A stretch of DNA of 42,386 nucleotides, from NCBI GenBank assembly GCA_009886115.1, contig VFJJ01000060.1, positions 1 to 42,386 on the forward strand. Direction: 5' to 3'. This document shows, in pieces, positions 1 through 42,386 of this stretch; the stretch's first letter is position 1; every line of letters starts with the position of its first letter. Source of the DNA: Actinomycetota bacterium. GTDB taxonomy: Bacteria; Actinomycetota; Acidimicrobiia; IMCC26256; VFJJ01. Under the pieces are notes generated by a model. That model saw nothing but the letters and a program-made list of their open reading frames with translations. It was not told the origin of the DNA and made no database searches. The position numbers were made by a program, and so were the translations under genes.

Positions 1-164
1 ACGACCCGGCCGGCCACGACCACGCGTCCGGCGTCGACGACCACGACCCGGCCGGCCACGACGACTCGGCCGACGTTCAACGATGACGACGACGGGCCGA
101 CCACCACGACCCGGCCGGCCACGACCACGCGTCCGGCGTCGACGACCACGACCCGGCCGGCCAC
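1..164 (+). repeat. Intragenic direct repeat, 59 bp identical at 1-59 and 106-164 (TTRPATTTRPASTTTTRPA)
   Basis: Direct comparison of the two segments; period 105 bp, in frame. Confidence 0.9.
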
Positions 165-804
165 CACGACGACCCAGGCGGCCACGACCACGCGTCCGGC
201 GTCCACGACGAGCGTTTCTGCGGGGACGACCCTCGGGTCGCAGACACCGCCGACACCGCCGACGTTCCCGACCACGACGAGCTCGGGCCCGGCGGGATCG
301 ACGGGATCGACGGAGCCCACCGTGATCACGGAACCCACCGAGACCACGGAACCCCATGAGAGCACCACCTCCATGGAGGTGCAGTCTTCGACCGCCCCTG
401 CGGGGGAGCCGTCGACCACTGCAGCTTCCGCCACGTCGACATCCGCCCCGATCCCTCCCGAGTCCGAGATCGTCGAGACGGACGGCTTCGGGGATGGCGG
501 CACCGGGTCGATCACCGGGCAGGCGGCTGTGGGGAGCGTGGTGGTCGTGACCTCGCCAGCCGGCACCTCCGTGACCGTCATCCCGAATGGCGATGGGGCC
601 TTCGCCGTGCCCGGGCTCAGCCCCGGTCCCTACGAGGTGACTGTCGATGGGGTCACGACGGTCCAGACCCCCACAGGGCTGGCGTTCACCGGTTCAGACA
701 CCCCGAAGCAAGTGATGCTCGGCATCGCCTGCGTGGTGCTCGGTGCACTGATGCTGCTGCGCGGCAATGACCGCCGATCTGTTCGAGGAGACCGGTCCAG
801 CTGA
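1..804 (+). CDS. 5'-truncated Thr/Pro-rich (mucin-like) cell-surface protein with C-terminal sortase sorting signal (LAFTG)
   Basis: Frame +1 is open from base 1 (TTRPATTTRPASTTTT...) into ORF 322..804. It ends in a small beta-domain, LAFTG, a hydrophobic helix (VMLGIACVVLGALMLL) and a basic tail, the LAXTG class E sortase substrate pattern. Confidence 0.8.
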   Translation, partial: TTRPATTTRPASTTTTRPATTTRPTFNDDDDGPTTTTRPATTTRPASTTTTRPATTTTQAATTTRPASTTSVSAGTTLGSQTPPTPPTFPTTTSSGPAGSTGSTEPTVITEPTETTEPHESTTSMEVQSSTAPAGEPSTTAASATSTSAPIPPESEIVETDGFGDGGTGSITGQAAVGSVVVVTSPAGTSVTVIPNGDGAFAVPGLSPGPYEVTVDGVTTVQTPTGLAFTGSDTPKQVMLGIACVVLGALMLLRGNDRRSVRGDRSS

Positions 805-856
805 GCCGGCAGGCGTCGATGGTCTGACCGCCGCTTGACCGGAGGGTTGACGACAC

Positions 857-887
857 CGCGGAGCGCCCGGCGCACGGGCGTTCCGCG
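857..887. terminator. GC-rich hairpin downstream of the surface protein gene (probable intrinsic terminator without U-tract)
   Basis: CGCGGAGCGCCCG-gcgca-CGGGCGTTCCGCG, 13-bp stem with one G-U pair, about 50 nt after the stop, in a convergent intergenic region. Confidence 0.55.
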
Positions 888-940
888 CCGTCGCGTCGCC
901 GTGAAGTCACCCCCGGGTCACTCAGCAACCCGAGGACGCC

Positions 941-982
941 AGTGCCCAGGACCACGAGTGCCCAGGACCACGAGTGCCCAGG
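941..982. repeat. 16-bp tandem repeat AGTGCCCAGGACCACG x2.6
   Basis: Copies at 941-956 and 957-972, partial copy at 973-982; degenerate similar units flank it. Confidence 0.85.
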
Positions 983-1196
983 TGACCTCGCAACCCCGGG
1001 GTCTCGAGCAGCCCGACGTGAGCCCAGGTGCGGGTGGGTCCGGACCGCGGCACCCGACGGGAACCTCACGACCCGGGACCCCGCGCCCAGCAACGCGTGG
1101 GCGTGCACCCCGACGGTTCGGGCAGAGGCGAGGCAGAAGGGGCCGGCGACCTCTCGAGCATCCCGGTCGAGCCGTCAGCCGATCGCTGATCGAGCG

Positions 1197-1913
1197 CTAC
1201 AACAGACCAAAGCTCCCCAGGGGCCACACGCGGATGAAGGCGCGCCCGACGAAGAGCTCGCCGTCGACCGGTCCGAACTCGGTGGAGTCCTTCGAGTTCA
1301 ACCGGTTGTCGCCCAGCATGTAGAAGTGGTCGTGGGTGATCTGGTTCTGGGCGTCGACCCGACCGTCGAGCGACGTCTGCAGGCTCGCCACGATCCGCTG
1401 GCCATCGACCTCCAGCGTCGTGGAATCGATCTCCACGATCACGTCACCCGCTTCGGGCACGTAGTACGGGCCGAACGTCTTCGAGACGACGGTGGCTTCA
1501 AGGTACGGCTCGACGAGCAGCTGTCCGTTGATGTACACGTGGCCGTCTCGCCCTTCGACGACGTCGCCCGGCAGCCCGATGAGCCGCTTGATGAGATCCT
1601 TGATCTCGCTCGTCGCCTGCCCGACCGGGGCCTCGAACACCACGATGTCGCCCCGCTCGGGATCGCCGAACTCGTACGACAGCTTGTTCACGAGCACCCG
1701 GTCCTGCACCTTGAGGGTGGGCACCATCGACTCCGACGGGATGAAGAACGCCTGTACCACGAAAGCCTTGACGATCAGGGCGATCGCCACGGCCACGCCG
1801 ATGAGGATGATCAGCTCGAGCCCCTGCCGGGCGGCTCGTCGTGACGGGCCCTCGGAATCGGGCGCAACGTCGGCGCCGAGCTCTGCCGGTGCGTCCCCCC
1901 CCGTGTCGGTCAT
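1197..1913 (-). CDS. lepB: Signal peptidase I
   Basis: One TM segment, then FFIPSESMVPTL (catalytic Ser), DRVLVNK, LIKRLIGLPGD (catalytic Lys) and GDNRLNSKDS. Start placed at ATG 1913 (MTDTGG) rather than 2060. Confidence 0.93.
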   Translation of the reverse strand: MTDTGGDAPAELGADVAPDSEGPSRRAARQGLELIILIGVAVAIALIVKAFVVQAFFIPSESMVPTLKVQDRVLVNKLSYEFGDPERGDIVVFEAPVGQATSEIKDLIKRLIGLPGDVVEGRDGHVYINGQLLVEPYLEATVVSKTFGPYYVPEAGDVIVEIDSTTLEVDGQRIVASLQTSLDGRVDAQNQITHDHFYMLGDNRLNSKDSTEFGPVDGELFVGRAFIRVWPLGSFGLL

Positions 1914-2146
1914 GCCGGCGGGAACGTCGTACCACGGCGCGGTGGCGTCGACCGGGGGCCCGGGGCGGACATCGACCCTGAGACCCGCGACCTTGCTCAG
2001 CCCATCGTCAGTCGGATCATGGCCAACTTGGCGACTCTCGCCGTCCTCGCTCGACTTCACGGATCATCCTGACAAGGTCGGGAGCAGCGATCGTGCCTGC
2101 ACCTGGGTATCGAGCGTGGACCGGCCAGCCTTGAGCAAGCGGCTCA

Positions 2147-3103
2147 TCACGTCGTCTCCTCGACACCGTAGCGGGCGAGGACCCTCGCGGCGGCGGCACG
2201 AGCGATGCCGATCATCTCATCGGGAGCCACGATCTCGGATCGGGGTCCGAGCCGCAGTGCCAGGCGCTCGAACCAGGCCTGACCGCTGACCGCCAGCACG
2301 ACTCGGATCCGACCGTCGGCCACGACATCGGTCTCGAGCACCGGGTAGGACTCCACGACCCAGCGATCGTCTTCAGCGAGGAGCATCTCGACTCGGGGAT
2401 CGTCGGCCCCGGCCCGGAACGTGTCGGCCGCGGGGACGACATCGGGCGCCGGGAACGTGCCCCCCGTGGAATGGACGCTGCGGATACGGTCGACGCGAAA
2501 CAGCCGCTCGTCGCCGGCTTGGTGGCACCAGGCCGCCAGGTACCACTCGCCGCCGGCGCTGTGCACCGCCCACGGATCGACGACGCGGACCGTCTCGACG
2601 TCGCGTCCGAAGCTGTAGTAGCCGATCTCGAGCTGACGACGTGCGGCCACGGCCTCCTGCAGGGTGCTGATCGTGTCGTCGCTCTGACCGATCGTCCCCA
2701 TCTCGACCGTGAGGCCCTCGACGGGGCCCAGCACCCGGGCCAGCTTCGCCAGCGCGTCGACCAGCGGCCCCTCGGCGTCGGAGCCTGGCACGGCCAGGAG
2801 CGCCCGACCGGCCGCCAGGATGGCGAAGCCCTCGGCCGCGGTGAACCGCAAGGGACGGTCGAGGTACTCGGCCATCCTGATCCGCACCCTGTCGTCGACC
2901 AGATCGACCTCGATGAGCCGATCGGGCGTGTAGGGAGGCAGCCCGCACATCGGGAGGATCTCGAGATCGCGTTCGATCTCGCGCTCGGGAATCCCGAAGC
3001 GTCGGGCCAGGTCGCCAATGGTCACACCGGGATGGGCGAGGATCCACGGCACCACGGCCAACATGCGCCGGAGCCGTTCGGAGGCGTTCGGACGGGCGGC
3101 CAT
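2147..3103 (-). CDS. pafC: Proteasome accessory factor C (HTH-WYL-WCX transcriptional regulator)
   Basis: N-terminal HTH (LARRFGIPEREIERDLEILPMCGLPPY) and WYL domain (VDPWAV...WYLAAWC...RLFRVDRI). ATG 3103 overlaps the pafB stop (TGATG). Confidence 0.9.
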   Translation of the reverse strand: MAARPNASERLRRMLAVVPWILAHPGVTIGDLARRFGIPEREIERDLEILPMCGLPPYTPDRLIEVDLVDDRVRIRMAEYLDRPLRFTAAEGFAILAAGRALLAVPGSDAEGPLVDALAKLARVLGPVEGLTVEMGTIGQSDDTISTLQEAVAARRQLEIGYYSFGRDVETVRVVDPWAVHSAGGEWYLAAWCHQAGDERLFRVDRIRSVHSTGGTFPAPDVVPAADTFRAGADDPRVEMLLAEDDRWVVESYPVLETDVVADGRIRVVLAVSGQAWFERLALRLGPRSEIVAPDEMIGIARAAAARVLARYGVEETT

Positions 3104-4044
3104 CAGGCCGGGCTCCCTGGGCCGGCGCAACGGATGCGGAGCCACTCCACCAGGTCGTCGCGCAGCTCATCGGGAGACAGCACCTCGGCCCGGTCGAGGA
3201 AGCCGAGCACGAAGCTCCGGAACGCCTCGCGGTTGGTGACCGCCAGGCGCACCACGACACCGTCGGCGCGGCGCTCGACGACGGCCTCCTCGCCCAACTG
3301 GGCCACGATGCTCTGTGCGTGGGTGTCGTCGATCAGCACCAGAGCCTCGATCGCCGCATCGCCGCCGAAGCTCCACGGCTGGTCGCGCAGGGCGGTCTGC
3401 GGGTCGAAATCGGCGGGGCGCTCGAAACGCCCGGGCGGTCCGACATCGACGGCGCCTTCGACGCGGTCGGCCCGGAACGATCGTTGAGCCCCGCGCACCT
3501 GGTCGAAACCGATCGCGTACCAGTGCCCTCGCCGGAACACGATGGCCCAGGGCTCGACCCGCCGATCCTCGTTCCTGTACCGGAACGACGCCACGGCCCG
3601 AAGTCGGTACGCCTCGAACAGACGGGGCAACGCCGCGACCGTCGGCAGCGCCGCGAGCCTCGGGGTGCCGGTGTCACCGCCGCCACCGAGCTTCCAGAGC
3701 GCCTCGCGTCCTTGTCCCTCCTGGATGTGCACGGCCGTCACCGCTGCCGCGAGCGCCGTTCGCTCGTCGGCCGTGAGCTCGAGATCGGGGAGGTAGTACT
3801 CGCCGGGCAGGATCCGGTAGGCGACATCGCCGGTTCCGCCGAGGTGATCGGTCACCGCCAGGGTGATCGGCACGCCGAGCTCGCGCAGCGTCTCCTTGTC
3901 ACGCTCGAACTGCCGACGTCGCGACTCGAGCGCCTCGGGGTAGCCGGGCACCCGTTCGGTCACCTCGTCGAGCGTGAGCGGTCGACGGGTCGCGAGCATG
4001 ACCGCGACCAGGTTCGTGAGACGTTCGAAGCGGTCGATGGTCAT
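3103..4044 (-). CDS. pafB: Proteasome accessory factor B (HTH-WYL-WCX transcriptional regulator)
   Basis: ERLTNLV...RRQFERDKETLRELGVP N-terminus and WYL domain (VEPWAIV..RGHWYAIGFD..RSFRADRV); directly downstream of pafA. Confidence 0.9.
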   Translation of the reverse strand: MTIDRFERLTNLVAVMLATRRPLTLDEVTERVPGYPEALESRRRQFERDKETLRELGVPITLAVTDHLGGTGDVAYRILPGEYYLPDLELTADERTALAAAVTAVHIQEGQGREALWKLGGGGDTGTPRLAALPTVAALPRLFEAYRLRAVASFRYRNEDRRVEPWAIVFRRGHWYAIGFDQVRGAQRSFRADRVEGAVDVGPPGRFERPADFDPQTALRDQPWSFGGDAAIEALVLIDDTHAQSIVAQLGEEAVVERRADGVVVRLAVTNREAFRSFVLGFLDRAEVLSPDELRDDLVEWLRIRCAGPGSPA

Positions 4045-4065
4045 CGGATCAGGCAGCGACCGAGC

Positions 4066-5424
4066 TCAGAGCGACGCGATCAGGCGTTCGACCCGCTCGT
4101 CCTGGAACTTGAAGGGGTCCTTGCACAGCAGCGTCCGCTGGGCCTGGTCGTTGAGCTTGAGGTGCACCCAGTCGACCGTGTAGTCGCGCTTCTTCGCCTT
4201 CGCCTTCTTGATGAACTCGCCTCGGAGCTTGGCCCGGGTCGTCTGCGGCGGGTTGTAGACGGCGTCCTCGATCGCCTCGTCGGTGGTGATCCGCTCGACC
4301 ACGCCCTTGCGCTCGAGCAGGTAGTACAGCGAGCGGTTGCGATCGATGTCGTGGTAGGCCAGATCGAGGAGCGCGACCTTGGGATGCGTGAGCGCCAGGC
4401 CGTGCTTGGCCCGGTACTGCTCGATGAGGTGGTACTTGATGACCCAGTCGATCTCCCGACCCATCTCGAGCGGGTCGGTCTCGAGCGCGGTCATCGCCCG
4501 CTCCCACATGGCCAACGCCCGGGTCTCGTGCTCACCGAGGCCCTTGCGGTCGGCAAACTTCTTGGCCCGCTCGAGGTACTCGGACTGGATCTCGAAACCC
4601 GAGAGCTCACGCCCGTTGGCCAGTCGCACCTTGCGCTTGCAGGTCATGTCGTGACTGATCTCGCGAATGGCCCGGATCGAGTTCTCGAGGGTCATGTCGC
4701 GCCACGATCCCTTCGACTCCTCGAGCATCCGGAGGACGATCGACGTGGCGCCGAGCTTGAGGAAGGTCGTGTGCTCGCTCATGTTGGAGTCGCCGACGAT
4801 CACGTGCAACCGGCGGTACCGCTCGGCATCGGCGTGCGGCTCGTCGCGGGTGTTGATGATCGGGCGGCTCCTGGTGGTCGCCGACGAGACGCCCTCCCAG
4901 ATGTGCTCGGCCCGCTGGCTCACCGAGTACAACGCGCCGCGGGCCGTCTGCAACAGCTTGCCCGCGCCGGCGTAGATCTGGCGCGACACGAAGAAGGGGA
5001 TGAGCACGTCGGTGAATTTCGTGAAGTCGCCGTCGCGCTCGACGAGATAGTTCTCGTGGCAACCGTACGAGTTCCCGGCCGAATCGGTGTTGTTCTTGAA
5101 CAGGTAGATCTCGCCCCGGATGCCCTCCTCGCGCAGTCGCTGCTCGGCGCTGGCCAGCAACCGTTCGAGGATGCGCTCACCGGCCTTGTCGTGGATCACG
5201 GCGTCGAGCACCGAGTCGCACTCCGGCGTCGCGTACTCGGGATGACTCCCGACATCGAGGTACAGCCGGGCGCCGTTCTCGAGGAACACGTTCGACGATC
5301 TGCCCCACGACACGACCCGGCGGAACAGGTACCGGGCCACCTCGTCGGGGCTCAGCCGCCGCTGACCCCGAAGCGTGCAGGTGACGCCGTACTCGTTCTC
5401 CAGCCCGAAGATCCGTCGTTCCAT
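4066..5424 (-). CDS. pafA: Pup--protein ligase
   Basis: [13 protein letters not shown] start, [55 protein letters not shown]. Confidence 0.97.
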
Positions 5425-5434
5425 GGTGGCGAGG

Positions 5435-5440
5435 AGTGTA
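5435..5440 (-). promoter_or_regulatory. Putative -10 box TACACT of pafA (near-leaderless)
   Basis: TAnnnT hexamer 10 nt upstream of the pafA ATG; no SD sequence in between. Confidence 0.5.
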
Positions 5441-5587
5441 AGCCCTCCCCGCGCTCTGCGTCTGGACCCGATGCATCCGTCCGGCCAGGTCACATTCGGT
5501 GCTGCCGCCGGTCGAGCCTGGTCGGTCCTTCGACGTGGGATCGGGAGGATCCAACGGCACGTGCTCGCTGATCTCCTGGCTTCGGCT

Positions 5588-5726
5588 TCAGACGTCGTCG
5601 GCCAGGAGCTCTCCGAGGCGACGGTCGAAGAGCCCGTTCGTAGGCCACGCTCGCCTCGTTGATCAGGCCCTCTCGACGCAGCAGGTCGGCTCGGGCGGAG
5701 TGGTACTCGGCCAGGGCTACCGCTGA
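5588..5726 (-). pseudogene. Decayed remnant of the C-terminal TPR region of an ECF42-type (DUF6596) sigma factor
   Basis: Minus strand reads [32 protein letters not shown], then after a frameshift [17 protein letters not shown]. This resembles the AVAVA...[20 protein letters not shown]...FL.RRLAEL terminus as I recall it; no start codon or sigma domains. Confidence 0.6.
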
Positions 5727-5788
5727 GCTTCGGTGTGGACGCGATCGGCCAGCGATGCCGACGATCAGGGTGGGCCCAACTGCCGCGA

Positions 5789-6475
5789 TCAGCCTGCGAG
5801 CAGCTCGGCGACCTCGGCGACGGGGAGGCGGCGGAACGTGCGACGACCGCTGCCTCGGTCGAGGACGGCCACCTCGAGCTGGGTGGCCTCGAGCGTCCGG
5901 TCGTCGGGCTTGCCCAGCGCCGAGGCCCCCAGGCGGACCGCTTCCCCGCGGCTCAGGCCCTCGCTGAATTGGCCTTCGAGCGCGTCGCCGATCGCTTCGG
6001 CGTTGCCGCCCAGCACCGAGTACCCGTGCTCGTCCATGACCGTGCCGTCGTAGAGGATGTGGAACAGACGGTTGGGATCGAGAGCGGTGACACCCACCGA
6101 GGCGACGAGGATCTCGACCTCGTAGGGCTTCATCTCGTGCGTGAAGATCTGCCCCAAGAGCTGGGCGTACGAGTTGGCCAGCGAACGGGCGTTCACGTCG
6201 TCGCGTGAGTACTGGTAGCCGGTGACGTCGGCGTGGCGGATGCCGGAGATCTTCAGCTGCTCGAACTCGTTGTAGCGCCCGACACCGGCGAAGGCGATCC
6301 GGTCGTAGATCTCGGCGATCTTGTTGAGCGACGAGGACGGGTTCTCAGCCACCAGGGCCACCCCGTCGAGGTATTCGAGCCCCACGAGGGCCCGGCCCCG
6401 GGCGATGCCCTTGCGGGCGTAGTCGGCGCGGTCTTTCATCACCTGTTCGGGTGACATGTAGTACGGCATGCTCAT
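5789..6475 (-). CDS. prcA: 20S proteasome alpha subunit
   Basis: [57 protein letters not shown] overlap with prcB. Confidence 0.97.
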
Positions 6476-7371
6476 CGGGGCACCTCTGTCGTGACCCCGG
6501 CGCCATCAGGCGCGCGACTGGGCTCGGTCTCGGCCTGCACCCGGCGGGGGCCACCCAAGGCCGGAGTGTCGACCAGCCGTGAGGCCCGCTCGGCCAGTTC
6601 TTCCTCGGGGACCGTCGCGATGCCGTCAGCGGTGACGATGACGACCGACGGATAGATCCGCCGGATCAGATCGGGGCCACCAGTGGCTGAGTCTTCGTCG
6701 GCCGCTTGGAACAGGGAGGCGAGCGACAGATCGATCACGGCGTCACGGTCGAGCTCAGCGCGCCAGAAGGCCTTGATCCAGTTGCGCGCGTGGACGCCGC
6801 CCGAACCCGTGGTCGCGTAGTCGGCTTCTTCGTAGCGACCCCCGGTGATGTCGTAGCGGAACACCCGTCCCCGCTCCTGACGCCGGTCGTACCCGCAGAA
6901 CAAGGGAACGACCACCAGCCCTTGGAAGGCGGCCGGCAGGTTGGCTCGGATCATCTGCGAGAGCTTGTTGGCTTTGCCCTCGAGCGACAGCGGCCCACCA
7001 GACACCTTCTCGTAGTGCTCGAGCTCGGTGGCGAACAACCGCACCATTTCCATGGCCGGGCCAGCAGCTCCAGCGATGCCGACCACCGAGTGGGCATCGG
7101 CGGGGAACACCTTGTCCATCGCTCTGCTGGCGATGGTGTGACCCTCGGTGGCGCGACGGTCCCCGGCCATGAGCACACCATCCCTGCACCGTATGGTGAC
7201 GATGGTCGTGCCGTGAGGTATCCCCAGCGGCGAGTGGGGAGTCGCGTCACCTCCGGCGGTCGGCAACGCACTTCCGGGAAGGAGGTGCGGCGTGCGACGG
7301 CGGAGCAGGTCGGAGAAGGATGCGCCGGGATCGTCACCAGCGCCGAAGACGGGAAGCGGGAGGTCGGTCAT
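6472..7371 (-). CDS. prcB: 20S proteasome beta subunit with propeptide
   Basis: Propeptide then HG|TT autocleavage site (catalytic Thr1), GDRRATEG, ELEHYEK, SLEGKAN, GSGG, AADEDSATGG. Start at ATG 7371. Confidence 0.96.
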   Translation of the reverse strand: MTDLPLPVFGAGDDPGASFSDLLRRRTPHLLPGSALPTAGGDATPHSPLGIPHGTTIVTIRCRDGVLMAGDRRATEGHTIASRAMDKVFPADAHSVVGIAGAAGPAMEMVRLFATELEHYEKVSGGPLSLEGKANKLSQMIRANLPAAFQGLVVVPLFCGYDRRQERGRVFRYDITGGRYEEADYATTGSGGVHARNWIKAFWRAELDRDAVIDLSLASLFQAADEDSATGGPDLIRRIYPSVVIVTADGIATVPEEELAERASRLVDTPALGGPRRVQAETEPSRAPDGAGVTTEVPR

Positions 7372-7467
7372 CGTCGGAGGAGCGTAGTCGAGCGAGCACC
7401 ACCCGACGTCGGCCCGAGGATCGACGCTCATCGACGTCGGCGCACCGTGGGTCTCGGGGACCGCCGA

Positions 7468-7668
7468 CTACTGGCCGCCCTTTTGGATGTAGTTGCGGAC
7501 GAACTCTTCGGCGTTCTCCTCGAGCACCGAGTCGATCTCGTCGAGCAGGTCGTCGAGCTCTTCCTTGATCTTCTCGCCCTGCTTCGGGGGCGCGGCGACC
7601 TCGGCGCTCTCGGTGACGTCGTCGTCACGCTTCGAAGTGGGTTTGGCCTTGCGCTCTTGTGCAGCCAT
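7468..7668 (-). CDS. pup: Prokaryotic ubiquitin-like protein Pup (GGQ type)
   Basis: 66 aa ending DDLLDEIDSVLEENAEEFVRNYIQKGGQ; SD GGAGG 4 nt before ATG 7668; between dop and prcB. Confidence 0.97.
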   Translation of the reverse strand: MAAQERKAKPTSKRDDDVTESAEVAAPPKQGEKIKEELDDLLDEIDSVLEENAEEFVRNYIQKGGQ

Positions 7669-7770
7669 CGTGCCTCCGACCATAACACGGGCCCCGACGC
7701 GGCAATGACGTTCTGGTGACCGTGTCGGCCGCCGATCGCCCGAGTTGCGCGCGGCCGTGCCGCCCTGCCG

Positions 7771-9282
7771 TCAGCCGGTGAGCCGGGCGATCAGCTCGGC
7801 CGGCGTGCGACACCCCTCGAAGAGCGGTCCGACGTGGGCCCTGGTGCCCCGTAGCGGTTCCATCATCGGGATGCGTTGCAACGGGTCGGAGCCCACGTCG
7901 AGGATCAGGCTGTCCCAGTTGGCGGCCACGACGGCCTCGGGCCAGCGGATGAGGCACTGCCCGCGGAAGTACGCCCGCGTCGTCTCGGGCGGCTCGGTGA
8001 CCGCCGTGATCACGTCGGCCTGGTCGACGAGGCGGACGGCTTTGCCCGAACGCACGACCTTGGCGAACAACGACCGCTCGGGTCGGAGGTCGTGGTACTG
8101 GAGATCGATCAGGGCGAGCTTCGGATCGGCCCACGACAGGTTGTCGCGTTCTCTGTAGGCGTCGAGCAGCGACAACTTGGTGACCCAGTCGAGCTGACCG
8201 ACGAGCTTCATGGGATCCGACTCGAGCGTCTCGAGGGTCTGTCCCCACAGCGACATCACCTGGCGCCCGATGGCCTCCGTGCCGCAGGCCTCGATCAGGC
8301 CGTGCTCGTCGGCGTACTTGCCGGCAAGGCGGAAGAACTCCCACTGGATGTCGAGGGCCGTGCACTTGGTCCCGTCGTGGCGCTCGACGAGGTGCTGCAG
8401 CGTCGGATCGTGCGACACGTCGTGGATCTGTCGTACCGGGTTGCGCAGCGACAGATCGGGGGCCGCTGCTCTCCCCGAACGGGTCAGGAAATCATCCTCG
8501 ATCATGCACAGCACGATGGCGGTGGTCCCGACCTTGAGGAAGGTCGTCACCTCGCACATGTTGGCATCACCCACGATCACGTGGAGGCGCCGGTACTTCT
8601 GCGCATCCGCGTGCGGCTCGTCACGGGTGTTGACGATCGGCCGCTTGAGCGTGGTCTCGAGCCCGACCTCCTCCTCGAAGAAGTCGGCTCGCTGACTGAT
8701 CTGGAAGTCGCAGGCGTCTGCCCCGTTCTCGGAGCCCACCTTCCCGGCGCCAGCGAACACCTGCCGGGTCACGAACCAGGGCAGCAGGTGACGCACCAGG
8801 GTCGAGAACGGCACCGCCCGGTCGACGAGGAAGTTCTCGTGCGTGCCGTAGCTGTTGCCCTTGCCGTCGCTGTTGTTCTTGTGGATCAGGATCTCCTGAT
8901 CGGGGTGCATCGAGCGCTTGGCCGCAGCCATCGAGCGCACGAGGATCTCCTCGCCCGCCTTGTCGTAGAGCACGACCTCGAGGGGATTGGAGCACTCGGG
9001 GGCCGAGTACTCGGGGTGGGCATGATCGACGTAGTACCGAGCTCCGTTGGTGAGCACGGCGTTCACCAGATGGCTCTCGATCTCTGGCGGCATCGAGTCG
9101 GCACGGAGGTGGCCCCGGGCATCGCGCCCGGGCGACTCGTCGTCGAAGTCCCAACCCACCCGTCGATGCTCGACGTATGCGTTGATGAGTTGCGATGACG
9201 CGACGACCGGGTTGGGGTCGGAGACGCCACGCACGGAGATACCGAACTCGGTCTCCATGCTGAGAACCTTGGGCAGTGCCAT
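7771..9282 (-). CDS. dop: Depupylase/deamidase Dop
   Basis: [63 protein letters not shown]; directly upstream of pup. Confidence 0.96.
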   Translation of the reverse strand: MALPKVLSMETEFGISVRGVSDPNPVVASSQLINAYVEHRRVGWDFDDESPGRDARGHLRADSMPPEIESHLVNAVLTNGARYYVDHAHPEYSAPECSNPLEVVLYDKAGEEILVRSMAAAKRSMHPDQEILIHKNNSDGKGNSYGTHENFLVDRAVPFSTLVRHLLPWFVTRQVFAGAGKVGSENGADACDFQISQRADFFEEEVGLETTLKRPIVNTRDEPHADAQKYRRLHVIVGDANMCEVTTFLKVGTTAIVLCMIEDDFLTRSGRAAAPDLSLRNPVRQIHDVSHDPTLQHLVERHDGTKCTALDIQWEFFRLAGKYADEHGLIEACGTEAIGRQVMSLWGQTLETLESDPMKLVGQLDWVTKLSLLDAYRERDNLSWADPKLALIDLQYHDLRPERSLFAKVVRSGKAVRLVDQADVITAVTEPPETTRAYFRGQCLIRWPEAVVAANWDSLILDVGSDPLQRIPMMEPLRGTRAHVGPLFEGCRTPAELIARLTG

Positions 9283-9291
9283 GTGCCGGAA

Positions 9292-9341
9292 AGACTACCT
9301 CTCCCCTGCTCCCTCGACGGGCGAAGGTCCGTCCGTAGACT
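9292..9341. promoter_or_regulatory. Back-to-back promoters: dop -10 TAGTCT (minus, 9292-9297) and phosphatase -10 TAGACT (plus, 9336-9341)
   Basis: The hexamers lie 9 nt and 7 nt upstream of their start codons, the leaderless pattern. Confidence 0.55.
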
Positions 9342-9348
9342 CCCCGCC

Positions 9349-9951
9349 GTGAACCTGTTGGTGATCCGTCATGGGGAGCCCGTTCGGATGGCCCGAGCCG
9401 ATGGCCGGCCCGCGGATCCGCATCTCACGCCCCGGGGTCAGGCCCAGGCCCGACGCCTCGTCGAATGGCTGGCCGACGAACACGTCGACGCGATCTGGTC
9501 GTCGCCGATGCTGCGAGCCCGTGAGACGGCAGAGCCCCTCGCCAGAGCCCGAGGGATCACCGTCGAGGTCGACGATCGCCTGGCCGAGTACGACCGCTCC
9601 TCGACCGAGTACATCCCTGTCGAAGACCTCAAGGCCGCCGGCGACGAACGGTTCCGGGCCCTGGCCCGAGGTGATCTCTCGTCGTACGGGGTTGACGGCG
9701 AGGCGTTCATCGCCGAGGTGGCAACGGCGTTCGAAGCCATCGTGACCGCGCACGCCGGCCAGACCGTCGCCGTCTTCTGCCACGGGGGCGTCGCCAACGC
9801 CTACTTCACGCATGTGTTGCAGACACCGAAGCGGTTCTGGCTCGACCTGCCCTACACCGCGATCTGCCGGCTCCTGGCGCATCGTGACGGTACCCGCACG
9901 ATCCGCGGCCTCGGCGAGATCGCCCATCTCCGCGGCACCGCCCTGCTCTGA
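9349..9951 (+). CDS. Histidine phosphatase (phosphoglycerate mutase family)
   Basis: VIRHGE, SSPMLRARETA, RLAEYD, VFCHGG; GTG 9349 lies 7 nt after TAGACT. Confidence 0.9.
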   Translation: MNLLVIRHGEPVRMARADGRPADPHLTPRGQAQARRLVEWLADEHVDAIWSSPMLRARETAEPLARARGITVEVDDRLAEYDRSSTEYIPVEDLKAAGDERFRALARGDLSSYGVDGEAFIAEVATAFEAIVTAHAGQTVAVFCHGGVANAYFTHVLQTPKRFWLDLPYTAICRLLAHRDGTRTIRGLGEIAHLRGTALL

Positions 9952-9954
9952 CGC

Positions 9955-10001
9955 TTCTTTGTGTCCAAGGCCACGCCGGGCGCAGCCTTGGACACAAAGA
10001 A
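9955..10001. terminator. Bidirectional terminator hairpin between the convergent phosphatase and arc genes
   Basis: Perfect 17-bp inverted repeat TTCTTTGTGTCCAAGGC / GCCTTGGACACAAAGAA with a 13-nt loop. Confidence 0.8.
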
Positions 10002-10008
10002 CGGGGGT

Positions 10009-11781
10009 CTACAGGTACTGGCCGGTGGTGACCCGCTCGATGGTGCGGCCGCCCTTGGGATCGAGGCCGGCGCCCTGACTCATGATCGTTCGCACGTAGA
10101 CGATGCGCTCGCCCTTCTTGCCGCTGATCTTGGCCCAGTCGTCGGGGTTGGTGGTGTTGGGAAGGTCTTCGTGCTCGCGGAATTCCTGGGCGATCGACTC
10201 GAGCATGTCGTCGAGGCAGATGCCCTTGGCGCCGCCGCTGATGACCCTCTTCACCGAGAGCTTCTTGGCGCGGCGCACGATGTTCTCGATCATCGCTCCC
10301 GACGAGAAGTCCTTGAAATACAGGATTTCCTTGTCGCCGTTGTGGTACGTGACCTCGAGGAACTTGGTGTCTTCTTCGGTCCGGTACATGTGGCGTGCGG
10401 CTTGGTCGATCATGTCGGCAACGGCCTTGGCGCGATCGCCGTCGTGCCGGGCGAGCTCCTCCTTGGCCAACGGGAGATCGGTCCGGAGGTATCGACCGAA
10501 GATCTGCTTCGCCGACTGTTCGGTGGGCCGCTCGATCTTGATCTTCACGTCGAGCCGCCCGGGACGCAGGATCGCCGGGTCGATGAGGTCCTCGCGGTTG
10601 GAAGCCCCGATGACGATGACGTTCTTCAACCCCTCGACACCGTCGATCTCCGAGAGCAGCTGAGGCACGATCGTCGATTCGATGTCGGACGAGATACCTG
10701 TGCCTCGGGTTCGAAACAGCGAGTCCATCTCGTCGAAGAACACGATCACGGGTACACCTTCGGATGCCTTCTCGCGCGCTCGCTCGAAGATCAACCGGAT
10801 CTGCCGCTCGGTCTCACCAACGTACTTGTTGAGGAGCTCGGGGCCCTTGATGTTCAGGAAGTACGAGCGGGTGTTCTCGTTGCCGGTCTTCTCCGACACG
10901 CGCTTGGCGAGCGAGTTCGCCACGGCCTTGGCGATGAGCGTCTTGCCGCACCCAGGTGGCCCGTAGAGCAAGACGCCCTTGGGTGCTTCGAGCTGGTGCT
11001 CGATGAAGAGGTCTCCGTGGAGATACGGCAGCTCGACGGCGTCCTTGATCTGCTCGATCTGCGAGTCGAGGCCGCCGACATCGTCGTAGGTGATGTCGGG
11101 GACCTCCTCGAGCACGAGCTCCTCGACCTCGGGCCGAGGGATGCGTTCGAGCAGGATCCCCGATCGGGAATCCATGAGCAGGCTCTCGCCGGCTCGGAGC
11201 CGTACCCCGATGAGCGCAACAGCGAGCTCGCAGACGCGTTCCTCGTCGGCGCGCCCCGTGACGACGGCACGACGTCCGTCCTCCATCACCTCCTTGAAGG
11301 TGACCATCTCACCCGTGGCGTCGAGGCCGCGGGCGAGCACCACGTTCAGCGAGTCGTTCAGCACGACCTCCTGGCCCCGATCGAGCTCGTCGATGTCGAC
11401 ATCGGGCGACACCGAGACCCGCATCTTGCGGCCGGCGGTGAAGATGTCGATGGTCCCGTCGTCGTTGGCGTCGAGGAACGTTCCGTATCCCGACGGGGGC
11501 ATCGTGAGCTTCTCGACCTCGTCGCGCAGCGCTGCGATGTGCTCACGCGCCTCACGCAATGTGGCCGACAGTCGTTCGTTCTGACCCAGCGCCGCTTGGA
11601 GCTGGCCCTTGGTCTCGAGGAGGCGCTCCTCCAGCGTCCGCACACGCCCGGGCGCGTCCTGGAGGCGGCGGCGCATCACGACGACTTCCTCCTCCAGCGC
11701 CTTGACCTGCTGCTGGAGATCGGCAACCTCTCGCTCGTACTCAGCGAGGCGGAGTTCGTATTCGCTAGCCGAGGGAACCAC
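10009..11781 (-). CDS. arc: Proteasome-associated AAA ATPase ARC/Mpa
   Basis: N-terminal coiled coil, OB domains, Walker A GPPGCGKT, Walker B VFFDEMD, RPGRLD and C-terminal GQYL. Start uncertain (GTG 11781 after AGGAGG, or the in-frame GTG at 11811). Confidence 0.96.
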
Positions 11782-11821
11782 CCCCTCCTGACGTGGGTGC
11801 AACAGATGCACCGTTGCGCCG

Positions 11822-11871
11822 ACAATACACCGGCGTTCCGGGCCCGACGCGCGGATCGTGCGCCGTACACT
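11822..11871. promoter_or_regulatory. Back-to-back promoters: arc -10 TATTGT (minus, 11822-11827) and ferredoxin -10 TACACT (plus, 11866-11871)
   Basis: TAnnnT hexamers on opposite strands in the divergent intergenic region. Confidence 0.5.
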
Positions 11872-11898
11872 CCCCGACTCGCGGCGTTGGAGACACCG

Positions 11899-12144
11899 AT
11901 GAAAGTCTGGATCGATCAGGATCTCTGCACCGGCGACGGCCTGTGCGAGGAGATCGCCGCCGACGTGTTCACGCTGCTCGACGACGGGCTGGCGTACGTT
12001 CGAGATCATGTCCGCGTCTACGACGGTTCGGCCCCCGACCGTCCAGCCGGCTCAGATGGTCTCGCGCTGGTTCCGGACACTCGGCTCGAGGCCGTCGTCG
12101 AGGCGGCCGAGGAATGCCCGGGCGAGTGCATCTTCCTCGAGTGA
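11899..12144 (+). CDS. Single-cluster ferredoxin (CxxDxxC...CP)
   Basis: [20 protein letters not shown]...[15 protein letters not shown] before ATG 11899. It is the 3' end of the shadow ORF 9961..12144. Confidence 0.92.
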
Positions 12145-12163
12145 CCCGGATTCCTCGAGTGAC
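12133..12163. repeat. Direct repeat TTCCTCGAGTGAC (12133-12145, 12151-12163) duplicating the ferredoxin stop region
   Basis: Two identical 13-mers with an 18-bp period; more degenerate units continue to about 12199. Confidence 0.75.
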
Positions 12164-12198
12164 GTGGGAACCCGGCTGACCTGGGATCCTCGGGTGGC

Positions 12199-13380
12199 TC
12201 AGCCGTCGGCCAGGCATTCACCGGTCGAGACGGCCCGTCGATCGGCCGGCACCGCGTCGATGATCGGGAGGAACTCCTCGGTCGCGAGCGCGTACGAGAC
12301 GTCACGGTGGTTGGGGTCGATCGCGAACGCCAACCCGATCACGGTTCCGTCAGGTGCGACCAGGGGAGCCCCCGAATCGCCTGGGAACAAGTTGGCCGCC
12401 AGGATCAGCACCTCACGTCGGGTGTTGGCGTCGCGGTAGATGTCGGTACCGGTCGCGGTGATCTGCGAATCGATGTTGGCCGGCCTGATGTTGAGGCCCC
12501 GTCCGGCGGGATGCCCGAAGACCGCGGAGCGGTCCTGGTCGTGCACGTCCTGGCCGGAGCGAGCGATCGGGAGTTCCTGGCGCTCGAGGCCCTCGAGCGC
12601 CAGGATGGCCACGTCGATCGCAGGATCGAACGCCACGACCCGGACTTCGTGGTGCTCGCCGTCGAGCGTCTCGATCTCCGTGAAGCTCTCGCCCGCCACG
12701 ACGTGGGCGTTCGTGATCACGAGGTCGGGTCTCACGAAGAACCCGCTGCCCTCCTGAATGCGGTTGCACGCCCTGCCCGACACCTTCACCGTGCTGGCCT
12801 GGGTGATCGAAACCACGTCGTCGCTCAGCAGGTGGGTTTCGGGAACGTCGCCGGGCTCGCCTCCCAGGTTCTGGCTGAAGAGCGAGGCTTCGTCGCCGAC
12901 GAAACGCTCGAGGCTGTTCGCGACCTCGGGCGGATCGGGGGTCAAGCGGTGGACCGTTCGGACGATCGCCGATCGGTCGGCCTCACGTGATGGCCAGCCC
13001 TCCACCTCGGCCAAGGACGGAGCGACGAGCCAGACGACACAGAGGATCCCGAGGCCACCGACCGCCCCGCCGGCGACCCGGTCGCCTCGGCGTACGTCCT
13101 CGGTGGCTCGGATGTGGAAGTGCACCAACGTGCCCAGGGCCAGGCCCAGGCCCTGGCCGATCATGGCGACGGCGAGGAACAGGCCGAGGACCGCGATGAG
13201 ACGGGTCTGCTCGCTCGATCGATCGAGCGCCCGCCCGAGGGTCGCAGCGAACTTCAGGGCCACGATCGCACCCACCGCCAGTCCCAGCCATGAGAACAGG
13301 CGGGCGAGGAATCCCAGTCGGTAGCCGCCCACGACGGCCGCGGTCAGCGCCGTGAGCAGGAACAGATCGAGCAGATTCAC
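12199..13380 (-). CDS. MarP-family membrane serine protease (CvpA-like TM domain plus trypsin-like domain)
   Basis: VNLLD..GYRLG N-terminal TM region, EGSGF, TNAHVVAG (His), DVAIL (Asp), PGDSGAPL (Ser); GTGA overlap with the trmI stop. Confidence 0.88.
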   Translation of the reverse strand: MNLLDLFLLTALTAAVVGGYRLGFLARLFSWLGLAVGAIVALKFAATLGRALDRSSEQTRLIAVLGLFLAVAMIGQGLGLALGTLVHFHIRATEDVRRGDRVAGGAVGGLGILCVVWLVAPSLAEVEGWPSREADRSAIVRTVHRLTPDPPEVANSLERFVGDEASLFSQNLGGEPGDVPETHLLSDDVVSITQASTVKVSGRACNRIQEGSGFFVRPDLVITNAHVVAGESFTEIETLDGEHHEVRVVAFDPAIDVAILALEGLERQELPIARSGQDVHDQDRSAVFGHPAGRGLNIRPANIDSQITATGTDIYRDANTRREVLILAANLFPGDSGAPLVAPDGTVIGLAFAIDPNHRDVSYALATEEFLPIIDAVPADRRAVSTGECLADG

Positions 13381-14288
13381 CCGTGATCGTCCGAGACGTC
13401 GCCGGGCTCGACGTCGTCGACGGGCTCGCTGTCGTCGACGGGCTCGGAGCCCCGCCGATGCCGGAACTCGACACCTGGGGTTCGCCGCCCGGGCTCGTCG
13501 TCGAGCAGCAGACGAGCCACCGTGAGGAAGCCCGTGTGGGCGACCATCCGGTGGTCGGGCCGCACCGACGTCGCCTCGACGTGCCAGCCCCGTTGCAGGA
13601 TCTCGATGGTGTCGGCCATGCCGAAGCGCGATCGGCTCAAAGCGTCTCGAAGTTGAGCCACCTGGCCGACGGTGGGCACGTAGGCCACCAGGATCCCCCC
13701 CGGCCGCAACGCCTTCTCGGCGTGTTCGATCACCTGCCACGGCTCGGGCAGATCGAGCATGATCCGGTCGAGATCGCGCTCGTCGATGCCGGCGTAGCAA
13801 TCGCGCACCTGCACGTCGTAGGGCTGACCCGCCCCGAGGAAGCCCTCGACGTTGCGGACGGCGCGGTTGGCGAAGTCGTCACGAAGCTCGTACCCCACGA
13901 CCGAGCCCTCGCGTCCGACCGCTCGGAGCAACGCGCACGACAGCGCGCCGGAGCCGACCCCCGATTCCAGCACCCGCAACCCCGGGCCCATGTCGGCGAG
14001 CATGAGCATCGGACCGATGTCCTTGGGGTAGATCACCTGTGCGCCACGGGGCATCTTGAGGATGTAGTCGGAGAGCGTCGGACGCACGGCGAGCATCTTC
14101 GCCCCGCGGGTGGTGGCCGCGACGGTGCCCTCGTCGGCACCGATGAGGTCGTCGTGGGCGAGGACGCCGGCGTGGCAGTGGAACGATCCGCCCGCTTCCA
14201 GGGGAATGAGATACCGCCGCTGCTTGGCGTCGATGAGCAAGGCGCGCTCGCCCGCTGCGAACGGTCGGACCGGTCCCGGCGCGCTCAT
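13377..14288 (-). CDS. trmI: tRNA (adenine58-N1)-methyltransferase
   Basis: MPRGAQVIYPKD, VLESGVGSGALS, LDLPEPW, RPDHRMVAHTGFL; position upstream of arc is typical of Actinobacteria. Confidence 0.94.
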   Translation of the reverse strand: MSAPGPVRPFAAGERALLIDAKQRRYLIPLEAGGSFHCHAGVLAHDDLIGADEGTVAATTRGAKMLAVRPTLSDYILKMPRGAQVIYPKDIGPMLMLADMGPGLRVLESGVGSGALSCALLRAVGREGSVVGYELRDDFANRAVRNVEGFLGAGQPYDVQVRDCYAGIDERDLDRIMLDLPEPWQVIEHAEKALRPGGILVAYVPTVGQVAQLRDALSRSRFGMADTIEILQRGWHVEATSVRPDHRMVAHTGFLTVARLLLDDEPGRRTPGVEFRHRRGSEPVDDSEPVDDVEPGDVSDDHG

Positions 14289-15364
14289 CGGTTCACCTCG
14301 ATCGGATCCGGGGCGGGGTTCGCGGCGCCACGATCGGTCGGACCGGTGTGGGTGTCGGGTTCCGCGGCACGGTCACGCCGCTGGGGGCTGGCGATCGCCA
14401 CGGGCGTGTCGACCGGCGCTCCGGCCGCTCGCGAGGCGTCGGCTGCACGGGCCGACCCGGCTTGGGACCGGAGCCGGCAGAACGCGCAGATCTCGCCCGG
14501 TGTCGGCGATCCGCACGACGCGCAGGGCCGCAGCCCCTCCCGAGACTCGGCGGCCGTGCCGGCGAAGCGCTCGTGGGCCCGGTCGAAGAAGCCGCTCACG
14601 AAGCTGGCCTTGGTCCCCGGAGAGCGCCTCTCGAGATCGTTGAGCACCTCCTTGTAGGCCAGGTGCTTGTTCCCTGCGGCGATGGGGCACTCGTCGACGA
14701 TGTAGTCGATGCCTCGGATCACGCAATAGGCGGCCATCTCCCGCTCGCCCACCCGCACCAACGGCTTCACCTTGCGAACGAAGCCCTCGCCCGCGGGCAG
14801 CACGGGGAACTGCCGCCCCAGGTACTCGCCATCCCAGCGCAGCACGTTGCCGAGCAGGACGGCGGCCTCGTCATCGAGGTTGTGACCGGTCGCCACCACG
14901 TCGTAGCCTCCATCGAGCGCAGCCTGGTTGAAGAGATGACGCTTGGACAGGCCGCAGGCACTGCACGGCGCCCGCCGGGCCGCCTTGGCGCCCTCGGGCA
15001 CGGCGAATCCGTGGTCGGTGGGGAGATCGATCTCGACGAGGCGCAACCCCCGCTCGTCGGCGAAGCGGCGCGCGAGCCGCCCCGACTCGTCGGAGTAGTC
15101 GCCGATGCCGAGCCCGAGGTAGAGCCCGTCGACCTCGATCGACAGGTCGCCGGCCAGGTCGAGGAGCAGGTCCCACAGCGCCAGCGAGTCCTTGCCGCCC
15201 GAGACGGCGACCAGGACCCGGTCACCCTTGGCGATCATGCGGAGATCGTGGATCGTGCGCCGTACCTGCTCGCGGCAGTGACGCACGAAGCACGGGCCGC
15301 AGAACGCGGCGTTGTGGCGGCGGACGTCGATGACGGCCGGCTGGCGGCAGCCGCCGCACTTCAT
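14285..15364 (-). CDS. ttuA: TtuA-like tRNA 2-thiouridine synthase (PP-loop ATPase, TtcA/TtuA family)
   Basis: N-terminal Zn finger (CGGC...CGPC), PP-loop SGGKDS, CSAC plus the CP cysteine (Fe-S ligands), ATGHNLDD, C-terminal CASC..CAFC finger; adjacent sulfur-carrier gene. Confidence 0.85.
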   Translation of the reverse strand: MKCGGCRQPAVIDVRRHNAAFCGPCFVRHCREQVRRTIHDLRMIAKGDRVLVAVSGGKDSLALWDLLLDLAGDLSIEVDGLYLGLGIGDYSDESGRLARRFADERGLRLVEIDLPTDHGFAVPEGAKAARRAPCSACGLSKRHLFNQAALDGGYDVVATGHNLDDEAAVLLGNVLRWDGEYLGRQFPVLPAGEGFVRKVKPLVRVGEREMAAYCVIRGIDYIVDECPIAAGNKHLAYKEVLNDLERRSPGTKASFVSGFFDRAHERFAGTAAESREGLRPCASCGSPTPGEICAFCRLRSQAGSARAADASRAAGAPVDTPVAIASPQRRDRAAEPDTHTGPTDRGAANPAPDPIEVNR

Positions 15365-15564
15365 GCGAGCGCCCCGCCGGAGATCACGGGCCGGATCTCG
15401 ACGACATCGAGGTCGTCGAGCACCTCGTCGTGGGTCGCCAGGGTGTCACCCCGGATGACCAGAACCGACTCCGGGTTGAGCTCCAAACGGCGCAGCAACG
15501 CCTGGACCTTCAGCGGCCCGGGGACATCGACCTCGCGGCGAGGGTTGCGCAGGACGACCTTCAT
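15361..15564 (-). CDS. ttuB: ThiS/MoaD/TtuB-like ubiquitin-fold sulfur carrier, ending ISGG-ALA
   Basis: 67 aa with beta-grasp pattern (LLRRLELNPESVLVIRG...DVVEIRPVISGG); ATGA overlap with ttuA. Confidence 0.8.
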   Translation of the reverse strand: MKVVLRNPRREVDVPGPLKVQALLRRLELNPESVLVIRGDTLATHDEVLDDLDVVEIRPVISGGALA

Positions 15565-15676
15565 CGATGGTGACCACTCCCGTTGGGGACTTCAGGGTAC
15601 CGTGCCGACGCCCCGATCCCGGGGCGCTCGGGCCAGCTCCGTCGACCATCGGACCGACGATGACTCCGACGACCGC

Positions 15677-15892
15677 TCAGCGAGACGGTGGGATCGCGGT
15701 GATCGTCACCGACTGCCCGGGAAGGAGCTCCTCGATGGCGAGGACCTGGGTCTGGCGATGGCGCGACGAGAGCCGCCGGATGATCGCCACGCCCGACATC
15801 GCGATGCCGAGGACGGCCCACGAGGTGGATCCCTGCCGGAAGCCCTTGCGCAGGCCCGTACGAGCCAGTCGTTCGATGAGCGCGCCGATCAT
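15677..15892 (-). CDS. Small hypothetical membrane protein
   Basis: 71 aa, basic N-terminus, one hydrophobic helix (WAVLGIAMSGVAII); 10 bp downstream of the preceding small gene. Confidence 0.6.
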   Translation of the reverse strand: MIGALIERLARTGLRKGFRQGSTSWAVLGIAMSGVAIIRRLSSRHRQTQVLAIEELLPGQSVTITAIPPSR

Positions 15893-15902
15893 CGGAGCAC
15901 GC

Positions 15903-16121
15903 TCACACCCGTCGGATCTCGACGATGGTGGTCTTCTTCTTGCCCCCGGATCGTCCGAGGAAGTACAGCAACAGGGCTACGAGCACGGCCGCGGCCACGC
16001 CACCAACCTTGGCCTTGTCGAGCACCTGACGTTTCACCGTGTCGACCTCACCGCGGATCTCGACCAGCTTGGCCTCGATGTCGGCTCGGGTGATCTTGGG
16101 CGTGTCGCTCGAGGCGCTCAT
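15903..16121 (-). CDS. Small membrane-anchored coiled-coil protein (DUF3618-like)
   Basis: MSASSDTPKITRADIEAKLVEIRGEVD..., TM helix, basic tail; ATGA overlap with the upstream gene. Confidence 0.7.
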   Translation of the reverse strand: MSASSDTPKITRADIEAKLVEIRGEVDTVKRQVLDKAKVGGVAAAVLVALLLYFLGRSGGKKKTTIVEIRRV

Positions 16122-16456
16122 CGCACGGCCTCCCCGTCGCTGGTGCGGCTCGGTTCGTGACGGTCGGTGCGCAAGCGCCACACCAGCACGGCGCCCACGA
16201 GGAGCACCACGACCATGATCACGTACGGCGACCACGACCAGTTGCCGTCGAGGCGACCGTCGGTCTCGGTCTGGATGGCGCGCAGGCCGGCCAAGGTGAT
16301 GAACACGACCCCGATCCCGAGGAGGAACGAGCCGGCGACGCCGAAGGCCACGAAACGCATCAGCGCCTTGAGCGGATCGACCGCCTCCTGCTTGAAGTAG
16401 GCGATGAGGAGGGTCTTGAGCTCGGCAGCTTGCTCGGACAGGCGCTTCTTGGCCAC
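16118..16456 (-). CDS. Two-TM membrane protein (actinobacterial holin-like superfamily)
   Basis: Amphipathic N-terminus (ELKTLLIAYFKQEAVDPLK) followed by two hydrophobic helices. Confidence 0.7.
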   Translation of the reverse strand: MAKKRLSEQAAELKTLLIAYFKQEAVDPLKALMRFVAFGVAGSFLLGIGVVFITLAGLRAIQTETDGRLDGNWSWSPYVIMVVVLLVGAVLVWRLRTDRHEPSRTSDGEAVR

Positions 16457-16543
16457 GGGTTCCTCAAGAGAAGGTCGACGGAACGGTCGGATTGTCGTCG
16501 GTCGGAGCGGGTCGCGGCAAAGCGCGGGACTTCGAGACCCCGC

Positions 16544-18022
16544 TCAGGTGCCCGGCGGGGCGATCGTCGAAGGGTCGAGGGCCCGGACGAGCCACTCGTT
16601 CACCTTCGTTGCGACCTCGACCCGGTAGTTGCGGAGCTCGTCGTCGGAGGCGGCTTGGTTGACGATGAAGGCGAACGTGACCCTGCGACCGCCGCTCGTG
16701 TCGACGGCGGTCGCGGGAGCGGCGGCGGCGGTCGGGGCCGCGAGGTCGGGGTCGTCGACGAAGCCGGCCAGGCCCGCGACGTCGTCGAGGAACCCCGTCT
16801 TGGCCCGGAGGCGACCTTCCAGCGCCGTCCCGGTGAGTCGCTCCCGAAGGGTGCCGCTGACGCCGGCGACCGCGAGTCCTTCGTAGAGCACGGCGTAGCG
16901 GGGATCGTCATCGACGAGCGCCAGGGTCGACAGCAGCGCCCGGCACGTCGCCTGGTTGGCGCGGTCGAGGCCCGAGCCGTCGATGATCGTGACCCCCCCG
17001 AGCGGCACGCCCAGCGTCTGCAGCGTCGACGCGACCGCAGAGGCTCCACCGGCCGTGGTGCCCGGGCCACCAGCCGTCAGCGCCAGCTCTTTCACGAGCA
17101 TCTCGGCGATCGCGTTGTCGGACTCCCGCAGCATCGTGGCGACGATCTCGCTCAGGGGTGGCGAGCTGATCTGGGCGAGCTGCACGGCGCCGGGCGGCAC
17201 GACAGCGCGGTCGAAGGTGGGTGCGACGGCGACTCCGGCCCCCGAGAGCATCCGGGCCAGCTCGCCGGCCGCCGCGGCGGCCGGATCGGCGGCCTGCACC
17301 CGTGATCCGTCGGGCGCGCTCCATCCGCCGTTGGTGACGAGGGCCCCGATCGAGCCGACGACGCCCGAGGTCGCGTAGGTCGGCTTCCACGAGGCCACGG
17401 TCGTCAGATCGTCGTAGCGCGATCCGTCACCGTGCACCGATCCGCTCACCGACCGGACGCCGAGCGCCGCGACCTGACCCGCGAGCTGGTCGAGCGGCGT
17501 CAGGGCGTGACCCGTCGACAGGGGTTGCTCATCGAGGTACGCAGCCCACTCGGGGACCATCAGGACGGGATCGCCCCCGCCGACCAGGTACAGCTCGGCG
17601 ACGCTGCCGTCGGCGCCGATCGGCCCGCTCGAATACACGGTGGTGACGAAACGGTGATCGGGTCCGAGGTTCGTCATCGCCGCGGCCGCTGTGAACAGCT
17701 TCTGGGTGGAGGCCGGGATGAAGGGATCGTCGGGCCGGGTCTCGCCGAGCACCCGGTCGTCCTCGGCGATCATGAGGCAGTGCTCGGTGGAGGCCAACGT
17801 GGAGGCCACGACGTCGCCGACCTGGTCGACGGCGACCTCCACCGTGATGGCTTCGGGCAGGCGACGCAGCGACCACAGGGGAACCTCCGCCGACGGGAGC
17901 GGCTGCACCGGGATCGGCTCGGACAGCGCCGGATCGTGCGTGGCGTCCCAGCTCAGGAACGACGCCGTGCCCAGCAGCACGGCGATCAGTCCCCCGGCGA
18001 TCAGCGTGCTGGGATGGGCCAC
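16544..18022 (-). CDS. dacB: D-Ala-D-Ala carboxypeptidase/endopeptidase (PBP4, peptidase S13)
   Basis: N-terminal TM, PASTQK (SxxK), LVGGGDP, ESDN (SxN), DGSGL, AKTG; GTG 18022 lies 1 nt after the upstream stop. Confidence 0.9.
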   Translation of the reverse strand: MAHPSTLIAGGLIAVLLGTASFLSWDATHDPALSEPIPVQPLPSAEVPLWSLRRLPEAITVEVAVDQVGDVVASTLASTEHCLMIAEDDRVLGETRPDDPFIPASTQKLFTAAAAMTNLGPDHRFVTTVYSSGPIGADGSVAELYLVGGGDPVLMVPEWAAYLDEQPLSTGHALTPLDQLAGQVAALGVRSVSGSVHGDGSRYDDLTTVASWKPTYATSGVVGSIGALVTNGGWSAPDGSRVQAADPAAAAAGELARMLSGAGVAVAPTFDRAVVPPGAVQLAQISSPPLSEIVATMLRESDNAIAEMLVKELALTAGGPGTTAGGASAVASTLQTLGVPLGGVTIIDGSGLDRANQATCRALLSTLALVDDDPRYAVLYEGLAVAGVSGTLRERLTGTALEGRLRAKTGFLDDVAGLAGFVDDPDLAAPTAAAAPATAVDTSGGRRVTFAFIVNQAASDDELRNYRVEVATKVNEWLVRALDPSTIAPPGT

Positions 18023-18023
18023 C

Positions 18024-19514
18024 TCAGCCCGCTCCCTGACGTTCGGGCCGCAGCCCGCGTCGATCGAGCCAGCGGGCGTGACGGGCCAGGTGCTCGAGAG
18101 CGGCCACGGCCCGGTTGGCCGATGCGTAGCAGAGCCGTCCCGAGGCCCGCACCGCAGCCGGACCAGCGTTGTCGGGGAACGCGACCGCCAGCTCGGTCGC
18201 GGTGAGGATGGGCTTGCCCGTCTCGTCCGAGATCTCGGCCGCCGCCTGCGCGAAACGGGCGTCCTGGCGCTCGTGGTAGGCGACGATCCGCTCCAGCCCG
18301 TGGTCGGGGTAGAACCGCGACTCGCGCATGAATCGGGCCTGGTTCGACTGGATCCCCAGCCCGAGGTAGACGATCGCATCGACGTCGGGATGCGTGGCAA
18401 CGAGGCGCATGACGTCGGGGACGGTATCGCGCGTCTCGCCGCCTGCGAGGTCGACCGGGTTGCTCTTGGACCATCGGGGCGGCAGGTGGGCGTCGATCGC
18501 CTCCTTCAGATCGTCGGGGAGCGCGATGAGCTCGAGGCTCGACCGGGTGATGGCGTCGGCGGTGACCACGCCCCAGCCGCCGGCCGTGGTGAGCACGACC
18601 GTGCGGGGGCCACGCGGCAGCGGCTGGGTGGCGAAGGTGGCTGCGGCCTCGAATGCGGCCTCGACCGTGTCGGCCCTGATGGCCCCGGCCTGGCGGCACA
18701 TCCCGTCGAAGACCCGATCGTCGGCCGCCAGGGCCCCGGTGTGGGACGCCGCCGCGTGCTGGCCACCAGCGGTCGCGCCGCCCTTGAGCACGACGACGGG
18801 CTTTTGGGCCGCGACCGCAGCCAGACGGTCGAAGAACGCCCGGCCGTCGGGGAGCCCCTCGACGTAGACGAGGCTCACCGCGGTCTCGGGGTCGTCGGCG
18901 AAGTACTCGAGGTAGTCGGCGATGCTCGTGGCGGCGGCGTTGCCGGCGCTGACGGCCCGACTGATCCCCACGCCGGTCTGGGATGCGACGTTGAGGAACG
19001 ACGACACGAAGTTCCCCGACTGGCTGGCCACGGCGATCCGGCCGGCAGGCGGGTACGGGGCCACGATCTGGGCACACATCGACGCCGGTGTCGACACGAC
19101 TCCCTGGCCGTTGGGTCCCGCGAGCACCATGTCGAGCTCGTTGCACAGCGCGACCAGCTCGGCCTCGGCACGGCGCCCGTCGTCACCGGCCTCGCCATAG
19201 CCCGCGGTCGTCACGAACGCGGCCTTCACGCCTCGAGCTGCGCACGCTCGGAGCAACTCGAGGTTCGCTCCCGGCGGCGTGCACACAAAGACCAGCTCGG
19301 CACCACCGTGGGGCAGCTCGTCGATCGAGGTGAGCAGCGCAACGCCGAGCACCTCGCCCCCGTCCCGGTTCGTCGCGAACACCCGACCCTGATACCCGCT
19401 GGCCAGGATGTTGTGGAGCGCGACGAACCCGAACTTCCCCGGATGGCTCGACGCTCCGGCCACGACCACGCCACTGGGCTCGAACAACGACGCCAGCCGG
19501 TGCCGTGCGGTCAT
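18024..19514 (-). CDS. ADP-forming acyl/acetate-CoA ligase, alpha subunit (CoA-binding and ligase domains)
   Basis: VVVAGAS..PGKFG, TAGYGE, GPNGQG, SQSG, SAGN, ASHTGAL (phospho-His), NPVDL. Confidence 0.88.
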   Translation of the reverse strand: MTARHRLASLFEPSGVVVAGASSHPGKFGFVALHNILASGYQGRVFATNRDGGEVLGVALLTSIDELPHGGAELVFVCTPPGANLELLRACAARGVKAAFVTTAGYGEAGDDGRRAEAELVALCNELDMVLAGPNGQGVVSTPASMCAQIVAPYPPAGRIAVASQSGNFVSSFLNVASQTGVGISRAVSAGNAAATSIADYLEYFADDPETAVSLVYVEGLPDGRAFFDRLAAVAAQKPVVVLKGGATAGGQHAAASHTGALAADDRVFDGMCRQAGAIRADTVEAAFEAAATFATQPLPRGPRTVVLTTAGGWGVVTADAITRSSLELIALPDDLKEAIDAHLPPRWSKSNPVDLAGGETRDTVPDVMRLVATHPDVDAIVYLGLGIQSNQARFMRESRFYPDHGLERIVAYHERQDARFAQAAAEISDETGKPILTATELAVAFPDNAGPAAVRASGRLCYASANRAVAALEHLARHARWLDRRGLRPERQGAG

Positions 19515-20164
19515 CGCCCGCTCCCGTCGACGACCACGAGCGCATCGACCGCGACGGGGAGCCCGTCAACGACGATCAGGGGATTCACGTCGACCGAGAC
19601 GATGTCGGGCCGATCCTGTGCGAGCTGCGAGAGAGCCACGAGCACCCGAGCCACGGCGTCGCGATCGACGGGCGGCTCGCCCCTGAAGGAGGCGAGCAGG
19701 GCCTGGGTCGACAGGTCGTCGAGCATCTCCCCGGCGTCGATCTCGCTGATCGGCACCAGCCGGAACGCCACGTCGGCGATGGCCTCGGCGAAGATGCCGC
19801 CGATGCCGAGCATGACGCACGGGCCGAACTGCGGGTCGCGGTGCACACCGGCGATCAGCTCCCGATTGCCCTTGACCATTGCCGCGACGAGGACGCCCTG
19901 GACGTCGTCGTCCGGCTCGGCCGCCGCGAGCAGCTCGGTGGCAGCCCGCGCCACCGCATCGTCGTCGGCCAGACCGAGGCGCACGAGTCCCCGTTCGGTC
20001 TTGTGGGCGATGCCCGTCCCGCAGAGCTTGAGCGCCACGGGGAACCCGACGATCCGGGCTCCGTCGACAGCGCCGGCGGCGTCGATCGCCAACCGTTCGG
20101 CCGGGACCGGGACGCCCCGCTGGGCGAGCAACATCTTCGAGTCGTGCTCCGAGAGCGTCATCAC
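19511..20164 (-). CDS. ADP-forming acyl/acetate-CoA ligase, beta (ATP-grasp) subunit
   Basis: LSEHDSKMLL, GFPVALK, AHKTERGLV, RDPQFGP, DVNPL; GTG 20164 lies 7 nt after TAGGTT (leaderless pattern). Confidence 0.88.
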   Translation of the reverse strand: MMTLSEHDSKMLLAQRGVPVPAERLAIDAAGAVDGARIVGFPVALKLCGTGIAHKTERGLVRLGLADDDAVARAATELLAAAEPDDDVQGVLVAAMVKGNRELIAGVHRDPQFGPCVMLGIGGIFAEAIADVAFRLVPISEIDAGEMLDDLSTQALLASFRGEPPVDRDAVARVLVALSQLAQDRPDIVSVDVNPLIVVDGLPVAVDALVVVDGSGR

Positions 20165-20174
20165 CGCATGGAAC

Positions 20175-21827
20175 CTAGTTTTCGTGGGGGTCGCGCAGCG
20201 GTGCAGCGATGCTCTGGAGGGCCTCGATGTACTCATCGCGCAGCAGCCGCTTGAGCAGCTTTCCGGCGTCGGTGCGGGGCAGCTCTGAGCGGAGCTCGTA
20301 GCTCCTGGGGCGCTTGTAGGCCGCCAGCCGGGTCTGGAGGAAGGCGTCGAGCCCGACCGCGTCCACGGTCGAGTGCGGCTGGAGGGCGACCACGCAATGC
20401 ACGGCTTCGCCCCACTCGTCGTCGGGGACGCCGAAGACCCCGGCGTCGAGCACGTCCGGATGCTCGTGGAGCACCGCCTCGATCTCGGCCGGGTAGATGT
20501 TGACGCCGCCCGAGATGATCATGTCCTTCAGGCGGTCGCAGATCGAGACGAACCCCTCGTCGTCGATCAGGGCGACGTCGCCCACCGAGAACCACCCGTC
20601 ACCACCTCGGTCACCGTCGGTCGGCACTTCGGAGTCGCTGTCGCTGCCGGCACCGGGAATGGTCGCGAGCTGCTCGGACGAGCGGTGGTAGCCGTCCATC
20701 ACCAGCCGACTCCGGATGAACAGCTCGCCGGGCTCGCCGACGGGGGCGTCGGAGCCGTCGGAGCCCACGACGCGCACCTCGATCGAGCCGTAGGGGCGCC
20801 CGCAGGATCCGGGCTTGCGCAGCTGATCGGCCGGTTCGAGGATCGTCGTGACCCCGATCTCGGTCGAGCCGTAGACCTCGAACAGGAACTCGGCACCGAA
20901 CCGCTCGATGATCTGCACCTTGAGCGCGTACGGAACCGGCGCCGCGTTGACCACGAGCGAGCGCATGCTCGAGAGGTCGGCCCGGGCCAGCTCGTCGACC
21001 GGAAGCGCCATGATCCGCTTCATCTGCGTCGGGGCGCTGAAGGTGTTCGTGACGCGGTGCTGGGCCACCAGGTGCAGCCAACGCCGGGCGTCGAAGCGGC
21101 GGAGCACGATCACGGTCTGACCGCTCGAGTGCGCAAGCGACGCCCAGGCCAGCGGACCGGAGTGATAGAGGGGCCCGGTCGTGAGGTGCACGTCGCCGGG
21201 TCGGCCGAGCCGGAGCGTGTCCATCATGACCGCCACCGTGGCCGGGTCGCTCCTGGTTCGGAGCGCGCCTTTCGGATGACCGGTCGTTCCCGACGTGTAG
21301 ATCATCGCGGCACCGGCCGAGGCCCCGGACACCCCGGGCTCCTCGGCCGAGCATCCGTCGATGAGTTGATTCCACCCAAGCCAGCCGGGTGGTCGGGGCG
21401 TGCCATGTGCACCAGTCGCTCCGAACACCACGACATGGCGCACCTTGGGAAGGGCGTCAGCCACCTGGGCCAGCACATCGGCGTGCTCGGCGTCGATGAA
21501 GACCAGCGCGGCATCCGAGTTGTCGATGACGTAGCGCATCTCCTCGGCGACGAAGCGGTACGACAAGGGCACCGCGGTCAACGAGGCCTTGCGGGCCGCA
21601 TGGACGACGACCAGCAATTCGAGCGAGTTGGGGCCGCACCACACCACACGATCACCCGGTACCGTCCCCAGGCGGCGCATGCCGGCAACGACCCGGTTCA
21701 CCAGGGCGTTCAGCTCGGCGTAGCTCGTCGACGACGCACGGGCGCCACCGCTTCCGTCGACGACGACGGCCCGCGTGTCGGGCTGTGAGGCCGAATGCCG
21801 GGCGAGGGGGTCGATCGGTTGACTCAC
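20175..21827 (-). CDS. AMP-forming acyl-CoA synthetase (AMP-binding family)
   Basis: YTSGTTGHPKG, GPLYH, YGSTE, GD, DRLKDMIISGGVNIYPAEIE, LPRTDAGK; SD GAGG before GTG 21827. Confidence 0.92.
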   Translation of the reverse strand: MSQPIDPLARHSASQPDTRAVVVDGSGGARASSTSYAELNALVNRVVAGMRRLGTVPGDRVVWCGPNSLELLVVVHAARKASLTAVPLSYRFVAEEMRYVIDNSDAALVFIDAEHADVLAQVADALPKVRHVVVFGATGAHGTPRPPGWLGWNQLIDGCSAEEPGVSGASAGAAMIYTSGTTGHPKGALRTRSDPATVAVMMDTLRLGRPGDVHLTTGPLYHSGPLAWASLAHSSGQTVIVLRRFDARRWLHLVAQHRVTNTFSAPTQMKRIMALPVDELARADLSSMRSLVVNAAPVPYALKVQIIERFGAEFLFEVYGSTEIGVTTILEPADQLRKPGSCGRPYGSIEVRVVGSDGSDAPVGEPGELFIRSRLVMDGYHRSSEQLATIPGAGSDSDSEVPTDGDRGGDGWFSVGDVALIDDEGFVSICDRLKDMIISGGVNIYPAEIEAVLHEHPDVLDAGVFGVPDDEWGEAVHCVVALQPHSTVDAVGLDAFLQTRLAAYKRPRSYELRSELPRTDAGKLLKRLLRDEYIEALQSIAAPLRDPHEN

Positions 21828-22046
21828 ACGAACCTCATCAGAATGGAGAACACCGCGGACCACGGTGCGACATCGCGCCATCAGGGCGCCGGTAGCCTAC
21901 CGACGTGCCGAGATCGTTTGAGGTTGTCGAGTGCGCGGTCCGTGACGAGCCAAACGACGCAATCCAGAGCGATCGGGCGGTCCGCTGAGCGCCTCATGCC
22001 CCTTCGCCAGTTCAGGTGGAGCGGGATCGGAGCCGATGTCTCATCC

Positions 22047-22805
22047 GTGGCTCTGCCCGACCTTCAGCCGCCGTTTCTCCGCGGCCTCGACGGGGCTCGC
22101 CGCGTGATCACGGTCGTCATGCCGGCCCACAACGAAGAGGATCTGCTCGCCGAGGCGGTGGACGTCGTCGTCTCGGGCCTCGAGGCCGACGGGACCGACT
22201 TCGAGATCGTCATCGTCGAGAACGGCTCGAAGGACCGGACCTGGGGCATCGCCCAGGATCTCGAGCGCGCCAACCCGCGGATCAGGGCCCTCCAGTCACC
22301 CGAGCCCGACTACGGGCGGGCGCTGCGAGCCGGCTTCATGGCCGCGACGGGCGACGTGGTCGTGTCGTTCGACGTCGACTTCTGCGATCTCGACTTCCTC
22401 CGCGCTGCGGTGGCAACGATCGAGCAGCCCGGCGGCCCGGCGATCGTCGTCGGCACCAAGCGTGGTGCCGGCTCGAACGACACCCGTCCCTTCTCCCGGC
22501 GGCTGGTGACGGGGGTCTTCTCCCGGCTCCTCACGGTGGGCTTCGGGCTCAAGGTCTCCGACACCCACGGCATCAAGGCGTTCCGGCGTTCGGCGGTGAC
22601 GCCCATCGTCGAACGGTGCGAGTTCGGGACTGACATCTTCGACACCGAGCTCGTCCTGCGGGCCGAACGGGCGGGGCTGCTCACCGACGAGATCCCGGTG
22701 GTCGTCGAGGAGCGGCGCCCGGCCCGGTCATCGATCGCCCGGCGCATCCCTCGCACCCTCAAGAACCTGGCCCGGCTGCGGATCGCGCTCTGGCGCCGGC
22801 CCTGA
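22047..22805 (+). CDS. Glycosyltransferase family 2 (DPM/polyprenol-phosphate glycosyltransferase-like)
   Basis: VVMPAHNEE, IVENGSKDRT, YGRALRAG, FDVD (DxD), SDTHGIK, FDTEL; start uncertain. Confidence 0.88.
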   Translation: MALPDLQPPFLRGLDGARRVITVVMPAHNEEDLLAEAVDVVVSGLEADGTDFEIVIVENGSKDRTWGIAQDLERANPRIRALQSPEPDYGRALRAGFMAATGDVVVSFDVDFCDLDFLRAAVATIEQPGGPAIVVGTKRGAGSNDTRPFSRRLVTGVFSRLLTVGFGLKVSDTHGIKAFRRSAVTPIVERCEFGTDIFDTELVLRAERAGLLTDEIPVVVEERRPARSSIARRIPRTLKNLARLRIALWRRP

Positions 22806-22846
22806 CCGCCGTCCGCCGCCCGACGGGTGCCGTAGCCTGACCGACC

Positions 22847-23596
22847 GTGGACCTCAACGACCCGGCAGCCGTCAGACCCCAGGTCGCGCTCTTCGTGACC
22901 TGCACGGTCGACAGCGTCGCCCCGAAGGTGGGGACGGCCACCGTGCGGCTCCTCGAAGCGGCCGGCGTCGAGGTTGTCGTGCCCGCAGCGCAAACCTGCT
23001 GCGGACAGCCCGCGGCCAACAGCGGTGCCCCCGAGGCCGCCGCCGTCCTCGCCCGTCACTTCGTGGAGGTCTTCGAGCCCTACGAGACCATCGTCTCCCC
23101 ATCGGGATCGTGCGTCGCCATGGTGCGGCACTGGTATCCCCGGCTCCTGTCGGGGAGTTGGCGGACCCGGGCCGAAGCCGTCGCCGAACGCACCCACGAG
23201 CTCACGGCGTACCTCGTCGACGTGGCCGGACGGGCCGATCTGGGCGCCGTGATCGACGGGGGCCCGCTGACCGTGCACGACTCGTGCCACGGCCTGCGCG
23301 TCCTCGGGCTCGGCCATGCCGCTCGGGAGCTGTTGGGCGCCGCCGGTGCCAAGATCGTCGAGATGGACGATCCCGAGGCCTGCTGCGGCTTCGGCGGGAC
23401 GTTCGCGCTCAAGCACACGGCGGTCTCGACCGCCATGGCCGACGCCAAGCTCCGTGACTCCGCCGCGACCGGAGCGGCCTGCATGGTGGGCGGCGACGCC
23501 GGCTGCCTCGTGCACCTCGAAGGTCGCCAGCGGCGGTGCGGCATCGGTCCGGCCGTCCGCCACATCGCCGAGGTGCTGGCCGAGGCACTCCCGTGA
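22847..23596 (+). CDS. lutA: Lactate utilization protein A (CCG-domain Fe-S oxidoreductase)
   Basis: FVTC, QTCCGQP, SGSC, HDSCH, CCGFGGTF, GCLVH; TAGCCT 8 nt upstream of the GTG. Confidence 0.9.
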   Translation: MDLNDPAAVRPQVALFVTCTVDSVAPKVGTATVRLLEAAGVEVVVPAAQTCCGQPAANSGAPEAAAVLARHFVEVFEPYETIVSPSGSCVAMVRHWYPRLLSGSWRTRAEAVAERTHELTAYLVDVAGRADLGAVIDGGPLTVHDSCHGLRVLGLGHAARELLGAAGAKIVEMDDPEACCGFGGTFALKHTAVSTAMADAKLRDSAATGAACMVGGDAGCLVHLEGRQRRCGIGPAVRHIAEVLAEALP

Positions 23597-25113
23597 CCCT
23601 CGCCGCCCGGGCTCCCGCCGCGCTGGCCGACGAGCACCTCCAGCAGGCGCTGGGCCGCATCACCGACCGGTACCGCCTCGTTCGCGCCCGCGCCCGGGAG
23701 ACGCCCGACACCGACGACCGCAAGCACCGGGCCGGGGCGCTCCGACGCGAGATCCTGGCCGACCTCGACGGCTGGATCGACAGGGTGACCAGCTCCCTCG
23801 AGCGGGTCGGAGCGGTCGTGCACCGTTGCGCCACCGCGGCCGATGCGGCCGAGACCGTCGTCGCCATCGCCCGTGCGGAAGGCTCCCGACTCGCGGTCAA
23901 GTCGAAGTCGATGGCCACCGAGGAGATCCATCTCAACGCCGCCCTCGAGGCGATCGGCGTCGAGGTGATCGAGGGTGACCTCGGCGAGTACATCGTCCAG
24001 ATCGCCGGCGAACGGCCGTCGCACATCATCACGCCGGCCATCCACAAGACCCTGGGCCAGGTCGCCGATCTGTTCAGCCCGCTGGCCGGTCACACCCTCC
24101 CCGTCGAGCGCGAGGCTCTCTGCGCCTTCGCCCGCGATCACCTGCGCACCAAGTTCCTGAACGCCGACCTGGGCATCACCGGGGCCAACTTCGTCGCGGC
24201 CGACACGGGGACGATCGTCCTCGTCACCAACGAGGGCAACGGTCGCATGGCCACGACCGTCCCCCGGGTCCAGGTCTCGGTGGTACCGATCGACAAGATC
24301 GTCCCCCGGCTCGCCGATCTCGGGGCGATCCTCCCGTTGCTCACCGAGCACGCGACGAACCAGTCGATCACGGCCTACCTGTCGATGACCACCGGGCCCC
24401 GGCGGGCCGGCGAGATCGACGGGCCCGAGGTGCTCCACGTGGTCCTGCTCGACGGGCACCGCCGCGATCTGGTCGGTACTCCCTACGAGGAGATGCTGGC
24501 CTGCATCCGGTGCGGGGCCTGCCTCAACGCCTGCCCGGTGTACGCCAAGGTCGGTGGGCACGCCTACGACTCGGTGTACCCGGGGCCCATGGGGTCGGTG
24601 CTCACGCCGTTGCTGTCGGGCGGCACCGAGGGACGCGACCTCCCGTTCGCCTCGTCGCTGTGCGGCGCCTGCACCGAGATCTGCCCGGTCGGCATCCCGT
24701 TGGCCGACCTCCTCGTGCGCCTCCGAGCCGACCTACGCACGCCGGGTCCGGTGGTGCCCGCACGCGTGGGCCGCACGCCGCCCGGCAGGGCCGGGCCCCA
24801 GGCCGGCCCCGGCCCTGTCAGTTCCCCGGGCACCCGTCCGCCGGCTGCGGGTTTTCCGTGGCCGGGCGCCGACGCCGCGCTGTCTCGCCAGCCGTGGTAC
24901 CGCAGCCTCGGCTGGAGCATCTGGGCCCGGGTGTGGAGCCGGCCCCGGCTGTACCGGGCCACGCTGGCCCTCGGGCGGCTCGTGACGCGGCGACGAAGCG
25001 GCTGGTGCCGTCGGCTTCCCGGCTCAGGCGGCTGGACGGCGACGCGCGACCTGCCGAGCCTCGCCCAGCCGGGGTTCCGCAGGCTCTGGACCGATCGGGA
25101 ACACCGACGATGA
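23593..25113 (+). CDS. lutB: Lactate utilization protein B (LUD plus 4Fe-4S)
   Basis: VKSKSM, DLGEYIVQ, PSHIITPAIH, TNEGN, CIRCGACLNACP, SSLCGACTEICPV; GTGA overlap with lutA. Confidence 0.93.
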   Translation: MTLAARAPAALADEHLQQALGRITDRYRLVRARARETPDTDDRKHRAGALRREILADLDGWIDRVTSSLERVGAVVHRCATAADAAETVVAIARAEGSRLAVKSKSMATEEIHLNAALEAIGVEVIEGDLGEYIVQIAGERPSHIITPAIHKTLGQVADLFSPLAGHTLPVEREALCAFARDHLRTKFLNADLGITGANFVAADTGTIVLVTNEGNGRMATTVPRVQVSVVPIDKIVPRLADLGAILPLLTEHATNQSITAYLSMTTGPRRAGEIDGPEVLHVVLLDGHRRDLVGTPYEEMLACIRCGACLNACPVYAKVGGHAYDSVYPGPMGSVLTPLLSGGTEGRDLPFASSLCGACTEICPVGIPLADLLVRLRADLRTPGPVVPARVGRTPPGRAGPQAGPGPVSSPGTRPPAAGFPWPGADAALSRQPWYRSLGWSIWARVWSRPRLYRATLALGRLVTRRRSGWCRRLPGSGGWTATRDLPSLAQPGFRRLWTDREHRR

Positions 25114-25751
25114 CCGACGCCGTCTCTCTCCTGTCCGAACGCCTGCGTGCCAATCGCTGCGCCGTCCACGGTCCCGTCGATCGGGGGCATCTCGGTGCGA
25201 CGATCGTCGCGGTGCTGGGGGCCCTCGTCGACAGCCGGCCCGTCGCCTTGCCCAGCGCTCCCGATCCCCTCCTCGACGCTCCCGGCGTGACCGCCGCGTT
25301 CGCGGATTGGCCCGGCTCCGTCGACGTGATCCGTCCCGATTCGCCGCGCTGGCCCGACGAGATCGCCGGCTGCTGCGTCGGGATCGCCGTCGCGACGCTG
25401 GCAGCCGCCGATCTCGGGATCGTCGCTGTCGCCTGCTCCCCCGGCGCTCCCCGCTCCCTCACGTTGCTGGCACCGACGATCCTGCTCGTGGTTCGGGCCG
25501 AGACGGTGCACCACAGCTTCGAAGACGCTTGGGGAGCATTGGCCTCGGGAAGCCTGGCGTCGGGCGCGCTGGCCTCGGGCGTGTCATGGATCAGCGGGCC
25601 GTCGCGCACCGGCGATCTCGAGATGATCCTCACCTGGGGCGTGCACGGCCCCGCCCGGGTCGAGGTCGTCATCGTCACATCCGATCCTCCCGCTGACGTC
25701 ATCGGGGCGGCCGCGGGGATCGACGGGGCCGGCATCGAGGTCAGCCGGTAG
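25110..25751 (+). CDS. lutC: Lactate utilization protein C (LUD domain)
   Basis: PRSLTLLAP, WISGPSRTGDLEMILTWGVHGP; ATGA overlap with lutB. Confidence 0.88.
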   Translation: MTDAVSLLSERLRANRCAVHGPVDRGHLGATIVAVLGALVDSRPVALPSAPDPLLDAPGVTAAFADWPGSVDVIRPDSPRWPDEIAGCCVGIAVATLAAADLGIVAVACSPGAPRSLTLLAPTILLVVRAETVHHSFEDAWGALASGSLASGALASGVSWISGPSRTGDLEMILTWGVHGPARVEVVIVTSDPPADVIGAAAGIDGAGIEVSR

Positions 25752-25760
25752 CGTTGGGCC

Positions 25761-26339
25761 ATGGCGCCCCCCGTTGTCCTGCCCTTCACGCCCGACCACG
25801 CGGCCAACGAGCTCCTGGCCAAGGAGCCCTTGGCGTTGTTGATCGGGATGCTCCTCGACCAGCAGTTCCCGATGGAGCGCGCCTTCGCCTCGCCGGCGCT
25901 CCTCAAAGAGCGTCTCGGGCGCCTCGACGTGAGCGCGATCGCCGAGATGGACCCCGACGAGTTGGCGTCGGTCTTCGTCGGCCCGCCCGCCCTGCACCGG
26001 TTTCCCGGCTCGATGGCCGGCCGAACCCAGGAGGTCTGCCGGCACCTGGTCGAGCACCACGGGGGAGTGGTCGCGAACCTGTGGAATGGGGCAGCCGACG
26101 GGCAGGCCTTCTACGACCGGGTGCGGGCGCTCCCCGGCTTCGGTGACGCCAAGACCCGCATCTATGTCGCGATCATCGGCCGCCGCCTCGGTGTCGCGCC
26201 GGCCGGGTGGGAGGCCTACGCCGCCACGTGGGCCTCGATCGCCGACGTCGACACGTTCGAGAAGATCGGCGAGATCCGCGAGCAGAAGCGGGCGATGAAG
26301 GCCGCGGCCAAGGTCCCCAAGACCGCCGCGGGCGGCTGA
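25761..26339 (+). CDS. HhH-GPD-type base-excision-repair family protein (uncharacterised actinobacterial subfamily)
   Basis: LLIGMLLDQQFPMERAF, PALHRFPGSMA, LPGFG..K (HhH), SIADVD. Confidence 0.85.
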   Translation: MAPPVVLPFTPDHAANELLAKEPLALLIGMLLDQQFPMERAFASPALLKERLGRLDVSAIAEMDPDELASVFVGPPALHRFPGSMAGRTQEVCRHLVEHHGGVVANLWNGAADGQAFYDRVRALPGFGDAKTRIYVAIIGRRLGVAPAGWEAYAATWASIADVDTFEKIGEIREQKRAMKAAAKVPKTAAGG

Positions 26340-26347
26340 GGCCCGAC

Positions 26348-26740
26348 ATGGAGATCGTGGCGGCGTTGTTCGTCGAGGACATCACGTTCCGTACGGTGCC
26401 TGCGGTTCCGAGCCCGTCGACACGCATCGACCTCAAGGGCGTGTTCTTCTCACTCCCGGTCAGCGCGTTCCCTGCCACGATCGAGCCGCATCTCGTGGTG
26501 CTCGTGCGGGTCGCGTCCGAGCACCACGGAACCGGTGCCCTGGTCGTCACCTACCACCGTGACGGACTGGAGATCGCCAGGAACCGCCAGGTGTTCACGG
26601 TCGAGCCCGGGAAGTTCGGGTATCGACTGGTCAAGAGCGAGCTGGTCTTCGACGAGCCGGGGGCCATCGAAGCCCGGTGCGCCATCGACGGCACGCCGAC
26701 GGTCATCACCGTTCCCTTGAGCGTCATTCACGCCGCCTGA
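26348..26740 (+). CDS. Hypothetical protein (predicted all-beta)
   Basis: ATG 26348, 130 aa with alternating hydrophobic pattern; 8-bp and 14-bp gaps to co-oriented neighbours. Confidence 0.7.
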   Translation: MEIVAALFVEDITFRTVPAVPSPSTRIDLKGVFFSLPVSAFPATIEPHLVVLVRVASEHHGTGALVVTYHRDGLEIARNRQVFTVEPGKFGYRLVKSELVFDEPGAIEARCAIDGTPTVITVPLSVIHAA

Positions 26741-26754
26741 ACCCTGGAGGAGCT

Positions 26755-27999
26755 GTGACGGCTCGATTCGCGTCCGGCGTGTCGCAGCACCCGACAGCAA
26801 GCGTGGCCACGGGTGAGGCCGCTGGTCAGGTCATCGAGGCGCTCGACGCCGCGGCCCCCGATCTCGTCGTCATCTTCGCCTCGGTCCATCACACCGACGC
26901 GTTCGCCGACATCGTCGCCTCGGTCCGTGAGCTCGTCGGGGCTCGCATCGTCATCGGCGCCACGGCCAACGGGATCGTCGCCGACGCTCGCGAGATCGAG
27001 GACGGGCCGGCCCTGTCCCTGTTCGCGGCGGCTCTCCCGACGACGCACCTCGATCCGATTCACCTGCAGCATTTCCAGGCCCCCGACGGATCGACGTTCG
27101 TGGGTTGGCCCGACGAGACCGGGCCGCGCCGTCGGGTTGACGAGACCGGGCCGCGCCGTCGGGTTGACGAGAACGAGGTCGCGGGCGATGCGGGTCCGAG
27201 CGCGCCGACGAGCACGCTTCTGCTGCTCGCCGACCCGTTCTCGTTCCCTGCCGACGCGTTCCTGGCCCGGCTCAACGTCTCACACCCGGGCCTGGCCGTC
27301 ATCGGCGGCCTGGCGTCTGCCGCTCGGGGCCCCGGTGGCAACCGGCTGGCGGTGCTCGGCCCCGATTCCGACGGCAGCGGCGTCGTCACCGGAGGAGCCG
27401 TCGGCGTGGTGTTGACGGGTGGGGTGGAGATCGCCACGGTGGTCTCGCAGGGATGTCGACCGGTGGGGCGTCCCCTCGCGGTCACCAAGGGCGAGCGTCA
27501 GTGGATCGTGGAGCTGGCCGGTCGCCCTGCTCTCGAACGGCTCCAGGAGGTCGTGGCCGACGCGAGCGACGATGAGCGCGAGCTGTTCCGGGGCGGTGTG
27601 CACATGGGCCGCGTCGTCGACGAGCACAAGCTCGACTTCGAGCGCGGCGATTTCCTCGTCCGCACCGTGCTGGGCGCCGACCAGAGCACCGGGGCCGTCG
27701 CCGTCGGTGACGTCGTCGAGATCGGCCAGACGGTGCAGTTCCACGTTCGCGACGCGGCCTCGGCCGACGACGACCTGCGCACGCTGCTCGAGGGCTGCCA
27801 CGCCCGGGCGGCGCTCGTCTTCACCTGCAACGGGCGAGGTCGCCACCTCTTCGGCGCGCCCGATCACGATGCGGGCATGATCGACGATCTGCTCGGGCCG
27901 CTCCCGGTCGCCGGGTTCTTCTGTGCCGGCGAGCTGGGCCCGATCGGAGGTCGGAACTTCCTCCACGGCTTCACCGCGAGCATCGCGCTGTTCCGCTGA
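26755..27999 (+). CDS. FIST-domain signal-sensing protein (stand-alone)
   Basis: PDLVVIFAS, LLLADPFSF, IGGLAS, VSQGCRPVG, GDFLVR, GQTVQFHVRD, FTCNGRG, GFFCAGELGP..HGFT; SD GGAGG. Confidence 0.92.
   Translation: MTARFASGVSQHPTASVATGEAAGQVIEALDAAAPDLVVIFASVHHTDAFADIVASVRELVGARIVIGATANGIVADAREIEDGPALSLFAAALPTTHLDPIHLQHFQAPDGSTFVGWPDETGPRRRVDETGPRRRVDENEVAGDAGPSAPTSTLLLLADPFSFPADAFLARLNVSHPGLAVIGGLASAARGPGGNRLAVLGPDSDGSGVVTGGAVGVVLTGGVEIATVVSQGCRPVGRPLAVTKGERQWIVELAGRPALERLQEVVADASDDERELFRGGVHMGRVVDEHKLDFERGDFLVRTVLGADQSTGAVAVGDVVEIGQTVQFHVRDAASADDDLRTLLEGCHARAALVFTCNGRGRHLFGAPDHDAGMIDDLLGPLPVAGFFCAGELGPIGGRNFLHGFTASIALFR
27112..27172 (+). repeat. Perfect in-frame 27-bp tandem duplication (DETGPRRRV x2)
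   Basis: GACGAGACCGGGCCGCGCCGTCGGGTT at 27112-27138 and 27139-27165, plus GACGAGA. Confidence 0.92.
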
Positions 28000-28140
28000 C
28001 CGGTCTCTGGCCAACGTGCCGGCCTGCAACACGTGCAGCGTGATGACTGTCACGTCGGAGATTCCGTCGGACGGCGGACGTTCTCGGTACATTCGGAGCC
28101 GTCGAACGCGCCGGACCGGCGAGTCGAAAGCGAGGACCTC

Positions 28141-28542
28141 GTGCAGCGTTGCGCCATCCGTCCCCTCATCGGTCTCCTCTCGGTCGGGCTCGTGCTCGCC
28201 GTCACGGCATGCGGAGGTGACGACGACACCGGTACCCCAGCGGCGCCGGCCACCCTGCCGCCCGGCGCGGTGATCGTGCCCGCGGCCGACATCTCCTTTC
28301 CCGTCACGGAGTTCACCGCGGCCGCAGGCGACGTGACCATCCAGTACGTGAACGATCCCGGCCTGATCGCGCACACGCTCGTGATCGAGGACGTCGAGCG
28401 GTCCGACTTCTACCTCGAGATCTCTGGATCCGGTGACACAGCATCGGGCACCGTCGCCCTCACCGCCGGCACGTACACGATCTTCTGCGACATCCCCGCC
28501 CACCGCAGCGCCGGGATGGAAGGGACGCTGACGATCACGTGA
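28141..28542 (+). CDS. Cupredoxin (type-1 copper) lipoprotein
   Basis: Signal peptide with lipobox VTA|C, His in IAHTL, and C-terminal YTIFCDIPAHRSAGM (Cys, His, Met ligands). Confidence 0.88.
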   Translation: MQRCAIRPLIGLLSVGLVLAVTACGGDDDTGTPAAPATLPPGAVIVPAADISFPVTEFTAAAGDVTIQYVNDPGLIAHTLVIEDVERSDFYLEISGSGDTASGTVALTAGTYTIFCDIPAHRSAGMEGTLTIT

Positions 28543-28729
28543 CGTGTTCGGTCGAACGGAGCCCCGGGCGGTACAGTCGGCCGCAGCCGGGCCACAGTGG
28601 GCGAGCGACCCGAGCCGGCTGCGAGATCCCCCGAGCGAGAGCTGAGCGGACTGTGGTGAGCGCGTCCCCCAGGCGGCAGGATTCAGCAGGGGCCCTCACG
28701 TCGCCCGGCCGACGTTGCCGATGCCGGAC

Positions 28730-29698
28730 ATGAGTGTGCGACCTGCTCCCACGCCAGCCGATGCGGCCGCCGAGGTTGTCGAGACGGCGCCCGTCCGGCC
28801 CGTGCTCGGCGTCGTCGACGGCTCCCCGCTGATCCCCTGGACGACCCGGATCAGCGCCTACTTCTGGCTCACCAAGCCCCGAGTCGTCGAGTTGCTGCTG
28901 GTCACCACGGTGCCGGCCATGATCCTGGCGGCCGGTGGCTGGCCGGGTCTCGGCCTCACCATCGGCGTCGTGATCGGCGGGGCGATGGCCGCTGGCAGCG
29001 CCAATGCGGTCAACAGCTGGATCGAGCGTGACCGCGACAAGTTGATGCACCGCACCGAGTCGCGCCCGTTGCCGACCGGCGCCGTCGAACCCACGATCGC
29101 GCTGATCTTTGCCATCACCCTGCAGGTGGTGGCCTTCGCCGTGCTCTGGCTGGCGGCCAACCTCCTGTGCGCGCTCCTCACCCTCGGCGCAGCGCTGTTC
29201 TACGTGTTCGTGTACACCATCTGGCTCAAGCCGAGGACGGTCCAGAACATCGTGATCGGCGGCGCGGCCGGAGCCGTACCCGTGCTCGCCGGCTGGGCCG
29301 CCGTCACCGGGACGCTCGATGCCTCGGCGTGGGTCATGTTCGCCATCATCTTCTTCTGGACGCCGCCGCACTTCTGGGCGCTGGCCATCAAGTACCGCGA
29401 CGACTACGCCCGGGGCGGCTTCCCGATGATGCCGGTGGTCAAGGGCATCCCTCGCACCACGACCGAGATGCTCGTCTACACGGTGATCGTGGTCGCCACG
29501 ACGCTGGCGCTCGTTCCCGTGGCCGATACGGGCCCGGTGTACCTCGTCGCCTGCTCGGTGCTCGGCGCGGCGTTCATCTTCGTCGCCGTGCGCTTGCGCC
29601 GTCGTCCCGAGCCGGGATCGGCGATCAAGATGTTCGTGTTCTCGAACCTCTACCTGGCGCTGATCTTCTGCGCCATCACCGTCGACACCTTCGTCTGA
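28730..29698 (+). CDS. ctaB: Protoheme IX farnesyltransferase (heme O synthase)
   Basis: LTKPRV, ERDRDKLMHRTESRPLP, YT.WLKPRT..NIVIGGAAG, WTPPHFWAL, DDYA..GFPM; start at 28721 or 28730. Confidence 0.95.
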   Translation: MSVRPAPTPADAAAEVVETAPVRPVLGVVDGSPLIPWTTRISAYFWLTKPRVVELLLVTTVPAMILAAGGWPGLGLTIGVVIGGAMAAGSANAVNSWIERDRDKLMHRTESRPLPTGAVEPTIALIFAITLQVVAFAVLWLAANLLCALLTLGAALFYVFVYTIWLKPRTVQNIVIGGAAGAVPVLAGWAAVTGTLDASAWVMFAIIFFWTPPHFWALAIKYRDDYARGGFPMMPVVKGIPRTTTEMLVYTVIVVATTLALVPVADTGPVYLVACSVLGAAFIFVAVRLRRRPEPGSAIKMFVFSNLYLALIFCAITVDTFV

Positions 29699-29772
29699 GG
29701 ACTCCACCGGCCCGCTCCGCTGGTCCTGAGCGGACGGGCGTCGAACGCCCCGAGAACGCAGAGGACGCCCGA

Positions 29773-30525
29773 TCAGCGCTCTTCCCAGCGGAACAGACGC
29801 GACGTCACGACGGGGGTGGCGATCGTCCAGGCTGCGAGCACGATGAGGCTCCAGCTGGGCACGTCGGCGCCGTCGGTGAGGACGCCACGGAGGCTCTCCG
29901 ACAACGCTGCGCCGGGAAGGGCCTGCGCGACGAGCTCGACGGCCCGGGGCATCTGCTCGAGGGGGTAGGCCATGCCACCAATGGCCGTGAACACGAGATA
30001 CAGGCCGTTGGCCAGGGCCAGGGTCGCTTCGGCTCGGAGCGTGCCGGCCATCAGGAGACCCAGGGACGCGAAGGCGACCGTCCCGGCGACGACGAGCCCG
30101 AGGGCCGGGACGATCCCGGCAGCGTCGGGACGCCAGTCGAGCGCCACCGCTGTGACGACGAGCACCACGATCTGCAGGGCCTCGATGGCCAGGACCGACG
30201 TGATCTTGGCGGCGAGCAGTCGTCCCCGGGTGAGCGGCGATGCTCCCAGGCGTTTCAGCACGCCGTACCGGCGCTCGAAGCCCGTCGCGATGGCGAGCGA
30301 GACCATCGCCGACGACATCACGGCCAGCGCGAGCACGCCCGGGGTGAGGAACTCGACCGGGGTCTCGACGCCGAGGTCGACGAAGTCGGCCTTCGAGAAG
30401 AAAGCCAGGATCCCGACCGGGATCACCAGGGCCACGAGGAGGCTCTCGCCCCGCCGCAAGGTGAGCGCCAGCTCGACGCGAACCTGCGCCAGGACCGACC
30501 GGGTCATCGACGCCGACGCGCTCAC
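29773..30525 (-). CDS. ABC-2 type transporter permease
   Basis: Six hydrophobic segments, GFERRYGVLKRLGASPL, GTLRAEATLALAN, FRWE end; overlaps the ATPase stop. Confidence 0.9.
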   Translation of the reverse strand: MSASASMTRSVLAQVRVELALTLRRGESLLVALVIPVGILAFFSKADFVDLGVETPVEFLTPGVLALAVMSSAMVSLAIATGFERRYGVLKRLGASPLTRGRLLAAKITSVLAIEALQIVVLVVTAVALDWRPDAAGIVPALGLVVAGTVAFASLGLLMAGTLRAEATLALANGLYLVFTAIGGMAYPLEQMPRAVELVAQALPGAALSESLRGVLTDGADVPSWSLIVLAAWTIATPVVTSRLFRWEER

Positions 30526-31451
30526 TTGAGCGCCCCGTCGTTGGTGAGACGGAGGAAGACCTCTTCGAGCGTGCGCCGTCCCGCCCGGAGATCGCCGATC
30601 GGCTCGTCGCGGTCGCGCAGCCAGCAGGCCAGGTCGGCGACCAACGCCGGGGTGGCCTCGGCCACGATGCGGTACTGCCCGGGCTCGTCCTCGACGATCG
30701 CATCGACGGCCATTGCCAGCGCACCGGCCAGCGAGTCGCGATCGAGCCCCGGACGGGCCGAGAAGCGCGTCTCGCTCGAGGCCAGACCGGCCCCGAGCTC
30801 GCCCGGGGCGCCCAGGGCCACGAGGCGACCCTGATCGACGATCGCCACCCGGTCGCAGAGCCGTTCGGCCTCGTCCATGAAGTGCGTCGTGAGCAACACG
30901 GTGGCGCCGCCGTCGGCCAGGCTGCGCACGAGCTCCCAGGTCCGGGTACGAGCGTGGGGATCCATCCCGGCGGTCGGCTCGTCGAGGAAGACGAGCTCGG
31001 GACGGCCGACGAGTGCGAGGGCGAGCGCCAGGCGTTGACGTTGGCCGCCCGAGAGGCGACGCACATGGCTCGAGGCCACGTCGGTGAGGCCCACGAGCTC
31101 GAGCAGACCCTCGGGCGACTCGGGCTCGGCGAAGAACCCGGCGTACTGGCGCAGCACCTCATGGGCCTTGATCCCGGGGTACAGCCCGCCGTCTTGGAGC
31201 ATGACGCCGACGCGGGGCTTGAGCGCGCGCCCGTCACGCCACGGATCGAGCCCCAGGACCTGTACCGACCCCGCGTCGGGCCGGCGGAAGCCCTCGAGGA
31301 TCTCGACCGTCGTCGTCTTGCCGGCGCCGTTGGGTCCGAGCAGACCGAACACCTCGCCGGGCGCGACCGTGAACGACAGGTCGTCGACGACGGCCCGTTC
31401 TCCGTAGCGTTTGGAGAGGTGATCGACGACCACCGCCGCCTCGACCGGCAC
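30522..31451 (-). CDS. ABC transporter ATP-binding protein
   Basis: GPNGAGKTT, LSGGQ, FLDEPTAG, TTH; GTG 31451 lies 8 nt after TACGCT (leaderless pattern). Confidence 0.93.
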   Translation of the reverse strand: MPVEAAVVVDHLSKRYGERAVVDDLSFTVAPGEVFGLLGPNGAGKTTTVEILEGFRRPDAGSVQVLGLDPWRDGRALKPRVGVMLQDGGLYPGIKAHEVLRQYAGFFAEPESPEGLLELVGLTDVASSHVRRLSGGQRQRLALALALVGRPELVFLDEPTAGMDPHARTRTWELVRSLADGGATVLLTTHFMDEAERLCDRVAIVDQGRLVALGAPGELGAGLASSETRFSARPGLDRDSLAGALAMAVDAIVEDEPGQYRIVAEATPALVADLACWLRDRDEPIGDLRAGRRTLEEVFLRLTNDGALK

Positions 31452-31585
31452 GGCCGGGGAGCGTAGCCAGCTCGACGCCACAACCTCGTTCTGTGTCTCC
31501 ACGACCTCAACAGGGCCTGGAAACCACGCGTCACCCGACCGGAGCGGCCGCGCCGGCCATCGGTGAACCGGGGTAGGTTCTCGCC

Positions 31586-32206
31586 ATGACAGATCGAGCT
31601 GGAGCCCATCGGCTGCTGAGCGTCGGCCGGGCCCTGTCCGACATCACGATCCTCGACGCCCACGGCACCCCGGTGGACGTGGCCTCGTTGGCTCGGCCCG
31701 GCCAGGCGCTCGTGGTCGTTGCCATCAGGTACTACGGCTGAATCCCCTGCCAGGAGTACCTCGTGCAGGTACGCCACCGGGCAGCCGAGCTCATCGAGAC
31801 CGGCGCGAGCGTCGCGGTCGTCGCGACCGGGGCCGACTGGCAGGCCCAGCGCCTCATCGACGACGGGTTCCCCTTCCCGTGCCTGGTCGATCCCGACGCC
31901 CGGCTGTACGAGGCCATGGGCATCACGCGCCTCACCTGGCGTTCGGTGTTCAACCTCCGCAACTGGCGGAACTACCTCCGGGCCCGGCGAGCCGCTCGCC
32001 ACGATGGGATCGGCCAAGGCGAGGTCACCGGAGACTGGAAGCGGCTCTCGGGCGTGCTCGTGGTCGACGGCGCCGGCGTCGTCCGCTTCATCCACCGGGC
32101 CCGCGCGCTGGGCGACTATCCCCCGGTGAGCGAACTCATCGACACCGTTGTTCGTCTCGACGAGCGCGCCACCCGCAGAACCGGATGGGAGGAACGGGAA
32201 CGGTAA
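31586..32206 (+). CDS. Probable selenoprotein, AhpC/TSA (peroxiredoxin-like) thioredoxin-fold protein with U-x-x-C motif
   Basis: ATG 31586 reads MTDRAGAH...LVVVAIRYYG-TGA(31739)-IPCQEYLVQ and continues in frame into ORF 31763..32206. The TGA sits at the first Cys position of the family R-x-x-G-C-x-x-C motif and a SECIS-like hairpin follows. Confidence 0.8.
31747..31784 (+). promoter_or_regulatory. Bacterial SECIS-like stem-loop
   Basis: Upper stem GTACCT/AGGTAC (31756-61, 31767-72) with loop CGTGC starting 20 nt after the TGA; lower stem CTGCC/GGCAG. Confidence 0.7.
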
Positions 32207-32242
32207 GGTACGCCGCCCGAGCGACGCGACGACGGAGTCCCC

Positions 32243-33235
32243 ATGGAACTACGCCCCACCATTCCAGACCGCAACCTGGCGATGGAGCTCGTCAGGGTCA
32301 CCGAGGCCGCAGCGATGGCGGCCGGGCGCTGGATGGGCCGCGGTGACAAGAACACGGCCGACCGGGCGGCCGTCGACGCCATGCGCACGCTCCTCAACAG
32401 CGTGCAGATGCACGGCGTCGTCGTGATCGGCGAGGGCGAGAAGGACGAGGCGCCCATGCTGTTCAACGGCGAAGAGCTCGGCGACGGCACCGACCCGTCG
32501 TGCGACATCGCCGTCGATCCGATCGACGGGACCACGCTCACCTCGTTGGGCCGTCCCAACGCCGTCTCGGTGATCGCGCTCGCCGAGCGGGGAACCATGT
32601 TCAACCCGGGTCCGTGCGTGTACATGGACAAGATCGCCGTGGGCCCCGACGCCGCCGACGTGATCGACATCAACGTACCGGTGATCGACAATCTCCGGGC
32701 CGTCGCCCGGCGCCTCGACCGCAACGTCGCCGACCTCACCGCCGTCATCCTCGACCGCGACCGTCACGCCGGCATCATCAGGGAGTGCCGGGAGGCCGGT
32801 TCCCGTATCCGGCTCATCCCCGACGGTGATGTCGCCGGCGCCATCTCCGTTGCCTGGCCCGACTCGGGTGCCGACATCCTCTTCGGGATCGGCGGCACGC
32901 CCGAAGGGGTGATCGCCGCCTGTGCGCTCAAGTGCCTCGGCGGGAACATCCAGGGCAAGCTCTGGCCCCGAAACGACACCGAGCGCCAGGCCGCACTCGA
33001 CGCCGGCTACGACCTCGATGCCGTGCTGACGATCGACACGCTCTGCAGCGGCGACGACATCTTCTTCTCGGCCACCGGGATCACCGACGGCGACCTGCTC
33101 CAGGGCGTGCGCTACTTCGGCGGCGGCGCCACCACCCACTCGCTCGTGATGCGCTCGCGCAGCGGCACGATCCGCAAGATCGAGAGCACGCACCACTGGC
33201 ACAAGGTCCAGCAGTACCCGCCCGTCGTCGTGTGA
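32243..33235 (+). CDS. glpX: Fructose-1,6-bisphosphatase class II
   Basis: [56 protein letters not shown]. Confidence 0.96.
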
Positions 33236-33256
33236 CGGCGCGCCCCCGCCGGGCGA

Positions 33257-34171
33257 TCAGCTCGCCGCGGCAGCCGCTTCGTACACATCGACGGCGTGCT
33301 TGTAGTTGGCGGCGATCTGGCCGGCTGCTGTGGCACGGTCGATCTCGCCGGCCCGGAAGGCCGTCAGCGGCTTCGACCAGATGGTCCGGCCGATCGCGAA
33401 CCCGATGTAGCCCGGGACGCCTGCGCCCTGACGGAGCCAGAAGTCGACCTTCTCCTGGCTGGCACCACGTCCGAGCACGACACAGCCGACACCGTCGCGA
33501 CCCCCGGCCCGAGCCTGCGCGGCGAGCCGCGCGCAGTCGTCACGGCTGTCGATGCCCTCGATCTTCCAGATGTCGGCCTCGACGCCAGCCGCTTGGTAGT
33601 GCTTGATGACCTCGACCATGAGGTTGGGACGGATCTCGGCGTCGTAGCGGGCGTCGTCGCCATCGACCGTGGCCAACTGGTCGGCCGTCGCCGGCACGAG
33701 GAGCTCGAACAGGAACTTCCGGTCGTGAGCATGCAGCCAGTCGCCGAGGCGCTTGAGCCGCTCGGTTTGACGGGCGTTCATCCCGGGATCGCCCTCGGGG
33801 TTGTGGCGCACCAGCACCTTCGAGAACACGGGGTCGAATTGCTCGATGTGGACGCCGAAGTCGTCGCCGTACTCGAAGTCGAACTCGTCCTGGCCCGACT
33901 TCTCGACGGGCATCGCCAACGACAGGCCCTTGGCCCGGGCGGTCGCGGGAACGTCGCCGCCGTATTGCTCGTCGACGAGCACACCGGCGCTGACCCGGTC
34001 GATGCCCAGGCCCAGCGAGACCTCGAGACCCTCGAAGATGAGGGCCTTGGCGTCGCGAATGACCGGGAGGCGCTCGGCGTCGGGCTTGCCCGCGACCCCC
34101 AGCATCTTCTCGAACGATCCTCGATGGTCGAACGCGAGGATGTACAGCGCCTTGTTGTATCCGAGCGACAC
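33257..34171 (-). CDS. Stand-alone DUF2090 / LacD-like class I aldolase-fold protein
   Basis: LYILAFDHRGSF, LVDEQYG, PVEKSG, KVLV, FLFELL, DIWKIEG (Schiff-base Lys position), VLGRG, GFAIGRTIW; SD GAGGAG before GTG 34171. Confidence 0.82.
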   Translation of the reverse strand: MSLGYNKALYILAFDHRGSFEKMLGVAGKPDAERLPVIRDAKALIFEGLEVSLGLGIDRVSAGVLVDEQYGGDVPATARAKGLSLAMPVEKSGQDEFDFEYGDDFGVHIEQFDPVFSKVLVRHNPEGDPGMNARQTERLKRLGDWLHAHDRKFLFELLVPATADQLATVDGDDARYDAEIRPNLMVEVIKHYQAAGVEADIWKIEGIDSRDDCARLAAQARAGGRDGVGCVVLGRGASQEKVDFWLRQGAGVPGYIGFAIGRTIWSKPLTAFRAGEIDRATAAGQIAANYKHAVDVYEAAAAAS

Positions 34172-34327
34172 GATCAGTCTCCTCGTCGAGCGGCCGTGAA
34201 CGACCTGCATGAGCGGTGCGGCACGCCTCGACCCGCCTCGACCCGTTCGACGGGTCTGGTGACGCGGCGGCGGCCGAGTGACGCTATCAGCGCCGCTGAA
34301 CCATCTCGGACACGGCACTGGGCCGGA

Positions 34328-35353
34328 TCAGCCGAAGAAGATCTCGGCGGTCTCGTACAGGTCGGGGTCGATGGTCTTGAGCCGATCGGTTGCTTCGTGG
34401 AGGGTCACCAGCTCGATCTTGGTGCCCCGCAGTGCCGGCATGGTGCCCAGCCTTCCGGCGTGGACGGCGTCGATGGCGGCGACGCCGAGGCGTGTGGCCA
34501 GCACCCGGTCGTGGGCGTTGGGGGTGCCACCCCGCTGCACGTGGCCGAGGATCGTCACCCGCGACTCGAACCCCGTCCGGCGCTCGACTTCGCGGCGAAC
34601 CACATTCGAGATCCCCCCCAGTCGCGGACGGCCCGATTCGTCGAGGTCGTACTCGGGCGCGTCGATCGTCCCGGGCCGGGGGAAGGAGCCCTCGGCCACC
34701 ACCACGATCGAGAACGAGGCCCGGGCGTGTCGTTGCCGCAGCCGCTCGCACACCTCGTCGATGTCGAAGGGCCGTTCCGGAACGAGGATCACGTCGGCAC
34801 CCCCGGCCATGCCCGCGTACAGCGCGATCCAGCCCGTGTGCCGGCCCATCACCTCGACCACCATGACCCGGTCGTGCGACTCGGCCGTGGTGTGCAGCCG
34901 GTCGATGGCGTCGGTGGCGATCTGCACTGCCGTCTGGAAGCCGAACGTGACATCCGTGGCATCGATGTCGTTGTCGATGGTCTTGGGCACGCCGACGATC
35001 GGGACGCCCTGGTCGGACAGGATGCGTGCCACCGACAGCGTGCCCTCGCCGCCGATGGCGATGAGCGCGTCGATGCCGCGCCGACCGAGGGTGGCCCGGA
35101 GGATCTCGACCCCGTCGGGCGTGCGGAGCGGCGTGTCGCGGGAGGTGCCCAGCATCGTGCCCCCCCTGTGCAGCATCCCCCGGGTGTTGGCGATGCTGAG
35201 CTCGATGGCCACGTCGTCGAGCGCGCCTCGCCAACCGTTCCTGAACCCCACGAAGGTGTCACCGTGGACGCGTTCTCCCTGGCGGACCACGGCCCGGATC
35301 ACGGCGTTCAGCCCCGGGCAGTCGCCGCCGCCCGTCAACACTCCCACTCGCAC
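34328..35353 (-). CDS. pfkA: 6-phosphofructokinase (actinobacterial type, probably ATP-dependent)
   Basis: VLTGGGDCPGLN, GGTMLGTSR, IGGEGT (Gly at the specificity position), PKTIDND, EVMGRH, LGHVQRGG. Confidence 0.95.
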   Translation of the reverse strand: MRVGVLTGGGDCPGLNAVIRAVVRQGERVHGDTFVGFRNGWRGALDDVAIELSIANTRGMLHRGGTMLGTSRDTPLRTPDGVEILRATLGRRGIDALIAIGGEGTLSVARILSDQGVPIVGVPKTIDNDIDATDVTFGFQTAVQIATDAIDRLHTTAESHDRVMVVEVMGRHTGWIALYAGMAGGADVILVPERPFDIDEVCERLRQRHARASFSIVVVAEGSFPRPGTIDAPEYDLDESGRPRLGGISNVVRREVERRTGFESRVTILGHVQRGGTPNAHDRVLATRLGVAAIDAVHAGRLGTMPALRGTKIELVTLHEATDRLKTIDPDLYETAEIFFG

Positions 35354-35440
35354 CAACCCAGTCTCGCGTACTTCGCCGACAGCAGCGTCGACACTCGGGC
35401 GGGGGTACCCTGGTCTCGACCGAACGACCAGGATCGGAAG

Positions 35441-36148
35441 ATGACCATCACCACCGTGCTGCTCGACTTCTACGGGACCCTGGCCCGAGCCGTCCGTTGG
35501 GGGACCTCGTTCGACGTCATCCTCGAGCGCCACGGCGCGAGCATCTCGGCGCTGGTCCGAGAGCGGTGGACGAGCGACTCGTACGACGGCCACGACCTGT
35601 CGGAGCACTCCGGGTCACGCCAGGCCTACGTGGAATGGGAGCTGGCGCGCTTCGAGCGGCTCGCCGGCGACGCCGGCATCGCACCGGCCCGAGCTCGCGA
35701 CGTGGCCCAGGAGATGTGGGACGCCGCCAAGGGCTACGAGCTCGAGCTCTACGACGACGTGCCCGATGCCCTCGAATCCTTACGCGACAAGGGCTTGCGC
35801 CTCGTGATCTGCTCGAACTGGGACTGGGATCTGCCGGAGGTGATCGAGTCGCTCGGTCTCGCCCCGCACTTCGATGTCGTGGTCACCTCGGCGCGGGCCG
35901 GGTCGCGCAAGCCCCATCCGCAGATCTACCGGCACACGCTCGAACGGGCCGCCGTCGGAGCCGGCGAGGCCGTGTTCGTGGGCGACAGCTGGGGGCCCGA
36001 CGTGGAAGGTCCGCGCGCTGCCGGAATCCGGGCCGTGCACATCGCCCGCACCGACCGCGACCCCGAGCCCAGCTGGCCGGCCCACGACGCCCTGCCGACG
36101 GGCACCCATCGCATCGTCGATCTCGGCGCACTGATCGAGTTGCTCTGA
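35441..36148 (+). CDS. HAD-superfamily hydrolase
   Basis: LLDFYGTL, CSNWD, RKPHP, FVGDSWGPDVEG. Confidence 0.9.
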   Translation: MTITTVLLDFYGTLARAVRWGTSFDVILERHGASISALVRERWTSDSYDGHDLSEHSGSRQAYVEWELARFERLAGDAGIAPARARDVAQEMWDAAKGYELELYDDVPDALESLRDKGLRLVICSNWDWDLPEVIESLGLAPHFDVVVTSARAGSRKPHPQIYRHTLERAAVGAGEAVFVGDSWGPDVEGPRAAGIRAVHIARTDRDPEPSWPAHDALPTGTHRIVDLGALIELL

Positions 36149-36750
36149 TGCCCCTGCGGACGCGCGCCGGGGCAGGCGAGAGCCGTACGCCCGACAGCGA
36201 CGACGCCGAGCCGGGCCGACACGTCCCGTTTTGGCTCCACCAGCTCGTCGAGTACCTGCTCGGCGCAGGGCTGCTGTGGGCTGGTGCTCGCGTCGAAGGC
36301 GACGGCCGCATCGTGGCCTTTTCCCTGGGCGGCGCCCTGCTGGTGTTCAGCGCGATCAGCGACGGTGGGCTCGGCGCGGGCCGGCTCCTCGAGCGTTCGC
36401 AGCACCGCATCGGCGACATGATGCTTGTCGTTGCCATCCCTGTGGTCCTGGTGATCGTTCCCGGGGCCCGGACTGCCATCGTGCTCGTCCCCGGAGGTGC
36501 CAGCGTCGCGATGCTCGTGTACCTGCTGCGCCGGACCCGCTACGAACGCCGGCCGCCCCGCACCCTCCCTGCCCTGCCGCCGGTCGTGCGCCGCCTGTCC
36601 GGGGTCGCCAAGCCCGTCGACGGCGCCACTGTCGCCCGTCGGGTCGGACGGTCGCTCGGTGGCGACGGCTCCCCCGTCGCCCGTCGGGTCGGACGCCTGT
36701 TGGGACGTACCGCTCGCCGCTCCCCCACCCGTCCCCGCGACGACGGCTGA
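36148..36750 (+). CDS. Hypothetical membrane protein with four hydrophobic helices and Arg-rich repeated tail
   Basis: TGATG overlap with the HAD gene; HQLVEY..., H..GD pattern; 20-bp direct repeat (VARRVGR) at 36631-36650 and 36676-36695. Confidence 0.65.
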   Translation: MPLRTRAGAGESRTPDSDDAEPGRHVPFWLHQLVEYLLGAGLLWAGARVEGDGRIVAFSLGGALLVFSAISDGGLGAGRLLERSQHRIGDMMLVVAIPVVLVIVPGARTAIVLVPGGASVAMLVYLLRRTRYERRPPRTLPALPPVVRRLSGVAKPVDGATVARRVGRSLGGDGSPVARRVGRLLGRTARRSPTRPRDDG

Positions 36751-36760
36751 GGCCCGCGCC

Positions 36761-37567
36761 GTGCACCCCATCGAACGATTGCGGGCGCTGGCGCGCACCC
36801 ATCCCGACCAGGCCAGCGCGGCTGCCCGAGCCGCGGTCGACGCCCTGGCCGGCCTCCATGACGATCCGGCCGGGCTGGTGGTCGCCTGCCGACGTCTCGT
36901 CGACCACGAGCCCGCCATCGGCGTGATGTGGTGGGTCTGCTCCGAGCTGCTCGCTGCCAGCGACGTGGGCGACGCCGCGTGGCGGATCGCGGCGGTCCTC
37001 GATGCCGACTCGACCCCGGAGACCCTCGCCACCGAGCTGCCCAGCGAGCGCACCGTCGCCATGCTCGGGCGGTCGGAGGAGATGCTCGGGGCCCTGGGCC
37101 TGCGCTCCGACTGCTGCGGCGTGCTCGTCGACCTCGACGACGGCGGATGGGCTCCGCGGCGACGGCGGGGCCCGGCCCTCGACCACGCCGACATCGACGA
37201 GATCGCCGAGGTGCTCTCGCCCGGCGACGTGCTGCTCGTCGACGTGCTGGCACTCTCGACGAAGGGCTGGGTGGGCCGCTGCGAGGTTCCCGAAGCGGTC
37301 GGCGAGGCCCGGAGGGCTGGAGCAGAGGTGTGGGGCGTGGCCGGAACCGGGCGTCAGCTCCCGGTGGCCGTCTTCGACGCACTCTGCAGCCGCCTCGAGC
37401 ACCGCGAACGCGTTGGTGGCGCGACCCCGGCGTCCACCGGCGGCTACCAGCGCCACGACCTCGCCTTGGTCGACCTGGTGGTGGGCTCGGGGACGGCCTG
37501 GCTTCCCGACGAGCTCGACCCCGGGGCGGCCTGTGCAGTCGCCCCCGAGCTGCTGCGCTTCACCTGA
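36761..37567 (+). CDS. Divergent IF-2B/MtnA-like (eIF2B/sugar-phosphate isomerase fold) protein
   Basis: Helical N-domain (HPIERLR...CRRLV..EP), then TVAMLGRS, DVLLVDVLAL..GWV...ARRAGAEVWGVAG, LVDLVV. The pattern resembles the IF-2B C-terminal domain; family call tentative. Confidence 0.55.
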   Translation: MHPIERLRALARTHPDQASAAARAAVDALAGLHDDPAGLVVACRRLVDHEPAIGVMWWVCSELLAASDVGDAAWRIAAVLDADSTPETLATELPSERTVAMLGRSEEMLGALGLRSDCCGVLVDLDDGGWAPRRRRGPALDHADIDEIAEVLSPGDVLLVDVLALSTKGWVGRCEVPEAVGEARRAGAEVWGVAGTGRQLPVAVFDALCSRLEHRERVGGATPASTGGYQRHDLALVDLVVGSGTAWLPDELDPGAACAVAPELLRFT

Positions 37568-37747
37568 GCCGGCAGCGGCGCGGGCGCGGTGGCCGTCCGG
37601 GGCCTGCCCGGGCTCCGGCCTCACGACCCCGCCAGCCATGGGTGGCGCGAGCGCTGGCGTCGGTGGCGGCGAGGTCCATCCGCGCGTCCTGGACGCCTGC
37701 TTCGTACACTCGCCGCCCCAGACCCGGACACGCCTTGTGGAGTCGCC

Positions 37748-37927
37748 GTGACCGATCGCTCGCTCTCGCCCGCCGCGGCGCTGGTCGTCCCGCCCCGGTG
37801 GGCGCCCGACAGCGTCGACCTGTCGACGGTCTGCCTGGCGTGCGACACCCCGATGCGCCCCGAGCACGCCCACTACCGGTGTCCGGCGTGCGGCTGGCGC
37901 GACTCGTGCTGCGACGGGCCCTACTGA
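37748..37927 (+). CDS. Small zinc-ribbon protein (CxxC...CPxCG...CC)
   Basis: CLACDTPMRPEHAHYRCPACGWRDSCCD; SD GGAG before GTG 37748; upstream -10 TACACT at 37705-37710. Confidence 0.7.
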   Translation: MTDRSLSPAAALVVPPRWAPDSVDLSTVCLACDTPMRPEHAHYRCPACGWRDSCCDGPY

Positions 37928-37995
37928 GCACAGCGTCCCGCCGCTACCCATCCTGAACAGCATCTTCGTGGCGCTCCGATGCCCGGCGGGGGCGC

Positions 37996-38013
37996 TACTA
38001 TAACGCTGTTGTA
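37996..38013 (+). promoter_or_regulatory. tetR promoter -10 (TACTAT) overlapped by palindromic operator TATAAC-gct-GTTGTA
   Basis: AT-rich imperfect inverted repeat at 37999-38013 overlapping the -10 box. Confidence 0.6.
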
Positions 38014-38048
38014 TCACGATGTTCGTTCAGGATCGGGAGGTGAGCTTC

Positions 38049-38639
38049 GTGCCCAGGCTCGTCGATGGCGACCAGCGCCGCCGGGAGATCGCCGATGCGG
38101 CCTTCGACATCGCCCGCGAACGCGGACTCGATGCGGTCACGTTCCGAAGCGTCGCCGCCAGGATGGGCGCGGCCTCCACGACGGTCGTCACGCACTACGC
38201 ACCCACCCGGGAAGCCCTGATGGGCTTGCTCGCTGCACACGTGCTGCCCATTCAGCAGCGGCTCATCGACGAGGTGATCGAGACGCTCGAACCCGTCCCC
38301 GCCCTTCGGGTGCTCGTCGACGCGCTGCTGCCGACCCGCCGGGTGAACCGGCTCATGGCCCGGCTGGTGTTCGGCCCGCTCGCCGATCTGGCCACGATCG
38401 AAGCCACCCACCGGGCCTTCCTCACCTGGTTGCGGGCCACGATCAACCGGGTGGTGTCGAGCCTCGACCCGTCCGACTCCCCCGGCACCCTCACCGAGCT
38501 GGTGATCGTGGCCATCGCCGGCACCACCACCATGGCCCTGGCCGACCCCGAAGGGTGGCCGCCCGACCGTCAACGGGCCTTCGTGGCCCTGCAGCTCGAT
38601 CGGTTCGGGCTCCCGATGGCTGGCCCCGCTCGCGGCTGA
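38049..38639 (+). CDS. TetR/AcrR family transcriptional regulator
   Basis: PRLVD...RRREIADAA...GLDAVTFRSVAARMG....VTHY; SD GGAGGT before GTG 38049. Confidence 0.9.
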   Translation: MPRLVDGDQRRREIADAAFDIARERGLDAVTFRSVAARMGAASTTVVTHYAPTREALMGLLAAHVLPIQQRLIDEVIETLEPVPALRVLVDALLPTRRVNRLMARLVFGPLADLATIEATHRAFLTWLRATINRVVSSLDPSDSPGTLTELVIVAIAGTTTMALADPEGWPPDRQRAFVALQLDRFGLPMAGPARG

Positions 38640-38764
38640 GCCACCGAGTCACCCGTCCGAGCGCCGACGACGCCAGGAAGGGAAAAAGCGATGGGGTCGG
38701 GCGCCGTCCCGGGCTACGTTCGACAGTCGTCCCTCCACCGAATCACCGTGCAGCAGGAGTCCAG

Positions 38765-39799
38765 GTGCCCGTCGTCGAAGCAGTCGATCTCGCCAAGAGC
38801 TTCGGAGAGACCCAGGCGTTGCGCGGACTCGATCTCACCGTCGAACGGGCGACCGTGCTGGCCGTGCTCGGTCCCAACGGGGCCGGCAAGACCACTGCCG
38901 TGCGCATCCTCACGACCCTGGTGCGACCCGACTCCGGCCACGCCACGATCGACGGGATCGACGTGGTCGCCGAGCCGGCCCGGGTGCGGGCCAGGATCGG
39001 TCTGACCGGGCAGTACGCCGCTGTCGACGAGCGCCTCACCGGGCGCGAGAACCTCGAGCTGATCGGACGGTTCTTCCGCCAGTCGGGCGGTCGGGCCCGT
39101 GAGCGCGCCACCGAGTTGCTGACCGGCTTCGATCTCGTCGACGCGGGTGACCGGGTCGTGAAGGGGTACTCCGGGGGCATGCGCCGCCGGCTCGACATCG
39201 CCATGAGCCTCGTGGCCCGACCCAAGGTGCTCTTCCTCGACGAGCCCACGACCGGCCTCGACCCGAGGAGCCGTCTCGCCATGTGGGAGCTCATCGAGAG
39301 CCTCGTCGCCGAGGGCACCACCACCATGCTCACCACGCAGTACCTCGACGAGGCCGATCGGTTGGCCGACTCGATCGTCGTCGTCGACCACGGAACGGTG
39401 ATCGCCCGAGGCACCCCGCAGGAGCTCAAGGACCGGCTCGGCGGACACACCGTGACCGTCGACCTGCTCCCCGGCGCTGGTCCCGAGACCCCGGCCGCCG
39501 TGGTCGCCGCGCTGGCACCGCACCGAACGGCCGGGCCGGTGCGCCACAGCGACCGCCACCGGGTCGTGGTGAGCGTGCGAGCGGACACGACCACGCCCGA
39601 CGTGGTCCACGATCTCGACGCCGCCGGCCTCGTCGTCGCCGACGTCACCGTCGAGCGGCCCACGCTCGACGACGTGTTCATGGGCCTCACCGGACATGGC
39701 GCCTCCGAGAACGAGCTCACGACCGAGAACGGCACCGGCACCAGGACCGGCACCAGGAGCAAGAACAAGACCAAGACCTCGAGCGGGGCGAAACCATGA
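38765..39799 (+). CDS. DrrA-type ABC transporter ATP-binding protein
   Basis: GPNGAGKTT, GLTGQYAAVDE, YSGGMRRRLD, FLDEPTTGLDP, TTQYLDEAD, PTLDDVF. Confidence 0.93.
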   Translation: MPVVEAVDLAKSFGETQALRGLDLTVERATVLAVLGPNGAGKTTAVRILTTLVRPDSGHATIDGIDVVAEPARVRARIGLTGQYAAVDERLTGRENLELIGRFFRQSGGRARERATELLTGFDLVDAGDRVVKGYSGGMRRRLDIAMSLVARPKVLFLDEPTTGLDPRSRLAMWELIESLVAEGTTTMLTTQYLDEADRLADSIVVVDHGTVIARGTPQELKDRLGGHTVTVDLLPGAGPETPAAVVAALAPHRTAGPVRHSDRHRVVVSVRADTTTPDVVHDLDAAGLVVADVTVERPTLDDVFMGLTGHGASENELTTENGTGTRTGTRSKNKTKTSSGAKP

Positions 39800-40638
39800 C
39801 CACGCAGCTCTCCGACTCCGCCACCGACTCTGGCCCCGTCACCGACGCGGAGTTCGTCGAGCCTCCGCAGACCGTCATCTGGGCGCTGCGCGACTCGTGG
39901 AACGAGGCCACGCGCCACCTGCGGGCCGTGCCGCGCAACCTCGACCTGCTGATATTCGCGACCCTCCAGCCCATCATGTTCGTGCTCTTGTTCCGCTACG
40001 TGTTCGGGGGCTCGATCTCGGTCCCGGGGTTCAGCTACAACCAGTACCTGATGCCGGGGATCTTCGCCCAGACGATGGTCTTCGGCTCGGGCTTCACCGG
40101 GATCGGCCTGGCCGAGGATCTCCAGCGGGGCTTCATCGACCGACTCCGCTCGTTGCCGATCTCGCAGTCGGCCGTGCTCGTCGGACGCACCGTGAGCGAC
40201 CTGCTCCGGAACCTGCTCACCTTCGCGGTGATGCTGGCGGTGGCCTTCGCCATCGGCTTCCGGTTCGAGGGCGGCCTCGTCCGCGGGATCGGCGCCAGCG
40301 GGTTGTTGCTCTTCTTCAGCTACGCGTTCTCGTGGATCCAGGCCCTCATCGGCCTGTCGGTGAAGTCGGTGGAAGCTGCGAACTCGGGCGGATTCCTCTG
40401 GATGTTTCCGATGACCTTCGTATCGTCGGCCTTCGTGCCCACCGAGGACATGCCGTCATGGCTCGCCAAGGTCGCTGACGCCAACCCGTTCACCGTGGCC
40501 ACCAACGCCGCCCGGGCCCTGTACAACGGCAACGACCCAGGATCCGACGTGTGGCAGGCCCTCGCCTGGGCCACGGGTATCACCGTGGTCTTCGCCACCC
40601 TGGCGATCCGCCGCTTCACCCGCACCGCCAGCCGCTGA
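39796..40638 (+). CDS. DrrB-type ABC-2 permease
   Basis: QPIMFVLLFRYVFGG, PGI, DRLRSLPI, FVSSAFVP, NP; ATGA overlap with the ATPase. Confidence 0.92.
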   Translation: MTTQLSDSATDSGPVTDAEFVEPPQTVIWALRDSWNEATRHLRAVPRNLDLLIFATLQPIMFVLLFRYVFGGSISVPGFSYNQYLMPGIFAQTMVFGSGFTGIGLAEDLQRGFIDRLRSLPISQSAVLVGRTVSDLLRNLLTFAVMLAVAFAIGFRFEGGLVRGIGASGLLLFFSYAFSWIQALIGLSVKSVEAANSGGFLWMFPMTFVSSAFVPTEDMPSWLAKVADANPFTVATNAARALYNGNDPGSDVWQALAWATGITVVFATLAIRRFTRTASR

Positions 40639-40746
40639 CGGCTGTTCTGCTGCTTCGCTGCTGCCTGCCGGCTTGCTGCCGCGTGGCGGCGTGGGGCAGG
40701 CGCGGCGGCTGCTGCCGGCGCGCCGAGCAACCGACACGCCAACGTC

Positions 40747-41145
40747 TCAGTGGCGCTCCATGGGGATGCCCACGACCGCAGCGACCCGGTCGAGGTCGAC
40801 GTCGGCGGCCAGCAGATTGGCACCGTGGCGTCGGGCCACAGCGGCGATCATGCAGTCGACCATGCCCCGCGGCGTGACACCGGAGCGACGGCACATCCGG
40901 TAGATCCGCATCGCACCATCGAAGTCGATGGCAGCATCGAACCGCATGAGCGAGAAGCGTTGCATGAGACGACGCAGCTCCTGCTCTCGCCGATCGTCAC
41001 GCGCCCCTGCGAGGACTTCCATGATGACCGGCTCGGTCACGGCGATCTCATCGGTGGTGGCGATCAACTCCGTCAATCGAGTGTCGATCGGGCTTCCGGT
41101 CGCCCGGTCGAACTCGACCCACGCCGAGGTGTCGACCAGGATCAC
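40747..41145 (-). CDS. vapC: PIN-domain ribonuclease toxin
   Basis: ILVDTSAW, EVLAG, DCMIAAVA, ADVD; GTGA overlap with the antitoxin. Confidence 0.9.
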   Translation of the reverse strand: MILVDTSAWVEFDRATGSPIDTRLTELIATTDEIAVTEPVIMEVLAGARDDRREQELRRLMQRFSLMRFDAAIDFDGAMRIYRMCRRSGVTPRGMVDCMIAAVARRHGANLLAADVDLDRVAAVVGIPMERH

Positions 41146-41354
41146 GCGACGATCCCGGGCCCGGCGTCGATGGGGGCCTCATCGATGGCGTGGCGGCCCC
41201 GCATGGCCAGCGCTTCCTCCCGAGTCATCGGTTGCCCGGCGAGGTGGCGCAGAGCCAGGTCAACGGCCTCGGTCTTGGTGTGAACGCCGAAGCGGTCCAT
41301 GATCGCCTCGACGTAACGGTCCTCGAGCTCGATGTTGGTTCGCGTCTTCGCCAT
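41142..41354 (-). CDS. vapB: RHH antitoxin
   Basis: MAKTRTNIELED...TKTEAVDLALR; leaderless ATG 6 nt after TACGCT. Confidence 0.88.
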   Translation of the reverse strand: MAKTRTNIELEDRYVEAIMDRFGVHTKTEAVDLALRHLAGQPMTREEALAMRGRHAIDEAPIDAGPGIVA

Positions 41355-41390
41355 ACACGTAGCGTACACGTCAGGTGTACCAAAGGTGTA
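41354..41390. promoter_or_regulatory. vapBC operator: symmetric array TACAC-N6-TACAC-N5-GTGTA-N6-GTGTA over the promoter
   Basis: Half-sites at 41354-58, 41365-69, 41375-79 and 41386-90, symmetric about 41372. Confidence 0.7.
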
Positions 41391-41626
41391 GCGCACCCCG
41401 GCACAGCGTCCGATCGGGAGTAGCCCTGCGCAGCGATGCAGTCCGCCGCCTGGGCCCTGAAGACATCAGGGTCCTCTCGGGGCAACTGGTCGAGCCAACC
41501 ACCGACGACGCCGTTGAGCTCGCGCTCTTCGCAGTTGACCAACACCTCCTCGGCCCGGTTCATCCCCTCCTTGGTCGCCACCCCGCCAGTTCCGACCGCG
41601 TCCACCCGGGCAGCGTTCGCGCCGGA

Positions 41627-42386
41627 TCAGGGTCGGGCACGGCCCGCGGCTGCGGTGCGGAGGTGCTCGGCGAGGCTGGACACGGTGGCGTGGGCGTTGA
41701 GGCCGCTCGGGTTGGGCATCACGTAGACGGGAATGCCGGCGAGGGACCGGTCCTGCCAGCCGGCGGTGGCCCGGCGATCGACGGCAGACCGCCATCCGGC
41801 CAGACCCAAGAAGCACACGGCGCCGGGCCGGAGCCAATGCACGAGACGCTCGACCCGGGCCAGGCCGGCGGTGTACTCGTCGGCGCTCAGCTCGTCGGCC
41901 CGGGGCGTGGCCCGCTTGACCAGGTCGGTCATCCCGACACCATGCTCAGCCAGCGCGTGGTCGGGGTCGCGGTCGCGGCTCACGATCCCTGCGGCCAGCG
42001 CGGCGGGCCAGAAGCGGTTGCCGGGACGGGCGAAGCCGACCCCCACGTCGGCGGCGTACAGGCTCGGGTTGAGGCCGCACACGAGCAGGCGCATCCCCGG
42101 ACCGACCACGTCGGGCAGGCTTCGGGCCCGGGTCGCCCGCACGACGATCCGGTGCGCCACAGCTGTGATCGACGGCTCCTCGGCGGCGATCATGCCGTCG
42201 ATGGTGAAGCCCGCTCCACGCACCACGTCACACAGCGCATCGGCGCCCAGGGGCCATGAGCTCCGTCCCGACGGCTCCGGGTCGCGACAGTCGGAGCGGT
42301 CGGAGCCGTCGTCGGACCCGTCAGCACCGTCGGCACGAACGCCGAGGCGGCTGGCTTCGTCGGGGCGGTCGTCGAGCCGGTCCTCG
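41627..42386 (-). CDS. 5'-truncated G:T/U mismatch-specific DNA glycosylase (MUG family) with additional N-terminal domain
   Basis: LLVCGLNPS, FARPGNRFW, TDLVKR, PNPSGLN; the frame stays open from 42226 to the window edge. Confidence 0.85.
   Translation of the reverse strand, partial: EDRLDDRPDEASRLGVRADGADGSDDGSDRSDCRDPEPSGRSSWPLGADALCDVVRGAGFTIDGMIAAEEPSITAVAHRIVVRATRARSLPDVVGPGMRLLVCGLNPSLYAADVGVGFARPGNRFWPAALAAGIVSRDRDPDHALAEHGVGMTDLVKRATPRADELSADEYTAGLARVERLVHWLRPGAVCFLGLAGWRSAVDRRATAGWQDRSLAGIPVYVMPNPSGLNAHATVSSLAEHLRTAAAGRARP

Follow-up and report, generated by a model that had tools for sequence, protein, structure and literature searches.

A 206-codon gene with an internal TGA

The stretch of DNA analyzed here (the window; 42,386 bp, 70% G+C) forms contig C27 in the assembly of an uncultured member of the Acidimicrobiia (Actinomycetota); the assembly comprises 5.45 Mb in 224 contigs and is 95.6% complete with 3.0% contamination. 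On the positive strand of the window, the ATG at position 31586 opens a frame of 51 sense codons, which runs into a TGA (31739 to 31741) and then stays open up to the TAA at 32204 to 32206. The gene (31586 to 32206) thus spans 206 codons counting the TGA. It holds this single in-frame TGA, and no other stop codon or frameshift precedes the TAA. When the TGA is read as U, its context becomes A-I-R-Y-Y-G-U-I-P-C-Q-E-Y, in which codon 52 is the predicted selenocysteine (Sec) and the first residue of a U-x-x-C redox motif and the TGC of codon 55 (31748 to 31750) is the putative resolving Cys. Because an in-frame TAG (31574 to 31576) sits 9 nt upstream, ATG 31586 is the first possible start. A preliminary description of the locus had named the ATG, the TGA within RYYG-U-IPC, the frame continuing to the TAA and the length of 206 residues, and all of these features were present.

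Under translation table 11, the frame of the gene yields two open reading frames (ORFs), one at 31586 to 31741 (51 aa) and one at 31763 to 32206 (147 aa, with a GTG start). The latter is the form recorded by gene callers: it is the window's own database protein (P0002; NCBI, Logan), which lacks the active site, as the preliminary description had foreseen for ordinary annotation. Similar C-terminal pieces, 118 to 147 aa long, make up 23 of the 25 database homologues. Because public protein collections record this gene and the majority of its relatives as C-terminal fragments that lack the active site, the counts of redox enzymes and selenoproteins in Acidimicrobiia are too low.

The coding signature does not change at the TGA. 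G+C contents at codon positions 1, 2, and 3 are 0.73, 0.49, and 0.82 before it and 0.74, 0.49, and 0.88 after it (0.67, 0.47, and 0.92 in the neighboring glpX). The likeness of the two sides indicates that one frame is coding throughout. In comparison with the congeneric genome G001, dN/dS was 0.23 upstream of the TGA (51 codons) and 0.35 downstream of it (140 codons); purifying selection acts on both sides.

We also looked for TGC or TGT in place of the TGA in other assemblies. The TGA was unchanged in contigs from three sequencing runs of two studies (X1, X2, and X3), a comparison that was made on assembled contigs rather than raw reads and so leaves room for rare variants. The X1 contig is identical to the window, and X1 is possibly the source run of the assembly. 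The X2 contig, from another study, covers positions 31400 to 32400 with a single difference, at 31553, and the X3 contig covers 31495 to 31955 and differs at 31545 and 31553 only.

The hexamer TAGGTT (31574 to 31579, positive strand) occupies positions -12 to -7 relative to the ATG, leaving 6 nt between them. The actinobacterial -10 consensus is TANNNT, and the position of the hexamer fits a possible leaderless start. It overlaps GGGGTAGG, which could equally well be a weak Shine-Dalgarno site for ribosome binding. A consensus promoter scan found no sigma-70 site. The 15 nt before the ATG, ccggggtaggttctc (also given as ccggggTAGGTTctc), are kept in G001, whereas conservation ends upstream of them; in other orthologues, AGGAG-type sites precede the start. 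Upstream of the gene lies a divergent ABC ATPase gene (30522 to 31502, negative strand), and glpX (32243 to 33235) follows 36 nt downstream. Both neighbors are shared only with G001 and are absent within 1.5 kb of the other orthologues, so that no functional link can be drawn from them. An antisense ORF at 28535 to 32095 (1,186 aa) and another ORF at 29167 to 30834 matched no Pfam family and were taken as spurious high-GC frames.

Protein family, fold, and active site

The translated protein matched the Pfam family AhpC/TSA_2 (PF13911) with 47.9 bits (threshold, 27; E = 2.1e-12), residues 66 to 173 aligning to positions 6 to 113 of the 114-position model. PF00578 (35.7 bits; cutoff, 26) and PF08534 (33.2 bits) also scored above threshold. 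The sole NCBIfam match was NF040769, "SelL-related redox protein" (94.3 bits, E = 6.5e-27), which spans residues 18 to 187 on model positions 4 to 172 of 173. The window protein shares the R-x-x-G-[U/C]-x-x-C motif with this family and matches it over nearly its full length, yet it misses the curated cutoff of 120 bits. With its best and only match below the cutoff, the protein is a relative of the family and no member by NCBI's rule. The same model was matched by a paralogous RHFG-U clade and by the Cys-forms of the order. Among the relatives tested, only L029 (122.9 bits) and the Cys-form L031 (139.8 bits) passed, whereas L021 (117.5 bits), L025 (104.1 bits), L023 (107.1 bits), and the paralogue in the window's own genome (108.4 bits) did not. 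These scores set the RYYG-U-IPC clade apart as a neighboring, uncurated subfamily, which lies just below the cutoff of the one curated model able to rescue it. Neither "NF040769" nor "SelL-related" was found in a literature search.

The AlphaFold model, built with a 17-row alignment, is one compact domain (mean pLDDT, 93.2; pTM, 0.88), of which a stop at the TGA would leave only the first strands. A strand at residues 42 to 46 is followed by a helix at residues 53 to 64, which places U52 at the N terminus of the helix. This is the classical site of the first Cys of CxxC in the thioredoxin fold. True peroxiredoxins carry the active-site motif P-x-x-x-T/S-x-x-C. The window protein does not have it: in R48-Y-Y-G-U52-I-P-C55, no Thr or Ser is found three residues before U52. 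This difference leads us to expect thiol-disulfide chemistry, and a CxxC-type reaction appears more likely than peroxidase activity. Both the fold and the placement of the motif can be seen in the model and the alignments; the redox chemistry we infer from the family.

The closest solved structure by sequence was human prostamide/PGF synthase, PRXL2B (PDB 9us9; profile E = 2.1e-15 over positions 16 to 174; single-sequence E = 2e-08). The CxxC of the human enzyme (C44 and C47) aligns with U52 and C55, and the title of PDB 9usa is that of its C44S/C47S double mutant. Foldseek comparison with PRXL2B gave TM scores of 0.62/0.77 at 24% identity, and its other matches were Bcp/PrxQ and 1-Cys peroxiredoxins at 12 to 20% identity. 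The human protein is eukaryotic and uses Cys, whereas the window protein is bacterial and predicted to use Sec; at 24% identity, nothing suggests a prostanoid-related action of the bacterial protein. Eukaryotic selenoprotein L (SelL), the namesake of NF040769 and reportedly the subject of work by Shchedrina et al. in 2007, resembles the window protein by its description, with a Prx-like fold and Sec in a CxxC-equivalent motif. The SelL motif is U-x-x-U. The window gene differs from it in having one TGA only, with TGC at position 55.

Prx-like and Trx-like selenoproteins with UxxC have been catalogued since the mid-2000s, and neither this type of protein nor its mode of recoding goes beyond textbook knowledge; the gene will therefore not surprise a specialist. 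In the text of the GOS survey, Prx-like families 1, 2, and 3 appear with UxxC, and SelL is called a Prx-like protein (Zhang and Gladyshev 2008, PMC2398784). As these sources present them, such UxxC proteins share with the window protein an AhpC/TSA-type thioredoxin fold, Sec as the first residue of the motif and Cys homologues elsewhere, and they were likewise predicted from Sec/Cys pairs together with a downstream hairpin. Entries in the main text of a 2026 review (PMC13188914) include "Prx-like thiol:disulfide oxidoreductase, PF00578, UxxC/UxxU" as well as "Peroxiredoxin-like family protein, cd02970" with UxxS. The latter is the nearest item there, and the window protein differs from it in having UxxC. 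The Prx-like families in these texts are defined on PF00578, PF08534, or PF04592, whereas the best Pfam match of the window protein is PF13911. The review's main text, to which this comparison applies, contains none of the terms "PF13911," "NF040769," and "SelL," and the exact clade may already stand in some supplementary selenoprotein list.

Conservation and decoding of the TGA

Homologues were collected by a six-frame search of 60 relatives, which gave matches in 32 of 61 genomes when the window's own genome (G000) is counted. Of 30 returned loci that were translated, 22 carried the motif; eight weak partial matches (L041 to L048) were left out. In the window clade, the Sec form, RYYG-U-[IM]PC, is found in seven genomes (G000, G001, G017, G035, G011, G037, and G049) at 38 to 78% protein identity to the window protein, and the Cys form, RY[YF]G-C-LPC, is found in G050, G056, and G043. 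The paralogous clade has a Sec form, RHFG-U-L[LH]C (G005, G025, G054 [unpublished], G009, G053, G041, G060, G024, G044, and G028), and a Cys form, RHLA-C-LPC (G031 and G048). A protein scan of the genome contigs returned five loci; three coincide with L021, L022, and L028, and L052 and L053 (29 to 30% identity) did not match the motif pattern.

A degenerate DNA pattern for YYG-U-IPC was also run against metagenome contigs, where it matched at least 120 stretches. Among the 80 metagenome loci listed, 29 were true homologues and 51 were chance matches in unrelated frames. TGA thus occupies the same column in seven genomes of the order and in 29 of these 80 loci, and Cys occupies it in G050, G056, G043, P0005, and P0006. 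In alignment A1, R48, C/U52, C55, and D102 do not vary. The Cys-forms are single proteins of 172 to 181 aa. Being conserved across genomes, the in-frame TGA is far beyond chance, and the exchange of TGA for Cys codons that had been sought at codon 52 is plainly visible.

The Sec machinery, for which the preliminary description had suggested a search, is complete in this genome: selA, selB, selD, and tRNA-Sec each scored above the curated cutoff, all on contigs other than C27. The selA gene (C73, 8493 to 9821; 458.7 bits against a cutoff of 267.9) adjoins selB (293.7 bits, or 320.5 bits summed with a C-terminal piece), and selD lies on C57 (398.4 bits). The tRNA-Sec gene is likewise on C73 (66.2 bits) and was called by ARAGORN as tRNA-SeC with the anticodon TCA. 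Across the order, selA scored above the cutoff in all 17 genomes with a U-form versus 30 of the 61 overall; we attach no P value to this link because related genomes are not independent. Five genomes have Cys-forms only, and selA was absent from three of them (G050, G043, and G048, which are 82%, 70%, and 96% complete, respectively) and present in two.

TGA is the usual stop codon here. It ends 1,085 of the 1,305 long ORFs with a coding GC signature genome-wide and terminates six of the eight other clade genes whose ends were read (L020, L024, L025, L023, L026, and L027). Thus, the recoding is local and the code is unchanged.

The genome carries one copy of the RHFG-U paralogue (C92, 616 to 1158) and five UGSC-type ORFs, three of which have a hairpin with GU in the loop at nt 23 and 24. 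These six were the only ones picked, by eye and with subsequent checking, from a genome-wide screen on open frame, GC3, and a UxxC-like motif, whose 383 candidates were mostly antisense-frame noise and whose filter of GC3 ≥ 0.85 missed the window gene itself. Probable selenoprotein genes number at least seven in this genome. Selenocysteine recoding had been called little described in this lineage, and for the literature that is fair: in the papers searched, selenoproteins and Acidimicrobiia were rarely treated together. The passages on Sec in Actinobacteria in Peng et al. (2016, PMC5029168) do not mention Acidimicrobiia, and a 2026 preprint on Actinomarina describes, in the text available, Sec machinery and about five predicted selenoproteins per genome as previously unreported (10.64898/2026.04.03.716425). 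The biology is another matter: with selA above the cutoff in 30 of its 61 genomes, the order provides further evidence that selenocysteine is widely used by soil and sediment Acidimicrobiia.

A lone in-frame stop looks like a fresh nonsense mutation, and the annotation treats the gene as if it were one, namely, as a former Cys gene hit by a change from TGC or TGT to TGA and now decaying. Such a pseudogene would not be expected to share its TGA with six other genomes and 29 of the 80 listed metagenome loci, nor to keep a dN/dS of 0.35 over 140 codons after the stop, an otherwise unbroken frame, and the same codon-position GC pattern beyond it; the chance that it explains the locus is close to nil. 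A second possibility is that translation stops at UGA-52 and that the downstream ORF is expressed separately from GTG 31763. That ORF exists and matches a database entry, but it starts after the first strands and the redox motif of what is predicted to be one compact domain, it lacks the invariant R48, C52, and C55, and its Cys-form counterparts are single proteins. Codons 1 to 51 are moreover under purifying selection, which leaves the two-product reading very improbable. UGA-52 might also be decoded by near-cognate insertion of Trp or Cys, since low-level UGA read-through occurs in bacteria, or by a reassigned code. Against both stand the role of TGA as the main stop codon (1,085 of 1,305 long ORFs), the restriction of U-forms to genomes with selA (17 of 17), and the location of codon 52 in the column of the catalytic Cys, where replacement by Sec is a known pattern, and we consider this kind of decoding extremely improbable. 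The apparent stop codon almost certainly codes for an active-site selenocysteine, and the comparative evidence makes it very probable that positions 31586 to 32206 are a real selenoprotein gene, encoding a PRXL2/SelL-related U-x-x-C oxidoreductase.

Hairpins downstream of the UGA

The mRNA can form a hairpin at positions 31756 to 31772, with the arms GUACCU (31756 to 31761) and AGGUAC (31767 to 31772) in a perfect 6-bp stem around the loop CGUGC (31762 to 31766). The loop, whose second base is G, begins 20 nt after the UGA, exactly as first described; counted from the U of the UGA, its GU is G25 and U26. In both the minimum free energy (MFE) and the centroid structure of RNAfold, the hairpin is extended to positions 31747 to 31784 by a lower stem of CUGCC/GGCAG and GG/CC. 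The bSECISearch rule asks for a loop 16 to 37 nt after the UGA with a G in the apical loop, and the window hairpin has both. It also resembles the SECIS of Escherichia coli fdhF, a hairpin directly after the UGA whose small apical loop, about 20 nt on, exposes GU. The GU of fdhF is G23/U24, as opposed to G25/U26 in the window, and the two share no sequence similarity.

On its own, this hairpin is weak evidence, and its energy is unexceptional. The predicted energy of the 62-nt fold is -19.1 kcal/mol (z = -0.76), a value that 39 of 200 shuffled sequences also reach. A loose rule (at least six perfect pairs, a loop of 3 to 14 nt starting 16 to 37 nt downstream, and G in the first two loop bases) was satisfied at 7,321 of 84,606 window positions (8.7%). 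A stricter rule with a loop of at most 6 nt and GU at loop positions 2 and 3, which was chosen after the hairpin had been seen, was satisfied at 286 of them (0.3%). Rfam gave no match at the gathering threshold on the whole window and, at E ≤ 10 on positions 31680 to 31860, two irrelevant weak matches (proV, E = 2.6; Acido-Lenti-1, E = 6.2). This outcome is uninformative, as Rfam lacks a suitable model of the bacterial SECIS.

Most members of the family have a different hairpin, in which columns 21 to 28, counted from the U of the UGA, pair with columns 33 to 40. Its loops are AGUU, AGGU, CGUGUU, CGGGUC, or CGGGUA and start 24 to 25 nt after the UGA. In 33 aligned U-forms, 89.0% of the cells were paired, as opposed to 28 to 67% when the 3' arm was slid by one to three columns, and the pair 25-36 was GC in 13 sequences, GU in 13, UG in 6, and AU in 1. 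None of 500 shuffles matched the observed pairing or covariation score, a result that relatedness alone can yield. Outside the window's genus, GCGCAGTTGCG is invariant after the UGA in all 15 genome U-forms of both clades; it includes the Leu codon TTG, which accounts for 8.4% of Leu codons in G000. The family hairpin would force this rare codon together with the peptide A/S/T-Q/R-L/V-R-E. The Cys-forms have neither the hairpin nor the peptide A-Q-L-R, and this joint absence fits a constraint at the RNA level.

The family hairpin is used by 30 of the 33 aligned U-forms; the other form occurs only in the window, G001, and the distant metagenome locus L079. The window row of alignment A3 retains three contiguous pairs of the family helix (27-34, 26-35, and 25-36) and has lost the loop-closing pair 28-33, and G001 likewise does not have the family hairpin. 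In both, G-UAC-CUC-GUG-CAG-GUA-C folds instead into the alternative hairpin, whose loop lies 4 to 5 nt nearer the UGA. The two forms are mutually exclusive: the alternative hairpin, GUACCU(G)...(C)AGGUAC, accompanies the peptide L-V-Q-V-R and would impose the rare codon GTA. The arms of the alternative hairpin are identical in the window, G001, and L079, sequences that differ elsewhere. In L079, a synonymous change of CUC to CUG, accompanied by GUG to GUC, turns the loop-closing C-C mismatch into a G-C pair, giving 7 bp and the loop GUC. All three sequences use GTA for Val (1.3% of Val codons in G000), the A of which pairs with U19. The kept arms, the extended stem of L079, and the rare GTA suggest that the alternative hairpin is functional.

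The destruction of the family hairpin in the window makes the SECIS assignment less certain here than in the relatives. It could mean that the UGA is read through with the true SECIS located elsewhere, or that recoding has become inefficient or been lost in the genus as the family hairpin decayed; G001 shows the same break, and the statistical support for the replacement hairpin is modest. Such an account leaves unexplained why the replacement arms are identical in three otherwise differing sequences, why L079 extends the stem synonymously, and why the rare GTA, needed for the A33-U19 pair, is kept in all of them. The GU at nt 25 and 26 also falls between nt 23 and 24 of the three UGSC genes and nt 30 and 31 of the paralogue, and the gene is still under purifying selection. 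We regard a SECIS elsewhere or a failing recoding as unlikely. The hairpin at 31756 to 31772 probably acts as the SECIS, and we put this no higher because three sequences with identical arms provide no covariation. The preliminary reading of the hairpin as SECIS-like thus stands in its main point, although the family usually has a different hairpin and this one is not a strong case by energy or by chance frequency.

With Sec at codon 52 and the 31756-to-31772 hairpin as the SECIS, the locus would be a single intact gene, whose 206-residue product is a cytoplasmic protein with a thioredoxin fold and belongs to the AhpC/TSA_2 (PRXL2/SelL-related) group. SelB carrying Sec-tRNA(Sec) would bind the mRNA hairpin as the ribosome nears the UGA, with the loop CGUGC presenting G25 and U26, and Sec would be delivered in place of termination. 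We infer this delivery step because the machinery and the hairpin are both present. Sec52 and Cys55 would then form a U-x-x-C redox pair that cycles between selenol/thiol and selenenylsulfide, giving the protein an oxidoreductase activity of the thiol-disulfide type.

Only one aspect of these findings might interest researchers on recoding, namely, how the SECIS varies within the family. On the present alignments, we lean slightly toward the view that, among the orthologues of a single selenoprotein family, the SECIS was rebuilt. If both hairpins work, they would constitute a natural experiment on the coevolution of a coding-region recoding signal with the protein that it lies in and on the spacing tolerance of SelB. 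In a tree of 36 partial proteins, L079 fell among main-type sequences (support, 92/85), apart from the window and G001, which grouped with others (94/81). Despite this split, the AU test does not reject a single clade for the window, G001, and L079 (P = 0.19), and an independent origin as an established result was set aside; by the tree, the alternative hairpin form may have arisen twice.

Hairpin type and the peptide after the active site

Among the matches listed for the metagenome-contig loci L055-L134, we compared the downstream hairpin with the encoded peptide in those family members that carry an in-frame TGA at the active-site column. AGUU loops were found with the peptide A/S-Q-L-R-E after the active site, AGGU loops with A-Q-V-R-E, and 6-nt loops with A/T-R-V-R-E, while the shifted hairpin, whose loop lies nearer the UGA, was accompanied by L-V-Q-V-R. 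Judged from these sequences, the protein in the TGA-containing forms is visibly coupled to the predicted RNA signal within the coding region.

Other UGA-containing genes of the genome

The genome holding the window encodes a paralogous selenoprotein of the same superfamily (locus L054, contig C92:616-1158, negative strand; 181 aa, motif RHFG-U-LLC), which is 30% identical to the window protein. Downstream of its UGA lies a hairpin of the family type, GCGC-AGUU-GCGC, and its NCBIfam NF040769 score is 108.4 bits, under the cut-off of 120.

In five further ORFs of this genome, a U-G-[SA]-C motif contains a TGA codon read in frame: C149:2897-3442, C101:28618-29313 and C101:8695-9471 on the negative strand, and C179:3922-4452 and C193:148648-150357 on the positive strand. 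All five matched the "UGSC family (seleno)protein" model of NCBIfam (NF041046) with scores of 57.7-144 bits, one of them exceeding the cut-off of 125, and three carried a loop with the sequence GUG, positioned at nt 23-25 after the U of UGA. In the C193 ORF there is also a long fused C-terminal part (approximately 390 residues), for which no NCBIfam match was found.

Long ORFs and neighbors in the window

Two very long ORFs overlapping real genes, 28535-32095 (negative strand, 1,186 aa) and 29167-30834 (positive strand, 555 aa), matched no Pfam family; in this genome of 70% G+C they probably represent spurious open frames. In the 950-aa ORF at 33296-36148 (positive strand), Pfam detected only HAD-type hydrolase domains (residues 718-918); the first ~700 residues, without a family, may be a start-choice artifact or an unknown N-terminal region.

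The window selenoprotein gene is followed after 36 nt, on the same positive strand, by glpX (32243-33235; class II fructose-1,6-bisphosphatase, PF03320, 1.3e-144), and a divergent ABC-transporter ATPase gene lies upstream (30522-31502, negative strand). Compared with the congener genome G001, both neighbors are 92% identical and the selenoprotein 78%, and thus the selenoprotein evolves faster than the genes flanking it.
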